64,000 nucleotides of DNA, from assembly GCA_034722245.1 (NCBI GenBank), contig JAYENT010000091.1, positions 51,492-115,491 on the forward strand, in the 5' to 3' direction. The stretch is from Chloroflexota bacterium. Lineage in GTDB: Bacteria > Chloroflexota > Anaerolineae > UBA1429. The notes beneath the pieces were generated by a model. The model made no database searches. It saw only the letters and a list, made by a program, of their open reading frames with translations, and was not told the origin of the DNA. Position 1 is the first letter of the stretch; every line of letters starts with the position of its first letter. Both the position numbers and the translations under genes were made by a program. This document shows, one piece after another, positions 1 through 64,000 of the stretch.

Positions 1-232
1 CATAGCCTATCCAATCCTCCAGATTTCCCTCGTGAACCTTGTACCGATCAGCAGCAAAATGTCCAAAAGACCCACTGCCGTGGCCCAGCACCAATTGCAT
101 ATCATCCCGAGCATCCAAGGCCATCCGAATCTCTTTGGCGACGCGCGAGATAACGGCAGGCCGAGGCGTTTCATAGCGCCGTTTGTCCGTGATGAGCGAG
201 CCCCCAAGTTTGAGAAAGACGAGTTCGCCCAT
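1..232 (-). CDS. Amino-acid-kinase family protein, isopentenyl phosphate kinase-like (5' fragment; gene runs off the window start)
   Basis: Reverse-strand translation from ATG at 232-230 gives MGELVFLKLGGSLITDK...LVLGHGSGSFGHFAADRY, the KLGGS / GxGxFGH signature of the IPK/FomA kinase family. RBS GGAGG lies about 12 nt upstream inside the rnz 3' end, 6 nt after the rnz stop. Not in the ORF track because it has no in-window stop. Confidence 0.55.
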   Translation of the reverse strand, partial: MGELVFLKLGGSLITDKRRYETPRPAVISRVAKEIRMALDARDDMQLVLGHGSGSFGHFAADRYKVHEGNLEDWIGY

Positions 233-238
233 GGTCAA

Positions 239-1183
239 TCACCTTCCTCCCCGTTCAACCTTGTCCACAGCACCGCGAACGACGCGATAGTGGTCAAGAT
301 CCCGGGGCACAATCGTATCGGGGAAAATGGCCTGAGCCTCTCGCGCGATCTGATACTCCGAGTAACGTCTTGAGATATGGACCAGAAACAGATAGTGCAC
401 CTGGGCGGCATGCGCCAACTCTGCCGCCTCTGCAGCCGTGAGATGGCCAAAGCGATCAGCCAACTCCTTATCACGCGCCAGGTATGTGGATTCGATGACC
501 AGAGCATCCGCCCCGTGACATACATCGAGCAGGTTATCCGTGCGCGCCGCGTCCCCCACATGGACGAGCTTGGTGCCCCTCACCGCTTCGCCCAAAACCT
601 GATCGGGCTCCACAACCGTACCGTCCCCGAGCCTGATCGACTCCCCCCGTACCAGCAAGCCCCTCTCCGGTCCGCGAGGCACTCCCAGGCGCTCTGCTTT
701 CTCCGCCAAGAATGGTCGCCGACTGCTCTCCTCAAACAGGTAGCCATAGCAGCCAGGGCCCCGATGGGTCACGGGGAAAGCCGTGACTTTCATAGCGTCC
801 GACTCCCACACACATCCAGGGCGAATAGCGACCAAGTCCACATCCAGGTGTATATCGTCACCTCGCAAGACAACATCCATCAGGCCTTTGACCCGCTGCA
901 AAGCCCATTCCCCCCCATAGATGCGCAGTGTGGAGATGGACTCCCAGCGCGAAAAAGTGGAAACGAGCCCCCCAAGCCCTAGAATGTGATCCAGATGGCC
1001 GTGCGTCAACAGAATCTTGTCCATCTTTCTGAATCCCATGCCGCTGCGAAGGAGCTGCCGCTGCGTCCCCTCGCCACAATCGACGAGAAAACGCTGATCC
1101 TTATAGAGAACCAGCGCAGAGGACAAACCACGATCAACAGAGGGTGCCGAGGCAGAGGTGCCCAGAAAGACGATCTCAAACAT
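239..1183 (-). CDS. rnz: Ribonuclease Z (tRNA 3'-processing metallo-beta-lactamase endonuclease)
   Basis: 314 aa; MFEIVFLGTSASAP...LVDCGEGTQRQLL...LLTHGHLDHILGLGGL carries the HxHxDH motif and short-form RNase Z architecture. Confidence 0.85.
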   Translation of the reverse strand: MFEIVFLGTSASAPSVDRGLSSALVLYKDQRFLVDCGEGTQRQLLRSGMGFRKMDKILLTHGHLDHILGLGGLVSTFSRWESISTLRIYGGEWALQRVKGLMDVVLRGDDIHLDVDLVAIRPGCVWESDAMKVTAFPVTHRGPGCYGYLFEESSRRPFLAEKAERLGVPRGPERGLLVRGESIRLGDGTVVEPDQVLGEAVRGTKLVHVGDAARTDNLLDVCHGADALVIESTYLARDKELADRFGHLTAAEAAELAHAAQVHYLFLVHISRRYSEYQIAREAQAIFPDTIVPRDLDHYRVVRGAVDKVERGGR

Positions 1184-1323
1184 CCAATGATCGTCTTTCT
1201 GGCATCCCGCTTCCTTGAATCATGATCCTAGCACAGCGAAAACTCGATTCCCACATGGCGTCCCAACATTCCAGCGACAAACAACACCCGGTACGCAACT
1301 GAGCAAGCGCCACGCCCCAAGGC

Positions 1324-3057
1324 CTATTTTTTCTCCACAACGTCTTCCCAGGGGCCTTCAAGTCCATCCTCGTTGACGCCATAATAAACGCGGACGCCTC
1401 CGTCGGGCATCTTTTGCACGAGATCGTAGTGATCTCGCCCTGCTCGCTTGTATTTATGCCAAAGCCCCAGGCTGCCATCCCAGGATACTTTATCTTCATT
1501 GAAAATGCCCTTTTCCTTGAGGGCTATTGCGTAGCGCCATAGCCTTCGAGCGGACGAGCGGGTGACGTCGTCGACCTCATTGCCATTACGCAGATCGCGC
1601 ATGGTATGATACAACTCGCCATTGCGTTTCTCCGACTTGACAATCTCGACGCCCGAGCGGGGAGGCTGCACAGCCCCCTCCGGCGCTTCTATCTCCCTTT
1701 CTCTTTCACGTTCACTTGGCGCCTCGCGTTCCCCCTGCTTCGGCTCTCGCTCAGGGCGTCGTTCCTTTACCAACGGCGGTCCCCCCTCTCTAAGAACCTC
1801 CCCCACAAGGGTAATGATCTGGTCACGCATGGCCAACTCACTCCTCGCCCCCTGGCGAACATAGATCTTGCTTCCCTCAAGCACATAAGGGCGCTCATCG
1901 CCCTGAGGAATGTCTATGCGGATGACATGCTTGCCCTCCGTCTCGAGCGCTGTCATATTGACATCAAGAGGCGGGCTGATCAGACGCTTGATCTCCGAGC
2001 CAAGCCTTCCCATTGCCTGATCTGGATCGCCGACACCTTTAGGAGGAGCCTTAGGATCCGCCTTTACGCCCACATAGATGTGGCCTCCCTTTGTATTAGC
2101 AAAGGCCGCCACATCACGCACGATGGCGTACAAGCATCCGCCCTCACGCTTCATATGCTCATGGAAGCTTCGCTGCTCCGTCTGCCCCGCTTTCCGTGCA
2201 CGCTCCACTTTGCCAGGACGGGCCGGAGCATGCCGCTTGTAAGGACGCGTACGCGAGAAATCATCGGTCAAAAAGAGCTCCTTTAACGCGTCAAAGCTCA
2301 ACTCTGGCAATAGGAAATCCGTAGCGCGATCTCCCACGCCCAAGTGATTTCCCTTGCGGGTAAGGCGATGCGCATCAGAGCCCTGAATACAGTGCATGCG
2401 GCGAGGATACTGCGGCTTGGACCCGTCAAAGAAGGCCTTCGTCGTATGCCTTCCCCGCTTTTCCAGATCTGTGACCTCAAGCGCATGAAGGTTCTCGTTC
2501 TGCGTATAGGATATACGCGTTTGCCCTCCAAAGTTCAATCGCATCATGGCCACACCGTGATTCGAGTCGGCATGGGCCGCAATGACGAGCGCTCCTGCCT
2601 CAGCCATGGTGCGGTAGGCGGTGATGACATCACTTGTGGAGCCGACCTCCGTCTCTCCCTCCCCGATCAAGTCGATGGGCACGTTGAGATCGATCAGTAC
2701 ATGCTCCAGCGCCCTCACGGGAGTATCCTTGTCAAAGATACCCAGAATGTGAAAGCCAAAAGTCGCTGTCAGCTCAAAGCCTGGCAGCACCAGCATCTTG
2801 TCCAGAAGCCGTTGATACTCTTCTAATTGCTGTTCCTCCTCTGGGGTGATTCGCCCCGTCTCCCTCCAACGTTCCAGGTCTGCTATTTCGCGCTGCATCT
2901 CTGCGTAGCCCGCGACAGTATTGTGATCAGTAAAGGCCACTATGCGTAAGCCTTTGGACTCTGCTTGTTTCAGAATATCCAAATATGTGATTTCGGGTTG
3001 TTGATAATCCTTGGAGCCAGGCGTATGTATATGGAGATCGCCTCCATACCATTTCAT
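1324..3057 (-). CDS. PHP-domain metal-dependent phosphoesterase fused to an AlbA_2 (Schlafen-like, 'divergent AAA') domain and an unassigned roughly 100-aa C-terminal domain
   Basis: N-terminal GDLHIHT...FTDHN...AAHADS...IQGSDAH is a PHP histidine/aspartate metal-site pattern. The middle [24 protein letters not shown]...[15 protein letters not shown] is AlbA_2-like. A charged ERERERE linker and a C-terminal domain follow. Start chosen at MKWYGG (3057) because it forms an ATGA overlap with the lon stop; the ORF-track start at 3102 would overlap lon by 49 nt. Confidence 0.7.
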
Positions 3058-5570
3058 GTCCCGATTATCCCGCCCTCCTCTATTTCCATTATTCCTTGCC
3101 ACTTTTTCTTTCCTTCCAAATTGTCGAAAGCGGCCTCAAGAACCTGCTCGACGTGATCGACAAGAATGAACTCCATCTCGTCGCACACTTCCTGAGGCAC
3201 TTCGTCTAAATCCTTTTCGTTTCTCTGCGGTAAACAAACATACTCAAGCCCTGCGCGGTGCGCCGCCAATACCTTTTCCTTGACTCCCCCGACGGGCAAC
3301 ACTTGGCCTCGCAACGTAATCTCGCCAGTCATACCCAGTTTGCCATTCACTGGTACGTCCTTCAGCAGTGAAGCCATGGCCGTACACATGGCCACGCCAG
3401 CAGAAGGCCCATCCTTGGGAATCGCTCCCGCAGGAACATGAAGATGAATATCTATACTGCCAAAAATGTCTTCCTCTATGCCCAGTTCTGCCGCCTTGGA
3501 GCGCACGTAGCTCAGGGCGGCCTGGGCCGACTCTTTCATAACGGTGCCCAACTTGCCCGTCACGGAAAAATTTCCACTTCCTTTCATCTTGGTCGCCTCA
3601 ATGAAGAGAATGTCCCCTCCTGACGGAGTCCACGCTAATCCTGTCGCCACCCCCGGAATTTGGGTACGTTCGGCCACCTCGAAAAAGTAAACGGGCTTGC
3701 CAAGATAATCCGTCACCGTGTCTTCTGAAATGACAAGTTGCCCCGAAAACCCCTCCGCTACTTTGGTGGCTACCTTGCGGCAGATGGCACCAATCCTTCG
3801 TTCCAGTTCACGTACCCCAGCCTCCCGCGTGTATTCCCGTATTATGCGGCGCAGCGCCCCCTGCTCAAAGCTGACCTCGTCAAAACGAAGGCCGTTTTCC
3901 TGGATCTGCCTGGGAATCAAGTACCCCTCAGCGATGGCGACCTTTTCGTGCTCCGTATAGCCGGAAAGCTTGAGCGTCTCCATCCGGTCCTGCAGGGCCG
4001 CAGGGACTGTGTCCAACACGTTGGCGGTCGTGATGAACATAACCTGCGACAGATCAAAGGGAACATCGAGATAATGATCCCGAAACTCGCAGTTCTGCTC
4101 GGGATCTAGCACCTCCAGCAACGCCGATGCGGGATCGCCCCTGAAATCGGATCCTATCTTGTCCACCTCATCCAGCATAAACACTGGATTACGCGAGCCC
4201 ACACGCCGGATAGCCTGGATAATGCGGCCGGGCATGGCCCCAATATAGGTACGACGATGCCCTCGTATCTCGGCCTCGTCATGCATGCCCCCCAGGGATT
4301 GCCTCACGAACTTGCGGCCCAGGGCACGGGCGATGGAACGTCCCAGCGACGTCTTGCCCACACCAGGAGGGCCAACCAAACAGAGAATGACCCCTTCGCG
4401 TTCCCGACGAATGTGATCAACGGACCGATCTTGATGCTCAATTGCTTCCGCCTCGGACTTTCCATCACCACGTTCATGCCGAAGCTTGCGTACGGCAAGG
4501 TACTCGATGATACGATCTTTGACACGTTGAAGATCGTAATGATCCTCATCCAACACGCGACGGGCCGCGCCGATATCCAAATTATCCTCTGTAATTGACT
4601 GCCAAGGCAGCTCCGTGAGCCAGTCCAGATAGGTGCGAATCACCGAATACTCGGCTGCGGCGGGAGGCAGCTTCGCCAGACGATCCAACTCGCGCAGGGC
4701 CTCCGCTTTCGCCTCCTTTGGCATCCCAACGGCCTCTATCTTTTCCTCAAGCTCATGAATCTCTGCTGCTTGCCCATCCTCCTCTCCCAACTCCCTCCTG
4801 ATCGCCTTCAATTGCTCACGCAAAAAGTACTCCCGTTGCACTTCCTCTATGCCAGACTGGGCATCGGACTGGATCTTTCTTCCCAGCTCTAGCACGTCGA
4901 CTTCTCGCGTAAGCGCACTGAAAAGGCGAAAGAGTTTGTCGGTTACACTATCCAACTCCAGAATCTCTTCGCGTACCTCAACGTCCATACGGGTACTGGT
5001 GGCGACCATGTAGGCCAACTGCCTTGGGTCACCGGTATCGAGTACGTTGCCAGCGATCTCTTCGGGAATGTATCCCGCCAGATCCACCAGGCGCTCAAAC
5101 AGATCTCCGATATTGCGCACCAGGGCTTCAACCTCGACGCCAGTCTCTATCGTATCCGGTGCGACTTCAATTTTGGCGCGCATATATGGCTCCAATTGGG
5201 TGAACTCGGATATCCGAATGCGCTCCAAGCCCTGCACAATGACGTGCAACGTGTCATCGGGCGAACGCGCCAACCGATGAATCATGCCGATAGTGCCCAC
5301 CTCATACAGGTCATCTGGCGTGGGGTCCTGAATTGTTGGATCTTTGACAGCCACCAAAGCCACCAATCGATCCGTGAGCACAGTATCATCAATCAAACGT
5401 ACGGAGCGGGGTCTCTCTACCACAAGAGGCAACACTGTTAGAGGAAATATCACAGTATTCCTCAGAGGAAGAACGGGTAATTCGTCAGGAAACGAAAGTT
5501 CATCCTCCATCGACTCGCCAACGATCTCCTCTTCGATTATGCCTTTTCTCAAAAGGCTAGAAAAATCCAT
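3054..5570 (-). CDS. lon: ATP-dependent Lon protease (LonA)
   Basis: 838 aa with a Lon N-domain ([13 protein letters not shown]), AAA+ Walker [10 protein letters not shown], and S16 catalytic DGPSAGVAM...K. Confidence 0.95.
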
Positions 5571-5610
5571 TCCCTTTCACCGCTATCCTGAGCTAACAAT
5601 TCCTACACCC

Positions 5611-5639
5611 ATTGTGCAACCATTGTGGAAAATAGTCAA
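5611..5639 (-). promoter_or_regulatory. Candidate sigma-70 promoter for lon (TTGACT-17-CACAAT) with a tandem 8-nt direct repeat CACAATGG x2
   Basis: Reverse strand reads ccccTTGACTattttccacaatggttgCACAATggg, about 60 nt upstream of the lon ATG; RBS GAAAGGGA precedes the ATG. Confidence 0.35.
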
Positions 5640-5871
5640 GGGGGATATGCAATGCCAGATGCGGGGCCAACACCCATGTGGACTCACGGGCAACGCGTCC
5701 CTATAGCCGCATACCAGATTGCCGACCACATACCAAGCGTGCCCAACAACCCCGAGACGCTGAGTATCACACACGAGCCAAGATTCCCATGAAAAAACCA
5801 CTTACATCAGATATTATATCACATTCACCTGACGAACCCAAATATAGTTGAGCTGCCGCCCGATGCATCTT

Positions 5872-5899
5872 TTGACAAAACTCACGCTTCATCTAAAAT
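5872..5899 (+). promoter_or_regulatory. Candidate sigma-70 promoter (TTGACA-16-TAAAAT) for the DUF89 gene
   Basis: tttTTGACAaaactcacgcttcatcTAAAATgac lies about 145 nt upstream of the 6044 start. Confidence 0.35.
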
Positions 5900-6043
5900 G
5901 ACATGATACGCAAAGTCACTCTATGAATGAGGTGCGTAGCTCACCTGACGCTTTCTCGATTGTGAGGTGATCTACCGGATCAGGGGGCGAGAAGATATGT
6001 ATCTACTATACGCGCGATCCATGGAAAAGACGCTACGAAGCAA

Positions 6044-6916
6044 ATGAGGACATATCCAGACTGCTATCCCTGTTTCATGCGCCAGGCTTTGGAAGCATCT
6101 CGCACTGTTGGGGCTACGCAAGAGGAACAACTTCATCTTCTCAGAAAGGTCATGCAGCAGCTTCTCCGATTGGACACTGACTGCACGCCTCCCGAAATCG
6201 GCCAAGCGGTCCACCGCATGGTTCGGGCCCAGACGGGTGTCGATGATCCCTATTTCCAACTCAAAGCCTACAGCACAGAACGTGCTCTCGCCTTGTACCC
6301 CAGACTCCAGCGCATGGTACGAGAGGCCAAGGATCCCTTTACCTGCGCGGTACGCCTGGCCATTGCAGGCAATATTATCGACTTTGCACAGGCCAACACA
6401 ACAGACAAAGTGAATAGCCTTTGGCCCTATGTTGAGGAAACTCTGCGGCAGCCGTTCACCGTAGATCATACACAAGCACTTAGTGAGGCCTTGAGCACCT
6501 CACGTGAGGTGCTATTCTTGGCTGACAACGCAGGGGAGACGGTGTTTGACCGCATATTGATCGAGAACATAGAAATACCAACCCGCTATGTGGTCAAGGG
6601 AGGCCCCACCATTAATGATGCCGTCGCGGACGATGCCCGACAAGCGGGTATCCATCGCATCGCTGAGGTCGTGAGCAGCGGTTCCGATGCACCCGGAACG
6701 CTACTGAAAGACTGCTCCCCCGAGTTCCTCCATGAATTTCGCAAGGCCTCGGTGATCATTGCCAAGGGGCAGGGCAACTACGAAACACTGAGCGATATCC
6801 GTGCCCCTATTTTCTTCCTCCTGAAGATCAAATGCCCAGTCATTGCAAAGGACATGCGCCTTGGCACGGGGTCTATTATCTGCAAAAGGAGCGAACACTA
6901 TTTTACGAGACCGTAA
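6044..6916 (+). CDS. DUF89/ARMT1-like damage-control phosphatase family protein
   Basis: 290 aa; N-terminal CYPCF motif and overall composition resemble subfamily-I DUF89 proteins; assigned by pattern recall only. Confidence 0.5.
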   Translation: MRTYPDCYPCFMRQALEASRTVGATQEEQLHLLRKVMQQLLRLDTDCTPPEIGQAVHRMVRAQTGVDDPYFQLKAYSTERALALYPRLQRMVREAKDPFTCAVRLAIAGNIIDFAQANTTDKVNSLWPYVEETLRQPFTVDHTQALSEALSTSREVLFLADNAGETVFDRILIENIEIPTRYVVKGGPTINDAVADDARQAGIHRIAEVVSSGSDAPGTLLKDCSPEFLHEFRKASVIIAKGQGNYETLSDIRAPIFFLLKIKCPVIAKDMRLGTGSIICKRSEHYFTRP

Positions 6917-7198
6917 GCTATGTGGCGGGGGGAGTCGGGAGCCCGAGGTGCGCTTCTACAATCGGAAAAACCCGGCATCGCAATGCGCTCCGGGCCTGTT
7001 CTCAAAACCATACCGTATAGTACGCCTAGATTGGATTTTGGCCAGATACTATGCAGAACATATAATTCAAAGAGATGCGGGTACAACGTGCGGGCGGCTC
7101 CAAATTGCAAACCACTACAGGCTGTATCCGAACTTTTACTCTGCATCGAAACTGGATCAAGTACAGACTAAAGAGAATCATATCGAGGAGACGGTGTT

Positions 7199-7603
7199 AT
7201 GAGGATCGCTGTTACATCTGGTGGAGACCACCTGGAAGCTCCCCTATCGCCCGTGTTCGGACGATGCCCGGCCTACCTGCTCGTCGACACGGAGACAATG
7301 GAATACGAGATAGTATCAAATCCCGCCTCTGGCGCCATGGGTGGCGCTGGTGTACAGGCAGCCCAGTTCATAGTCCAAAAAAAGGTTGAGGCCGTAATCA
7401 CCGGCAACATGGGACCTAACGCCTACGCCGTGCTGGAAGCGGCCAACATCCCAACCTATCTTGCAGAGGCAGGAACGGTGCAGCAAGCCATCGACGCCTT
7501 CAAGACGGGAGAGTTGGAAACGGTGGTCAAAGCCAATGTCGCCAGACACTTTGGCACCGGCGGCGGACGGGGGCGGGGTATGGGCAGAGGATGGCGCAGA
7601 TAG
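7199..7603 (+). CDS. NifX/NifB-like dinitrogenase FeMo-cofactor-binding domain protein with a Gly/Arg-rich C-terminal tail
   Basis: 134 aa; MRIAVTSGGDHLEAPLSPVFGRCPAYLLVD...AVITGNMGPNA matches the PF02579 pattern; tail GTGGGRGRGMGRGWRR. Confidence 0.65.
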   Translation: MRIAVTSGGDHLEAPLSPVFGRCPAYLLVDTETMEYEIVSNPASGAMGGAGVQAAQFIVQKKVEAVITGNMGPNAYAVLEAANIPTYLAEAGTVQQAIDAFKTGELETVVKANVARHFGTGGGRGRGMGRGWRR

Positions 7604-7675
7604 GGAACATTCTATCGCTTACCCGGGCCCCAACCTACGTCACCATCGGTCCCTTGTTGAGATGGAAGCGCTTTC

Positions 7676-7704
7676 TTGACCAGGCCGTCTCTCTAAAGTA
7701 CACT
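7676..7704 (+). promoter_or_regulatory. Candidate sigma-70 promoter (TTGACC-17-TACACT), followed by the 6-bp inverted repeat ATGCAC-N7-GTGCAT (7716-7734)
   Basis: cTTGACCaggccgtctctctaaagTACACT lies upstream of the lipoprotein gene; the palindrome is a possible operator. Confidence 0.3.
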
Positions 7705-7738
7705 GGCAAAGCATTATGCACAGCAAACGTGCATAGGT

Positions 7739-9064
7739 ATGGCATGCGAAGCGCGGCCACAAGCCCCCTATCCTTTTGGGGAAGTGCCCTTCTCAGACAT
7801 TCAAGCACCGATCATTTGTCAGCGTATCATCGGGAGACCACTCGAAACCGTGACAAAGCTCGCAATCCCTGAGCACCTAACGTTCCTACTGGCACTCGCA
7901 CTCATCCTCGTGCCTTCCGGCTGCGTCTCCCGCCCTCTTCTGCACGATGTCTCCATACGTCCCCAGACCATATCTCCCAACGCGGACGGCGTGGAGGATG
8001 TCGCAGAGATCAAGTATTCCCTATCAAGACAATCGCGGATCACCATATATCTCGTTGATCAAGATGGCAACCGCCATTACTTTCGGGATGGCAACCGACG
8101 CTCAAAAGGCGAACGCACGGCCTACTTTGGCGGCGTGATCGATGGCACACTCCTGCCCGATGGCCAATACACGTGCTTCTTCGTGGCAGAGGATGAACAC
8201 GGCTACGCTGAACGCCTGGAGACAAAGCTTATAATCTCAGGAGGAGACAAGGTTCCCCTCCGCATCGAAAACCTCAATATCTGGCCTCAAGCGTTCACAC
8301 CCAATCGGGACGGCATTACGGACAGGGTTACCATCGGCTACAACCTCAACAAGCAGGCCGAACTGGTAGAGGTATACTTGCTGGATGATGAGGGTAATAA
8401 ATATCCTGTCCCCGAAGACGAGATCCGCGAGATGGGCGCTCCGGGCACCCACGAACACGATTACGATGCAGGAATCGACCGCGGCGCTACCCCTCCCCCA
8501 GATGGTACCTACATTGTCATCGTGGAGGCGGTGGACGCCGTGGGTAACGAGGCGAAAGAGACAGGTGAATTGACTATACGCGGCGGGGGCGTGCCACGGG
8601 TGGAGATTGTCAACCGTGCAGCGAAATTCTCGCCTCAGGTTGTTTCCCTGGGCGAGACCCTCACATTTACGTGCACAGTAAAGAACATCGGAACCGTGCC
8701 CGTGCGCACCAAAGGGCCAGAGCCGGGAACAACCTATAGCACTTCCCAGAACTTTAATACCCTCGGCGAACATCTGGAGCCAGGTATATTTCGCGTGGGG
8801 CTGGACTTTGAGGGCAATAGTCTGGGGCGCACATATCCTTTTCGGTGGCAACTGGGGATGGATGAGGATCTTGAGGTAATAGAGACAGAGATCGGTTACG
8901 AGAAGTACCTCATGCCCGACCATACGGTCACCGTCGTGGGGCATTTGCGCATCGACGACCGCCCCTTCGACGCCAAACCCTACTACTGGATAGGGTTGAT
9001 CCATGAGGAAGTGGAAATCGTTCAGGACAACGTCGAGCCCACACAGATCGCCATCGCCTTCTAA
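7739..9064 (+). CDS. Secreted lipoprotein with two FlgD-Ig-like repeats and a CARDB-like C-terminal domain
   Basis: The signal/lipobox LTFLLALALILVPSGC suggests the true start is near GTG around 7850. Repeats are SPNADGVEDVAEIKYSL...IYLVDQDGN and TPNRDGITDRVTIGYNL...VYLLDDEGN; the later block PQVVSLGETLTFTCTVKNIGTVPV is CARDB-like. Confidence 0.6.
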   Translation: MACEARPQAPYPFGEVPFSDIQAPIICQRIIGRPLETVTKLAIPEHLTFLLALALILVPSGCVSRPLLHDVSIRPQTISPNADGVEDVAEIKYSLSRQSRITIYLVDQDGNRHYFRDGNRRSKGERTAYFGGVIDGTLLPDGQYTCFFVAEDEHGYAERLETKLIISGGDKVPLRIENLNIWPQAFTPNRDGITDRVTIGYNLNKQAELVEVYLLDDEGNKYPVPEDEIREMGAPGTHEHDYDAGIDRGATPPPDGTYIVIVEAVDAVGNEAKETGELTIRGGGVPRVEIVNRAAKFSPQVVSLGETLTFTCTVKNIGTVPVRTKGPEPGTTYSTSQNFNTLGEHLEPGIFRVGLDFEGNSLGRTYPFRWQLGMDEDLEVIETEIGYEKYLMPDHTVTVVGHLRIDDRPFDAKPYYWIGLIHEEVEIVQDNVEPTQIAIAF

Positions 9065-10016
9065 GGGTTCGCCTGTGGAACTTGGTATCGCCATCGTCAG
9101 CTATAACACCCGAGACCTCACCGCTGGCTGCCTGGCCTCTGTGTATCAAGAGATGGAAACCTCCGGACTGTGCGGCCAAGTATGGGTTGTGGACAACGCT
9201 TCGAAGGACGGCAGCGCAGAGATGGTCAAAGCCCGCTTTCCCCAGACACACCTTGTCGCCAATGAGGAGAACGTAGGCTTTGCGCGCGCGACCAACATGG
9301 CCATAGCCCAGATGAAGGCATCAGGGAACCTGCCCGAGTACGTACTGCTTCTGAACCCTGATACGCGGGTACGACCCGGGGCCTTGGTGCGCATGGCCTC
9401 CTTTTTGGAGAGCCATCCCCGTGTAGCCGTGGTAGGTCCCCGGCTAACCTATGGCGACGGGACGTTTCAACACAGCGCCTTTCATTTCCCCACCCTGCTT
9501 ATGGCTTTCCTCGATTTCTGGCCCCTACACCATCAATTGCTTGACTCCAGGCTGAATGGCCGCTATCCTAAACGCCTCTACGAGGCTGGCAAGCCCTTCT
9601 CCATAGACCACCCCCTGGGCGCGGCAATGATGGTGCGCAAAGAGACGATCCAGGAAGTCGGCCTCTTGGATGACGAGTATTTTATGTACTGTGAGGAGAT
9701 CGACTGGTGCAAGCGCATCAAAGAGGCAGGCTGGGAGATATACTGCCTTCCCAGCGCCGAGATCGTTCATTTCGCGGCCCAGAGCACTCGCCAGTTCGCG
9801 GAAGAGATGTTTGTGGCCCTGTGGCGCAGCCGCTATAGGCTCTTCCAGAAACACTATGGACGCGCCTACCGTGTCGCAGCCCGCCTCATCGTCAGAGCGG
9901 GACTGTGGTACAAGATGTGGTTGTTGAAAAGAGAGAGGCGACAGGGTGAATTATCCCGTGGAGAAATGGAACGCAAAAGGGCGGCCTATCGGCACATAGC
10001 AGAATTGGAGATGTGA
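9003..10016 (+). CDS. Family 2 glycosyltransferase
   Basis: IAIVSYNTRDLTAGCLASV...VVDNASKDGS...NVGFARATN is the GT2 (DxD-containing) pattern. The ORF-track start overlaps the upstream gene by 62 nt, so the true start is probably VELGIAIV near 9075. Confidence 0.8.
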   Translation: MRKWKSFRTTSSPHRSPSPSKGSPVELGIAIVSYNTRDLTAGCLASVYQEMETSGLCGQVWVVDNASKDGSAEMVKARFPQTHLVANEENVGFARATNMAIAQMKASGNLPEYVLLLNPDTRVRPGALVRMASFLESHPRVAVVGPRLTYGDGTFQHSAFHFPTLLMAFLDFWPLHHQLLDSRLNGRYPKRLYEAGKPFSIDHPLGAAMMVRKETIQEVGLLDDEYFMYCEEIDWCKRIKEAGWEIYCLPSAEIVHFAAQSTRQFAEEMFVALWRSRYRLFQKHYGRAYRVAARLIVRAGLWYKMWLLKRERRQGELSRGEMERKRAAYRHIAELEM

Positions 10017-10017
10017 T

Positions 10018-10806
10018 GTGCCTCACGTGAGCGTGGGCATACTCGCCTGCAATAACGAAGCGATCATCGCAGACTGTCTCCAAAGCGTGGCCTGGGCCGA
10101 CGATATCTTTGTCGTCCTTGACACGCGCAGCATAGATCGCACCGCTTCTGTCGCGCGCGCCTTTGGAGCGCGCGTTATACCTCATCGCTTCGAGAATTTC
10201 GCCGCGCAGCGAGAGTTCGGCCTCTCCCTGGCAAGGGGAGAATGGCTCTTCTATGTGGACTCGGACGAGCGAGCCACGCGCCACGTCGAGGAGGAGATAC
10301 GCCACGTGATACGGGACGACGCCATCAGCGGCTGGTGGATACCCAGGCGCAACATAATCTGGGGCAAAGAGATCCGCCACGGCGGCTGGTACCCCGACTA
10401 TCAACTGCGCCTTCTCAAAGTGGGACGCGCTCACTACAATCCCAAGTGGCAGGTGCATGAGATCGTAGATTTGGCGGGGGAAGCAGGCTATCTTAAAAAC
10501 CCCCTCATTCACTATAATTATCGGACCTTCGAAGAGTTCAGGCGTAAACAGCAGCAATACGTGCCCTACGAAGCCCGCATCCGGTACCAGGAAGGAAAAC
10601 GCCCAAAGCCCTGGACCTACCTATCTCAGCCACTCCGCGAGTTCTGGCGCCGGTACGTCACGTTGCAAGGGTACAAGGACGGCATCTGGGGATTGGTACT
10701 GTGCTCGTTGGTAGCCTACTACTATGGCTTTCTCGTCACCGTGCAACTTGGGAAGCTCTGGCACGAAAGGCAAGGGCGAGCAGCCAACGCTCGCCGGAAA
10801 GTATGA
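10018..10806 (+). CDS. Family 2 glycosyltransferase (LPS-core/KdtX-like subgroup)
   Basis: VGILACNNEAIIADCLQSV...FVVLDTRSIDRTASVA...YVDSDE; begins 2 nt after the previous GT2 stop. Confidence 0.75.
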   Translation: MPHVSVGILACNNEAIIADCLQSVAWADDIFVVLDTRSIDRTASVARAFGARVIPHRFENFAAQREFGLSLARGEWLFYVDSDERATRHVEEEIRHVIRDDAISGWWIPRRNIIWGKEIRHGGWYPDYQLRLLKVGRAHYNPKWQVHEIVDLAGEAGYLKNPLIHYNYRTFEEFRRKQQQYVPYEARIRYQEGKRPKPWTYLSQPLREFWRRYVTLQGYKDGIWGLVLCSLVAYYYGFLVTVQLGKLWHERQGRAANARRKV

Positions 10807-10822
10807 TCTTTCAAAGGGACAG

Positions 10823-11194
10823 ATGGTGGAACTGAGCGAGGAACGCTTTGAAGAGATCGTCGCCCAAACCCTGGATGATGTACCAGAGTGGATAAGTCAC
10901 AGAATGCAGAACGTGGCCATCGTCATTCGCCCCTGGCCAAGCCCCCAGCAGGTACACAAAACCCGGACGAAGGGTAGAATGCTGCTTGGTCTGTACGAAG
11001 GGGTGCCCCTCACAAGACGGGGGCATGCATATCGACTCGTTCCCCCGGACCGGATAACCCTCTTCCAGCAGCCCCTGCAGCGCGCCGCGCGCGACCAACA
11101 GGAGCTTGTGCAGTTGGTGCGCAGGACGGTCATCCACGAGATCGGCCATCACTTTGGCCTGTCAGAAAAAGATCTCAGCAGATTAGGGCTCTGA
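10823..11194 (+). CDS. Zincin-like metallopeptidase (DUF1025/Zincin_1-type, HExxH)
   Basis: VIHEIGHHFGLSE motif near the C-terminus. Start set at MVELSEE (10823), 17 nt after the GT2 stop, rather than the overlapping ORF-track start at 10724. Confidence 0.6.
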   Translation: MVELSEERFEEIVAQTLDDVPEWISHRMQNVAIVIRPWPSPQQVHKTRTKGRMLLGLYEGVPLTRRGHAYRLVPPDRITLFQQPLQRAARDQQELVQLVRRTVIHEIGHHFGLSEKDLSRLGL

Positions 11195-11249
11195 GCCCGC
11201 TTCCGAAGCCACATCCTGTTTATCGCGACGCGTTCTCGACACAGGCGCA

Positions 11250-14168
11250 TCACCCATCCTCGTTTTTCTCTTTCTCCGACTCGCGAATCACATGAACGTC
11301 AAACGGTTCACTTTCCATCTTGTTGCCCGCTTTATCATAGGCAGTGACATGGATACTGTGGGTCTCTGTCATGGCAACGGTATCAGACATAACCAGCATC
11401 CAGCGCAGGGTGTAAGGAGCGACCGTGCTGTGGCCGAGGGTACGGTCGTCAAGATGGAAATCCACACGATCCATGGACGTATTATCCTGGGCGTCAACTT
11501 GGATATTTATCCATTCGTCCTCATCAAGTACGAACACCTGATCGGGCTCGGGAAGAATGATATCCACGGTGGGAGATATATTATCCACGAGAACGGGCAC
11601 AGAAGCCCTATACACATTCCCTCCGGCAGCAGCAGAGAGCCGAAGCGTATATAGGCCATTCAACCCCTGCGTGTCCCAATTCTCCAGCAGACCATTGTCC
11701 ACACTATGACTGTGTTCAGCCCCTATTCTGACCCACGACTGGGGATTCATGCCCTCCCCGTACTCCAGCCAGTATTTCTCCAACCCTCCAGGCCTGCTGT
11801 TCCCCACGACGGGAAGTACCTTCCCAACCGGCTCAAAGAGCGTAGGCTCTATGATGGCCACGTCCGAGTTAGCCAGGCTGGGACCATGTACCTCACAATG
11901 CGCTTCGGGAGGCTGGGGTACTCCTTGTTCCCGAACCCAGTCCTCCGCTCCCGGAGGATATATCTCGAACACCACTTCTTCCACCTGGTCGGGGGGGCAA
12001 TATGCCGTGGCCAGCTTGCCCGATTGGTTACAGATGCGAAATGGACGATGTACATCATCCTCTTCTGTAGGCACCGTACCCTCAATAAAGATTTCCTGCT
12101 TCCGCCAGGGAGAGTACTGTGTCGGCAATTTGCCAGAGACCCCATCCACGACAGCAGTGACAAGACCCGGAGGCCGCTGAAAGTTCTCTACAGGTAAGCC
12201 TTCGTGCAGATAACGCATCATCTTGTTCCACATTGGCCCTGCAGTTCGCACGCCCGAGGCACGTTGCATCTCCTCGTAATCACTATTACCGACCCAAACG
12301 CCAACCACGTACTGCGGAGTGTATCCTATAGTCCAGCCATCGTGATAGTCGTTCGTCGTCCCCGTCTTGGCCGCTACAGGGCGCTCCTCCAGTTCCAGCA
12401 CGTTGTCATAGCCAAAGGCCGGCACGCGCGCCTTATTATCTGAGAGGATATCGGTGATCAAAAATGACACCTCCGGACGAAGCACCTCCTGCCGGTGTAG
12501 GGACTTGTGCTCATAAAGCACTCTCCCATGGGCATCCGTCACCTTGAGGATACTGACGGGGTCCAGCCGTCTCTCCCCTGGATCGACACGTTCCGAGACA
12601 ACGGGAACGCCATACATGGTGCCCCCGTTAGCGAACACATTAAAGGCATATACCATGTCAAGGAGCTTCACCTCCGCTCCCCCCAGCGTCAGGGAAAGCC
12701 CATAATGCGCCTCATCAAGCGTCGTAATGCCCATGGCGCGAGCCGTGCTCACGATCTTGTCCGTCCCCACTTTGTAAGCCATAGCCACTGCGGGCACGTT
12801 ATACGAGCATGCCAACGCGCGCCGCAACAATATAGGGCCATGAAACGTCCGAGAGTAGTTCTCGGGCACATAAGGCGCTGGATTGGGGGGGTCGGGAAAA
12901 CTGGAGCGCACATCCATAACCATCGTGGCGGGCGTATATCCCTCAGCAAAAGCCGTAGCATAGGTGAACGGCTTAAAGCTCGACCCCGGTTGGCGGGGCG
13001 AGATAGCCATGTTGACCTGCCCGTCTATCGATTCATCGTTGTAATCGACACTTCCCACCATGGCCTTGATCTCGGCCGTTTTAGCATCCAGGACAACCAT
13101 GGCCGCGTTATGAGCGTTATGCGTATCACGCAATTCACTGATGCCTTCGCGCACCACTTCCTCCGCTTTGGCTTGCGTCTCCAAGTCGATGGAGGTGATA
13201 ACGCTCAATCCCCCCCCGTACACGACCTCACTACCATACTCAGCCTCTAGGCGATCTCGCACATACAAAACAAAGTGGGGAGCCTCAATGTCGAACCCCG
13301 GAGGAGCGATGACCAAAGGCTCCTGTTTGGCAGCCCAGGCCTCCTCAGCGGTGATATATCCCTGCACATACATCTCGTCTAGAACGATCTCTTGACGCTT
13401 TTTGGCCTCCTCAGGGCAATCGATGGGGTTCAGCGCTGGGGCGTTGCCCAATGGCACCAGCATCGCCGCCTCGGCCAAACTGAGGTCCGCCGCGCTCTTG
13501 CCAAAGTACGTCTGGGCCGCCGCCTCTATCCCATAAGCATGATGCCCGTAAAAGATATTATTAAGATACCATTCGAGGACCTCTTGCTTGCCCTCTATAC
13601 CTGGATAGCGACGCGATAGTTCGAAAGCAAGAACCATCTCTTTGACCTTGCGCACATAGCTGCGCTGCATCCGCTCCTCGGCTGTCATGATGACATTTCG
13701 AACCAGTTGCTGGTGGATGGAACTCCCGCCCCCGGCATATTCGCCCCGCACTATACCCCAGGCCGCCCGTAGCACTCCTTCCACATTGATGCCACCGGGA
13801 TTGGTATAGAAAGTCTTGTCCTCGACAGCAATGGTCCCATTGCGCAGATCCTCGGAGATACGAGAAAGGGGAACCCACGTTCGCCGTCCCCCCTCTGCGG
13901 GAACGATCTCATACAATAGATGCTCGCCCGTTCTATCATAGATGCGCGTCGTCTCGAATGTTTCCACACTACGGCGCTGAACCTCCTCGGGGGAGGGCAG
14001 TTCCTGTGCATAGACAGCATACACCGTGAACACAGCCCCTCCGATGGTAAAGAAAAACGCGAACAGCGAAAGGACCATGGCTATCAGAATGGCGATAGAA
14101 AAGCGGAGGGCTAAAAGCCCTCCACTCTTCTTCGAACGATCATGGGGTAGAACCCATCTATAGCGCAT
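11250..14168 (-). CDS. Class A penicillin-binding protein (GT51 transglycosylase + transpeptidase) with a C-terminal Ig-like extension
   Basis: 972 aa; GT51 motifs (AVEDKTFYTNPGGINVEG...), transpeptidase SSFKP, SYN and KTGTT boxes, and an N-terminal TM anchor. Starts 2 nt after the rpoC stop. Confidence 0.9.
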   Translation of the reverse strand: MRYRWVLPHDRSKKSGGLLALRFSIAILIAMVLSLFAFFFTIGGAVFTVYAVYAQELPSPEEVQRRSVETFETTRIYDRTGEHLLYEIVPAEGGRRTWVPLSRISEDLRNGTIAVEDKTFYTNPGGINVEGVLRAAWGIVRGEYAGGGSSIHQQLVRNVIMTAEERMQRSYVRKVKEMVLAFELSRRYPGIEGKQEVLEWYLNNIFYGHHAYGIEAAAQTYFGKSAADLSLAEAAMLVPLGNAPALNPIDCPEEAKKRQEIVLDEMYVQGYITAEEAWAAKQEPLVIAPPGFDIEAPHFVLYVRDRLEAEYGSEVVYGGGLSVITSIDLETQAKAEEVVREGISELRDTHNAHNAAMVVLDAKTAEIKAMVGSVDYNDESIDGQVNMAISPRQPGSSFKPFTYATAFAEGYTPATMVMDVRSSFPDPPNPAPYVPENYSRTFHGPILLRRALACSYNVPAVAMAYKVGTDKIVSTARAMGITTLDEAHYGLSLTLGGAEVKLLDMVYAFNVFANGGTMYGVPVVSERVDPGERRLDPVSILKVTDAHGRVLYEHKSLHRQEVLRPEVSFLITDILSDNKARVPAFGYDNVLELEERPVAAKTGTTNDYHDGWTIGYTPQYVVGVWVGNSDYEEMQRASGVRTAGPMWNKMMRYLHEGLPVENFQRPPGLVTAVVDGVSGKLPTQYSPWRKQEIFIEGTVPTEEDDVHRPFRICNQSGKLATAYCPPDQVEEVVFEIYPPGAEDWVREQGVPQPPEAHCEVHGPSLANSDVAIIEPTLFEPVGKVLPVVGNSRPGGLEKYWLEYGEGMNPQSWVRIGAEHSHSVDNGLLENWDTQGLNGLYTLRLSAAAGGNVYRASVPVLVDNISPTVDIILPEPDQVFVLDEDEWINIQVDAQDNTSMDRVDFHLDDRTLGHSTVAPYTLRWMLVMSDTVAMTETHSIHVTAYDKAGNKMESEPFDVHVIRESEKEKNEDG

Positions 14169-14170
14169 CG

Positions 14171-17100
14171 TTATCCTTCAGCGCCTGGTTCCGATATGGC
14201 TTCCCCAGAATCACCGCCTTGGGCCATAAGAGCTGTATCCCCAGCACGGACTGTTACGTCGGACTCGGAAAACGTATCGGCACCGAATCCTCCCAAGAAA
14301 TCGGCATTCAAGGGTTCCAGAACGGGCTCTTCTTCGCGCTCTGCCTCTTCGGCCGCTTCTTCCTCTTCGGGCCGGAACCCCGTGCCCACAGGTATGAGCT
14401 TGCCGATCAGCACATTCTCCTTCAAGCCGTGCAACGGATCGACTTTGCCCTCAACAGCCGCATTGGCCAATACCTTGATAGTGTGCTGGAAAGAGGCGGC
14501 GGAGAGGAAACTCTCTGTGCTCAATGCCCCCTTCGTTATACCCAGGATCACGGGCTCTGCTGTGGCAGGTTCACCGCCCTCTTCGATGATCTCAGTATTC
14601 AACTCCTCAAACTCGACCCTATCAACAAGCTCGCCAGGGAGCAGCTCGCTATCGCCACTGGAGGTCACCTCTACATAACGCAACATCTGGCGCACAACCA
14701 CCTCGATGTGTTTGTCATGGATGGCCACACCCTGAGACCTGTAGACCTTCTGGACCTCGGTGATCATATAGTCACGGAGCGCCTCAATGCCGAGAATGGA
14801 AAGAATCTGATGCGGGTTCTTTGATCCCTCCGTGATCATCTCTCCTGCCTCGATCATATCGCCATCCTGCACGCGCAATCGCGCACCTGCGCGTATATGA
14901 TACGTGCGCTCTTCCTTCTCCTCATGGAGAATCACGATATGACCATCCTCCATGCTTACCCGCCCAGAAACCTCCGCGAGCACGTCTTCTTGTCCCTTCC
15001 GGCTGCCCAGCAAGTCGCCTTTTTCTACAGAATCCCCGTCCTCGACCTTGATCGAGTAGTTGCCAGGGACATCGTGTTCAACGCGCTGAACATCGGTAGA
15101 GACAACCCTGACCGTCCGCTTGCCGTCCCTGCTTTCGATGGAAACACGGCCATCTATCTCCGAGATGACCGCCTGCCCCTGTGGATCACGGGCCTCAAAG
15201 AGCTCTTCCACACGAGGCAGACCCTGCGTGATATCGCTGGCTCCGGCCACACCGCCAGTGTGGAAAGTACGCAACGTAAGCTGGGTGCCGGGCTCACCGA
15301 TCGATTGAGCAGCGATGACGCCCACGGCTACCCCTTTATCAACGACGGAGCCCCGCGCTAAATCCCGCCCATAGCACTTACGACAAATGCCATGGCGGAG
15401 CGAGCAGGTCAAAGGCGAACGTACGTGGATGGAATCGATGGCAGATTCTTCCAGCATCTGCGCCATCTCCTCATCGATCTCCTCATCCACATCGACCAAT
15501 ATCTCTCCCGTATCCGGATCGACAACAGGAGTGGCAACAAAGCGCCCGGCAATACGCTCAGCAAAAGGCTCACCTATCTCTTCGCTGCCCTCTCTCGTTA
15601 TCCAGATACCCTGACTCGTGCCGCAATCGTCCTCTGTGATAATCACGCCCTGTGCCACGTCCACAAGCCGGCGCGTCAGGTATCCGGCATCCGCCGTCCG
15701 CAGCGCCGTATCGGCCAATCCCTTACGGGCTCCGCTCGTGGAGATGAAATACTCCAACGAGTTCAGCCCTTCGCGGAAATTGGAGCGGATGGGCAGGTCG
15801 ATGATGCGCCCTGACGGATCAGCCATAAGGCCGCGCATGCCTGCTAACTGCCCAATGGGCTGTAACCCGCCCTTGCTGGCACCAGAATCCACCATGATCC
15901 CCAAGGCACTGTGAGGGTCCAGGGAACGCGCGACGGCTCTTGTCACTCTCTCTGTGGCATCAGACCACACGTCAATCGTTCGCGCATATCGCTCGTCCTC
16001 TGTGATAAGACCGCGGCGATACTGACGCTCCACTTCGGAGATAGTCTCCTCCGCTTCCGCGAGAACCTGAGCCTTCTCTTCCGGCACGTGAATATCATCG
16101 ATGGCCATGGTCACACCAGAGAGCATGGCATAGTCGAATCCCATATCTTTCAGCCTGTCGGTTATCTTGGCCGTATGCTCCGGCCCAGTGACCTTATAGG
16201 CCCTTGCGGTCAACTCTCTCATAGCGCCTTTATCCATCGCCCTATTCACAAAGCGCAGCTCAGGAGGCAGATAGCTATTGAACAAGACGCGACCCACAGT
16301 GGTATCTAGGACCTCTGTTTCATCGCTGTCTTCTGGCGTGTAGGCAAACTTGATTTTGGCATGTACATGGACAAAGCCTAACTCGTAGGCCATCTGGACC
16401 TCTTCAAAGGACGAAAACGCCTTGCCCTCTCCCTTAACGCCCTCCTCCTCCATAGTCAAGTAATAGGAACCCAGCACCATGTCCTTAGTGGGTGCCACCA
16501 GCGGTTCTCCATTGGCCGGTTTGAGCTGATTTCTCGTAGAAAGCATGATCTCACGGCATTCTTTGACGGCAGCTTCTGACAAAGGCACGTGAACGGCCAT
16601 CTGGTCACCATCAAAGTCCGCGTTGAAAGCAGCACAAACCAGTGGGTGCAATTGAATGGCATTCCCTTCAACCAAAACGGGCTCGAAGGCCTGGATACCC
16701 AGGCGGTGCAGCGTGGGCGCGCGATTCAGGAGAACAGGTCGCGTCTTGATGACCTCCTCCAGCACCTCCCACACTTCTGGCGTCTCGCGCTCTATCAGGC
16801 GTTTCGCCCCCTTGACGTTGATCGCATGGGCGTATTCCACCAGCTTCTGCATCACAAAGGGGCGGAAAAGCTCCAGCGCCATACGCCTCGGAAGCCCACA
16901 CTCGTGCATCTCAAGATCGGGTCCCACCACGATGACGGAACGGCCCGAATAGTCCACCCGCTTCCCCAACAGATTCCGCCGGAAACGCCCCTGTTTCCCC
17001 TTGAGCATATCCGACAGCGACTTGAGTTGCCGCCGGCCATGCAAGGATACTGCTTTGCCCTGTCGACTGTTATCAATGAGGGAATCCACAGCCTCCTGCA

Positions 17101-18496
17101 GCATCCGCTTCTCATTGCGCACGATAACTTCGGGGGCCTGTAGCTCCAAGAGGTGCTTCAAGCGGTTATTGCGGTTGATCACGCGACGATAGAGGTCGTT
17201 CAGATCACTCGTCGCAAACCGCCCGCCGTCAAGCTGCACCATAGGGCGCAATGCAGGAGGTATCACGGGCAACACCTGTAGAATCATCCACTCTGGTCGG
17301 TTGTTCCCCTCAATCAGGGCACGCACGAACCGGAGACGCTTGATTGCCTTCTTCTTCCTTTGCTTCGAGGTCTCTGTCCTGATCTGTTCCCTTAGCTGCT
17401 CCACGAGTTCCTCAAGATTCATATTGGAGATGATCTCCAACACCGCCTCGGCGCCCATCCCCGCCTCGAACACACGGCCCCATTTGGCTTGAAGCTCTCG
17501 GTATTGGGTCTCATTGAGGCGCTGCTTGACCTTGATATTCACCAGCTCCTCTTTGTCTTTTTCGAAGCGTTCGCGAACTGCCTCGCTCTTTTCAAACAGC
17601 TCCTCCTGTAATCTCTCTTTATATTCTTCGAGCTTATGAGCAGCCGCCTCGCGCTCATGCTGCAAGGGCTCAAGCAACCTTTCCTGCTCCAGCGAAAACT
17701 TTTCCTCAAGCCGTGTGAGCTCTTCCTGCACAATCTCGTTGAATTCGCCAATATCCTCTCGTTGAATCGTCTCGCCCTCTTTCACCACCGTCGCCCCCGT
17801 GGGACTGAAGACAAGAGTCTCCGGCGCAGCCTCACCACGATACTGATCCAGCACCTCACGCAGACGGGTCGCCTCGTCCATCACTGCTTCCGTCGCCTCC
17901 TCAAGACGCTGCTCAATATCCTCCCTGATCTCTGCCTCTTTCTCGTCCGCAGCGTCGCGAATCTGGCCCAGCTGAGCCTCCATGATGCTGAGCTCGTCCT
18001 GCTTTTCCTCTTCGAGTCGAGCAACTTCATCGTTCATCTCATCCTCCCGATGATGGAGTGCTCGCTCGCGCGCTTTCTCATCAACGGAGGTGATGATATA
18101 CTTCGCAAAATAGAGAACGCGATCCAGCTTCCTTCGCGATATGTTCAGCAGCAAAGCCAAATAGCTTGGAGAACGCCGGGTGTACCAGATATGAGCCACA
18201 GGAGCGGCCAACTCAATATGGCCCATGCGCTCGCGACGAACCCGTGAATGGGTGACCTCTACACCACACTTGTCGCAGATAATGCCCCTATAACGAACGC
18301 CTTTGTATTTGCCACAGGCACACTGCCAATCCTTAGTGGGACCGAATATTGCTTCGCAGAATAGGCCGTCCTTCTCGGGACGAAGTCGCCGATAGTTGAT
18401 AGTCTCTGGTTCCGTCACCTCCCCATAGGACCAAGAACGAATCTGCTCGGGCGACGCCAAACTGAGTCTCAAGCTCTTAATCTCGTTGAGTTCCAA
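14171..18496 (-). CDS. rpoC: DNA-directed RNA polymerase subunit beta' with a large lineage-specific insertion
   Basis: 1441 aa; Zn-finger CACGKYKG...CDKCGVEV, catalytic [16 protein letters not shown], and a coiled-coil insertion. The start codon is TTG at 18496 (read as ttggaactcaacgag), with RBS AGGAGGG 8 nt upstream. Confidence 0.95.
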
Positions 18497-18652
18497 GGTG
18501 CCCTCCTAATTCACTGAGGCGTAAGATGAGAGAGTCTAGTGTCTCAATCCGCAGAAGCGCAAAAAATCTCGGTTCCTGTCCTCCAGTCTGACGAACGGAA
18601 GATCTTCAAACCGAGACCAACCCCCGATATGAAACACTTGCAATAAGCATTT

Positions 18653-18772
18653 GGATCCAATGAAAAAAGGTTTTTCATTGGACAAAGGATACCCTATACT
18701 GTGATTGTGCTCTGCACGACCACAATATATGCCCCACGCTTCTTTCTGGCTCCCCCTTTTTCCGGGGCAACC
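18653..18772 (-). ncRNA. Copy A of a roughly 120-nt hairpin-rich conserved element, in the rpoC 5' leader
   Basis: An 11-bp perfect hairpin CCAATGAAAAA-agg-TTTTTCATTGG (18657-18681), an imperfect 11-bp hairpin (18700-18724), a conserved ATATATGYCCC block and a GGCYnCCC...GGGnAGCC hairpin; homologous to 56747-56865. Confidence 0.5.
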
Positions 18773-18844
18773 AACATTTGAGGAATAACGTGCCACTCTG
18801 TACACAGTACACACTAGGCACGAGATATCCAAAATACAAAACAT

Positions 18845-18873
18845 AGTTTACACCCGATGCTAGTTCGTGTCAA
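18845..18873 (-). promoter_or_regulatory. Candidate sigma-70 promoter for rpoC (TTGACA-17-TAAACT), giving a roughly 340-nt 5' leader
   Basis: Reverse strand reads gatTTGACAcgaactagcatcgggtgTAAACTatg; the leader contains the hairpin-rich element at 18653-18772. Confidence 0.45.
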
Positions 18874-19003
18874 ATCACCGAAAGCGCAGGGTGTTGAAAA
18901 AGTGATCCTGAAATTGACGGCGGGCTGAGAGTTTGCCCTGAGGGTAGGAATTTGAGATAGGGTCTGGCTAGAGAGTTCACTGAATGCATGAGGGAGCATA
19001 GAT

Positions 19004-19589
19004 ATGTCGCGCAAGCCTCATTTCCAGGACACCGGCAAAGGCTCGTTCTTCGGGGACCTGGTGTACGATCGCATTATCCCGGAGGACCACTTTCTCGTGG
19101 CTCTGAATAATCTCTTCGACTGGGACGCCTTGAGCGGCCGCTTGCTCGAGGCCTATCGAGGCGAGGGGACGCTAGGACGGCCGCCCTACAATCCAGTACA
19201 GATGTTCAAGATGCTGTTCATCTCTTATCTTTATGGCGTTTCAGAGCGTGCGGTGGAGGAACTGGTCAACTCCCCCCTGGTACTGAAGTGGTTCATAGGA
19301 CTGGCCGTGGATGAACCGGCCCCAGACCATAGTTCCTTAACGGTATTCAAAAACCGTTACCTGAAACCAGGCAAAGGGCGAGCTTTTGATGGCCTGCTTC
19401 GACGAGATCATCCAGGAAGCTGTAGCACAGGGGGTGGAACTGGGCGATCTACAGGTCTTGGACAGCGTGCACACGGAAGCCAACGTCAACGCGGAGAAGG
19501 ACCAGAAGCGGCACTGGTCAACAAAGGGCGACGGGCAGAGAGGCTCAAGCCTGTTTATACCAGTCTGCCCTGGGGGTAGTGGCCGTTAG
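19004..19589 (+). mobile_element. Degenerate IS5/IS1182-family transposase remnant (frameshifted, truncated)
   Basis: N-terminal DUF772-like region (DRIIPEDHFLVALNNLFDWD...PPYNPVQMFKMLFISYLYG). The sequence continues in another frame (19386..19589: ...FDEIIQEAVAQGVELGDLQVLDSVHTEANVN) and then stops. No DDE catalytic region or intact terminal repeats were seen. A 9-bp hairpin ATGCCCGCT/AGCGGGCAT at 19640-19674 lies just beyond. Confidence 0.6.
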
Positions 19590-19840
19590 ACCAAGGTGAC
19601 AGGCCCAGGGCGAGCTATTGGGCCAGAAGGGAAGAGCCCATGCCCGCTCAGCGCGAAGGAAGGCAAGCGGGCATAGGGCCTCACCCTGCACAAACGCCCC
19701 GCTCAACCGCAAACTGCCTCCAGACAGGGGCCGTTCAAACCGAGCATTGAAACCTAAGTCCCGTATCGCCCAGAAAACGTCGCGGAATGCACTTGGTCAT
19801 AAACATCCTCCTACGGTCAAATGGACCGAAAGCCCGAAAC

Positions 19841-20920
19841 CTACCACATATTGGCCCCGCAGCTATCACGCACCACAAGTTCGCCCGACACGACGGTGCT
19901 TCTCACTGCCCTACCCGACAACAGATCGCCCGTCATGGAGGCGGCCGCCCGTCCCAGACGCTCCCAATCGAAGCGAAAGGCGGTAAGCGCTGGGTGGAGC
20001 AAGGGGGCGAATTCGGAGTCACCCAGAGCGACCACGGCCACGTCCTGGGGGCACCGAAGCCTCATATCGCGCAGGGCGAGCAGGGCTTCCGCCGCGCGCC
20101 TGGCCGATGCACACACCAGCGCTGTGGGATGATCAAGTTCCGCGAAAATGCCCTCGAATTGCCGCCTGCCCTCCTCCGATGACAATGACCAGCAAGACGC
20201 CCATTCCAGGGGGAAATCCAATCTCTCTTCCCACAGGGCCTCTGCAAAGCCATGATAGGGAAGCCAGCCCTCAATGTGAGAGGGATTCCCTCCCGCATAG
20301 GCCAGACGCTCGTGCCCGAGATCCAGAATATGCCGCGTCAGCGCCCGCATGCCCGCTTCCTCATCCATCACGATGGCAGGAATATCCAGCCCCTCTATAT
20401 CGCGCAAAAGAAAGAGGACGGGCAGATCCAGCCCTTCCAACAGCTGCTCATACCGCTCTGCCAGATCACCCTCCTCGCCAGCCACTGTGAGCAAAAGGGC
20501 ATCGGCGTCGCGGACCGCCGCTCGCAACCATGGCGCTGCTTCCTCCCATATCTCATCGGGGGAAAAGGCGAGATGCACCGAGATGCGCTCCTGGGCAAGC
20601 CAGCGGGCCAGGGGGCGCAGCATCGGCGTCGTCAGGTGATCAAGGTCGGGAACTACCACGACCACGGACGCGATCTCCCCCTCGCCCACACCCTCGCTTA
20701 CGAACCATCCCACGCCGTGTCGGCTATAGACGCGATCCATGTGTTCCAATTCGCGCAGAGCACGCCGCACCGTGATCTGACTTACCTCATAGGTGTCACA
20801 GAGTTCCCGCTCGCTGGGCAGTTTTTCACCACAATGCAGTTCGTATGCATCGATCTTGGCTGTGATATCGTCTGCAACTTGCCAGTACAGCGGCTTGGAT
20901 CGCTCATGGCGACGTCTCAC
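19841..20920 (-). CDS. Transcriptional regulator with a GntR-type HTH N-terminus and a LacI/periplasmic-binding-protein sugar-binding C-domain (AraR-like architecture)
   Basis: N-terminal KLPSERELCDTYEVSQITVRRALRELE is a GntR HTH; the remainder (VVVVPDLDH...LLLTVAGEE...ALVCAS) resembles a LacI/PBP-type ligand domain. Starts 48 nt after the GH57 gene stop. Confidence 0.65.
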   Translation of the reverse strand: MRRRHERSKPLYWQVADDITAKIDAYELHCGEKLPSERELCDTYEVSQITVRRALRELEHMDRVYSRHGVGWFVSEGVGEGEIASVVVVVPDLDHLTTPMLRPLARWLAQERISVHLAFSPDEIWEEAAPWLRAAVRDADALLLTVAGEEGDLAERYEQLLEGLDLPVLFLLRDIEGLDIPAIVMDEEAGMRALTRHILDLGHERLAYAGGNPSHIEGWLPYHGFAEALWEERLDFPLEWASCWSLSSEEGRRQFEGIFAELDHPTALVCASARRAAEALLALRDMRLRCPQDVAVVALGDSEFAPLLHPALTAFRFDWERLGRAAASMTGDLLSGRAVRSTVVSGELVVRDSCGANMW

Positions 20921-20968
20921 AAGGCTCCTCCTCTGATAAGCACCATCCGAACCACGGCTTGCCGGCGT

Positions 20969-22735
20969 CTAACTGGCCTCCCCCTGGCGCTCCTCAAACC
21001 AACGATAATCTATATCGGGAAAGACCTTGTCCAATTCATAGAATTCATCGACGGTATCGCGAGAGATCGCGGAAGCGCCCCCCTCAAGCATGTCAGCCAA
21101 CTGCTGGAAACGCTGCAGGTGACTACGGAAGCGCCTGGTGGCATACTCCTTCGCCTGCCCCGTGGTCACCAAAAAAGGCCAATCGCTCGATTGCAACAAT
21201 AGCAACTCGCGGCCCGCCTGATTCAGCGCTGCTAGCAGATCGTCCTCTGCATGGGGATACGAACGGACCAAACGTTCCATGCGGTGCTCGGCCTCGTGAA
21301 TCGGTTCCCACATCCAATGGGTATCAGGGTTATCCCACGTCCAGTGGCCTCCACCAAGGCCCCAGGAGCTCTCAGGAAGCGCCACGACCTGGTCGGGCGG
21401 CTCGCGATCCAGATACTCACTGGTTGTCAAAAGATCGACGTGGGGATTATCGGCAAGTTGACGCAGAACCCGCTCGATCCAACGAACCCCCTCGAACCAC
21501 CAATGCCCAAACAGTTCGCTATCATAGTTGGCAGAGACGATGCCGTAATGCCCCTGCTCCGCATGATGGGCTCGCAGAAGATCCTCTACAAGCCCGCAAA
21601 AGTGGGCGGCGTGTTCCCTCACCCTGTACGCGGCCCAATCGGGATGATAGAAATCCTTCTCTCCCAGGCCTGCTTCGGCGCTCGTCACACGCCAGTACTG
21701 GAGGCCGCTTCTTTCATCCTTCTTATGGAATTCGCGATAGTCAGCATCCCCTGGATAACCAAAATCCCCGGACCAGACCTGCTGCCCGACGCGTTCATTG
21801 CGTCCAATAACGGCCACAGGGGGCTCAGTCAGCCCCTTGGCATCGGCCACATAGTAGGCACGGAGGGTGGTTCCCTCTGTCACCTCCCTCTCTTCCCCCT
21901 GCCGCGGAACGTAGCGCCTCTTGATGGCAGCATAGGGCCCGATGCCAACGTCCCCCGCTGCTCTCCCCACAGGACGCCCCCCTTCCACGGCGTGCGTTTC
22001 GGCAAAGAAACAGGTAAGGCCCAGAGAAGCTAGAAAGGCTTCAAGCCCGGGGCGCACCACATTGTTCTGATCCAGATAGGTCGGACGATAGGCACATTCG
22101 GGAAGCCATATGGCCCGTGGGCGCCTATCGAAATGCCTCTCGTAGGTGGCAATGCCCGTGCGAAGCTGGGCATAAATCGAGGAATCCCGGCTCAGAAGAG
22201 GCAAATAGCCGTGGGTCGCGGCGGATGTGATCATCTCCACGTACCCCTTATCCTGCAAGCGCTTAAAGGCCCCCACAACGTCCTTCCCAAAGCGCTGGCA
22301 AAAGCTCTGTTCTACCCCCCTGTAGAAAGCCTGGTAATAGGCAGCCAACGACTCCAGGTGTTCCTGTCCTTGCTGGCCAAAGCGCTCCACGTCCTGCTCG
22401 GCCGCCTCGACCTTCTCATGCAAGTAATGCACGAACCGCCCTTTCACGCCATCATCATCCAATTGCTCCGTTAACACGGGCGTGAGGCTTACGGTCAGTC
22501 TATAGTCTATTCCCTCTTCCCTCAGATTGTACAAGGCGTCCAACAGAGGGACATAGGTCTCGGCGAGGGCCTCGTGAATCCACTCTTCGCCGTGAGGCCA
22601 CCTACCCGCCAAACGACAATATGGCAAATGGCTGTGCAGGACAAAGGAGAAAGCGCCTGCGCTCTCTTGGCTGGTCATCTCTCTCGACCTCCTAGCATAA
22701 TAGCGAACTGCCACCGAACGTTGGCCGTTTCCCAT
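20969..22735 (-). CDS. Glycoside hydrolase family 57 protein (1,4-alpha-glucan branching enzyme-like)
   Basis: FSFVLHSHLPYCRLAGRWPHGEEWIHEALAETYVPLL matches the GH57 N-terminal catalytic region; the true start is possibly the internal M at about 22678. Confidence 0.7.
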   Translation of the reverse strand: MGNGQRSVAVRYYARRSREMTSQESAGAFSFVLHSHLPYCRLAGRWPHGEEWIHEALAETYVPLLDALYNLREEGIDYRLTVSLTPVLTEQLDDDGVKGRFVHYLHEKVEAAEQDVERFGQQGQEHLESLAAYYQAFYRGVEQSFCQRFGKDVVGAFKRLQDKGYVEMITSAATHGYLPLLSRDSSIYAQLRTGIATYERHFDRRPRAIWLPECAYRPTYLDQNNVVRPGLEAFLASLGLTCFFAETHAVEGGRPVGRAAGDVGIGPYAAIKRRYVPRQGEEREVTEGTTLRAYYVADAKGLTEPPVAVIGRNERVGQQVWSGDFGYPGDADYREFHKKDERSGLQYWRVTSAEAGLGEKDFYHPDWAAYRVREHAAHFCGLVEDLLRAHHAEQGHYGIVSANYDSELFGHWWFEGVRWIERVLRQLADNPHVDLLTTSEYLDREPPDQVVALPESSWGLGGGHWTWDNPDTHWMWEPIHEAEHRMERLVRSYPHAEDDLLAALNQAGRELLLLQSSDWPFLVTTGQAKEYATRRFRSHLQRFQQLADMLEGGASAISRDTVDEFYELDKVFPDIDYRWFEERQGEAS

Positions 22736-22813
22736 GGGAAGGCAGACAATACAAATCGCCTCTCCGCCACACGCCTTGCGACAGGGGGTGACGACAGAAC
22801 GTGGCCGGCAGAA

Positions 22814-24298
22814 TCAGGAAAGTGTGATCCTAAAGACCGTGATAGACGCCGGCGCAAAGGTATGATGCCACCCCGCGCCCCCAACGTCAAGGGAAACCGT
22901 CTTGGGCGTGACCTGTGCAGGTTCCTCGAAGGTGTTATGAGCGTGGATGTCGGGAGCCGACAATACTGACACGGCAGCCTCGCCGGCCCGCTCTCCCCGC
23001 AGCACGATATCGGCGGACAGGGGCATATCGACGTTGTAGTTCGTCACGCTGAGGGTAAGCACGCCATCCTTAACCGAGGCCGAGCCCTGTAGATTGGGGA
23101 CCTGAGCCTCACCCTCCGGGCCCGAGAAGCTGATGGGGTCGGTCTCAGAGATGAGGCGTAGGCTCTTGCCACCCTGGTGGGACTTGTACATCTCGTAGAC
23201 GTGATAGGTCGGGGTGGTAAGCATATGCTCTTCCTCCGTAAGGATCATGGCCTGCAGCACGTTAACCGTCTGGGCTATATTGGCCATGATCACCTTGTCA
23301 GCATGGCGGTTAAAAATGTCCAATGTGGAGGCGGCGACCATGGCGTCGCGAAGGGTGTTCTGCTGCCACAGATGCCGTGGATGCCGCCCCGGCGCGGGAG
23401 GATGCCACGTCCCCCACTCATCCACGATCAGCCCGATCTGCCGTTGCGGATCATAGCCGTCCATGATGGCCCGCTGCTGCTTGATCAGCGGCTCCATCTG
23501 CAGGGCGCGGTGGAGTAGCGTGTACCATTCATCAGTCGTGTACTCTGTAGCGGTGCCGGCTGTCCGACAGTAGTAGTGGGTCCCAAAACCGTGGATCCGA
23601 TCATAGTCACCCAGAGCCTCAAAGAATCGATGCGTCCACTCGGCATCATTGCCACTGGAACCGCAAGCCACCAAAAAGAGGGGTGTCTCCCCAAAATCCC
23701 GAAGGTAGGTGGCAAAGCGTCTGAACTGGACCGCATATTCGTCGCCACGGAAATGCCCGCCACATCCCCAGTTCTCGTTCCCCACCCCCCAATAGTGCAC
23801 GCCAAAGGGGTCGGCAGAGCCATTGGCGCGGCGCAGCGCCGCGAGGGTACTATCACCGGAGAAGTTGCAGTATTCCACCCAATCCCGCAACTCTCGGGGC
23901 GTACCGCTGCCCACGTTGCCGCAGATATAGGGTTCGGCGCCGATGAGGCGGCAGAAGCGCAGGAACTCGTGGGTGCCAAAGGCGTTGGTCTCAATCGTCT
24001 TCCCCCACCAGATGTTGACGCGTCGCGGGCGGTTTTCCCGAGGGCCCACGCCATCTTGCCAGTGGTAGTCATCCGCAAAGCACCCTCCAGGCCAGCGCAC
24101 GACGGGGGGATCGATCCGCTTCAACGCCTCGATTACGTCAGCACGGATCCCTCCCGCATTGGGAATCGGCGAATCCTCGCCCACCCATATCCCGCCATAG
24201 ATACAGGCGCCAAGATGCTCGGCAAAGTGACCGTAAATATTGGGGTTGATCACTGCGATGGGCTCGTCCAGACAAACTGTCATACGGCTCTCAGGCAT
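22814..24298 (-). CDS. abfA: Alpha-L-arabinofuranosidase, GH51
   Basis: 494 aa; NPNIYGHFAEHLG...RWPGGCFADDYHW...GVGNENWGCGG is the GH51 catalytic-domain signature. Confidence 0.85.
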   Translation of the reverse strand: MPESRMTVCLDEPIAVINPNIYGHFAEHLGACIYGGIWVGEDSPIPNAGGIRADVIEALKRIDPPVVRWPGGCFADDYHWQDGVGPRENRPRRVNIWWGKTIETNAFGTHEFLRFCRLIGAEPYICGNVGSGTPRELRDWVEYCNFSGDSTLAALRRANGSADPFGVHYWGVGNENWGCGGHFRGDEYAVQFRRFATYLRDFGETPLFLVACGSSGNDAEWTHRFFEALGDYDRIHGFGTHYYCRTAGTATEYTTDEWYTLLHRALQMEPLIKQQRAIMDGYDPQRQIGLIVDEWGTWHPPAPGRHPRHLWQQNTLRDAMVAASTLDIFNRHADKVIMANIAQTVNVLQAMILTEEEHMLTTPTYHVYEMYKSHQGGKSLRLISETDPISFSGPEGEAQVPNLQGSASVKDGVLTLSVTNYNVDMPLSADIVLRGERAGEAAVSVLSAPDIHAHNTFEEPAQVTPKTVSLDVGGAGWHHTFAPASITVFRITLS

Positions 24299-24514
24299 AG
24301 CTCCGTCCTCCTTCCCTCATGTGGATGCATTTTACCGCAAACGAGACAAAGATCAAGCCGATGCGGTCCAAAGACGGTTACCCTGGGAAAGGGACAGTTG
24401 AAGGGAATATGGCGCTGCCCTTTGTCGCTGCTATCGTCCGGTGTTATACTCTCGTTATATATACGGCATGTCCAAGCTGAAGCTGGAGTCTTAGCTTGCC
24501 CGGTGGAACCCTTT

Positions 24515-26251
24515 ATGTTAGAGCCCGATACCCTGCTTGCAGACAAATACAGGATTATCTCCGTCATTGGAGAGGGAGGCTATGGCAAGATCTACCTCGG
24601 CTTCGATGAGAGGATGGAACGCCACGTGGCCATAAAAGAATTACTACACGATAAAGCCAAGGTGTCCCCCGACGCGTGGCAGAGTCATCGGGCGCGCTTT
24701 CAGAATGAGGTGCGCACGGCGAGCCAGTTCAGGCACCCCAATATTGTGGCCGCGTACGACCTGGAGACCGATCCCAACGAAAACATGTACCTGGTAATGG
24801 AGTATGTCGACGGCGGCAGCCTGCAAGAGCGCCTAAAAGACGGGGAATCCCTGGACATAGAGCGAGCCGTAAGTATAGCCGCCGATATCTGCAAGGCGAT
24901 TGAGGGCATTTATCGACGCGACATCGTCCACCGCGACATCAAACCCAGCAACATTCTGATTAACCAGGAGGGGGTGGCCAAACTCACCGACTTTGGCGTG
25001 GCTCAGGTGGGCCGCGAGATGCGCAGGACACAAGAGACCTTTGCCCATCCTGGCAGCCCTGCATACAAATCGCCAGAGCAGGCCACTTCCACAGCGTATC
25101 TGGATCAGCGCTCGGATCTCTATTCCCTGGGCCTTGTGCTTTACGAGATGCTGACGGGCCACCTCTACGTGAGAAATCGCGTCCCTCCGAGCCAACAGAG
25201 CAGGCGCGTGCCCCCAGCCCTCGATGCCGTGGTCATGAAGGCGCTTGAGCAAGATCCGTCAAAACGCTACCAATCGGCCAGCGACATGCTAGTTGACCTG
25301 CAAAGTATTTATGAGGAGAATACGTGGGCGCAGCTACAGATCGTCCTGGGCAGACTGTCCTCGAGGCGTATGCTCAGCATCATTGGCGCACTCTTGCTGT
25401 TGTTTTCGTTTGTGGGCTTTAATCAACTGGGAAACAGCTTTGCAAAGAAGGGAGCTTTGCCCGCCGAAATTGCCGCCCCGGGCGACATGATGCCCTCGCC
25501 CACATCATTGCAGACTTCCGAGCCCCGGATGATGGTCGCTGCAGTGGAAACCTCCATCCCCTCCCCCACGACGGAGCAGACCGACAGCACAGCCGGTGAT
25601 AGCTATGAGCCTGACGACGAGGCGCCGGCACCCATATCCGTCGGCGAAACACAGGAGCGCACCTTTGCGCCTGAGGGAGATACGGATCGCGTCACCTTTC
25701 GCACCAAGGCCGGACAGACCTATATGATAACAACGGCCAACCTGGCCGTCGGCGTCGATACACAGATCGAGGTGGTAGCAGGTGGCCAGAAATGGACGAA
25801 CGACGATATATCCCCGGGCACGCTTGCCTCTGAGGTCGTATTCACCGCAGAGGAGGACAACACGGCGGTGGTCAGCATCCATAACGCCGACCGATATGGG
25901 CCGGAGCGAAGCTACAGCCTGAGCCTGACGTTGCTTCCCCCCACGCCGAGCCCTACGGCGACGCCCAGCCCGACAGCGGAGGAAGCCACCTCTACGCCGC
26001 GCCCCACCTTTACCCCCAGACCCACGTTCACGCCGCGTCCCACCCGGACACCCACCCCGACACGCACCCCAAAGCCGACGCGAACTCCCAAGACCACGAA
26101 GACCTACACGCCCACACCCACGAAGACCTGCACTCCCACACAGCAGCCTGAGACCTCACCAACGACGACACCGGGCACCGAAGCTACCAACACCCCGCTC
26201 CCTGATCGCACGCCTCTGCCAGTGTGCACAAAAAGCCCGCCGGTACAATAG
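24515..26251 (+). CDS. Ser/Thr protein kinase with a single TM helix and an extracytoplasmic domain ending in a Pro/Thr-rich repeat tail
   Basis: Hanks kinase motifs GEGGYGKIY...VAIK, HRDIKPSNIL, DFG and SPE; TM segment LSIIGALLLLFSFVGF; tail PRPTFTPRPTFTPRPTRTPTPTRTPKPTRTPK. The real start is at MLEPDTLLADKY (24515); the longer ORF-track N-terminus overlaps abfA on the other strand. Confidence 0.85.
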   Translation: MLEPDTLLADKYRIISVIGEGGYGKIYLGFDERMERHVAIKELLHDKAKVSPDAWQSHRARFQNEVRTASQFRHPNIVAAYDLETDPNENMYLVMEYVDGGSLQERLKDGESLDIERAVSIAADICKAIEGIYRRDIVHRDIKPSNILINQEGVAKLTDFGVAQVGREMRRTQETFAHPGSPAYKSPEQATSTAYLDQRSDLYSLGLVLYEMLTGHLYVRNRVPPSQQSRRVPPALDAVVMKALEQDPSKRYQSASDMLVDLQSIYEENTWAQLQIVLGRLSSRRMLSIIGALLLLFSFVGFNQLGNSFAKKGALPAEIAAPGDMMPSPTSLQTSEPRMMVAAVETSIPSPTTEQTDSTAGDSYEPDDEAPAPISVGETQERTFAPEGDTDRVTFRTKAGQTYMITTANLAVGVDTQIEVVAGGQKWTNDDISPGTLASEVVFTAEEDNTAVVSIHNADRYGPERSYSLSLTLLPPTPSPTATPSPTAEEATSTPRPTFTPRPTFTPRPTRTPTPTRTPKPTRTPKTTKTYTPTPTKTCTPTQQPETSPTTTPGTEATNTPLPDRTPLPVCTKSPPVQ

Positions 26252-26332
26252 CGACGTCACACCAACTACCTACCCTTACACGCAGAGGACGAATCGCCAC
26301 GCTGGTGGAAAGCGCCCAGACGAGAGCTATGG

Positions 26333-26563
26333 CTAGACAGTGTCCTGGTCGGTCTCGCCTTCCATCTCGGACAGCACCTCCGTTATCTTGAGCTCGGCGG
26401 CATCCAGCTTCTGGCCACAGTGTCTTGCCAACTGCATCCCCTCTTCGTAGAGACTCACGGACTCATCCAAACTGAGCGCCCCTTCCTCCAGTTCTTGGAT
26501 GATCTCCTCCAGTCGTTGGTACGTGTCCTCAAAACTGAGCGTCTCCAACTCTCGCTTGTCCAT
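26333..26563 (-). CDS. xseB: Exodeoxyribonuclease VII small subunit
   Basis: 76 aa; LSFEDTYQRLEEIIQELEEGALSLDESVSLYEEG is the typical XseB sequence. Confidence 0.85.
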   Translation of the reverse strand: MDKRELETLSFEDTYQRLEEIIQELEEGALSLDESVSLYEEGMQLARHCGQKLDAAELKITEVLSEMEGETDQDTV

Positions 26564-26629
26564 AGGAAAACCTATCCCTCCCCAAATAGTCTACGATAAC
26601 ATTATGTAAAATATAAGCTCACGTCCTTT

Positions 26630-27853
26630 TTATGGCCTTTGATCCCCTTCTGTACGCTCCACAATGCGGGTGACCTCCGCCCCCAAGTTTCCATCCTGCA
26701 AGTAGATGTCCAAAAGGGATCCCTCGCTCGTCTGCCGCACGCTCTGAATCCTATCGCCAGAGACTGGATCCTGCACTACGGCGTATCCCCGCTTCATAAC
26801 CAAGTAAGGATGCAGAGCCCTCAGACTGGCTCTACACCTATCGAGATCCATCCTCTTTGTCTTGATCAACCGTGCCAGCGCGGCCCTGGCCCGCGCCACG
26901 AGATCGTCCACCCGCTGACGTTCCTGGGCCAATGTCCTCCTCGGATCGTGGGAACGCAACAGGTGTTTCTCCCGCTCCAAGCGCTCTCGCCATCGTGCAA
27001 TCCTGTCCATGACAAGTGCCGTCAAGGTCTGCACCATGTCCTCAACTTGGTTTTTCAACTCCCGACCATCTGGGACGACGGCCGCTGCGGCCGTGGACGG
27101 CGTCGGCGTTCTCAAATCGGCACAAAAGTCCGTGATGGTGAAATCCGTCTCGTGCCCCACGCCCGAGACGATGGGTACCTTGAAGGTTGCCACAGCGCGG
27201 GCCACGCGCTCATCGTTAAAAGCCCACAAATCCTCTATGGAGCCGCCACCGCGCGCGATGATAGCCGCGTCCAGGCCCTCCACCTGACCCAGCCGCCTCA
27301 ACGCGCGCACGAGAGCCTCCGGTGCCTCGTTGCCCTGCACTAGGCTGGGAGACAATACTACCTCCACGAGAGGATAACGCTCTCGAAGCACGTTGAGGAT
27401 GTCCCGCAGTGCTGCCCCCGCCGACGATGTAACCACGCCGATGCGACGAGGCCAAGCGGGGAGCGAGCGTTTGCGGCTCTCGTCGAACAATCCCTCGGCC
27501 TCCAGACGCGATTTCAGCTCGAGAAACTGTTGCCAACGAAGGCCCATCCCACCCTGATTCATCGTATCCACATAGAATTGGTAGGCACCGCGCTGTTCGT
27601 ATACGGACACGTAGCCGTGAGCGTCCACGGCATCTCCCTGGGCTGGCGACCAGGGAAGATTACGGGCATCTTGACGCCACATCACGCAGCGAATTTCCGC
27701 TTCGCTGTCTTTCAAGCTAAAGTAACAGTGTCCAGAGGTGGCGCGGGTGAAATTCGAAATCTCACCTTCGATCCACAGGTCGTTCAACGCCTCATCTGCA
27801 TCGATGAGCGCCTTGATATGACGGGTTACTTCACTTACGGATTTCACTCGCAT
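26630..27853 (-). CDS. xseA: Exodeoxyribonuclease VII large subunit (apparently leaderless)
   Basis: MRVKSVSEVTRHIKALIDAD...LWIEGEISNF... has an OB-fold N-terminus and the XseA catalytic region. An extended -10 TGcTATAAT (27860-27868, reverse strand) sits 6 nt upstream of the ATG at 27853; the alternative ORF-track start is 27880. Confidence 0.85.
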   Translation of the reverse strand: MRVKSVSEVTRHIKALIDADEALNDLWIEGEISNFTRATSGHCYFSLKDSEAEIRCVMWRQDARNLPWSPAQGDAVDAHGYVSVYEQRGAYQFYVDTMNQGGMGLRWQQFLELKSRLEAEGLFDESRKRSLPAWPRRIGVVTSSAGAALRDILNVLRERYPLVEVVLSPSLVQGNEAPEALVRALRRLGQVEGLDAAIIARGGGSIEDLWAFNDERVARAVATFKVPIVSGVGHETDFTITDFCADLRTPTPSTAAAAVVPDGRELKNQVEDMVQTLTALVMDRIARWRERLEREKHLLRSHDPRRTLAQERQRVDDLVARARAALARLIKTKRMDLDRCRASLRALHPYLVMKRGYAVVQDPVSGDRIQSVRQTSEGSLLDIYLQDGNLGAEVTRIVERTEGDQRP

Positions 27854-28060
27854 GGCCCTATTATAGCACAAATTCATCACTTTTTGGGGGGCAATTTGGG
27901 ACCAATTTCAGGGGACGCCGGGGAGGAGGCACAAGGTTAATTCGCTTCTCGCCCCAATGGAAGGGAATCCCCTTGCTCATGGGCCCATTCCCATAAGAGG
28001 CAGAAAGGCGACGCCGGTGTATAATATGGACTGAGGCCAAAAGAGGGAAAGGATGGCGAT

Positions 28061-28426
28061 ATGTACAAAATCTGCGTCAGAAGACATTTCGACGCCGCGC
28101 ACGCACTGCGGGGCTATCGGGGCAAATGCGAGAACATGCACGGGCATCGATGGCAAATAGTCGCCTGCGTGGAACAGGCAGAACTCGATGACATTGGGCT
28201 GGCCTTTGATTTCACGCGCCTCAAAGAGGCTTTGGAGGCTGTATTGGAGGACTATGACCACCACAATCTAAACGAGATGCCCCCTTTTGATCAGCTCAAT
28301 CCCAGTTCAGAACATATCGCCAAAAGCATCTATGAACGGTTGCAGGAGCGGCTTCCCGAGGTTAAACTAGAATATGTGGAAGCTTGGGAATCCCCCGATG
28401 CCTGGGCCACCTACTATCCGCCCTAA
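28061..28426 (+). CDS. queD: 6-carboxy-5,6,7,8-tetrahydropterin synthase (QueD/PTPS family)
   Basis: 121 aa; CENMHGHRW...DHHNLNE is the PTPS Zn-binding (CxxxHGH) and catalytic pattern. Confidence 0.85.
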   Translation: MYKICVRRHFDAAHALRGYRGKCENMHGHRWQIVACVEQAELDDIGLAFDFTRLKEALEAVLEDYDHHNLNEMPPFDQLNPSSEHIAKSIYERLQERLPEVKLEYVEAWESPDAWATYYPP

Positions 28427-28579
28427 GACCTGCCAGCACTCTACTGCCACAGGTGACCTGTACAGCCAAAACCAACGGGCTTTTCAGAAAAAAGACGCTC
28501 TGCTAATCTCTGACTAACGCCTCGCTGGCTAGGTTCAAGGCATAAGTGCAAAGAGCAAGGTTGGGAATGGTGTCCTGTC

Positions 28580-31500
28580 TCACACTCCTTCGCTGGCTGC
28601 AAGGGAGAGGGACAGACATTCGGTATCCCCAAGATGATGAAGAATACGCAAAAGATCGGTCTCCCATCCGTCCCTGCAAGAAAGCCACATTCGCGTGCCC
28701 TGATAGCGCAGGCCGGAGAACTGGGACAAGAGTCCCTGCCCCGCACTGGGCATCAAGGGAACCGGGAGAACAATGGTTATCTCCTCTTCATCCCCCCGGA
28801 TGGAGGTTACACCAGCCCGGGCCGCTGTCAGGCGCACGCGAAGGATATACAAAAGCTCGCGGACGGGGTCCGGTAAAGCACCAAAGCGATCTCGCAATTC
28901 CGCTTCTGCCTCCTGCACGTCCTCCACGGTCTCCATACGCGCAAGCCTCTGATACATACGCAGCCTGAGTTGCTCGTCTGCTATATAGGTTTTGGGGATA
29001 TGCGCTGACAGGGGCAGATCGACGGGAGGTCCCATGTCGAGGGCGAGGGATTTCGCCATTGTCTTGTGTTGTGCCCGCCGGACGGCCTCCTTAGGTACCT
29101 CGCCCGAGTCACGCAATTCCTCTATCGCCTGCCGCAGGAGACGCGTATAGAGATCAAAGCCTATGGCGGCGATGTGGCCGTGCTGTTCGGGTCCCAGAAT
29201 CTCGCCAGCCCCGCGGATCTCCAAGTCGCGCATGGCCACTTGAAAGCCCGCCCCCAATTCCGACGCCTCCTGGATAGCCTGCAGGCGCCGCCTGGCGCTG
29301 TCGGTGAGGGGCGGCTTGTAAAACAGGTAGGCGTATCCGCGCTCTATACCGCGCCCGATGCGTCCACGGAGCTGGTAGAGCTGCGCCAAGCCGAAATTCC
29401 CTGCCCGTTCGACGATCATGGTGTTGACGTTTGGCATGTCCAGGCCATTCTCGATAATGGTAGTACAAAGAAGGATATCGTGCTCGCCCTCAGCAAAGCC
29501 CAGCATGGCCTGAGCCAAATCCTCCTCGGGCATCTGTCCATGGCCCATCACCAGGGACGCCTCCGGTACGAGATGCTCCAGCTTGGTGGCCACGCGCTCG
29601 ATGTCTTGCACGCGATTGTGTACATAGTAGACCTGGCCTCCGCGATCCAGCTCGCGCAGGATGGCCCTCCGCACCATATCCTCATCGTATTCCGTCACGT
29701 AGGTGCGCACGGCCAGGCGATCCTCCGGCGGCGTGTCGATGAGGCTCATGTCGCGTATGCCACTCAGCGACATATAGAGGGTGCGAGGGATGGGCGTCGC
29801 CGTGAGGGTCAGCACGTCCACTTCCTGGCGCATCTGCCGAAGTTGGGCTTTGTGCGAGACGCCGAACCGCTGCTCCTCGTCGATGATCACCAAGCCGAGA
29901 TCCTTGAAAGCCACATCCTTGGATAGAAGACGGTGTGTGCCGACGACGATATCCACCCGCCCCGCAGATAGATCTTTCAGTATCGTCTCCTGCTCCCGCG
30001 GCGTCCGAAAGCGAGACAGCATCTCGATCACCACAGGAAAAGCGCGCAGCCGCCGGCGGAAGGTATGGAAATGCTGTTGGGCCAGGACGGTGGTAGGCAC
30101 CAGCATGGCCACCTGTCTGCCCCCCATGACGGCCTTGAAAGCCGCCCGCAGGGCCACTTCCGTCTTGCCATAGCCCACATCGCCGCATATGAGGCGGTCC
30201 ATCGGCTTGGGCTCCTCCATGTCCTCCTTCACCTCGGCCAGAGCCTGTAACTGATCCTCGGTCTCCTCGTAGGGGAAGGACATCTCAAGCTCGTGCTGCC
30301 ATACCGTATCCTCGGGGAAGGCGTGTCCAGGGGTCACCTCCCGCATGGCATACAACGCCAAAAGCTCGCTGGCCATTTCGCGCACGGCCATTTCCGCCTT
30401 GGCTCGTACTCTAGACCACGTAGCGCCCCCAAGGCGATGTACGTAGGGCTTGCGGTTTCTCCCCCCCAAATAGCGCGCCACGCGGTCGGCGCGGTACACG
30501 GGAACGTAAAGGCGATCCCCCTCCGCATATTCGATCTCCAGGTATTCGCGCCTTGTGTCATTGATGGTCTTCTGTGTCATGCCGTGGTAGTGGCCGATGC
30601 CGTGGTCGATATGTACAACATAGTCTCCGGGCTCCAATTGGGCCAGGATATCCGCAGGCTCAGTCGCTTTCCCCCTGTGGCGGGGCGTGCGCCGTGTCTT
30701 CAAGAGCGTCCAGCCAAAGATCTCGGCATCGGTCAACACGATGAGATCTTGGGGCGCAAAATGCCATCCCTCCGCCAGGATGCCATCGACCAGCGTAAGC
30801 GTGCCAGAAGCCAAAGTGTTTACTTCCCTCTTTGGCAATACGAACACGTTGTGCTCGCGCAGTAGGTCAGAGATGCGCTCCGCCTGCCGCGTAACCAGCA
30901 CAACGCGATGCCCCTCCTTGGGAAGCTGTGCCACGCCCGCCAGCACGTTCTGCAGCGAGCCGGCATACTGGGGAGGCGACGCAAAGGCCTCGCCGAGATC
31001 GCAGGGGGCCTTCTGCATCCCGTAGCCCAGGTTCGCGGCGCGCTTGGACGCCAGGCGAGTCTCCATCGCCTCCCAGGGCAGATATGGCACGGCGAAATTG
31101 GCTGGCAGGCGCCCATCCTCGATCATCTCTCCCCGCAGCCGAACGGCCTGCTTTTCCAACTTGGCCACCGCACTCTTCACAGCGATTACATCGTCCAACA
31201 ACACCAGGGCGTTCCCGGGCAAAAAATCCAAGAGGGTGCAGGATTTAGGGTAGAGATAGGGAAGATAATACTCTATACCGCGAAAGTACTCTCCCTTTAT
31301 GACTTTCTCCCGCTCCTCCGCCATGCGTTGACGCGTTTCTGCCCTGCAATGCGAAAGGTCCATGGCCTTCAACGACGCAGTGGCTGCCTTCCCCCACTCG
31401 GGCAGCGCCTCCGTGGCAGGCGCTAGCATGGCCTCGTCTATCTGCCCCTCTGAGCGCTGAGTAGCAGGATCAAAGGTACGAATGGAATCGATCTCGTCGC

Positions 31501-32185
31501 CGAAAAACTCGATCCGCAGAGGCAGGGAATGGTTGGGTGGGAACACGTCGACGATGCCTCCCCGGTGGCAAAAGGTCCCGGGCTCTTGCACCACGATGGC
31601 GGGCTCATAGCCGGCGGCCACGAACTGCTCCAGCAGATCATACAGGGGCACGACCTCCCCCATGCGCACTATGTATGTAGCCCGACGAAAGGCCATGGGG
31701 GCCGCGCTCTTGGTCATCAAAGCCCAGATCGGCGATACGATGACCGCCCCCTCCCCCCTCGATGTCTCTAGGGCGGATAGGGTGCGCACGCGAGCATGTA
31801 CCGTGCCCGGATCCCAAGAAGCGCGATCGTAGAATATACTGCTGGGCGCGTGGAACTCCAGCACCTCATCCGGCCGCGAGGACCAGGTGCGCACCTGATC
31901 CACCATGAGGCGGGCACGCTCCGGCTTTCCCACCACCACCAAGATCGGCCCCTCCCAGTCCTCTTGCAACGCGGCGATCACAGAGGGACGAGCAGCCTCC
32001 AAGAGTCCTACAGAGAAGATGGGGAAATCCCCCTCAGCAGATCCCTGCTGTGCCCCTCGGAGCCGCTCTTTGATCCGCTCATATGAGGGAGCATTTCGTA
32101 TGAGGTTTCGTATTCCCTCGAGATTCAATGAAGCCATTCTTTTTCTGTCATCTATTATCACCTGCAATCTGCGCCCGCTTGCCAT
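28580..32185 (-). CDS. mfd: Transcription-repair coupling factor
   Basis: 1201 aa; UvrB-homology N-domains, RNAP-interacting region, SF2 helicase motifs (DVGYGKTEVA, DEEQRFG) and a TRG motif. Confidence 0.95.
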   Translation of the reverse strand: MASGRRLQVIIDDRKRMASLNLEGIRNLIRNAPSYERIKERLRGAQQGSAEGDFPIFSVGLLEAARPSVIAALQEDWEGPILVVVGKPERARLMVDQVRTWSSRPDEVLEFHAPSSIFYDRASWDPGTVHARVRTLSALETSRGEGAVIVSPIWALMTKSAAPMAFRRATYIVRMGEVVPLYDLLEQFVAAGYEPAIVVQEPGTFCHRGGIVDVFPPNHSLPLRIEFFGDEIDSIRTFDPATQRSEGQIDEAMLAPATEALPEWGKAATASLKAMDLSHCRAETRQRMAEEREKVIKGEYFRGIEYYLPYLYPKSCTLLDFLPGNALVLLDDVIAVKSAVAKLEKQAVRLRGEMIEDGRLPANFAVPYLPWEAMETRLASKRAANLGYGMQKAPCDLGEAFASPPQYAGSLQNVLAGVAQLPKEGHRVVLVTRQAERISDLLREHNVFVLPKREVNTLASGTLTLVDGILAEGWHFAPQDLIVLTDAEIFGWTLLKTRRTPRHRGKATEPADILAQLEPGDYVVHIDHGIGHYHGMTQKTINDTRREYLEIEYAEGDRLYVPVYRADRVARYLGGRNRKPYVHRLGGATWSRVRAKAEMAVREMASELLALYAMREVTPGHAFPEDTVWQHELEMSFPYEETEDQLQALAEVKEDMEEPKPMDRLICGDVGYGKTEVALRAAFKAVMGGRQVAMLVPTTVLAQQHFHTFRRRLRAFPVVIEMLSRFRTPREQETILKDLSAGRVDIVVGTHRLLSKDVAFKDLGLVIIDEEQRFGVSHKAQLRQMRQEVDVLTLTATPIPRTLYMSLSGIRDMSLIDTPPEDRLAVRTYVTEYDEDMVRRAILRELDRGGQVYYVHNRVQDIERVATKLEHLVPEASLVMGHGQMPEEDLAQAMLGFAEGEHDILLCTTIIENGLDMPNVNTMIVERAGNFGLAQLYQLRGRIGRGIERGYAYLFYKPPLTDSARRRLQAIQEASELGAGFQVAMRDLEIRGAGEILGPEQHGHIAAIGFDLYTRLLRQAIEELRDSGEVPKEAVRRAQHKTMAKSLALDMGPPVDLPLSAHIPKTYIADEQLRLRMYQRLARMETVEDVQEAEAELRDRFGALPDPVRELLYILRVRLTAARAGVTSIRGDEEEITIVLPVPLMPSAGQGLLSQFSGLRYQGTRMWLSCRDGWETDLLRILHHLGDTECLSLSLAASEGV

Positions 32186-32780
32186 TGAAAGCGTTCATCG
32201 CCTCCTCCATGCCCTTCTCTAGCAACAGGGGCACCAGATCCACCACCCAATCGCGTACGGTGTCCATGATCTTCTCTTGCTGTGAATCAAAATCGTTCAG
32301 TACATAGTCCGTGGGATCGCCCCACTCCGGACGCCCAATGCCTATGCGCAGCCGGAGAAACGCTTCCGTCCCCAGCGCGGCGATGATAGAGCGGACGCCC
32401 CTGTGACCGCCGCTGCTGCCACCTGGCCGAAGTCGGACCTTGCCCACGGGTAGATCCAGATCATCATGTATGACCAGAATGGACCCCGGTGGTATCCTGT
32501 ACCAATGGCTGATATCCTGAACGGCCTGTCCACTCTCGTTCATAAAGGTCAACGGCTTAGCCAGAATGAGGGTTCTTCCTCCCGTCTCCCCTTTCCCCAA
32601 AAGCGCTTTGTGCTTTTTTTTCTCCACAAGTCCTACATTGTAGGCTCGGGCCAGACGGTCGATGCACTGAAACCCTATATTATGGCGGTTCTTTGCATAC
32701 TTTGTCCCCGGATTTCCCAGCCCCACAATCAGCAAGGGCGACTCTGCGGTCGGCGGGGTATTTCCCAGTTCCCTTTGCAT
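32148..32780 (-). CDS. pth: Peptidyl-tRNA hydrolase
   Basis: LIVGLGNPGTKYAKNRHNIGF...ESGQAV...HDDLDLP is the Pth signature. Start taken at internal MQRELGN (32780); the ORF-track N-terminal extension to 32852 is unlikely. The 3' end overlaps the mfd start by 38 nt. Confidence 0.85.
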   Translation of the reverse strand: MQRELGNTPPTAESPLLIVGLGNPGTKYAKNRHNIGFQCIDRLARAYNVGLVEKKKHKALLGKGETGGRTLILAKPLTFMNESGQAVQDISHWYRIPPGSILVIHDDLDLPVGKVRLRPGGSSGGHRGVRSIIAALGTEAFLRLRIGIGRPEWGDPTDYVLNDFDSQQEKIMDTVRDWVVDLVPLLLEKGMEEAMNAFNGKRAQIAGDNR

Positions 32781-32876
32781 GGTTTCACCAATCGCTATCC
32801 ACACGCACGACAACAAGGGGCTAATCGACGCGACTAGCCCCTGACGACTCACTTTTATTGTAAACTAAAAAGCCGC

Positions 32877-33560
32877 TTAGAGCAAACGCCGCAACCCAAA
32901 GACGATGCCCAGGAGAACAAAGATGGCCCCCATAGTCGCTCCACCAAAGACAAAGGCCTGTACCCAACTTTTGGGGTCCAGCGGCAGCTCCCTGCCCTGA
33001 TCCGGACGGCTCAGGGTAGGCGTCGGCGTAGGCATAGACAAAGCCTCCGTGGGAGCGATAATGTACAACGTAGCCGTCGCCTCTGGCGTAGCTTCTCTCA
33101 CTTCTGTGGGTGTTGGCTCCAAAGTAGGTGTGACGGTCGGTGTAGGCGTCGGCGTGGGCCGCGTGTTCACGATGGCAAGTTGCCGCACGTAGAACTCTTC
33201 CCAATTGCCATCCTGTTTGACGGCCTGCAGCCTGAGCGTGTACACGCCATCGGGAAGTTTCGTGGTGTCCCAGACGGCGAGTTGCCCATTGATGACCGGC
33301 TGGTCGTGCAATTCGCCGATGACTGCCCACTCGCTTGGGCTCGGCCCCACGCCAAACTCCACCTTGTAGAACTGGAAGCTGGGAACGGAGGCGGAACCCA
33401 CTATCGCCACCATCCCGCGCAGCTCGGCATTCATCTCAGGAGAGGTGATCTCCACCTTCATCTGCTGCTGTGACGGTTGGGCGTGAATGGCGGACGGAGC
33501 AAGGCCAGAAAGTAAAAAGAGGAGCATTAACACAAGCGCTATACGTCTAGGCATACACAT
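32877..33560 (-). CDS. Secreted or anchored protein: signal peptide, beta-sandwich-like domain, Pro/Thr-rich linker, C-terminal hydrophobic anchor
   Basis: Signal peptide MPRRIALVLMLLFLLSGLAPSAIHA; linker TRPTPTPTPTVTPTLEPTPTE; C-terminus GGATMGAIFVLLGIVFGLRRLL. Confidence 0.55.
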   Translation of the reverse strand: MCMPRRIALVLMLLFLLSGLAPSAIHAQPSQQQMKVEITSPEMNAELRGMVAIVGSASVPSFQFYKVEFGVGPSPSEWAVIGELHDQPVINGQLAVWDTTKLPDGVYTLRLQAVKQDGNWEEFYVRQLAIVNTRPTPTPTPTVTPTLEPTPTEVREATPEATATLYIIAPTEALSMPTPTPTLSRPDQGRELPLDPKSWVQAFVFGGATMGAIFVLLGIVFGLRRLL

Positions 33561-33901
33561 CCCTTGATGAACAAAACCTCACAGGGGAAGTGTATCACAG
33601 TATGGCCCCTGGGGCAAGCGCTATCATAGTCACGACCTGGCTCTCTTGGCCCATTTCCAACATAGAACGAAATCCCCTATGCAACTTCCAGTGTTTTGCA
33701 GTGCAAGCCCACCGACACTCTGTGGCTGCGTGCTTGCAGATTCCATGTCCCACACGATATATGGCCCATTTTCAGCTCGCGAATACTACAGAGCGTGGTG
33801 TTGAAAACGGGCCTGGGTCACTGCACGCGTGAAAGGTGTGAAGATTTGCTTCTTTCGCCGGAGAATGATATATTATAGTCAAAGATTTGTTCCCTTTGCA
33901 A

Positions 33902-33928
33902 AGTGGGTGCGGGCCCACTTTTCTTGTT
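33902..33928 (+). terminator. Candidate intrinsic terminator/attenuator in the nusA leader
   Basis: AGTGGG-tgcggg-CCCACT followed by TTTTCTTGTT, about 55 nt upstream of the nusA ATG. Confidence 0.35.
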
Positions 33929-33981
33929 GATGAGAGTACGTTGCGACGGGAGCATTCGCCGTCTGGAGGTTTATTGAAGGT

Positions 33982-35655
33982 ATGAAGAGCGAGTTTGAGA
34001 TTGCTATCACGCAACTCAGCGCGGACCGTAACCTGGAGCCAGAGGTGATCCTGGAAGCGATTGAGGAGGCTCTGGTATCGGCCTATAAGCGGAACTATGG
34101 CTCAAGCCAAAATGTGAACGTTAGCATCCATCCGCGGACGGGTAGAGCCCAAGTTTTTGTCAAAAAGGCTGTTGTCAAAGAGGTAGAGGACGACCTCAGC
34201 GAGGTTTCTTTGGCGGATGCCAAGATGTCTGATCCCGATGCCGAGATTGGAGATTTTGTCGATGTCGAAGTGCGGCCTCGCAACTTTGGGCGGATCGCGG
34301 CTCAAACCGCAAAACAGGTCATAACACAGCGTATCAGAGATGCAGAGCGGGACTCGGTCTATCTCGAGTATGCCGATAGGGTAGGAGAGGTCGTGAATGC
34401 CGTGGTCCGTAACGTGGACTCGCGGACCCGCAACGTCGTTCTTGGGCTGGGCAAAGCCGAGGCGCTTCTGCCCCGTAGCGAGCAGATCTCGCGTGAGCGA
34501 TATCGCTTAAATCAGCGCCTCCGAGTCTATATCCTGGACGTGGAGCGTGGGGGGAGCGGCCCGCAGATCATCGTATCCCGTGCCCATCCCCATCTTCTGC
34601 GGCGGCTCTTCGAGCTCGAGGTGCCAGAAGTCTTTAGTGGCGCAGTCGAAATCAAGGCCATCGCACGGGAGCCGGGAAACCGTTCCAAGGTGGCCGTGAC
34701 AGCCATCCAGGAAGGCGTCGATCCTGTGGGATCCTGCGTGGGCATGCGCGGCGTCCGCATTCGCAACATTGTGAATGAACTGAGTGGAGAGAAGATCGAC
34801 GTAGTAGCTTGGGCCCCGGACACAAAGAGCTTTATCGCCAACGCCCTGAGCCCGGCCAACGTCGTCGACGTGTACCTAAACGAGGAGGAAAGAACGGCCC
34901 AGGTTGTGGTGCCCGATAGGTCTCTTTCCCTAGCCATTGGAAAGGAAGGCCAGAATGCGCGCCTGGCAGCCAAATTGACGGGCTGGCGTATTGACATCAA
35001 AAGCGAGACGGAGGCCGCCAAAGAGGCCGAGCGCCTCGCAGCAGAACGCGAGAAAGCGGAGCAGCGCGAAAAGGAGTTGGAAGAGGCCCGCAAGGCAGCA
35101 AGCCAGTTGCTGGCTCAGGCCGAGGCGTCCCTGAAAGAGGAAGAAGCGCTCCCGGACGAGGAACAGGCTCCGCTGGAGGAGGAAGAGGCGTCCACAGCGG
35201 AAAAGGATGCTTCCCAGGGGATAGAAGAAGCAGAATCCGAAGGAGAGAAGGAGACGGAATCCCTGTCCGAGGAAGTGGCGCCGGTGATCGACACCGAAGA
35301 GGAGGATACAGAACTAGCAACTTCGTCCAAAGAGGACGAGAGCGCGGCCGCAACGATGCCCTCCACAGAAAACGAACCACCGGAAGGCTCGGAGAGTCAG
35401 CAAGTGGGGGCGGAGGAGGCTGCTGAGAAAGGCGCCTCCAATGAGGATGAGAGAGCAGAAGACGCACATTCCAAAGAATCCCAGATAACGGATACAGAGA
35501 TCGAATTCGCGGAAGAGGAACTCAAGGAAGACAAAGCAGAGAGAACGGGAAGGCATTTGGAATACGACGAGCGTCTGGGGCGGGTGGTATCCCGCAAGAG
35601 GCGCAAACCAAGCCGCCGTAATTGGGAAGAGGAATGGGAAAAGGATCTCCTGTGA
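33982..35655 (+). CDS. nusA: Transcription termination/antitermination factor NusA with a long acidic C-terminal tail
   Basis: 557 aa; N-terminal domain, S1 and KH1/KH2 regions (VVRNVDSRTRNVVLGLG...; GPQIIVSRAHP), and an E-rich C-terminal extension. Confidence 0.92.
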   Translation: MKSEFEIAITQLSADRNLEPEVILEAIEEALVSAYKRNYGSSQNVNVSIHPRTGRAQVFVKKAVVKEVEDDLSEVSLADAKMSDPDAEIGDFVDVEVRPRNFGRIAAQTAKQVITQRIRDAERDSVYLEYADRVGEVVNAVVRNVDSRTRNVVLGLGKAEALLPRSEQISRERYRLNQRLRVYILDVERGGSGPQIIVSRAHPHLLRRLFELEVPEVFSGAVEIKAIAREPGNRSKVAVTAIQEGVDPVGSCVGMRGVRIRNIVNELSGEKIDVVAWAPDTKSFIANALSPANVVDVYLNEEERTAQVVVPDRSLSLAIGKEGQNARLAAKLTGWRIDIKSETEAAKEAERLAAEREKAEQREKELEEARKAASQLLAQAEASLKEEEALPDEEQAPLEEEEASTAEKDASQGIEEAESEGEKETESLSEEVAPVIDTEEEDTELATSSKEDESAAATMPSTENEPPEGSESQQVGAEEAAEKGASNEDERAEDAHSKESQITDTEIEFAEEELKEDKAERTGRHLEYDERLGRVVSRKRRKPSRRNWEEEWEKDLL

Positions 35656-36077
35656 TAGCTTGCCTGGCAAAGGTCAGGAGAGTGCCCCATTTTTCACGCT
35701 TTGGCATGCGGTGACAAAATGGGTAAACATTGTTTGGGGACCCAAGGGGAAAAGATGACCATGGACCGGTGAGCCGAGAGAGGGATCATCATCCTCCTTG
35801 CTTCCCCTCGTATATGTATCTCTTCACCCTTTGCTTCTGCCTCTACAGGAACCACCGTTTTTTCGATCCGGCCCGATTATCCACTCTACTACAAACGGCG
35901 TCTCGAGACGCCTGGCGTATCATAGGCGTATGGGCCGCGTGCTCTTATTGCAGATAGTATGAGTTTTTTTGCTATGCCTTGAAAAGTGCTGGCTACCCAG
36001 CCCTTTTCAGTGGATTCATTACGTGATATTTCTCTTTCCTATGCTATATTATTTGCTTTATGAAGAAGGGGGACATT

Positions 36078-37934
36078 ATGGCAAACGTAGAATCCGAAAC
36101 TCGGAAGGTGGAACGGTCCACCAAGGGCCCCTCATCTCAAGAGATTCAGGTTCCCGATAGTATAACCGTGCGAGATTTAGCCGAAGAGATGGGCTGCAGT
36201 CCCATCGATTTAATAAAAGAGTTGATGAACGCTGGCGTCATGGCCAATATCAACCAGGAACTCGATCATGATACGGCTGCTATCGTGGCTGAGGATATGG
36301 GCTATACGGTAAAGGAGCCGGAGCCGTACGAGCCAGCGGTAGAAGTGGAAGAGGAACAGGAGGAAACAGTCTCCCCTGCACCTGCCCGCCACCGCGTTTA
36401 CAGCGAGGAAGAGCTAAAGTACGTGCGCCCTCGCCCGCCCGTCATCACTATGCTTGGACACGTCGACCATGGCAAGACATCCCTCCTGGACGTTATCCGC
36501 CGCACAGAGGTCCAGGCGGGTGAGGCGGGAGGCATCACACAGAAGATAGGCGCCTACCAGGTCTCTGTGGAGGGTAGGCCCATCACTTTCCTGGACACAC
36601 CTGGCCACGAGGCATTTACGGCCATGCGTGCTCGGGGAGCCAACGCCACGGACATCGCCGTGCTTGTGGTGGCCGCCGACGATGGCGTGCAGCCACAGAC
36701 ACGAGAGGCCATCGACCATGCACGGGCAGCCCGGGTACCCATCATCGTGGCCCTCAACAAGATCGACCTGCCCAGCGCTAATCCAGAGTACGTCATGCAG
36801 CAATTGGCAGACGTGGGCCTAGTACCAGAAGATTGGGGAGGCGATACCATCGTCGTGCCCACGTCTGCCATGACGGAGGAGGGCATCGACACGCTCCTGG
36901 GAATGATCCTGCTTGTAGCAGAGATGGAGGATCTGAAAGCCAATCCACAGCGAAAGGCGGAAGGCATCGTTATTGAGGGGGAATTGGATCGCTCCCGAGG
37001 CCCCCTGGCTACGCTGCTGGTTCAGGAGGGAACGCTGCGCGTTCGCAATGTCCTGCTCGTCGGCGAGACCTATGGCCGTGTGCGAGCCATGTTCGACTAT
37101 AGGGGCGAAACTGTGGACGAAGCCACGCCCTCAATGCCGGTCAGGGTAATGGGCCTGAACGACGTGCCCAGGGCAGGTGACACTTTCCGCGTGATAGAGG
37201 ATCGGAGCGAGGCGAAGGAACTGGCAGAAGAACGCGCCATGGAGCGCGAGGAGCGGCGCGCCCGACCCGCTACCGCACTTAGTCTAGAAGAGCTATACGC
37301 CCAGGCGCAAGCGGGCAATGCGGCCACCCTGAATCTCATCCTCAAGGCTGACGCCCAGGGAAGCATCGCCCCGATCAGGAACTCGCTTCAGGATATCGAA
37401 GAGGAAGGCTTGGGCTTAGAGTTCGTACATGAAGGGGTGGGCAATATCACCGAATCAGACGTCAACCTCGCCATCGCTTCACAGGCGGTCATCCTAGGAT
37501 TCAACGTGGACGTGGATCCAACAGCGGCCCAGATGGCAAACTCTGAGGGTATCAGGATCCGCACCTACGATGTCATCTATCGCCTCATTGAGGATGTGCA
37601 GTTGGCTCTAAGAGGCATGCTCGAGCCCGAGTATGAAGAGGTCGCACACGGCAGGGCAGTGGTGCGCCAGGTGTTCGAAATCTCAGGCGTGGGCAAGGTC
37701 GCCGGGTGTCAAGTGAGGGAGGGGAAAGCTTTGCGTAATGCCGATGTCCGCATCAGGCGGGGGACCGAGGTGATATACGACGGCCCTGTAGCCTCCCTAA
37801 AACGGTTCCAAAGGGACGTGCGAGAGGTGAGCACGGGTATGGAATGCGGCGTGGGGTTTGAGGGACTCGACGACCTTCGAGAGGGAGATACGCTCGAGTT
37901 CTATACGACAGAGCGCGTTGAACAAGGTCTGTGA
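36078..37934 (+). CDS. infB: Translation initiation factor IF-2
   Basis: GTPase G-domain [12 protein letters not shown]...DTPGHEAF...NKID, plus IF2 domains II through C2. Start chosen at MANVESE (36078), preceded by RBS AAGGGGGA, rather than the ATG at 36060, which lacks an RBS. Confidence 0.92.
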
Positions 37935-37949
37935 AAGGGACGATGTGGT

Positions 37950-38321
37950 ATGAACGAGCATCGCTTGGAAAGGGCGAACAGCTTCATAAAAGAGGAACTC
38001 ACCATCATCTTGCGAAACGCTGTGGCCGATCCACGCCTACAAGGGGTATCGATCACGGACGTGCAATTGACGCCGGACCGACACGTTGCGCAGGTTTATG
38101 TCACCAGCTATTTGAGCCAAGAGGCTCTCGAGCAGGCCATGCCAGCCCTCGAAAAGGCCAAGGGCTTCTTCCGTGGCCAATTGAGTCAGCTGCTGGATTG
38201 GCGCTTCACGCCCGAGATAAGGTTTCACGCTGACCGCTCTTGGCAACGCGGCCAGAGGATAGATACCATCTTGCAAGAAATAGCTGAGGAGCGCGCGAGG
38301 CAAAACAGCAAAGGTGAGTGA
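37950..38321 (+). CDS. rbfA: Ribosome-binding factor A
   Basis: 123 aa; RLERANSFIKEELTIIL...VSITDVQLTPDRHVAQVYVT is the RbfA KH-like fold signature. Confidence 0.85.
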   Translation: MNEHRLERANSFIKEELTIILRNAVADPRLQGVSITDVQLTPDRHVAQVYVTSYLSQEALEQAMPALEKAKGFFRGQLSQLLDWRFTPEIRFHADRSWQRGQRIDTILQEIAEERARQNSKGE

Positions 38322-39288
38322 CCTGTCGGCAATCAAACACATCGTAGAAAACACGCGCAAAGCGCTTCTTGTGTCGCACATCGCCCCCGATGGTGATACA
38401 CTGGGGGCTACCTTGGGGCTCGCCTGGGCGTTTCGCAAGCAGGGTATCGAGGCCAGGCTTTCCTGCGCAGACCCCATCCCCAAACGGTTGGCCTTTCTGC
38501 CCGGAAGCGAGGATTATGCCCCAAGAGGCAGGACAGATGAGGATGTCATTTTCCTTATCGACGTGAGCGATCTAGCGCGCATCGGGGCCATATACGAGCC
38601 CACCTCCTTTTCCGCCGTCCCCCTAGTTAATATCGACCACCACGCCACCAACCAGATGTATGGTGACGTCAATCTCGTGGACGAGAGGACGTCAACGGCG
38701 GAACTAATCCTCGACGCACTCTACTACTTGCGCATCCCCCTGGACGAAAAGATAGCCACCTGCCTACTAACAGGAATCATCACGGACACCCAGGGGTTTC
38801 GCACCAACAACACTGCGGTGGAATCGATGCGTGCCGCAGTGGAACTGGTGGAGGCGGGGGCTCCCTTGACAAAGATCACCGATGCGGTATTCAATCACCG
38901 CCCGCGCTCTGTCATCGAGATGTGGGGCCATGGTCTCTCGCACTATGAATTCTCTGACAGCATCGTGTGGTGCGCCATACCGCGAGAGATACTTCAAAGG
39001 GTCGAGCCTCAAGCGCGATCCAGCCGGGGGTTGATCAACTTTATGAGCAGCATGGATGGTGTAAAAGTGGCCATCGTCTTTCGGGAGTTTGAAGAAGGCA
39101 TGATCGACGTGAGCTTTCGCTCGGTCCCCGACATCGACATCTCTGTCATCGCCACCAGATTTGGTGGGGGAGGTCACCCCCAGGCCGCGGGCTGCCTTTT
39201 GCGCGGGACACTAGAAGAAATCACGGAGCACATTGTGAGTGCCGCAAGGGCGATCACAAACCGGCAAATCCCCAATGAAGCCAGATGA
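38314..39288 (+). CDS. nrnA: DHH/DHHA1 family phosphoesterase (NrnA-like nanoRNase/pAp phosphatase)
   Basis: HIAPDGDTLGATLGL...IDHH...GGGH motifs. Confidence 0.8.
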   Translation: MSDLSAIKHIVENTRKALLVSHIAPDGDTLGATLGLAWAFRKQGIEARLSCADPIPKRLAFLPGSEDYAPRGRTDEDVIFLIDVSDLARIGAIYEPTSFSAVPLVNIDHHATNQMYGDVNLVDERTSTAELILDALYYLRIPLDEKIATCLLTGIITDTQGFRTNNTAVESMRAAVELVEAGAPLTKITDAVFNHRPRSVIEMWGHGLSHYEFSDSIVWCAIPREILQRVEPQARSSRGLINFMSSMDGVKVAIVFREFEEGMIDVSFRSVPDIDISVIATRFGGGGHPQAAGCLLRGTLEEITEHIVSAARAITNRQIPNEAR

Positions 39289-40178
39289 GGGATCCTATAG
39301 GTGTCCTTAACATAGATAAGCCCAGGGGGCTAACCTCCCATGACGTAGTAGCTCGCATCCGAAAGATAGCGGGCTTGCAGCGCGTCGGGCACGCGGGTAC
39401 ACTAGATCCGCTGGCCAGAGGGGTGCTGGTGGTCTGCTTGGGAAAGGCCACGCGCCTCATCGAATATCTTGTGGACACCCGCAAGTCCTATGTGGCGACA
39501 GTTGAGTTCGGCATCGTCACAGACACGTGGGACGCCGAGGGGGAGATAATCGAAAGGCGTAAAGTTGAACCGCTCTCTCCCCAGCGCATTGAAGAGGCAT
39601 TGGATCGCTTTCGGGGCACTATTGAACAGGTCCCACCCATGTATTCGGCGCTGAAGCATGATGGACAGCCCCTGTACCGCCTGGCGAGAAAGGGCATAGA
39701 GGTCCAGCGCGAAGCGAGGTCGGTGGAGATCCATCGCCTGGAGGTGCGCGAATGGAGCCCTCCCAACCTCGTCATAGATATAGAGTGCTCCAAGGGAACG
39801 TACATTCGCTCGTTGGCCCACGATCTGGGAGAAACGGTTGGTGTGGGGGCCTATCTCTCAGACCTGACGCGGACTGCAGTTGGTCCCTTTTGCCTGGAGC
39901 GGGCAGTTTCGCTGGAGCAGCTCGCCGCTGACGGGGGAGCGCCTTGGCAGGACTATATGCTGCCTATATACGAAGCCTTTGCGCACATACCTAGTGTCAC
40001 CGTAGACACAGAAACAAAGAAACGCATTGGGTATGGGCAACAGGTGAGTTTGCCATTGGCGCCCAAAGCGGAGATCATCTTTGCCTATGATAGTGATCGG
40101 CACATCGTGGCCGTCCTAGAGTCTGATGCCCACGGCGGCTCCCTGTGGAGACCACGCAAGGTTTTGAACACCAACTGA
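39285..40178 (+). CDS. truB: tRNA pseudouridine(55) synthase
   Basis: LNIDKPRGLTSHDVV...HAGTLDPLARGVL carries the catalytic Asp motif. Confidence 0.9.
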   Translation: MRDPIGVLNIDKPRGLTSHDVVARIRKIAGLQRVGHAGTLDPLARGVLVVCLGKATRLIEYLVDTRKSYVATVEFGIVTDTWDAEGEIIERRKVEPLSPQRIEEALDRFRGTIEQVPPMYSALKHDGQPLYRLARKGIEVQREARSVEIHRLEVREWSPPNLVIDIECSKGTYIRSLAHDLGETVGVGAYLSDLTRTAVGPFCLERAVSLEQLAADGGAPWQDYMLPIYEAFAHIPSVTVDTETKKRIGYGQQVSLPLAPKAEIIFAYDSDRHIVAVLESDAHGGSLWRPRKVLNTN

Positions 40179-40205
40179 AAACTGGACGAGTGCTACACGC
40201 ATAGT

Positions 40206-41150
40206 ATGCAAATCATCGGAAACCTTTTGGCCTATGAACCATCCCACAGCGCCGTCCTGACCATCGGTTCCTTCGACGGTATCCATCGGGGGCATCAACA
40301 CCTGCTGACCAAGCTCGTACAACGCGCCAAAGAGACCCAGCGGTTGAGCGCTGTCCTCACGTTTCATCCCCATCCTGAGGCAGTCGTGCACCCCGAAAAG
40401 CGCCCCCAATATCTTAGCAGCCCCCAAGAGCGCACAGAGATCTTCGAGGATCTTTGTCTCGATCTCTTATTCTTGATACCTTTCAGCCAAGAGCTGGCCC
40501 AAACTTCGGCACAGGATCTACTAACCATGCTCCACGACCGCCTACGGATGCGAGAGTTCTGGGTAGGACCCGACTTTGCCATGGGACGAGATCGTGAAGG
40601 TGATATTGCCACCTTGCGCCATCTCTCCACAGAGATAGGCTATGAGTTGCGTGTTCTGAGCCCCTTGTGCGAGGGGGGAAGGCCCATCAGCAGCACCAGG
40701 ATCCGCATGCTGCTTTCGGAGGGACGGGTGCGGGATGCGGCGGCACTCCTGGGACGCCCCTACACAATCTCTGGGCGCGTGGTCAAGGGCGCCCAGAGGG
40801 GACGCTCCTTGGGCTTCCGCACCGCTAACCTGGAGGTCGAGCCCCAAAGAGCTCTGCCCAGAAGGGGTGTCTATGCCGCCTGGGCTCTCCTGCACAGGGA
40901 GCGGCAGGAATGCGTGGTCAATGTGGGGGCGCGCCCTACCTTTGACGACCAGGATTTGCTGGTTGAGGCTCATCTCCTCGACTATGAAGGCGATCTCTAC
41001 GGGAAGGAACTCTGTATTGAGTTCGTGCGGCGGCTACGGGCAGAGAAACGGTTCTCTGACGCGGGCGCCTTGATCGACCAGCTTCGTCAGGACGTAGCGG
41101 TCGCCCGTGAGATCCTCGGCGAAAGACAGAAAAGGGCCGTGACTCCGTGA
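40206..41150 (+). CDS. ribF: Bifunctional riboflavin kinase/FAD synthetase
   Basis: GSFDGIHRGHQ nucleotidyltransferase motif plus a C-terminal riboflavin kinase domain (GRPYTISGRVVKGAQRGRSLGFRTANL). Confidence 0.9.
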   Translation: MQIIGNLLAYEPSHSAVLTIGSFDGIHRGHQHLLTKLVQRAKETQRLSAVLTFHPHPEAVVHPEKRPQYLSSPQERTEIFEDLCLDLLFLIPFSQELAQTSAQDLLTMLHDRLRMREFWVGPDFAMGRDREGDIATLRHLSTEIGYELRVLSPLCEGGRPISSTRIRMLLSEGRVRDAAALLGRPYTISGRVVKGAQRGRSLGFRTANLEVEPQRALPRRGVYAAWALLHRERQECVVNVGARPTFDDQDLLVEAHLLDYEGDLYGKELCIEFVRRLRAEKRFSDAGALIDQLRQDVAVAREILGERQKRAVTP

Positions 41151-41326
41151 CATCCTGTGAGCTGCCCTCTAGCATCCGTACGCTATGGCTGCTTCACAAA
41201 AAGGATAGCCAGAAGAGAGAAACGGGGGAAAATATCGCAGTTGTGCTTTACACAGCCGCGATATATAGTACCCCCTACTCATATATGACATGCCAGAGAG
41301 CGCCCGCGAAGGAAGGAGGGATCGAA

Positions 41327-42772
41327 ATGCTCAGTAAAGACGTGCTGATCCAAATCGCTCCACGTCTTTATGAAATCCCCACAAGCTACAGAGATGATAT
41401 GCGCGTTCCCGCCAGGCTCTATGCGGACGAGGAGATCGTAGAAGCGGCCCTGGGGGACGGCTCCATAGAGCAACTTATCAACACATCGACTCTCCCCGGC
41501 GTGGTCAAGTACACTCTGGCCATGCCCGACATTCATCAGGGGTATGGTTTCCCCATTGGAGGGGTGGCAGCCACTGCTCTGCCAGATGGCGTAATTTCTC
41601 CAGGCGGCGTGGGCTACGACATCAACTGCGGGGTGCGCCTGCTGACCAGCACCATTGAGGTCGGGGCCGCCCGTCCCCATATGGTCCAGCTTATGGACAG
41701 CCTCGTTGAGAGCATACCCACGGGGGTCGGGGCGAGGGGCACCTTTCGCCTTTCAAAGGGTGAACTCTACCTGCTCCTGGAACAGGGCTCGAGTTGGGTG
41801 GTGGGCATGGGCTATGGCCGGCAAGAAGACCTGGAGCATACCGAGGATGAGGGCCGCATGGAGGCGGCCAATATAGAAGCCCTCAGCCGCCGCGCCATAG
41901 ATCGGGGACACAGACAGGTGGGCACCCTGGGCGCGGGTAACCACTTTGTTCAGGTCGACGAGATCGCTCAGATATACGATGAGGAAGCGGCCGAGGCGCT
42001 GAATCTGGTGAAAGGCCAGGTGTGCGTCTGGATTCATGCCGGCTCTCGCGGTTTGGGCCACCAGGTATGCATCGATGCCATCAAGATGGTACAGGAGGCC
42101 AAGTACAACATAGACACCCCTGATCCAGAGTTGGCCTCCATCCCCTTTTCGTCGCAGGAGGGCCAAAAGTATTTCCAAGCCATGTCCTGTGCCGCAAACT
42201 TTGCCTGGGCCAACCGCCAAGCCATCACCCATCTGATACGACGCAGCTTTGAGGAGGTCTTTAGCGGACACGTCAGGAGCTACGATTTGCGCGTGGCCTA
42301 CGATGTCTGTCATAATATAGCCAATATTGAGGAGCACGAGGTGGCGGGCGAGCCGACAAGGATGTGCGTGCATCGCAAGGGGGCCACGAGGGCCTTGGGG
42401 CCCGGCCATAGGGCGATAGCCGAGACGTACCGCGCCTTCGGGCAGCCGGTCTTTATTCCGGGCGACATGGAGAGGGGATCATACATCCTGCTTGCCACAG
42501 AAAAGGCGACGAAAGAGGCCTTTGGTAGTATTTGCCATGGGGCCGGGCGTCTCATAAGTCGCTCAAAGGCACGCGAAACGGTTTCTGGAGAGGATCTGCA
42601 CCAGCATCTGGAGAACAGTGGCATCATCGTGCGCTCCGGCAACTTGTCCGGGCTGGCCGAGGAAGCGCCACAAGCTCACAAAAATGTGCACCATATCGTG
42701 GATGTGGTGGAAGACGCTGGGCTGTGCCGCAGGGTGGCGCGCACGGTGCCGTTGGGCGTCATCAAAGGCTAA
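41327..42772 (+). CDS. rtcB: RNA-splicing ligase RtcB (3'-phosphate/5'-OH RNA ligase)
   Basis: [13 protein letters not shown]...[11 protein letters not shown]...[13 protein letters not shown]...HNIA metal/GMP site pattern. Start at MLSKDV (41327) has RBS GAAGGAGGG; the ORF-track N-terminal extension to 41147 is unlikely. Confidence 0.85.
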
Positions 42773-42816
42773 GAGTCCTCTGGCCAAGTTCGCTGAGGAG
42801 TATCGGAGGAAACTTT

Positions 42817-44232
42817 ATGGATATTTGCGTCATTGGAACGGGCTATGTGGGACTGATCACCGGAGCCTGCTTTGCAGATCTGGGAAACAAGGTCATCTGC
42901 CTAGACAACGACAGAAAAAAAATAGAAAAGCTAAAGGAGGGAGAACTGCCTATCTACGAGCCGGGCCTTGACGAGGTCGTCCAGCGCAACGTCAGGGCAG
43001 GGCGCCTCTCCTTTACCGATTCTTATCAAGAGGGAATCAACGGTGTAGAAGTGGTCTTTATCGCCGTGGGCACCCCTTCAGGGGTGGACGGCGAGGCGGA
43101 CCTGACATACGTCCGCAGCGTGGCTGAAAAGATTGCGGACGTCATGGAGCACCCTCTGATCATCATCAACAAGAGCACAGTACCCGTGGGCACCGGGGAC
43201 TGGGTAGCCAATATCATTCACAAGCGAAGGAACGACGATATGGAATTCGCTGTGGTGTCCAACCCCGAGTTCCTGCGTGAGGGGTCCGCGGTCGAGGATT
43301 TCATGCACCCTGACCGCGTGGTGCTAGGCTCTGAGGACCGCACCGCAGCAGAGCGGGTGGCGCACCTCTATCTGCCGCTCCGCTGTACCGTGATGCTGAC
43401 CGACTTGCGCACGGCAGAGATGATAAAGTACGCTTCCAACGCCTTTCTGGCGACGCGCGTATCCTTTATAAACGAGATGGCCTGCATCTGCGACGAGTTG
43501 GGGGTGGACGTCAAGGAGGTCGCTTTCGGCATGGGCTGCGACGAGCGCATTGGCCACCATTTCTTGCGCGCGGGCCTCGGTTGGGGGGGCAGTTGCTTTC
43601 CCAAAGACGTAAAGGCTTTGGCCCACATGGCCGACCTGCACGGCGCCAACCCCCAGCTCCTGCGCGCTGTGATGGACATCAACACAGCCCAGCGCCGCCG
43701 CGTGGTGCGCTGGCTGCGCGGAGCGTTGAAAGGACTGGCCGAACGAACCGTCGGCGTTTGGGGATTGGCCTTCAAGCCTAATACGGACGACGTGCGAGAG
43801 GCTCCCGCTATTGACATCATTCGCATGCTCCAGAACGAGGAGGCCAATATAAGGGCCTACGATCCCAAAGCCATGCCCCGAGCAAAGCGGGTGACGACCA
43901 ACGTCGTCTTTTGTCAGGACGCCTACGAGGTGGCGGAGGGTTGCGACGCCATCATCCTGGCCACCGAATGGGAGGAATTCCGGTATCTTGACTGGGATCG
44001 CGTGCTCAAAGCCATGCGGGGGAATATTCTGATCGATGGACGAAATATCTATGACCCGGAGACGATGATTCAGGCCGGCTTTTGCTTCCGCCCCATAGGA
44101 AGGGGCATCAGACCGCTTAGGAATGAGTGGGGGACTCCTGTTCAGGGTGCCGGATCCACGACCGAGGGTGGGGACGAAGGGGAGCTAGAAACAGAAAAAG
44201 CGTCAGAAGCCAGCAAGAGTCTTGTGTCATAA
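42817..44232 (+). CDS. ugd: UDP-glucose 6-dehydrogenase with an unusual Gly/Glu-rich C-terminal extension
   Basis: [13 protein letters not shown] Rossmann fold and catalytic GGSCFPKD; RBS GGAGGA upstream of the ATG at 42817; roughly 45-aa acidic tail. Confidence 0.88.
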
Positions 44233-44349
44233 GCGCCGCCCGACGCTTTCCCTGATCGTATTAACGCTCGGGAGGATAGTTCGCTCACGTGTACAGCCAA
44301 TGAGGGGATTGCCTTTAAACGAGACAACCCCCTTATATATGCCAGCAGT

Positions 44350-44931
44350 CTAAGCCAACTGCTCCTTACCTGAGTAGATCTCCTCTACATGTAGGATTGC
44401 TGCCGCCTTGGGTTTCATGTCTCCGTTAACGCTCTGGACCCATTTGACACAATCCTCATAGATGCGGCCTTCTGTTTCAATCTCTACTGGCCCCTTCACC
44501 TGATAGCAATCATCTATGGTATCTCCCCAAAAAGTCACGGCCATGACGGGATTTGCCTCCAGGTTCTTACGCGTCTTGAAAAAGAAATTGTCTGCGAGCT
44601 GCAGGGTCTCGTCGTCGAGAACTCGGAGAAAGGAAACGTAGATCAGATTAGGTTTCCCCTCTGGCGATGCCGTGGCCACGGGAAAGGGTTTTATCTCGTC
44701 AATGTTCTCAACGATCTCGGACGGCATTTTTGCCACTGGGCCTAACTCCTCTCTGTATACAAGCGGTTTATATATTTTATTTTGTTGTCTTCGCACTTGA
44801 TCGTCAAAATCTACTTTCGAGTCTTTGCTTTTACGTTCAATAATCTCGGTCTCTGGAAACCCGGGGGCACACCTGAATGGTGCAACAGTTGTTGGGGCAC
44901 CTCTGCGGTGATATAATCTTTGCAAGTACAA
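44350..44931 (-). CDS. Pyridoxamine 5'-phosphate oxidase-like FMN-binding split-barrel protein
   Basis: PNLIYVSFLRVLDDETLQLADNFFFKTRKNLEANPVMAVTFW matches the PNPOx-like fold. The real start is probably internal (MPSEIVENIDE, about 44727), because the ORF-track start abuts the divergent histidine-kinase start. Confidence 0.55.
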   Translation of the reverse strand: MYLQRLYHRRGAPTTVAPFRCAPGFPETEIIERKSKDSKVDFDDQVRRQQNKIYKPLVYREELGPVAKMPSEIVENIDEIKPFPVATASPEGKPNLIYVSFLRVLDDETLQLADNFFFKTRKNLEANPVMAVTFWGDTIDDCYQVKGPVEIETEGRIYEDCVKWVQSVNGDMKPKAAAILHVEEIYSGKEQLA

Positions 44932-44953
44932 GGTCTCACGTTACGGACTGCCT

Positions 44954-46774
44954 GTGAAAAATCATTTGAAGCAGTTGCCGGCAAAACTTGTCGATCTCTT
45001 GAAGCATCCCTCCAAGAGCAGCCTGCGTATACAGTTGATGCTTGCCACCGTTGTGCCCGTCGTCATCTTGCTCGTCATCATCACCATTGTGGGCATATTC
45101 GGCTTCACGCGGGTGACACAGATGCTGGTGGAAGAACGAGATGCCGCACTCGTAGAACTGGCTGCGCAACAGATAGGCAATTACTGGGCCGAATCCGTCC
45201 TCTTGCTCACTCAGATCTCATCTTCTGAAGCAGTGCGCGAGGGAGACGTAGATACAGTCCAGGAACTGCTTGAGGCTCACGTGGCGCTGCAACAGCGCTT
45301 TGACCAGATAAGTATCACCGACGGCCAGGGGCGCATCATCGCCACGGAGGGGGGCAAGCGCGGAATGCAGATCGGGGGGCTACAATTCTTTCAAAACGCC
45401 CGTCGCTTTCGGCGCCCCGTGCGCTCCGACCAATATGAAGATAGCGCTGGTGATCGCCTCATCACCGTCGCCGTACCCATATACGATACGTATGGGCGCT
45501 TCGCGGGCTGTGCCCTCGGTACCTGGAACCTAAAGGGCGTACAACTGGGCCTCGCGGTGGTCAACGTGCTGGCCGGGGAAGAAGGCTTCGCTTATCTAGT
45601 AGATGAACAGGGCTATATTCTCTACCATCCGCGCAGAGAACTCATTGGAGCCAATGCGCGGAATCACCCCGCGGTCAAGGCTCTTCTGGAAGGCCAATCG
45701 GGCGCTCAGACCATCGAGCGTGACGGAGAGACCGTCGTGGTAGGATATGCGCCGATCCAGATGGGTCGGCGTGCGAGCTCCCTCTTTGCCGACCAGTCCT
45801 GGGAAGACTGGGGGCTTTTGGCTTCCGAGTCTTGGAGCGATCTGGTGGCCCCCCTGCAACCCTACATTCGCTCGATGATTCTCCTGCTGGTGCTTCTGGT
45901 CATGCTGCCCACGGGCATTCTGGCCTGGAATAGCGCCCGCATTGCGGCCCCACTATCCACGCTGGTGGAGCAAACGGGACATGTGGCTTCTGGAGACTTT
46001 GACACGCAGGTCTCCATCGATCAAGGCCCCATGGAACTGAGGGAGCTTGAGGCTGCTTTCAACAGCATGGTGGAGCAACTGCGCGAGTTCCAGCGTGAAA
46101 ACCAGAACTATGTGGTGTCGATCCTGAACAGTCAGGAGGAGGAACGCAAGCGAATCGCCCGGGAGTTACACGATGAAACGGCCCAGGCGTTGATCGTGTT
46201 AGGACGACAGATCGAGATGCTGGAGGAGATGATCGAGAGCCAGGAGACACTGGAGGAGCTTGAAAGCCTGCGGGATACGGTAGATCAGACGCTGCAGGGC
46301 GTGCGCCGTTTCACCCGGGATCTACGCCCTCCTCTGTTGGAGGAATTGGGCCTCCCGCGTACATTGGAAATCCTGGGAGATCGTCTTGATCGCGAGCAGC
46401 CCTTTACTGTGGACGTTGCCATAGTCGGCGAGCCGTATCCCCTGCTTGCTGAGGTCGAGCTGGCTCTTTATCGTCTGGCACAAGAGAGTCTAAGCAATGT
46501 GCGCCGGCACGCGCAGGCCAGCCATGTGGATCTAACGCTCACATACGCCCAAGACACAGTCACCCTGGAGGTTGCCGACAACGGCGTGGGATTTGAGGTG
46601 CCTTCAGGCCAGAAAGAACTCATCAAATCGGGAGGGCTGGGACTCATGGGCATCCACGAGCGCGCGCGGCTCTTCGGAGGCCACGCATCGATCAACTCCA
46701 CCCCCGGAAAGGGCACCACAGTGCGCGTCGAGATCCCGCTGTCAGTCCTCGTGCTAGCCGATCTGGGCACCTAG
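44954..46774 (+). CDS. Sensor histidine kinase (HisKA_3/NarL-partner type) with a TM-bounded extracytoplasmic sensor domain and HAMP; orphan, with no adjacent response regulator
   Basis: H-box RIARELHDETAQAL, HATPase_c motifs (NVRRHAQAS...DNGVGF...GGLGLMGIHERA), and two TM helices flanking a roughly 250-aa periplasmic domain. Confidence 0.85.
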   Translation: MKNHLKQLPAKLVDLLKHPSKSSLRIQLMLATVVPVVILLVIITIVGIFGFTRVTQMLVEERDAALVELAAQQIGNYWAESVLLLTQISSSEAVREGDVDTVQELLEAHVALQQRFDQISITDGQGRIIATEGGKRGMQIGGLQFFQNARRFRRPVRSDQYEDSAGDRLITVAVPIYDTYGRFAGCALGTWNLKGVQLGLAVVNVLAGEEGFAYLVDEQGYILYHPRRELIGANARNHPAVKALLEGQSGAQTIERDGETVVVGYAPIQMGRRASSLFADQSWEDWGLLASESWSDLVAPLQPYIRSMILLLVLLVMLPTGILAWNSARIAAPLSTLVEQTGHVASGDFDTQVSIDQGPMELRELEAAFNSMVEQLREFQRENQNYVVSILNSQEEERKRIARELHDETAQALIVLGRQIEMLEEMIESQETLEELESLRDTVDQTLQGVRRFTRDLRPPLLEELGLPRTLEILGDRLDREQPFTVDVAIVGEPYPLLAEVELALYRLAQESLSNVRRHAQASHVDLTLTYAQDTVTLEVADNGVGFEVPSGQKELIKSGGLGLMGIHERARLFGGHASINSTPGKGTTVRVEIPLSVLVLADLGT

Positions 46775-46935
46775 CAGCCATACAGCCGTCGTTCTACCCC
46801 GACGCCACTCCACGATGATACATACTAACGTTAGACGGGCTCCGGGCATCGCCCCTAAGGACGACCACCAGAGCCCGCCTTACCAAGGAGGAGAAGAAAT
46901 GCTGCCTCTCACGCCGTATAAGAAGGCAGCTACAG

Positions 46936-47683
46936 TCACGTCAGTTGCAAGAGGCTGAAATCAGTAAAAGGCTTACCCCTTACAACATCTGAAGCTATTA
47001 TAGGCGTCTCTGCAACATCTGTCATGAGTAAAGACACCAAATCATCATAGGCTTTTTGGCCGATGATCCCAGCAAAGGCCAAAGGTTCCGCCCCGATCCC
47101 AAAACCTGCTTTAGAAGGAAGCTCAGTAGGCTGGGTCACTAGCCAGAACCATGACGGCCAGCGAAATTATCTCTCCGATGTGGCCGACTTTTTCCGCATC
47201 CACATTAGCTGATGTATCCTGCGGCGTGTGAGCCAGGGCATCGCTGCCCAGCCAAGAGACCGTCGCCGAGGGAATCGTGAGATCGGGCAAAGGGTACAAG
47301 CTCTGGCCCGTATGGAGCGCTGTGCCATAGTTCTTCAATGAAAGATCCACTCCTTGGGCGGATTTCCGAAGGACACGCATGAGACGTTCACTCGTCACGC
47401 TGGAGACGACGGCGCTGGCACCCGTTCCCACGCCCACCACCGTGCTAAGCGGCTTGGGCACGCTGTACCAATATCCAGAATCGTACGATCCCACATCACC
47501 ACGCAGCATCCCCCTGCACAAAGCTACCGTATCGACCACCGCTCTGCGGAAGACTTGGGCGGGAGGGAATGATTGTTGCATCCTCGTATGCACGGCAAAG
47601 CCCTGCAACAGGAAGGAAAGATAGGCAATGGCCAGCAATACAAGCAAACCCGAGGCCAACCGACGCCATATGGATCGAAGCAT
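46936..47683 (-). pseudogene. Hypothetical membrane protein in two frameshifted pieces (47123..47683 and 46936..47139), possibly a truncated permease-like gene
   Basis: Start set at MLRSIWRRLASGLLVLLAIAY (47683), since the ORF-track start at 47821 would overlap tRNA-His. Two adjacent ORFs in different frames overlap by 17 nt and lie in a locally lower-GC pocket. Confidence 0.3.
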
Positions 47684-47779
47684 GGGAATGACGCTCCCGA
47701 AAATAGAAGAAGGGGCGAGGCTTACCTTCTTGTTTCTAAAGAAAGCGAAAGGCCTCCTGAGAATCTCAGGAGGCTTCTC

Positions 47780-47855
47780 TGGGTGAGCGATGGGATTCGA
47801 ACCCACGGTCTTCTGGGCCACAACCAGATGCCTTAACCACTAGGCTACGCCCACC
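47780..47855 (-). tRNA. tRNA-His (anticodon GTG) with encoded G-1 and CCA
   Basis: Reverse complement GGTGGGCGTAGCCTAGTGGTTAAGGCATCTGGTTGTGGCCCAGAAGACCGTGGGTTCGAATCCCATCGCTCACCCA shows cloverleaf, anticodon loop TTGTGGC, an extra 5' G pairing the discriminator C, and a TTCGAAT T-loop. Confidence 0.9.
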
Positions 47856-47868
47856 ACGAACAACCGCG

Positions 47869-47897
47869 ATTATAGCACAAGCACTCGATCCTGCCAA
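47869..47897 (-). promoter_or_regulatory. Sigma-70 promoter for tRNA-His (TTGGCA-17-TATAAT)
   Basis: Reverse strand reads acTTGGCAggatcgagtgcttgtgcTATAATcgcggttgttcG(tRNA). Confidence 0.5.
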
Positions 47898-48001
47898 GTT
47901 ACAAAAACGCGCCACCAGAAACAGCCCATTGACATAGCGCACCAATGCTCTATGATATGGAGGACACGGAAAAATCAAAGGACGAAACAAAGGAAATGGA
48001 C

Positions 48002-48727
48002 ATGAGCAAGGTCGATGATCGCCAACGGGGCAAAGAGCCCGCATCGATGGCCACCGAACATGAAGCCACCCAAGAGCGGCACGCGCCAGAATCCCTACGA
48101 TGGAAGGCCTTGCGTTCCTCCAGATCGAGGCAGCGCATTCTCTGGATTCCGGTTTTGAGTATCATCGGGCTTGCGTTGGCGGGTTTTGTCCTTTACGTGG
48201 CCGTTACACAGGCGCCCGTAGCTCGCGCCGGTATGATAAAAAGCATCGAACAGGGAACACTCCAAATCTCCTATGAAAACGCCGCATCCTGGCAGCCCGT
48301 TGAGGAGGGCCAGACGGTCCCCCAGGGGGCCCGCATACGCGGCACGAAGGCCACCTGGGCCACCATCGCCCTTCCAGACCACAGCCTGATGCGCATTGAG
48401 GCGCCCGGCGTGTGGCAAGTGGTCGAGGCTATGGGAAAGGACAATCGCTTGCGAATCACCATAGCACAAGAGGAGGGAAGAGCCAGTTTCGTCTCCCCTC
48501 CCCCGCGCACATCTGGTTACTCCAGATTTCAGGTGCAGGTCGGCGGGGTCACAGCGGAGCTTGTAGGCGTAGGCACCTTTGTGACCGGCAACGACCAGAG
48601 GACTCGGGTGCAAATCCTGCAGGGGCACTGCACCCTTTGGTCGAACGATAGGCCAACAGAGCTTGCCGCTGGCGAGATGGCGACGATCAACCCCGGGGGC
48701 TCTATCACCGTCATAGAGAGCAAGTAG
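48002..48727 (+). CDS. FecR-domain membrane protein (anti-sigma/signal-transducer-like)
   Basis: TM helix ILWIPVLSIIGLALAGFVLYVAV followed by a FecR-like beta-rich domain. A TTGACA-16-TATGAT promoter at 47929-47956 overlaps the ORF-track start (47945), so the start is more likely ATG 48002 (RBS AAGGAA) or 47996. Confidence 0.55.
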   Translation: MSKVDDRQRGKEPASMATEHEATQERHAPESLRWKALRSSRSRQRILWIPVLSIIGLALAGFVLYVAVTQAPVARAGMIKSIEQGTLQISYENAASWQPVEEGQTVPQGARIRGTKATWATIALPDHSLMRIEAPGVWQVVEAMGKDNRLRITIAQEEGRASFVSPPPRTSGYSRFQVQVGGVTAELVGVGTFVTGNDQRTRVQILQGHCTLWSNDRPTELAAGEMATINPGGSITVIESK

Positions 48728-48745
48728 GAAGGCGCAGTCGGTCAT

Positions 48746-51022
48746 ATGTCCTTCCCCTCCTACCAAGACGAACACCAAAACATCCTCCCCACACTCGAAA
48801 GGGAAGGCGAGCGCGTCCAGGGCACATACTCTGTGGACCGCGTCACCTTCTCCAATCCGGAGACAGGTTTTGCCGTGGTGCATCTCAAGCCCGCCGATGA
48901 AGACGCGTCGCGTTCCTTCCTGGCGGTGGGCGATTTCGGCACGCCCCGCCGGGGCGACTGTTACGAGATCGGGGGAAGATGGCGTCGGGACCCCAAGTAC
49001 GGGATGCAGGTACAGGTCTCTTTTGCCAGGCCCGAGACGCCGCAAAGCCTGACGGCCATCGAGCGCTATCTGGCGGGCGCCAGCATAAAGGGGCTTGGGC
49101 CCCACTACGCCCAAGCCCTCGTGAACCACTTTGGCACGGGAACCATCCAGGAATTGCGAAGCGGAGGAAAGCACCTTGAGGAAGTGAAGGGTATCGGCCC
49201 GGTGCGTGCCCAACGGATTCGTGAGAGCTGGGCCAACTATGAGGGCATGCACAACCTGATGATCAAACTTCAGGGCGTGGCCGAGCTCTCCCCTAGACAG
49301 GCACAGCAGGTCTACCGACAATACGGCCACGAGGCGTGGGACATCATCTCCCAGGACCCCTATCGCCTAGCCCAGGACGTACGAGGGTTCGGGTTCACCC
49401 GCTGTGATCAGATCGGCAGGGCGCTGGGAATCGCCCACGACGCTTCCGCTCGCATCCAAGGAGGGGTCCTGCATCTCCTGGAAGAGGCCTTATCCCAGGG
49501 GCACCTCTGGTGCCCGGCAGAACAACTGGCCCAGGAGGCCAGCGAACTGCTGGGAGTCCCTGAGGAAAGACTCTCCAAAGAGATGGAGCATCTCGCCGAG
49601 ACACAGCAACTGGTGCGACGCGACGTGCTCAACGACTTGACGGCCATCTTCTTACCACGGGTGGCGCACACGGAGCAGCGCATCGCGGAGGCAATGGCCC
49701 ACCTGCTCAGCACGCCGCCGGGCGACCTAGAGTTGCCTCCCCAGGAAGCGCAAGCGGTCCTCGACACGCTCGAGGAGAAAAAGCTGACCGCAGAACAGCA
49801 AGAGGCTATCCTCGCCCTCCTGCGGGGTAACCGCCTGGTCGTCCTCACCGGCGGCCCAGGCACGGGCAAGACGACGACCATACGCTCTCTCATCGCCTGT
49901 TTGCAGAACCTTCGCGTGTCCTATGCCCTGTGTGCCACCACGGGCCGGGCGAGCAAGCAGCTGGCCTATGCCACCGGCCATCCAGCGGCCACCGTACACC
50001 GCCACTTGGGCATTGGCATGGGCCGAAACGAGATAAAGCCCATCAACGAGCGTGTCCTCATCATCGACGAGGCCTCCATGATCGATCTCTGGCTGTTCTA
50101 CGAGATCGCGCGCAGAACGCGGGACAGCACGCGGCTGTTCCTGATAGGCGACGTGGATCAACTCCCGCCGGTAGGACCGGGCGCCATCCTGCAAGACCTT
50201 ATCAGCGCGGGAGAGAAGGATGGTGTGCCCGGCATCCACGTGACGCGCCTGACGCGCATCTTCCGCCAGGAGGCCGGCAACCGTAGCATGATCGTTGTTA
50301 ACTGCCACCGCATTCGCGCGGGCCGACGCCCCATCCATGACGTGCCCAAGACCTCGGACTATTTCGAGATGCACCGCGACAGCCCAGAGGAGGCTCGCAG
50401 ACTAGCCGTTGATCTGGTGGCCAATCGCCTGCCCGGTTTCCTGGACGTGCCGCCCATCGAAGTGCAGGTATTGGCCCCTATGCACAGGGGGGCGGCGGGA
50501 GTCCGCTCCTTGAACCTAGCACTGCAGCAAGCCCTGAATCCTCCCGCGCCCATCAAGGCCGAGATCGCTTTGCCCTCACAGTCAGCCGCCGCAGGCCAGC
50601 GCGTCTTTCGACAGGGGGACAAGGTGCGACAGACGCAGAATAACTACCAGAAGCAGGTCTTCAATGGGGATCTGGGCATCATCCAACACGTGTACCCGGA
50701 CGAAGGAAGGTTGGTGGTGCGCTTTGATGAACATGACGTCGTCTACGAGCGCGACGAACTCGATCAGCTCGTGCACGCATGGGCCATGACGGTGCATTCG
50801 GCTCAAGGCTCCCAGTGGCCGGCGGTGGTCATCCTCATGCTCACTAATCACTATATCATGCTGGAACGGAATATCCTCTACACGGCACTCTCACGGGCGC
50901 AGCGTCTGGCGGTATTGATAACGCAGGAGAAAGCCGTGCGCATCGCCGTCCATCAGAAGCGCTCCACACAGCGACGCACCCAACTAGTTGCCCGGCTTTT
51001 GGAGGCGCTGGCCAATCCCTAG
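48746..51022 (+). CDS. recD2: RecD2-type ATP-dependent SF1 DNA helicase
   Basis: 758 aa; N-terminal OB/HhH region, Walker [17 protein letters not shown], and helicase motifs V/VI ([16 protein letters not shown]). Confidence 0.88.
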
Positions 51023-51164
51023 GGCAGACCGGCAATTCCCCCTACCCCTCTTCGGGAGGGCCAAAACGGCCACGACGCCTCCTTTGACCTCATGCCCCAT
51101 GCCGAGTATCATGCTGGGCAGAATTTATAGGATATCAAGTGGTTTCTGGAGGGAGGATAGACAG

Positions 51165-52247
51165 ATGAGCAGTGACACCGTAAACGTAGCTATCATTGGC
51201 GTAGGAAACTGCGCGGCTTCACTGGTACAGGGCGTATCGTTCTACCAAGATGCTCCCGATGACGAGTTCATACCAGGATTGATGCATCCACGGGTGGGCC
51301 CGTATCATGTACACGACATCAACTTTACCGCCGCCTTTGACATCGACGCAGAAAAGGTGGGAAAGGATCTATCCCAGGCAATTTGGGCAGGCCCGAATAA
51401 CACCGTCAAGTTCGCTGACGTGGACCATCTGGGCGTCCCCGTGTACCGTGGCGTGGAACGCGACGGGCTGGGTCGCTACCTTAAGGAGCGCATCGCTGTA
51501 GCGCCTGGCGAGCCGGCCGACATGGTCAGCATTCTTCGCGATACCGAAACCGACATTGTCGTCAACTTTTTGCCTGTTGGCTCGGAGAAAGCGACCAAAT
51601 GGTACGTAGAAAAGATCCTTGAGGCCGGCTGTGGCATGGTCAATTGCATCCCCGTCTTTATCGCACGAGAAGCGGAATGGCAAGCGCGCTTTGAGAACAA
51701 AGGCTTACCCATCATTGGTGACGATGTCAAGAGCCAGGTGGGTGCCACGATCGTACACCGTGTGTTGACCAATCTCTTTCGCACGCGCGGTGTACACCTG
51801 GATCATACGTATCAGCTCAACTTTGGCGGCAATATGGACTTTTTCAATATGTTGGAACGGGATCGCCTCACATCGAAAAAGATATCCAAGACCAACGCGG
51901 TGACCAGCCAACTGGATTACGAACTCCCTCCCGAGGACGTGCACGTAGCACCAAGCGACTATGTCGCATGGCTCAGCGACCGCAAATTCTGCTACATTCA
52001 GATGGAAGGGACCACCTTTGGAAACATTCCCCTCAAAGCCGAACTGAAGCTCGAAGTGTGGGATTCGCCGAATTCGGCGGGCGTGGTCATTGACGCCCTT
52101 CGTTGCTGCAAGATCGCGCTGGACAAGGGGCTTAGTGGCGCTATAGAAGCTCCCTCAGCCTACTTTATGAAATCGCCGCCAAAGCAGTACACGGACGATG
52201 AAGCGCGCGCCATGGTCGAGGCCTTTATCAGAGGGGAAGAAAAGTAA
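51165..52247 (+). CDS. ino1: myo-Inositol-1-phosphate synthase (archaeal/bacterial short type)
   Basis: 360 aa; [16 protein letters not shown] Rossmann motif and conserved catalytic core; RBS GGAGGGAGGA upstream of the ATG at 51165. Confidence 0.8.
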
Positions 52248-52271
52248 CACGCATATTCGAGCGTACGACGC

Positions 52272-52301
52272 AAAAAGGCCGCCCTTGTGGGCGGCCTTTT
52301 T
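52272..52301. terminator. Bidirectional intrinsic terminator between convergent ino1 and the AhpD-like gene
   Basis: AAAAAGGCCGCCC-ttgtg-GGCGGCCTTTTT: a perfect 8-bp GC stem flanked by an A5 run and a T5 run. Confidence 0.8.
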
Positions 52302-52327
52302 CAAGATAGCCTGTCCAGGGCAATCGC

Positions 52328-53038
52328 CTATACCTCAACGGGAGATAAAGCAGCGCGCACGGCGAGCACGGGAATAAGCGGCACCAGACCAAAGGCAAAG
52401 ATCACCAGCGTGGACAACTCGTCCGCCACAGTAGTGGAAAGGGCGGGACGCCCCAGCATACGGCTGACAAAGGCATCAAGGGTATTGCCTGTGAGACTCG
52501 CAAAGCTGATAAGGCGAATATAGGTGATAACGTCCTTAGCCGTCCGCCGACCATAGGCATCCACGAGACGCTGAACAAGATCGGGATCCGGCCCGCCGCG
52601 CTGTTCCACATAGTGGCGCGCGAAAAAGAGAGCGGGCGCCTCATCCACTGTGGCGTGCTCCACTTCTCCTCGAAGCAGGGATTCTACCTCTTTCCGCGTC
52701 AACCCATGCCGCAGAGCGTAGTTTATGTGGGCCAGGCTATAGCATTCGTCGCCATAGGCACCCGTGACAGCCAGCATCATCTTTTCCGCAAACGGATGGT
52801 CTATGCGCCGGTTCGTCCATAAGGACTTTAGCGCCCCGGGATCTCGCCAAAGCACTTTAAAGGCCTCCAATGCACTCTCTTTACCCTCATAGACCGCCTT
52901 ATGAAAGGGAGGCTGCCCCTCCCTTGCTTTCAAGTACGATCTGGCCAACAGATAGGCCCCAGCGGCTCCCAAGCCTACGCCCAGTATCGCCCACCATGCC
53001 CGCTTGTCTTCTTTCATCTGTACGCTATCTTCTTTCAT
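52328..53038 (-). CDS. Membrane-anchored carboxymuconolactone-decarboxylase/AhpD-like family protein
   Basis: TM helix WWAILGVGLGAAGAYLLA; CMD-like core with GDECYSLAHINYALRHGL. Start trimmed to MKEDSVQ (53038) to avoid overlapping tyrS. Confidence 0.45.
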   Translation of the reverse strand: MKEDSVQMKEDKRAWWAILGVGLGAAGAYLLARSYLKAREGQPPFHKAVYEGKESALEAFKVLWRDPGALKSLWTNRRIDHPFAEKMMLAVTGAYGDECYSLAHINYALRHGLTRKEVESLLRGEVEHATVDEAPALFFARHYVEQRGGPDPDLVQRLVDAYGRRTAKDVITYIRLISFASLTGNTLDAFVSRMLGRPALSTTVADELSTLVIFAFGLVPLIPVLAVRAALSPVEV

Positions 53039-53063
53039 GGAAAACCCTTCTCCCAAGCCGCAC

Positions 53064-54314
53064 CTAAACGGGAATGACGCGATGGTATCGCTTCTTGCCG
53101 GCCCGCAGCAAGATGGCGCCATCCTCCAGATCATCAAGAGTGATCACGCGCTCCACGGAGGACACCCTTTCATCGTTGATGTATGCTCCACCCTGCTGGA
53201 TGAGGCGCCGCGCCTGGCTCCGCGAGTCGGTGAGGCCCACGTCGTCAAAGAGATTGGGTACAGGAATGCCCTGCTTCAGTTCTTCCTTCTCGACTTCGGT
53301 ACTCGGCACCGTGACCACGGTCGGTTTCTCAGCCGCTACACCTAACCCTGCCGTGTTCGTAAAGAGTTGCCGCGACGCCTCGCGCGCCCTTTTTGCCTCC
53401 TCTTCGCCGTGGATCAGACGCGTCACCTCGTAAGCCAGACGTTCTTTGGCCTCCTGTATCGCTGCCCCCTCCACGGAAACCAGCTCCGCGATCTCGTCCA
53501 AGGGGAGAAAGGTGTAAATCTTGAGAAAGCGCTCCACATCAGCGTCCGCTGTATTGATCCAGAATTGATAGAATTCATAGGGGGAAAGCCGTTCTGCGTC
53601 CAGCCAGACGGCTCCCTCGGCCGTCTTGCCCATCTTGGTGCCAGAAGCCGTGGTCAGCAGAGGAAACGTCAGGGCATAGACCTCAGCGCCCTCGACGCGG
53701 CGGACGAGATCCACCCCGGCCAGTATATTGCCCCATTGATCATTGCCCCCCATCTGCAAAACGCAGTCGTACTCTTGGTAAAGATGGAGATAGTCGTAGG
53801 CCTGGAGAATCTGATAGTTAAACTCGATAAAGCTCAGCCCCGTCTCCATGCGAGAGCGATAGGCTTCTGAGGCCAACATGCGGTTGACGCTGAAATACCT
53901 GCCGATGTCGCGCAGAAACTCAATATAGTTCAGGGGGGCAAGCCACTCGGCATTATTCAGAATGAGCGCCCTTCCCTCGCTGAAATCGACGACACGTCCA
54001 ATCTGTTCTCGTATGGACTGCAGGTTGGCCTCGATCTCTTTTTTGGTCAGTATCTGCCGCATCTCGGTGCGACCGCTGGGATCGCCGATCATGCCCGTCC
54101 CACCGCCAACGATGGCGACGGGACGATGCCCCTGGCGCTGCATATGTGCAAGGGCCATAATGGTGAGTAGGTTGCCTACGTGGAGGCTGGAAGCCGTCGG
54201 ATCATAGCCAATGTAACAGGTGATGGGCTGCTCCAATGCCGCACAAAGCCCCCCCTTATCCGAAACCTGTTCCACAAAGCCACGTCGCTCAAGGACGTCG
54301 TACGCGTTCGCCAT
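53064..54314 (-). CDS. tyrS: Tyrosyl-tRNA synthetase
   Basis: HIGH motif (PTASSLHVGNL), KMSKS motif (KMGKT) and a C-terminal S4 domain. Confidence 0.92.
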   Translation of the reverse strand: MANAYDVLERRGFVEQVSDKGGLCAALEQPITCYIGYDPTASSLHVGNLLTIMALAHMQRQGHRPVAIVGGGTGMIGDPSGRTEMRQILTKKEIEANLQSIREQIGRVVDFSEGRALILNNAEWLAPLNYIEFLRDIGRYFSVNRMLASEAYRSRMETGLSFIEFNYQILQAYDYLHLYQEYDCVLQMGGNDQWGNILAGVDLVRRVEGAEVYALTFPLLTTASGTKMGKTAEGAVWLDAERLSPYEFYQFWINTADADVERFLKIYTFLPLDEIAELVSVEGAAIQEAKERLAYEVTRLIHGEEEAKRAREASRQLFTNTAGLGVAAEKPTVVTVPSTEVEKEELKQGIPVPNLFDDVGLTDSRSQARRLIQQGGAYINDERVSSVERVITLDDLEDGAILLRAGKKRYHRVIPV

Positions 54315-54513
54315 GCCTTCTCCTCAACTTGACAATGATCACACCCTGGATAGTATAAGGGTGCTAATCGATCTTATTTGACCATCGTCCGCTTGTCAAA
54401 TAAAAAGCGTTGCGCCTATTGAGGTTGGGGGCTCTTACCACAGTATGGAATCTGAAAGTGGCCTTGGGCCTTTTTTTGTGCCTTTAGAGCGCATGCGCAA
54501 AAGGGAATAGTCA

Positions 54514-55233
54514 TTGGCCAACACCTGGATAGTGGTGGGTGTCATACTCCTCGGCGGTCTTATACAGGGTACCGCCGGCTTTGGCTTGGGCCTGTTCTCC
54601 ATGGGCATGTTGATTATGCTTGTGCCCGTCAGTGAGGCCGTTGTGTTCGTAGCCGTTGGATCCCTGGTGAGCACCATGCTGAACTGGTGGACTGTACGAG
54701 AGAGCCTTCCCTGGCCCGAGATGTGGCCCATCCTGATCAGCTCTCTACCCACAACGGCGCTGGGGATCTACGCTCTGTGCAACTTGGAGAGCGGTATACT
54801 GCAGATCGGCGTGGCGCTCATGATTCTCGCCGGGTGTGCCGTCGCCCTCTGGCCCTCTCAGACAACACGCATTGATCGCGCGTTCCCATGGGCATATATT
54901 GCGGGATTGATTGGCGGGCTTTTTGGAGGTGGCCTCAATATGGGCGGGCCTCCCATCGTCCTGTACACCCTGCTCAGAGGCTGGAAGAAATCCAAGGCCA
55001 AGAGCATCATGGCCACCTACTTTCTCATGATCGGCACACTGCGTCTCATCCTTCTCGTCACCACGGGCGTGGCTACCAGGGAACTGCTGAAGCAGAGCCT
55101 ATGGGTAATCCCCGCTTCCCTGATCGCCTCGTATGTGGGAACGCGCATCTTTGACCGCATGAGCACGCGCGTCTTTCGCTATGCCGCCACGGTCATCCTT
55201 GTGGGCCTGGCTATCAAGATTGTCGCCACCTAG
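54514..55233 (+). CDS. TauE/SafE (DUF81) family membrane transporter
   Basis: 239 aa polytopic membrane protein with a duplicated 4-TM pattern and Gly-rich segments (GLIGGLFGGGLNMGGPPIV). Confidence 0.7.
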   Translation: MANTWIVVGVILLGGLIQGTAGFGLGLFSMGMLIMLVPVSEAVVFVAVGSLVSTMLNWWTVRESLPWPEMWPILISSLPTTALGIYALCNLESGILQIGVALMILAGCAVALWPSQTTRIDRAFPWAYIAGLIGGLFGGGLNMGGPPIVLYTLLRGWKKSKAKSIMATYFLMIGTLRLILLVTTGVATRELLKQSLWVIPASLIASYVGTRIFDRMSTRVFRYAATVILVGLAIKIVAT

Positions 55234-55275
55234 ACATGCACTCTCATCCACCCATCCGACATCGTGACGTGAGGG

Positions 55276-56448
55276 ATGAGCATGGAAACAAAAGCACCTC
55301 AGGAATTCAGCGACACCGTACAGCGCATGAAAGCCGCCCATCTGCAGATATACGAGCATCTCCAGCGCTGGGGCATAATCGTACCGGATTATGTAGACTA
55401 TACGGGGCGAGGGCGCGCCGCGGGCTCTGGCGCTGCCAAGGCGTATCCGATCCAGGGAGTGCTCAAATATCACGGCATGGCCGATTGGCACTGGCGCACA
55501 GCCTATCTTCCCAGCATCTCTGTCAACAACGACGCCGCCTACACCATCACGCTGGTGAGATTCGATCCTACGCTGAAGCAGGATACGATACACCTCAATG
55601 GCCGCACGGCGACGGGCCGCGCGCGGACGCGCGTGCTGCGTGTACTCGACGAGGTTAGACGCGTCGGCGGGATCGTAAGCTCGGCCAGGGTCGTCTCGCA
55701 GAACTTTTTGCGTGCGGCCGCGACGGGCAAAGGGCTGGGCACAAGCGCCGCTGCCTCCGCTGCCCTGGCCGCTGCCGCTGCCAAAGCGGCCTTCCCGGAC
55801 GTATCCGTCCATGGCCGCTTTGTCAATTGCTTAGCACGCCTCTTGGCAGGATCTGGATGTCGCAGCGCGGCGGGGGGTGTTGCATTGTGGCTTTCCTACC
55901 CTGGGATAGCCCACGAGGACAGCTTTGCCGTGCGCCTGGATGGGAAGAACCAACTCCAGGACGTACGCCTCATCACCGTCCCTCTGGGCTCCAGAATCGA
56001 CCTACAAACCGAGATGGCCCATCGCGAGGCACCAAGGAGCCCCTTCTTCAGAGCCTGGATGTATGGCCGCCGCGAGGAAACGCTTGAGTGCATAGACGCC
56101 GTACAACACGGCGATTGGAAGACCGTCGGGCAACTCGCAGAACTGGACAGCATCCGTCTGCACGCTGTCACCATGTCCGGCAGTCGCGAGAACAAACTCT
56201 TTGCCTGGGAGCCGGAGAACATCCGCCTCTTTCGCGCCTGCAACGCCATGCGAAGGGCGGGAGTCCCCGTCTATTTTTCCACGGATACGGGCCCTACCAC
56301 AGTCTTTATAACCCATAAGGAGTATGTGAAGGCCGTGGTAAGCAGGTTGCAAGACTTGAGACTGGGCCTGGAGCCTGTTGTGGGGGAAATTGCCGGCCCC
56401 GTACAATGCCTGGAGGTCGACGAGGCAAAGGCCACCCTAGGCATCTGA
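55276..56448 (+). CDS. Diphosphomevalonate decarboxylase family protein (GHMP superfamily; possibly the phosphomevalonate decarboxylase of the alternative mevalonate route)
   Basis: IQGVLKYHGMAD...PSISV corresponds to the MVD N-terminal motif (IKYWGKRD...SIS); GHMP ATP motif GKGLGTSAAASAALAAA. Confidence 0.65.
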   Translation: MSMETKAPQEFSDTVQRMKAAHLQIYEHLQRWGIIVPDYVDYTGRGRAAGSGAAKAYPIQGVLKYHGMADWHWRTAYLPSISVNNDAAYTITLVRFDPTLKQDTIHLNGRTATGRARTRVLRVLDEVRRVGGIVSSARVVSQNFLRAAATGKGLGTSAAASAALAAAAAKAAFPDVSVHGRFVNCLARLLAGSGCRSAAGGVALWLSYPGIAHEDSFAVRLDGKNQLQDVRLITVPLGSRIDLQTEMAHREAPRSPFFRAWMYGRREETLECIDAVQHGDWKTVGQLAELDSIRLHAVTMSGSRENKLFAWEPENIRLFRACNAMRRAGVPVYFSTDTGPTTVFITHKEYVKAVVSRLQDLRLGLEPVVGEIAGPVQCLEVDEAKATLGI

Positions 56449-56465
56449 CGCCGCGTCAAGTAAGG

Positions 56466-56503
56466 ACAACAAAAATGGACGAACCTTCTATCAGAAAGGT
56501 TCG
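56466..56503 (-). terminator. Intrinsic terminator downstream of tRNA-Asn
   Basis: Perfect 8-bp hairpin CGAACCTT-N8-AAGGTTCG followed on the reverse strand by TCCATTTTTGTTG. Confidence 0.65.
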
Positions 56504-56517
56504 CCCGCACGTAACAA

Positions 56518-56589
56518 CTCCTCGGGCTGGACTCGAACCAACAACCAATCGGTTAACAGCCGACCGCTCTACCATTGAGCTACCGAGGA
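56518..56589 (-). tRNA. tRNA-Asn (anticodon GTT), CCA not encoded
   Basis: Reverse complement TCCTCGGTAGCTCAATGGTAGAGCGGTCGGCTGTTAACCGATTGGTTGTTGGTTCGAGTCCAGCCCGAGGAG: acceptor stem TCCTCGG/CCGAGGA, anticodon loop CTGTTAA. Confidence 0.85.
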
Positions 56590-56601
56590 ATATATAAAAA
56601 A

Positions 56602-56630
56602 AGTATACTAGAGCTCACCCGCCATGTCAA
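56602..56630 (-). promoter_or_regulatory. Consensus sigma-70 promoter for tRNA-Asn (TTGACA-17-TATACT)
   Basis: Reverse strand reads gatTTGACAtggcgggtgagctctagTATACTttttttatatattcc-tRNA. Confidence 0.6.
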
Positions 56631-56746
56631 ATCGTCCGCACTCAAACCAGGCAATTCAGGTTAAGGTTGAAGGAACCTTAACCTGGCACATTCCACCACT
56701 AATTCGTCCGCAGCAAGGGCTGATTTCGCCCGTAAAAAGCAAAAAC

Positions 56747-56865
56747 GGATCCACTGAAAGAAGGTCTTTCAGTGGATGGAGGACACTATATATTGTGGTT
56801 GTGCTTCGCACAACCACAATATATGTCCCATATTTTCTTTTGGCTACCCTTTTTTCAGGGCAGCC
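56747..56865 (-). ncRNA. Copy B of the hairpin-rich conserved element; lies in the rpoD 3' UTR, with its terminal hairpin plus a U-run acting as a likely rpoD terminator
   Basis: An 11-bp perfect hairpin CCACTGAAAGA-agg-TCTTTCAGTGG (56751-56775) followed on the reverse strand by ATCCGTTTTTGCTTTTT; a 13-bp perfect hairpin ATTGTGGTTGTGC-ttc-GCACAACCACAAT (56792-56820); and GGCTACCC-N8-GGGCAGCC. Homologous to 18653-18772. Confidence 0.5.
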
Positions 56866-57091
56866 AAAAACGCGAGTGAGACAGACTCTTACCACCAGAA
56901 CCTACCGCGCAGTCAAATATAAGGCTTACCTCAAGTCCTCCGCGCTCACCGGAGACATTTGGGAAATCTCGTCCAGATGCACCTCAACGCCCACGCGGGA
57001 TCTGGAGAAACTGCTCGGCATCCTATACCCGTCCTCATCTTCGAGATAGCGACAGCATTGCGCAGTACCTCGTTGTCTCCATCTTGGACGC

Positions 57092-58363
57092 TTACTGGAT
57101 CAGATAATCCCGCAACTGCCGGCTTTTTGTCAGATGACGCAGTTTATGTAGTGCCTTGGTTTCTATCTGTCGCACCCGCTCCCGTGTTAGACCAATGCTC
57201 TCCCCCACCTCTTCCAGCGTATGGGGCTCACCCCCACCAAGCCCAAACCGAAGGTTAAGCACGCGCTGTTCCCGCTCGGTCAGCGAAGCCAGACTCTCCC
57301 GAATCTGCTCGCGCAGCAGTCCCTTGTTCGTCTCCTCCACCGGCCCGTCCACCGAGTCATCCGCGATAAAGTCCATGAGGGCATTATCCTCATCATTCCC
57401 GACGGGCGTCTCCAAAGACATGGGCTCCTGGGCAAAACGCAAGACCTGACGTATCTTTTCCACCGCCTGCTTCATGTGCCTACGTACATCGGCAGGCGCT
57501 TTCGCATCATCCGCCTGACATTGCTTCCACACCCGCTTATCCTCATCCGAAAGATAATTCGAGGCCAGGGCCACCTCCTCAAGCGTGGGATCCCGCCCCA
57601 AATCCTGCTCAATCTCTCGCATGGTACGCATCAGATGGCTGATGGATTCGATCATATGCACGGGAATACGAATGGTACGCGCCTGATCCGCTATGGCACG
57701 GCTGATGGCCTGCTTTATCCACCATGTGGCATAGGTGCTGAACTTATAGCCCCTCCGATAGTCGAACCTTTCGACGGCGCTCAACAGACCAAGATTCCCC
57801 TCCTGAATGAGATCGAGAAAGGACATGCCGCGCCCCATGTAGTCTTTGGCAATGCTTACCACCAGCCTCAGGTTGGCCTCAGCCAGACGGCGCCTGGCGA
57901 TCTCGCCCTGCATCACCTTGAGATCGTATACCTGCTTCTGTTGAGGAGAGAGCATTTCTTCTGCTAACTCCTCCAGCTTCTCTTGGGCTTCCGCGCCCGC
58001 CTCCATGGCCTTGGCGAGACGAATCTCATCCTCCGCACTGAGTAGATCCACACGGCCTATTTCACGGAGATACATACTCACACTGTCATTGGTCACACGC
58101 AGGGGCTGAGAACGCGTCGACCGGCCCGTGTGAGGACTCGTCTCCTCCCGAGGTCCCTCGACTTCCTCCCCAGCGCTCACCACGGTGATATCCATCTCCC
58201 TTAGCGCACTCACCAAAGCGTCGAATTCCTTATCGACGTCAACATTCCCATCCTGGGAGATTATTCCCAGGACATCCTCGTCAGTGACATACTTCTCACG
58301 AATGCCCTTGGCGAGTAAGGCATCAATTTTATCGCTCTCCAAGTTGGATCTCGTAGCATCCAT
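57092..58363 (-). CDS. rpoD: RNA polymerase primary sigma factor (sigma-70 family)
   Basis: 423 aa with regions 1.2 through 4: [22 protein letters not shown], the rpoD box [16 protein letters not shown], and a region 4.2 HTH. Confidence 0.93.
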
Positions 58364-58365
58364 AT

Positions 58366-60297
58366 TCAGAACCAGCTTCCCCTTTTGGAACGTCCTACAA
58401 AGGTCGCTGCGTGAAACCGCTGATCAATATGTAGATACGTACGCCGAAGCTGCTCGATCTTCTCGTCGAGCTCCCTCACACGTTCTCTTGCCCCTTCCTC
58501 TTGCGCGTCCCGCTGCAGGAAATAGAGCTCGCCTATCAACTGTGAGATATGCCGCTTACGGAAGCGTGTAGCGCATTTGATGACGTCGCCGCGGACCAGA
58601 TCTGGAGAAAGAGAGGGCTCGGCCTGTAGCCGCTGTAACAGGGATTCTACATGCGTTCCCAACTCATTGTCAAGACTGTCGCAAAAGGCTTGCACGTCAT
58701 ACGCCTTCTCCTCCTCCATAAAGCCTCCTAGGGCGGAGAAAATCTGACGGTTGCGACTATCCTGAAAGGTTTCCTCGGACACATCGGCTACCTCCATGAC
58801 CCGGGGTAATAAGGTGGGATATTGAAGTACGAGGGCCAAACAACGCTCCTCTAGACTCAGATCCCTTCTGGCAGGCAGGGCATCAAGATCCCCCGCCGTG
58901 GTCTCGGGCCCGCGACGGGCCTCTGGAGGACGCCTGAAGGACGCACGCCCCCTCTGAGAGCGGCCCGAGCGTTCCAGCAGTGGACGCAGTTCGCGCTCAT
59001 CAATATGCACCAGTTGGGCCAGATGCTGAAGGTGATGATTGCGCTCCACCACATTGTCCACAGCGGCGATCACGGGAATGAGCCTCTCCACGGCTTCCCG
59101 CTTCCCTGTGGCAGTGGAGAGATCCACCTCCTTTTCCACCAACTGGAAGAAATAGCCCACCACGGGAACGGCGTTGTCGACCAGGCGATCCCACCGAGAA
59201 CGGTCACGCAACACAAGCTCATCGGGATCAAGCCCCTCCGGAAGCACAAGAACCCGAATCTGCGCATCCAGTTTCGCCTTATACTCCACCAGGCCAGTGG
59301 CCGTGGGCACAGGAACCGTTTGATGGCGCAGCGACTTGCGGGCTACATCCACGCCCTTTTCGACCGCGCGCACGCCCGCCTCGTCGGGATCCAGGGCGAA
59401 TATCAGCTCATCCGTCATGCGCTTGAGGATCTGCACCTGCTTCTCCGTCAACGCCGTTCCCATACAGGCCACCACGTTGTCCACCCCACATTGATGCGGG
59501 ATCACCACGTCCATATAGCCTTCCACGATGATGGCCGTTCCCGATTCGCGGATGCTGGAAGCCGCCAGATCAATCCCATAGAGAACGCTTCCCTTATCAA
59601 AGATGGGAGTGGTGGGGGTATTCAAATACTTGGGCTGTGAGTCATCGAGAACCCGACCGCCAAACCCCAGGGTCCTTCCCCGTACATCGCGTATGGGAAA
59701 GATGACACGCCCCCGAAAGCGATCATAAACGTTCCCCTCGTCATTCTCGGCTGCGAGCCCCGCCTGTACGATCTGCTCCTGCTCGTATCCTTTGCTTTTC
59801 AGGAACGTCTCCAAAGCGTGCCATTGATCGGGAGCAAAGCCCAGTTGAAAGACAACCGCGGTCTCTCGGTTAATACCTCGTCGCTTCAGGTAATCTCGGG
59901 CGCGTTCGGCCTGCGGGGCACGCAAAAGAAGGTCATTGTAATACTGGGCAGCGTCTGCGTTAATGGCATAGAGCCTTTGGGCCTCATTTCGCTGCTCCTT
60001 AGCGGCATCACTCAGGGGCTTGAGCTCAACGCCCGCCTTGGCGGCCAGAAAGCGCAAAGCCTCCGGAAAATCCATATTTTCCTGCCGCATGATGAACGTC
60101 AGGATATCGCCGCCGGTAGAACAAGCGCCGAAACAGTGCCAGCTCTGTGTCTCAGGAAAAACGACAAAAGAGGGAGTATCCTCGGTGTGAAAGGGACACA
60201 ATCCTTTGAAATTCTTGCCCGTCTTTTGCAGAGACACGTATTCGCCGATGACCTCTACAATGTCGAGACGTTGTTTTACTTCGTCCACGATGCTCAT
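58366..60297 (-). CDS. dnaG: DNA primase
   Basis: Zn-ribbon [11 protein letters not shown]...WHCFGC, TOPRIM domain (IIVEGYMDV...), and a C-terminal helicase-binding domain. Stop lies 2 nt before the rpoD start, the classic dnaG-rpoD operon. Confidence 0.92.
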
Positions 60298-60460
60298 GGT
60301 ACTCTCTCGCTCTTGGACAGGATCACCAAGGTTTCAGGCGCTCCCTCTACTCGTCGGAATAACGAACACTGTTCGCTTCGATTTCCAAAGAGAGGCGGCG
60401 AAGGTGTGTGCGCTGACAGCTGAAAAGAAATGCGTAGGGCCGCGGGTAACTTCTACTTCT

Positions 60461-60466
60461 ATTATA
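60461..60466 (-). promoter_or_regulatory. Candidate -10 element (TATAAT) of a dnaG-rpoD operon promoter; weak -35
   Basis: Reverse strand reads gattgtagTATAATagaag, about 165 nt upstream of the dnaG ATG and immediately downstream of the ppdK terminator. Confidence 0.3.
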
Positions 60467-60501
60467 CTACAATCCTCCCAAGGACGTACAATCGCAAAAC
60501 G

Positions 60502-60533
60502 AAAAAAGGCCAGGCCTGAAACCAGACCTGGCC
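60502..60533 (-). terminator. Intrinsic terminator downstream of ppdK
   Basis: Reverse strand reads GGCCAGG...CCTGGCC followed by TTTTTTCG, with an A-run on the opposite flank. Confidence 0.6.
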
Positions 60534-60564
60534 ACCATTTGCTTACAGCCCGATCGAAGTGGGG

Positions 60565-63231
60565 CTATTCCTCCTCAAGCGCCGCATGCGCAGCCGCCAG
60601 GCGCGCCACGGGAACACGATAAGGAGAAGCACTCACATACTTGAGCCCTGTACGGTGGAAAAAGTGGATGGAAGCGGCATCGCCACCGTGCTCACCGCAG
60701 ATTCCAATCTCGATATCGGGCCGCGTCTCTTTGCCGGCCTCGACAGCCATGGCCACCAGCTTCCCCACGCCATCCTCGTCCAGCGTCTGGAAGGGATTGT
60801 TCGGCAGGATGTCCCGCTGCACATAATCGAGCAGGAACTTGCCCTCCGCGTCGTCCCGAGAGAAGCCAAAGGTCATCTGTGTCAGATCATTGGTGCCAAA
60901 GGAAAAGAACTCGGCATACTCTGCCAATTCACCCGCCGTAAGCGCACTCCGCGGCGTCTCGATCATGGTGCCAAACTTGTAGTCGATGGTTACGCCCTCT
61001 TCCTTCATCACCTGTTGGGCAACTTCTTCCAGCTTTTCTCGCTCTGCCCGTAACTCGTTGACGTGGCTCACCAGAGGGATCATCACCTCCACGTGTACGC
61101 CGACGCCCCGCTTGGCCTGGCGGCAACCAGCCTCGAAGATGGCTCGCACCTGCATCTCCGTGAGCCCGGGATACATGAGCCCTGCCCGGCACCCGCGCAG
61201 GCCCATCATGGGATTGATCTCCCACTGGGCCTCTACGACCTCCAGCATGGCTTCCTTCTCCGCCAGTTTCTCCGGGTTCTCGCCCGTGCAACGCAACTTC
61301 ACCACATCTTCCAGCAGTTCCTGTCGATTGGGAAGGAACTCGTGCATGGGAGGATCGATCAGCCGGATGATAACGGGGAGCCCGTCCATGACCTCAAAGA
61401 TGCCTTCAAAATCGTCCCGCTGATAAGGAAGCAGACGTTCAAGGGCAGCCAATCGCTCCTTCTCCGTCTTGGCCATGATCATCTCCACCACAATGGGCCG
61501 ACGCTCCTCCTCAAAGAACATATGCTCTGTGCGACAAAGGCCGATTCCCTCGGCGCCAAAGTCCCGCGCACGCTGGGCATCGTCGGGATAATCGGCATTG
61601 GTATAGACACCCAATTCCCGAATATCATCCGCCCAGCCCAAAAGCGAGGCTAGTTCTTTCTCCTTGTCTATATCGATGTCGGTGGTGGGGATGGCACCCA
61701 CAAACACCTCTCCGGTGGTGCCGTCGATGGAGATGACGTCTCCCTCCTCGACAACGCGGTTATCGACCGTGAACCGCCTGCTCTCGGGTTCCACATTGAT
61801 CATCTCACAGCCGGTGACGCAGGGAAGGTTGTTCCCCCGCGCTACCACGGCGGCGTGAGAGGTCGCGCCGCCATGCTGGGTGAGCACGCCCCGAGATAGC
61901 AGCATGCCCCCCACGTCATCGGGCGAGGTCTCGGGACGGACCAGTATCACGTCTTCGCCGGCCTCCCCCCGCTCCATGGCCCGCGCAGAATCAAAAATGG
62001 CTACGCCCTGCGCTGCCCCCGGCGACGCATCCAACCCTTTGGCAATCAGGTCACCACGCTCTGTGGCTGCCTGCTTGGCCTCCAGATCGAACATGGGATG
62101 CAGCATGGCGTCCACCTGGTCGGGTGTCACCCGCTCAATGGCCTCGCACTGAGAGATCAGGCCCTCGTTGGCCATATCTACGGCGATCTTGATGGCCGCA
62201 CGTGCCGTACGCTTGCCGGTGCGGGTCTGCAGGATCCACAGCTTGCCCTTTTCCACCGTGAGCTCCACGTCCTGCATATCCCGATAGTGCTTCTCCAACG
62301 TATCGGCCACCTCTTGGAACTGCTCAAAGATCTCGGGATTGACCCGTTGTAGCTCCTGGATATCCAGGGGCGTGCGAATACCTGCCACCACGTCCTCTCC
62401 CTGCGCGTTGACAAGGTACTCGCCGTACAATTCGTCCGTCCCGTCACTGGGATTCCGCGTGAAGGCCACGCCCGTGCCCGAGTCCTCACCCATGTTGCCA
62501 AAAACCATGGTGACCACGTTGACCGCCGTTCCCCAGTCATCGGATATGTCGTGCAGACGTCTGTACGTGGCAGCGTTGGGGCCAAACCAGGAATCGAACA
62601 CGGCCTCGATGGCCTCGCGAAGCTGCTGCCACACGTCATCGGGAAATGGCTCCCCCAATTCCTTCTCGTACAACGTTTTGTAATCGGCCACGATATCCTT
62701 GAGCATAGCCACTGTGAGATCGGTATCCCGGCCCCCCTCCGTCTTGGCCTTGTAAGACTCGAGTATCTCGTCAAAGAGCGCGCCATCGATCCCCTTTACG
62801 ATGCGGCCAAACATGGAGATCAGCCGGCGATATGAATCATAGGCAAAGCGCGAATCGTCTGCCAACTCGGCCAAGCCTTTGAGCGTCCTTGGATTCAGGC
62901 CCACGTTTAGAACCGTGTCCATCATGCCGGGCATGGATACGCGAGCACCAGAGCGCACCGACACCAACAGAGGATTGTCAACATCGCCGAATCCCTTACC
63001 CGTTGCCTCCTCCACCGCCTCCATGGCCCCTTGCACCTGCTCCCACATGCCCGCCGGGAACTGCCGATCGTTATCAAAGTAAGCCAGACAGGCCTCAGTA
63101 GTACACGTAAAACCCGGAGGCACGGGCAAGCCTGCATTGGTCATCTCTGCCAGGCCCGCTCCTTTGCCCCCGAGCAGATCCCTCATATCCTTGTCTCCTT
63201 CTGAGAAAAGGTACACCCATTTAGTTGCCAT
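60565..63231 (-). CDS. ppdK: Pyruvate, phosphate dikinase
   Basis: 888 aa; N-terminal ATP-grasp (MATKWVYLFSEG...GGKGAGLAEM), central phospho-His domain (GGATSHAAVVARG) and a C-terminal PEP-utilising TIM barrel. Confidence 0.95.
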   Translation of the reverse strand: MATKWVYLFSEGDKDMRDLLGGKGAGLAEMTNAGLPVPPGFTCTTEACLAYFDNDRQFPAGMWEQVQGAMEAVEEATGKGFGDVDNPLLVSVRSGARVSMPGMMDTVLNVGLNPRTLKGLAELADDSRFAYDSYRRLISMFGRIVKGIDGALFDEILESYKAKTEGGRDTDLTVAMLKDIVADYKTLYEKELGEPFPDDVWQQLREAIEAVFDSWFGPNAATYRRLHDISDDWGTAVNVVTMVFGNMGEDSGTGVAFTRNPSDGTDELYGEYLVNAQGEDVVAGIRTPLDIQELQRVNPEIFEQFQEVADTLEKHYRDMQDVELTVEKGKLWILQTRTGKRTARAAIKIAVDMANEGLISQCEAIERVTPDQVDAMLHPMFDLEAKQAATERGDLIAKGLDASPGAAQGVAIFDSARAMERGEAGEDVILVRPETSPDDVGGMLLSRGVLTQHGGATSHAAVVARGNNLPCVTGCEMINVEPESRRFTVDNRVVEEGDVISIDGTTGEVFVGAIPTTDIDIDKEKELASLLGWADDIRELGVYTNADYPDDAQRARDFGAEGIGLCRTEHMFFEEERRPIVVEMIMAKTEKERLAALERLLPYQRDDFEGIFEVMDGLPVIIRLIDPPMHEFLPNRQELLEDVVKLRCTGENPEKLAEKEAMLEVVEAQWEINPMMGLRGCRAGLMYPGLTEMQVRAIFEAGCRQAKRGVGVHVEVMIPLVSHVNELRAEREKLEEVAQQVMKEEGVTIDYKFGTMIETPRSALTAGELAEYAEFFSFGTNDLTQMTFGFSRDDAEGKFLLDYVQRDILPNNPFQTLDEDGVGKLVAMAVEAGKETRPDIEIGICGEHGGDAASIHFFHRTGLKYVSASPYRVPVARLAAAHAALEEE

Positions 63232-63279
63232 ATAGACCCCCCTGATTATCAGGAAATCGCTTCACACCCAAACACTACA

Positions 63280-63308
63280 AGTATAGTTTTGTGCTCATCT
63301 TTTGGCAA
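63280..63308 (-). promoter_or_regulatory. Candidate sigma-70 promoter for ppdK (TTGCCA-17-TATACT); its -10 overlaps one arm of a 12-bp inverted repeat
   Basis: Reverse strand reads acTTGCCAaaagatgagcacaaaacTATACTtgtagtgtttggg...AGGGGGtctatATG. Confidence 0.45.
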
Positions 63309-63719
63309 GTTAAACGTGGCACACTCCAGCAAAAGGAAATAGAAGGGGAAAGGCAAATCCCTTCGAGAAGGGCAAATCTGCCACGAACACAGTGAGATGG
63401 GCCAAAAAGCGTATGTGAACTTGATATGTTCGGCTCATGACGAAATAGCCTATAATCTTTATACTTGTAGTTGTGTTCGGGAGAGACGCGAAACTTTCTT
63501 TCGACATCGGGCTGGCGGCTCTTGATCGAGTGCGACAGTCATTCTTCTTCTCCTTAGCAAGGCGGGCCCTGCTGGCCGCGGTTAGGTGGCGGTTGGGAGG
63601 GTTCGCCGTAACTTTGTGCATACCACTTCCACAAAAGCAGATTCCTTGATACAATAAGAGCCATGAGTGCTCCATAGGTCAGAGTCGACGAAATAACTGC
63701 ATTTGGAGAGTGTGCCGAT

Positions 63720-64000
63720 ATGGAACCGATCCGCATCTTGCTAGCTGACGATCACATCATGGTCCGCGAGGGGACAAAACGCATCCTGGAGCGAGAGCCC
63801 GATCTAGAAATCGTGGCACAAGCCGACGATGGCCGCGAGGCGGTCGAGCTCGTGCGAAGCACGGAACCCGATTTGGCCATCATTGACATCAGCATGCCCG
63901 TGATGAATGGCATTGAGGCCACAAAGGAGATCAAACGCATTGCCCCAAAGACGGCCATCCTCATCCTCACGGCCTACGACGACGACGAGTACGTATTCGC
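63720..64000 (+). CDS. NarL/LuxR-family two-component response regulator (receiver domain; 3' end beyond the window)
   Basis: MEPIRILLADDHIMVREGTKRILEREPDLEIVAQADDGREAVELV...DISMPVMNGIEATKEIK is the REC-domain signature, with phospho-acceptor Asp in IIDISMP. Confidence 0.85.
   Translation, partial: MEPIRILLADDHIMVREGTKRILEREPDLEIVAQADDGREAVELVRSTEPDLAIIDISMPVMNGIEATKEIKRIAPKTAILILTAYDDDEYVF

Follow-up and report, generated by a model that had tools for sequence, protein, structure and literature searches.

The gene directly downstream of lon in the window (the whole 64,000-nucleotide stretch of Chloroflexota DNA that was analysed) encodes a member of a large Chloroflexota protein family, in which a PHP domain of the Ppl/TrlF exonuclease type is fused to a Schlafen-like AlbA_2 domain and to a C-terminal domain representing a previously undescribed domain family. 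Across 80 related genomes, conservation extends over the block hsp20–lon–REC-only response regulator–PHP/AlbA_2 gene. Partners of this kind, a small heat-shock protein and a receiver that can be phosphorylated, point to a stress or proteostasis operon and not to RNA repair. We give an even chance to the explanation that the PHP/AlbA_2 protein is an ancestral stress-operon protein, which would trim or dephosphorylate ends with its PHP domain, bind nucleic acids via AlbA_2 and the C-terminal domain, be co-produced with Lon and the small heat-shock protein, and in most lineages be gated by the REC protein.

Gene organization of the window

The genes lon, PHP/AlbA_2, rnz and an IPK-like gene follow one another on the reverse strand (Table 1). 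No terminator-like sites were found between these four genes, and a single operon is plausible from their arrangement. The lon product contains the Pfam domains LON_substr_bdg, AAA, Lon_lid and Lon_C and is, by its equivalog score, a canonical LonA; its C-terminal tail is not conserved and is overlapped by the next gene. RNase Z was assigned by the NF000801 equivalog, with TIGR02651 slightly under its cut-off (269.4 vs. 292.95). The spacings of the original prediction are exact for rnz, 140 nt past the PHP/AlbA_2 stop, and for the IPK-like open reading frame, which starts at 232, 6 nt (ttgacc) past the rnz TGA, and is cut off by the window edge. Full IPK orthologues of 268 aa lie downstream of rnz in the related loci L001–L003 and L006. 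The 140-nt spacer contained no terminator-like site, Rfam match or GNAT remnant.

Table 1. Features of the lon–PHP/AlbA_2 region. Positions are those of the window; residue numbers of the PHP/AlbA_2 protein refer to its 577-aa form.
Feature	Position	Strand	Evidence or remark
IPK-like gene, 5′ part only, cut by window edge	1..232	-	AA_kinase E 4.5e-8, IPPK_Arch E 1.3e-15
rnz (RNase Z, 314 aa)	239..1183	-	NF000801 255.9 vs. cut-off 252
Spacer, 140 nt, PHP/AlbA_2 gene to rnz	1184..1323	-	GNAT acetyltransferase gene here in relatives
PHP–AlbA_2–linker–C-terminal domain gene	1324..3102	-	ORF, conserved GTG (probable start) and Shine-Dalgarno-like site, family alignments
New C-terminal domain, residues 466–577	1327..1662	-	AF2 model pLDDT 94
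Disordered E/R/P-rich linker, residues 425–465	1663..1785	-	pLDDT <50
AlbA_2/Schlafen-like domain, residues 283–424	1786..2211	-	PF04326, fold matches
PHP phosphoesterase/exonuclease domain, residues 1–275	2233..3057	-	TrlF/Ppl matches, RNase AM fold
lon (LonA ATP-dependent protease, 838 aa)	3054..5570	-	TIGR00763 936 bits vs. cut-off 608
Dual-coding overlap, lon 3′ end/PHP gene start, 49 nt	3054..3102	-	Includes ATGA 3054–3057
Basic N-terminal tail, 15 aa	3058..3102	-	R/K/N/G-rich tails alike in relatives
Shine-Dalgarno-like GGAAGGA	3111..3117	-	8-nt spacer before GTG at 3102; read from sequence
Promoter-like site upstream of lon, TTGACT-17-CACAAT	5611..5639	-	Consensus scan only

Translation start of the PHP/AlbA_2 gene

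The PHP/AlbA_2 gene had been described as starting within an ATGA overlap with the lon stop codon. This overlap is present in the sequence gggacATGAaatgg, where the ATG at 3057 overlaps the lon TGA at 3056–3054, but the true start is probably the GTG at 3102, which extends the overlap from 4 to 49 nt. Translation from the GTG yields 592 aa instead of the 577 aa obtained from the ATG, the form given in the NCBI annotation (P0001). The GTG is preferred because it is kept in all nine of the closest relatives, because the GGAAGGA site upstream is conserved in L001–L004, L006, L008 and L038, because it encodes a conserved basic tail beginning VAR(R/N), and because L001 has no start codon at all at the position equivalent to the ATG. 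Homologues elsewhere carry a tail of this type too, in several cases with no Met where the "MxW" would begin, and the overlap of lon with the PHP/AlbA_2 gene in relatives (38–62 nt) compares with 49 nt in the window when the GTG is used. Since overlapping start and stop codons are widespread in bacterial operons, the ATGA alone is unremarkable, and the weight is carried by conserved synteny.

Domain architecture

The PHP assignment of the original prediction was confirmed at several levels. The N-terminus of TrlF (E 3e-25) and Ppl (3e-22) matched over the full length of the PHP module, and PADLOC returned a match to Ppl (1.4e-20, partial only). The PF02811 score stayed below the gathering threshold (22.6 vs. 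26.4 bits, residues 7–61 only); the assignment stands despite this score because the NCBIfam matches cover the full module. The AF2 model shows a PHP barrel with pLDDT values mostly >90 and a helical-hairpin insert at residues 49–87. Foldseek matched it to RNase AM (7ug9, E 8e-8), 3o0f, 9etk, 2yb1 and the PHP domain of Pol III alpha. The metal-ligand motifs of PHP enzymes (HxH, internal H/E/H and DxH) are present: H11, D44, H45, E95, H162, D228 and H230 are invariant, and H9 and D17 at least 90% conserved, in alignments of 22 and of 69 sequences. The closest solved folds (7ug9, 9etk and 2yb1), those of RNase AM (YciV/TrpH) and the pAp phosphatase Cv1693, share the HxH and DxH motifs at 16–18% identity, but belong to single-domain proteins without nucleic-acid-binding appendages or a link to Lon. 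RNase AM is an exoribonuclease, and PHP relatives include exonucleases acting on DNA or on RNA as well as phosphatases of small molecules, one of them the pAp phosphatase 2yb1.

Membership in the Ppl or TrlF family itself was rejected, as the matches cover only HMM positions 4–264 of 944 (TrlF) and 3–231 of 882 (Ppl) and the whole-protein scores are far under the cut-offs (89 vs. 350 and 78 vs. 1000 bits). The E. coli anti-phage protein Ppl and TrlF/Spaf_1101 share a homologous N-terminal PHP module of about 260 residues with the Chloroflexota protein. They continue into an ATPase domain, which a Pfam search did not find in the PHP/AlbA_2 protein; AlbA_2 and the new C-terminal domain are present instead. 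The PHP domain of Ppl is a single-stranded DNA 3′-5′ exonuclease (PMC12904381).

The AlbA_2 domain, also part of the original prediction, is well supported by PF04326 (66.6 bits vs. a threshold of 25.3, E 3.6e-18, residues 301–408) and by Foldseek matches to 3lmm, 2kyy, SLFN5 and the tRNase domain of SAMD9. Fold and Pfam family are shared with SLFN11/12/13, SAMD9 and the prokaryotic Cash. The catalytic triad of the Schlafen nucleases (E-x4-E/D-x-K; E17/D22/K24 in CbCash, ESTHVEIK in SLFN12) is absent, however, with Q...x.(T/K) in its place across the Chloroflexota family: QSFHExM(T/K) is the counterpart of the SLFN12 motif, none of 22 family sequences has an acidic residue at the middle position, and the alignment with 2kyy gives the identical register. 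Because the nuclease triad is missing, Schlafen-like tRNA cleavage is not expected, and binding is the likely remaining role of this domain. In comparison with Schlafen-type nucleases, the protein also has no CARF/Csx15-type sensor domain. The PHP domain is its sole predicted catalytic centre.

The repeat linker noted earlier is predicted to be disordered (E/R-rich residues 426–454) and varies between 23 and 112 aa within the family. The C-terminal domain (approximately 110 aa) is basic, with a median pI of 9.5, and adopts a beta3-alpha-beta4-alpha topology in the AF2 model. It had been left unassigned, and indeed no match was found in Pfam, PDB sequences, PDB folds or BFVD; for residues 410–577 there was no Pfam match even at E 10. 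Among 1.84e9 representatives, 307 clusters contain the domain, practically always accompanied by AlbA_2 and PHP, and in some members it is repeated up to three times. The inter-domain geometry of the AF2 model of the full protein is unreliable (pTM 0.54). The fusion as a whole is uncharacterised, as had been supposed.

A large, vertically inherited family

The family has at least 7013 members (matches among 8000 candidates scored), thousands in all, in at least 590 GTDB species. It is a large Chloroflexota family, found mainly in Anaerolineae, vertically inherited and near class-wide. The architecture is fixed: basic N-terminal tail, PHP, AlbA_2, disordered linker and basic C-terminal domain. 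Sequence evolution is slow, with full-length identities of 51–62% compared to 59–73% for Lon in the same genomes (r = 0.64), and the gene neighbourhood is stable in 80 or more species.

Conserved gene neighbourhood

Synteny was analysed in the 80 related genomes, with neighbour clusters counted at 81 loci and the positions of lon and rnz over informative loci. The proposed link to lon proved to be real and is conserved: lon is found upstream within 5 kb on the same strand at 54 of 63 informative loci and upstream in three of five divergent long-form relatives. Directly upstream of the PHP/AlbA_2 gene, a REC gene is located at 55 of 78 loci, and Pfam confirmed HSP20 and Response_reg in the neighbours. 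The REC consensus keeps the residues of a canonical phospho-acceptor receiver (DDD, D, S and KPF). The pair of REC and PHP/AlbA_2 genes is retained where lon is absent, twice near hybrid histidine kinases. The relatives carry hsp20 upstream of lon in place of the promoter-like site of the window, and upstream of hsp20 a TTGAG-N13-TGTGGTAnAAT motif, an extended −10 promoter, is conserved. The window itself contains neither hsp20 nor the REC gene.

A role independent of lon, for example as a nanoRNase or pAp phosphatase whose position merely reflects inherited gene order, is unlikely. All data come from one phylum, in which conserved order could partly reflect shared descent; about 14% of the informative loci (9/63) and two of the five divergent relatives have no lon nearby, so the link is not obligatory. 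Against mere inheritance of gene order, the block has been kept while its flanks were scrambled (hsp20 at 57, lon at 67 and REC at 59 of 81 loci, flanking clusters at no more than 29). The junctions are short or overlapping, with 4-nt overlaps throughout L072, and the divergent long-form lineage has retained the link to lon although its third partner is another one, a YgjP/SprT-like zinc protease.

Proposed function and alternative explanations

In the explanation that we consider evenly balanced, the PHP/AlbA_2 gene would close an ancestral stress operon of the order hsp20–lon–REC–PHP/AlbA_2. The sub-lineage of the window would have lost the REC gene and the window also hsp20, leaving lon in direct overlap with the PHP/AlbA_2 gene, and RNase Z and IPK would be recent neighbours and no partners. 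The order of the genes, hsp20 and lon among them, suggests co-transcription and stress induction, so that the PHP/AlbA_2 protein would be produced at the same time as Lon and the small heat-shock protein; a CIRCE or HAIR operator was looked for and not found. The nucleic acid bound by AlbA_2 and the C-terminal domain may be either single-stranded DNA or RNA/tRNA, and the PHP domain would trim or dephosphorylate its ends. In most lineages, the phosphorylated receiver may gate the activity of the PHP protein or its hand-over to Lon. Single-domain response regulators are known as protease adaptors, namely CpdR and RssB, both with ClpXP. The likeness is one of analogy only, a REC-only gene with intact phospho-acceptor directly after an AAA+ protease gene; unlike these adaptors, the REC gene remains beside the PHP/AlbA_2 gene also at loci where lon lies elsewhere.

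A DNA-binding regulator of the hsp20–lon operon, with a PHP domain sensing or hydrolysing a small-molecule signal, appears improbable. Database names such as "transcriptional regulator" and "putative DNA binding domain-containing protein", the basic C-terminal domain and the adjoining response regulator gene would fit such a role. Predicted regulators of the COG2865 type also begin with an AlbA_2 module, and DIP2311 (3lmm) and the RecG-related 2kyy are its best bacterial structural matches. These proteins, however, continue into HATPase_c_4 and winged-helix domains, whereas the Chloroflexota protein has PHP before AlbA_2 and continues into a disordered linker and an unrelated beta-rich domain without a winged-helix match. 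No HTH, winged-helix or HATPase_c_4 domain was found in it, and membership among the COG2865-type regulators was rejected on the missing C-terminal domains. In addition, the PHP module is nearest, over its full length, to exonuclease-type PHP domains, and upstream of hsp20 neither a CIRCE or HAIR operator nor anything conserved beyond the plain promoter was detected.

A bolder and similarly improbable idea is that this Lon-coupled module clears covalent or trapped protein–nucleic-acid complexes (for example DNA–protein crosslinks, or stalled peptidyl-tRNA or RNA–protein adducts) as a bacterial counterpart, in Chloroflexota, of SPRTN plus TDP1. The repair of DNA–protein crosslinks pairs a protease with a phosphodiesterase (SPRTN/Wss1 with TDP1), and the likeness, one of context, lies in protease(s) encoded with a putative nucleic-acid phosphodiesterase; the PHP/AlbA_2 protein has no homology to TDP1/2. 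Lon, joined in some lineages by the SprT/YgjP-like zincin, would degrade the protein moiety. Removal of what is left, or trimming of the end, would fall to the PHP–AlbA_2–C-terminal domain enzyme, held on the nucleic acid via its Schlafen-like and C-terminal domains, under the control of a phosphorelay via the REC protein. Lon clears DNA-bound proteins (bioRxiv 10.1101/317677).

The module originally proposed, in which a PHP end phosphoesterase, a Schlafen-like tRNA binder and RNase Z complete tRNA or RNA end processing at an abundance tied to Lon, is very unlikely. The four genes of the window are contiguous on one strand without a predicted terminator, RNase AM is among the PHP relatives, and tRNA nucleases are among the AlbA_2 relatives (PMC13462974). 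The proposal rested, however, on the adjacency of rnz, which lies downstream of the PHP/AlbA_2 gene at no more than 8 of 68 informative loci. All eight belong to the sub-lineage of the window, and a GNAT gene usually intervenes. The rnz half of the expected lon–PHP/AlbA_2–rnz linkage falls because of this restriction, and rnz is probably a lineage-specific neighbour outside the functional unit. No RNA ligase, kinase or cyclase of an RNA repair operon (Rtc, Pnkp/Hen1) is linked; RtcB, already described as present and unlinked, is encoded at 41327–42772 (+), 38 kb away on the opposite strand. The missing Schlafen triad also speaks against this module.

Least credible is an anti-phage or abortive-infection effector restrained by Lon: the PHP module has its best sequence matches in two defence proteins, Ppl and TrlF/Spaf_1101, and many prokaryotic Schlafen proteins are defence-associated (PMC13462974), but the gene is inherited vertically and near class-wide in a lon operon, with stable synteny and slow evolution, and is no mobile single-gene defence, the ATPase part of Ppl and TrlF is missing here with the low whole-protein scores given above, the adjacent Lon is the canonical LonA, and the neighbourhoods examined contained no defence genes. 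Assignment to a PADLOC defence system was likewise rejected on the partial Ppl match, the stable synteny and the slow sequence change.

Lon is a central stress protease and, to our knowledge, very few dedicated Lon partners or adaptors have been described. The present analysis corrects the likely start codon of the PHP/AlbA_2 gene and drops a misleading association with RNase Z. It reveals a highly constrained predicted enzyme whose gene accompanies lon in an entire bacterial class and beyond, and an apparently housekeeping, non-defence use of a Schlafen-like module in bacteria. The arrangement is a testable candidate link from proteolysis to nucleic-acid processing.

Gene organization around lon

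The first 5.6 kb of the window contain four reverse-strand genes in the layout originally predicted. The ATG of the 577-aa form of the PHP/AlbA_2 protein sits on the lon TGA in gggacATGAaatgg, so the described ATGA overlap exists. RtcB is also encoded as claimed and is unlinked, lying 38 kb from the PHP/AlbA_2 region on the opposite strand. No terminator was predicted between the PHP/AlbA_2 gene and rnz, and no Rfam family matched window positions 1–8000. The tRNA genes of the window are located only at 47.8 and 56.5 kb, distant from the PHP/AlbA_2 gene. A gene for an ARMT1-like damage-control phosphatase is orientated divergently from lon and occupies the place of hsp20 (encoding a small heat-shock protein, sHSP) in relatives. 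ribF (FAD synthetase/riboflavin kinase) directly precedes rtcB, whose longest ORF has a 4-nt overlap with the ribF stop.

Coordinates of features in the window
Feature	Position	Strand	Remarks
Amino-acid-kinase/isopentenyl-phosphate-kinase-like (IPK) ORF		−	begins 6 nt past the rnz stop; truncated by the window edge
rnz	239–1183	−	exactly 140 nt past the PHP/AlbA_2 ORF; NF000801 score above cut-off
PHP/AlbA_2 multidomain ORF	1324–3102	−	stop at 1324; longest-ORF start GTG 3102
lon	3054–5570	−	838 aa; TIGR00763, 936 bits
ARMT1-like damage-control phosphatase	6044–6916	+	PF01937, E 5.6e-65
Small dinitrogenase FeMo-cofactor-binding-like protein	7199–7603	+	PF02579, E 2.6e-23
ORF of 441 aa	7739–9064		next after the preceding gene
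ribF–rtcB pair	40206–42772	+	
RtcB	41327–42772	+	PF01139, E 1e-155; longest ORF from GTG 41147

Domain architecture of the PHP/AlbA_2 protein

Residues are numbered according to the 577-aa form (ATG 3057). Pfam picked up only the first motif of the PHP domain, with a score under the threshold. With NCBIfam, residues 2–263 aligned to the PHP module found at the N terminus of TrlF (E 3e-25), Ppl (E 3e-22), and Spaf_1101, and PADLOC concurred. In the AF2 model (pLDDT 83.9; inter-domain packing unreliable, pTM 0.54), the PHP fold matched RNase AM (7ug9, E 8e-8), 3o0f, 9etk, the pAp phosphatase 2yb1, and the PHP domain of Pol III alpha. The metal ligands H11, D44, H45, E95, H162, D228, and H230 are invariant in up to 69 sequences, and H9 and D17 are conserved to at least 90%. 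Profile matches, fold, and invariant ligands together bear out the PHP assignment. The PHP domain of Ppl is an ssDNA 3'-5' exonuclease (PMC12904381); no paper describing TrlF was found in a literature search.

The AlbA_2 assignment stands as well, with an unambiguous Pfam match (66.6 bits) and structural matches including DIP2311, 2kyy, SLFN5, and the SAMD9 tRNase domain. In Schlafen nucleases, the catalytic residues form the triad E-x4-E/D-x-K (E17/D22/K24 in CbCash; PMC13462974). The SLFN12 sequence ESTHVEIK aligned to the family motif Q-S-F-H-E-x-M-(T/K), and an alignment based on 2kyy gave the identical register. In place of the triad residues, the family has Q at the first position, no acidic residue at the second in any sequence, and mostly T at the third. 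Judged by these residues, the AlbA_2 domain is a Schlafen-like domain devoid of the catalytic triad ("dead") and is best read as a putative binding module, which leaves the PHP domain as the single predicted intact catalytic centre. The subsequent linker (23–112 aa across the family) is predicted to be disordered at residues 426–454.

The C-terminal domain, modelled alone (pLDDT 94), adopts a beta3-alpha-beta4-alpha topology. No relevant match was obtained in Pfam (E up to 10), none to PDB sequences in a profile search (E ≥0.3), and none among the BFVD viral structures. SsgB, the best Foldseek match in the PDB, was rejected as its fold (E 0.013, TM 0.29, rmsd 14 Å). Among 1.84 billion representatives, a profile search retrieved 307 clusters. 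AlbA_2 was present in 54 of the 70 longer proteins with this domain. A closer scan of ten proteins, the longest among them, showed AlbA_2 in every one and a PHP match in nine. The domain has a median pI of 9.5. Some family proteins (P0183, P0201, P0217, P0227) carry three tandem copies, and other members bear low-complexity N- or C-terminal extensions of several hundred residues. Because it co-occurs with AlbA_2 and PHP and is found in up to three copies, the C-terminal domain is a family-specific, basic, repeatable module. It represents a new domain, and the architecture of PHP, AlbA_2, and C-terminal domain is fixed. A role as a pure regulator is unlikely, because the PHP metal site is invariant and an HTH is missing.

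Translation start and overlap with lon

NCBI annotates the 577-aa form (P0001), and the longest ORF begins at GTG 3102. A GTG 19–22 codons 5' of the DLHxHT motif is present in the window and in 9/9 closest relatives, preceded at about 8 nt by GGAAGGA, and the basic tail encoded from it, V-A/T/S-R-(R/N/K/S), is kept among these relatives. In one of the related loci, L001, there is no start codon where the window has its ATG. An R/K-rich N-terminal tail also occurs in more distant homologues, several of which lack Met at the 'MxW' position. Since GTG, GGAAGGA, and basic tail are conserved and L001 has no start at the ATG position, a 592-aa product starting at GTG 3102 is likely. The overlap with lon is then 49 nt (38–62 nt in relatives). 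Coupling of the two genes is plausible, because they overlap under either start; the ATGA itself is not what is conserved. The 49 nt at 3054–3102 appear to be dual-coding, specifying the C-terminal tail of Lon as well as the basic tail at the N terminus of the following protein. The nine closest relatives preserve both frames, and the Shine–Dalgarno sequence of the downstream gene falls within the lon codons for ...EG(N/K)....

Conserved gene neighborhood

All ORFs of 80 loci, the best of at least 590 matches, were clustered. A recurrent block comprised hsp20 (57/81 loci), lon (67/81), a gene for a REC-only response regulator (59/81), and the PHP/AlbA_2 gene; flanking clusters outside it occurred in at most 29 loci each. 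Pfam confirmed the HSP20, Response_reg, and GNAT identities. Counted in loci with enough flanking sequence, lon ended on the same strand within 1.2 kb upstream of the PHP/AlbA_2 gene in 47/63 cases and within 5 kb in 54/63, REC was directly upstream in 55/78, and rnz was downstream in 8/68. The linkage expected in relatives thus held for lon and failed for rnz. Junctions are tight (−4, −4, −4 in L072).

The receiver retains the acidic pocket, the phospho-acceptor Asp, the Ser, and the KPF Lys (55 sequences). Where lon is absent, the REC–PHP/AlbA_2 pair is kept, in two cases near hybrid histidine kinases (REC-HisKA-HATPase_c; L044 5684–6802 and L077 4267–5547, 0.8–1.6 kb upstream of the pair). 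Long REC-containing ORFs lie 2.4–4.7 kb downstream in five loci (L010, L036, L059, L068, L069). No fusion of REC to the PHP protein ('Rosetta stone') was found in the 10 longest relatives.

Upstream of hsp20, a promoter-like sequence with extended −10 box, TTGAG-N13-TGTGGTA(A/C/T/G)AAT, is conserved in about 45 of 57 loci (between L002 and L079), about 100–350 nt before the WRPP motif conserved in hsp20. Just upstream of it, several loci share TTCTAC...CTCTTATTGAG, a candidate operator. Apart from one weak HAIR-like match, no CIRCE or HAIR heat-shock operators were detected upstream of the relatives' hsp20 or the window lon.

In the sub-lineage of the window (L001–L004, L006–L008, L038), REC is lost and lon therefore abuts the PHP/AlbA_2 gene; most of these loci have GNAT-rnz(-IPK) downstream. 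L005 shows the same downstream arrangement, but lon is not nearby. The window also lacks hsp20 and GNAT, and no displaced hsp20, REC, or GNAT homologues were found anywhere in its 64 kb.

Three divergent long-form members (906–1358 aa) have lon immediately upstream, and lon is missing from the vicinity of two further divergent members. In the long-form loci, the gene is followed by one encoding a YgjP/SprT-like HExxH zincin (L085 11084–11641, L087 10973–11515, L088 9802–10338), which in this separate lineage adds another protease as partner. No such zincin lies close to the gene in Anaerolineae loci. The link with Lon is conserved and tightly packed, extended by sHSP and REC in Anaerolineae and by the zincin in the other lineage.

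Distribution and constraint of the family

Scoring of 8000 candidates gave 7013 family matches, and at least 590 GTDB species contain a member. Among the best 80 loci, all but L015 are labelled Chloroflexota, mostly of the Anaerolineae type; one divergent cluster comes from Candidatus Chloroheliales. L015 (CAVOQM010000017.1), from a MAG labelled 'uncultured Alphaproteobacteria', has the typical hsp20-lon-gene block (55% identity) with lon split into several ORFs; mislabelling or contamination of the bin, together with frameshifts, is the probable explanation. Identity to the PHP/AlbA_2 protein of the window is 51–62%, that of Lon in the same genomes 59–73% (r = 0.64); by this measure, the protein is strongly constrained and co-inherited with lon. 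A defence role is unlikely, because vertical inheritance, slow evolution, and a canonical LonA speak against it.

Discussion

The original reading as a tRNA/RNA end-processing or repair module is not supported, as RNase Z, on which it rested, is a lineage-specific neighbour and the Schlafen-like chemistry it needs finds no support in a sequence without the triad.

Annotated family members are all named 'hypothetical', 'putative DNA/RNA-binding', or 'PHP domain-containing', and literature searches found no paper on a PHP domain combined with AlbA_2 or on the Anaerolineae hsp20-lon-REC operon. Novelty lies in the architecture, the C-terminal domain, and the putative Lon-centred operon, the parts themselves being of known kinds. 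The PHP/AlbA_2 protein may be a nucleic-acid-directed exonuclease/phosphodiesterase that would be co-expressed with the protein-quality-control machinery and, in most lineages, controlled by the phosphorylated receiver. Candidate substrates are ssDNA, RNA or tRNA ends, or a protein–nucleic-acid adduct.

Follow-up and report, generated by a model that had tools for sequence, protein, structure and literature searches.

The window, as we call the whole 64-kb stretch of DNA analyzed here (64,000 nucleotides), carries rpoC and, after dnaG, the primary sigma factor gene rpoD, as well as a tRNA-Asn gene. The initial annotation had drawn attention to a hairpin-rich element of about 120 nt that occurs twice in this setting, with unrelated flanks. 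A gap-free alignment of positions 18653–18772 (copy A) and 56747–56865 (copy B) bears this out. The two copies align over ~120 nt at ~78–79% identity (78.5% over 121 columns), the homology begins at GGATCC and ends at GCARCC, and the flanks bear no mutual resemblance. An 18-mer conserved between the copies occurs exactly twice in the window, against 0.06 occurrences expected, and the 64 kb contain no other long direct repeat besides the A/B pair (repeat family D1, ~78%). The gene setting proposed earlier (rpoC, rpoD, and tRNA-Asn) holds as well, as do both promoters (TTGACA-17-TAAACT for rpoC and the consensus promoter of tRNA-Asn) and the common orientation of the two copies relative to the RNA-polymerase genes: rpoC, rpoD, and both copies all lie on the minus strand. 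Judged from the position of the rpoC promoter (Table 1), copy A would fall inside the rpoC transcript. The element measures 119–122 nt, has a G+C content of 42–47% (~44%), and is without coding capacity, as the open reading frames that overlap the copies lie on different strands and none is common to the copies.

Table 1. Genes, element copies, and associated features of the 64-kb window
Feature	Position	Strand	Remarks
rpoC	14171–18496	-	context only, outside the element
Copy A target-site duplication, first arm, CATTT (+) / AAATG (-)	18648–18652		empty sites of relatives
Copy A	18653–18774	-	122 nt, minus strand TTGGTTGCCCC...CATTGGATCC, within rpoC 5′ leader; covariance model 116 bits
Copy A hairpin 1	18657–18681	-	outer arm is terminal inverted repeat
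Copy A central hairpin 2	18695–18729	-	folding and inverted-repeat search
Copy A hairpin 3	18748–18772	-	outer arm is other terminal inverted repeat
Copy A target-site duplication, second arm, CATTT (+)	18775–18779		alignment with relatives
rpoC promoter, TTGACA-17-TAAACT	18873–18845	-	kept in relatives
IS1182-family transposase N-terminal remnant (DUF772 fragment)	19004–19579	+	neighbor of copy A
Empty copy-D site, promoter and short 5′ UTR of hypothetical gene	33552–33618	-	D present in L018, L019–L021
Copy C, degenerate third copy	41187–~41300 (to 41303)	+	covariance models R1 36 bits, R2 76 bits
tRNA-Asn	56517–56590	-	context
tRNA-Asn promoter, TTGACA-17-TATACT	56630–56602	-	promoter pattern match
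Copy B target-site duplication, first arm, AAAAAC (+)	56741–56746		
Copy B	56747–56865	-	119–121 nt, between second-sigma-gene remnant and tRNA-Asn promoter; covariance model 141 bits
Copy B hairpin 1	56747–56779	-	with target-derived GUUUUU run fits terminator pattern: 13 pairs, tail CCGTTTTTGC
Copy B central hairpin 2	56788–56824	-	16–17 perfect pairs
Copy B hairpin 3	56842–56865	-	folding
Copy B target-site duplication, second arm, AAAAAC (+)	56866–56871		
Second sigma-70 gene remnant, 31 codons (MPSSFSRSRVGVEVHLDEISQMSPVSAEDLR, then stop)	56926–57021	-	nucleotide alignment; gene intact in relatives
rpoD, primary sigma factor (sigma-70)	57092–58363	-	after dnaG; context only

Copies A and B each fold as three consecutive hairpins. 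For copy A, the folding energy is -49.8 to -54.2 kcal/mol on the minus strand versus -37.9 to -38.3 kcal/mol on the plus strand (z = -5.5 for the minus strand), and for copy B it is -71.9 to -72.2 kcal/mol versus -64.8 to -65.7 kcal/mol (z = -13.0, again for the minus strand). In both copies, folding is better on the minus strand, on which rpoC and rpoD are also encoded. In hairpin 1, copy A has CCAATGAAAAA/TTTTTCATTGG where copy B has CCACTGAAAGA/TCTTTCAGTGG; this amounts to two compensated positions and agrees with the stem-preserving substitutions that had been noted between the copies. The stem of the second hairpin in B is perfect, as had been stated, but it comprises 16–17 pairs rather than 13. 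Covariation across the family points in the same direction. In an alignment of eight sequences of the family, 86% of the pair cells hold standard pairs, compared with 41–50% in slid controls; the stems are conserved by double substitutions, with 19 changes on both sides of a pair versus 3–12 in the controls; and none of 500 shuffles reaches the observed covariation score. The stem covariation across the family is genuine. A search of Rfam 15 yields no family match for the element, in agreement with the earlier impression that it belongs to no described RNA family. At gathering threshold, the same search of the window returns two tRNAs only, and permissive Rfam searches of the A and B regions return only noise.

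The rpoC locus of close relatives reveals how copy A came to lie where it does. In four relatives (L014–L017), rpoC is 88–90% identical to that of the window, and upstream of the gene, homology spans the interval between the -35 box and the start codon, with the promoter and the ~215-nt leader kept. The sole exception in this alignment is a block of 122 nt that is present in the window only. The leader of the window reads CCTC-AAATG-(TTGGTTGC...GGATCC)-AAATG-CTTATTG, and the empty sites of the relatives read CCTCAAATG followed by TTTAT, or CCTCAAAT followed by TCTAT (CCTCAAATG and YTTAT in summary). The covariance model likewise finds no match in the four rpoC loci. Since the 122-nt block is restricted to the window and AAATG stands on both sides of it, copy A represents a precise insertion of 122 nt into a linker of the conserved rpoC leader, where it duplicated its target. 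If the ends are instead drawn as GG...CC, the duplication becomes 7 bp long with one mismatch. One Logan contig begins at the IS junction and agrees fully with the window across copy A.

The leader itself deserves a description of its own. Excluding the insertion (18648–18774), the rpoC 5′ leader (window 18497–18838, minus strand) and its promoter are kept almost base for base in the four relatives, while the four-fold synonymous sites of rpoC in the same genomes are merely 52–55% identical. It contains an invariant stem, GTGCC/GGCAC, with a freely varying loop (18790–18821), a long hairpin followed by U6 (18561–18618), and a CUCUCU:AGGAGG (anti-Shine–Dalgarno) pairing that would occlude the ribosome-binding site. 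Rfam holds no match to this leader. It is a candidate for an undescribed attenuator or autoregulatory leader, and it looks like a better regulatory candidate than the element inserted in it.

Copy B had been assigned to a plain rpoD 3′ UTR, and this assignment does not stand. Copy B begins 227 nt past the rpoD stop codon and follows, at a distance of ~60 nt, the stop codon of a gene remnant. In the relatives, a second sigma-70 gene (intact, 336 aa) lies between rpoD and tRNA-Asn. The remnant in the window was revealed by nucleotide alignment; tblastn gave no report of it. As just 31 codons remain of a gene that is intact in the relatives, copy B sits in a deletion scar. With the covariance model, no copy was found in the rpoD loci of the relatives (L008–L012), including the regions downstream of rpoD. 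In another strain of the same species, a Logan contig (four differences in 230 nt) ends 28–30 nt into copy B, which is typical of assembly breaks at repeats and hints at repetition. Between copy B and the tRNA-Asn promoter, the window also carries a perfect 12-bp hairpin, CAGGTTAAGGTT-CCTTC-AACCTTAACCTG (56657–56685), which is absent from the equivalent spacer of the relatives and has no second copy in the sequence searched.

The last hairpin of copy B had been read as a terminator on account of its U-tract. A G+C-containing stem directly followed by a U-run is indeed found at hairpin 1 of B, but neither copy A nor the L002 copy described below shows this pattern. The U-tract after copy B stems from the duplicated target (GTTTTT) and lies outside the element; that the run belongs to the target explains why the terminator pattern is lacking in A and L002. 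The pattern match suggests that the last hairpin of B together with the target-derived U-run probably ends read-through from rpoD.

Further copies occur in other genomes and in the window itself. An exact-pattern scan of 185,579 species representatives (one genome per species) finds the core in only two other Anaerolineae MAGs. One of these, L002, holds a full copy (506–626) that is 94% identical to B, with a lactonase gene on one side and an AlaX-like gene on the other. In the other, L001, the copy precedes a gene for an aldo/keto reductase, and a nested insertion of 102 nt breaks the central hairpin of this copy. The nested insertion (L001 6432–6533), whose inverted ends (CCCTAAGTGAC / CCCTGAATGAC) are imperfect, lies between direct repeats of 8–9 bp, (T)GCACAACC. 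It probably represents another MITE unrelated to the first, and no further copy of it turned up in the loci searched. A covariance model (R1) was built from the four copies A, B, L001, and L002, followed by a broader model (R2). Both models score a degenerate third copy in the window, copy C, in the gap between the stop codon of ribF at 41150 and the start codon of rtcB at 41327. Copy C has lost hairpin 1, and its hairpin 2 (41232–41264) is kept via two compensated pairs. The ribF–rtcB gap measures 176 nt in the window versus 15–65 nt in relatives, showing that copy C is lineage-specific.

A diverged copy, D, is found in the relatives L018 and L019–L021, where it occupies the 5′ UTR of a hypothetical gene divergent from nusA. 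At the corresponding site, the window has the same promoter directly followed by a short UTR, without D. Copies A, B, and C are thus found only in the lineage of the window, and D only in relatives; differences in presence and absence that run in both directions are as expected of a mobile element. Apart from A, B, C, D, L001, and L002, nothing was detected by R1 with filters off on the window or by R2 on 293 kb of loci. Exact-pattern scans of JGI metagenome contigs returned chance coding matches only (L004 and L005), scans of viral contigs returned chance matches or none, and blastn of copy B against plasmids and phages gave no match.

The three-hairpin subfamily is thereby represented by six independent insertions, three of them in the 64-kb window, and is joined by two related elements, E and F, discussed below. 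Four of the six insertions adjoin unrelated genes (aldo/keto reductase, AlaX-like/lactonase, ribF/rtcB, and the hypothetical gene). Only copy B and the L002 copy form a near-identical pair. Their 94% identity contrasts with host genomes that are merely 55–59% identical at four-fold degenerate sites, and a similarity so far beyond the divergence of the hosts is too high for vertical descent and speaks for recent spread. The sequences suggest either recent horizontal spread of the element or a mis-binned L002 contig in its MAG. The initial annotation had held that many near-identical copies in unrelated intergenic contexts, with target-site duplications, would mark the element as a MITE. The unrelated contexts and the duplications are there; many near-identical copies were not found, with six insertions and a single pair at 94%.

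The ends of the element point the same way. Its terminal inverted repeats are imperfect and 18 nt long, with the consensus GGMTSYMCTGRAARAAGG; in copy B, GGATCCACTGAAAGAAGG and GGCTGCCCTGAAAAAAGG match at 14 of 18 positions. Within the three-hairpin subfamily, each of the two terminal hairpins has one of these repeats as its outer arm. For the comparison of flanks, the limits of the element on the transcribed strand were set at TTGG...GGAYCC. The repeats that flank A (aaatg/aaatg) and the L002 copy (aatta/aatta) are then exact and in register, which has a random frequency of ~0.001, and the flank of copy B, gtttt(t), fits with 1 nt of slack in the T-run (random frequency ~0.004 with slack). 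The L001 copy shows no clear target duplication. Overall, the duplications are A/T-rich and 5–7 bp long, the length depending on where the ends are drawn. We rejected a strict 5-bp duplication, as 5, 6, or 7 bp fit when the ends are redrawn.

Elements E and F have the same termini as the three-hairpin element, but their cores are unrelated to it, and each folds as one long end-paired hairpin. Element E (L008/L010 3515–3666) is 152 nt long and flanked by AACTAC; element F (L001 1933–2070) is 138 nt long and flanked by TTTTTT. Both elements in L001 carry a lineage-specific GACT variant of the left terminus. Common termini around differing cores are what would be expected if one transposase mobilizes several non-autonomous derivatives. 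No autonomous IS with matching termini was found in the ~430 kb of sequence searched. An IS remnant close to copy A had already been noticed in the initial annotation, and it is there: a truncated IS1182-family element (18880–19840), of which about the first 120 of 488 transposase-model positions remain. In its place, relatives show thioredoxin-side synteny upstream of the rpoC promoter. Immediately before the rpoC -35 box, the window and the relatives cease to be homologous, and it is at this point that a Logan contig of the same strain breaks off. No link to the element was found; the IS1182 ends are not convincingly similar to it. As a partner, this truncated remnant, with its probable left end at ~18880 and ends unlike the termini of the element, was rejected.

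Taken together, these observations make it very likely that the ~120-nt element is a MITE-like, non-autonomous transposable element family of uncultured Anaerolineae/Anaerolineales. It is short and has no transposase gene, it has terminal inverted repeats and target-site duplications, and its presence and absence differ between genomes at non-orthologous sites. That the element moves like a MITE was one of the candidates raised at the outset, and the precise insertion, the duplications, the termini, and the unrelated contexts all favor it. A transposase acting in trans would recognize the termini and insert the element into A/T-rich intergenic targets, duplicating 5–7 bp. The genome of the window acquired A, B, and C after splitting from its nearest sampled relatives, with A entering the linker of the rpoC leader, B the scar of the deleted sigma gene between rpoD and tRNA-Asn, and C the ribF–rtcB gap. 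Copies A and B would then be passively co-transcribed, A from the conserved rpoC promoter, and A would add three stable hairpins to the rpoC 5′ UTR. Stem conservation belongs to the mobile family, as it does in Bacillus bcr1, and is not evidence for an RNA-polymerase-specific regulator, and the link between the element and the RNA-polymerase genes is coincidental.

One reading, which we regard as unlikely, is that the element is an exapted mobile RNA module that spreads as a MITE and whose transcribed hairpins are then kept by RNA-level selection. The module would serve as a 5′ UTR stabilizer, an RNase processing site, a protein-binding site, or a terminator, and D, perhaps also A and B, may be functional. 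The strand preference in folding is consistent with this reading. The transcribed strand folds better not only in A and B but also in D19 (-49.7 versus -28.4 for the opposite strand) and D18 (-39.4 versus -25.0), and on the transcribed strand G·U pairs outnumber A·C pairs, 57 versus 21 overall and 12 versus 0 in D19. However, D18 (9 to 6) and copy C (4 to 5, and with the opposite strand folding better) are without this wobble asymmetry, the count is biased because the structure was defined on the transcribed strand, and an excess of G·U would equally arise if transcription biased the sense strand toward C-to-T changes. On the basis of these sequence comparisons, the wobble asymmetry is suggestive: it hints at RNA-level constraint beyond mobility but is not conclusive. 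All four copies with informative orientation (A, B, C, and D) are co-directional with local transcription, although four of four corresponds to p ~0.06. The 5′ UTR in which copy D lies consists of little else, and hairpin 2 of D is kept between two lineages, with one compensated pair, despite drift to 65.5% identity; that divergence is nevertheless about neutral when set against 64–72% at four-fold sites. Finally, the genome of the window manages without D, as do the relatives without A, B, and C. More doubtful still is an extension of the exaptation reading, by which sense insertions of a mobile structured-RNA module are kept by RNA selection and rewire the mRNA stability or processing of essential genes in Anaerolineae, for example through the rpoC leader; the G·U excess, the preserved hairpin 2 of D, and the uniform sense orientation would then be marks of such selection.

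The three conserved hairpins might alternatively be recognition sites for hairpin-dependent mobilization of single-stranded DNA, in the manner of REP/REPIN sequences with a RAYT transposase or of IS200/IS605-like elements. Covariation that preserves stems over sequence and the slight strand asymmetry would fit such a mechanism. Yet such systems make no target-site duplications, and the element has them. Its termini are, moreover, inverted repeats that recur in E and F, both of which form a single long hairpin, and an unsystematic look at the window revealed no Y1 transposase. We therefore regard single-strand mobilization as highly improbable.

It is scarcely credible, too, that the copies are those of an independently transcribed small RNA gene. 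A weak promoter-like match on the minus strand of the element, TAGCCA-17-TATATT, and the terminator-like end of copy B could be cited for it. We rejected this internal promoter, as its -10 box lies within the 5′ arm of the conserved hairpin 2, and a transcript starting from there would lose that hairpin. In addition, the U-run comes from the target and is lacking in A and L002, Rfam offers no match, and copy A is embedded in a longer leader whose transcription starts farther upstream, at a conserved promoter.

Finally, the candidate that had seemed most inviting in the initial annotation, a cis-regulatory RNA (an attenuator or autoregulatory site) shared by RNA-polymerase subunit genes in the rpoC leader and the rpoD 3′ UTR, can practically be discarded. 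In its favor, both copies adjoin RNA-polymerase genes in a common orientation, fold strongly, and are probably transcribed. But target duplications mark the limits of the element, four relatives lack it in their conserved rpoC leaders, and relatives also lack it downstream of rpoD; elsewhere it adjoins unrelated genes and is restricted to no single functional class, copy B actually stands behind a pseudogene remnant, and the truly conserved structures of the rpoC leader lie outside the element. The empty orthologous sites refute a shared RNA-polymerase regulator.

The MITE-like reading removes a tempting false lead, as structured look-alikes beside RNA-polymerase genes turn out to be a coincidence of transposition. 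It adds a MITE family with at least three subfamilies that have common termini, apparently undescribed in the literature as far as we found, in the uncultured Anaerolineae, a group almost without mobile-element annotation. It also indicates that the leader of an essential gene, rpoC, tolerates a structured insertion of 122 nt in a variable linker. For annotation pipelines, the lesson is that genuine stem covariation can belong to a mobile repeat and not to a regulatory RNA.

Among known repeats, REP/BIME and REPIN sequences resemble the element in being intergenic and palindromic. Such sequences are often transcribed at the 3′ ends of genes and can stabilize mRNA or terminate transcription. 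REPs are, however, 20–40 bp long and G+C-rich, with GTAG or CGTC heads, RAYT Y1 transposases, and no target duplication, and the element, with its 120 nt, ~44% G+C, inverted termini, and target duplications, does not fall among the REP/REPIN sequences. Correia/NEMIS in Neisseria, RUP in Streptococcus, and ERIC/IRU in enterobacteria match the element as intergenic repeats of 100–160 bp with terminal inverted repeats and a target-site duplication. Classical bacterial MITEs of this kind are co-transcribed into mRNAs and occasionally have effects as terminators or processing sites (also PMC3184786). They usually form one long end-paired hairpin, as E and F do, whereas the three-hairpin subfamily has self-folding ends and a central palindrome. 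Correia and RUP duplicate TA, and the element duplicates 5–7 bp; a partner IS is known for several classical MITEs, but none was found for this element.

A further counterpart is bcr1, a repeat reportedly treated by Okstad in 2004 and Klevan in 2007. In the Bacillus cereus group, bcr1 is a non-coding intergenic sequence of ~155 bp that has 5-bp direct repeats and is transcribed with neighboring genes; its stem-loops are kept by compensatory changes, and its distribution differs between related strains (Delihas 2011 review, PMC3184786). The element is likewise short and intergenic, with direct repeats, an unconserved distribution, and stem-loops that show compensatory changes, and it is predicted to be transcribed. 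The two have no sequence similarity, however, and belong to different phyla, and bcr1 combines a fixed TTTAT target with two stem-loops, whereas the element combines three hairpins with variable, A/T-rich targets of 5–7 bp.
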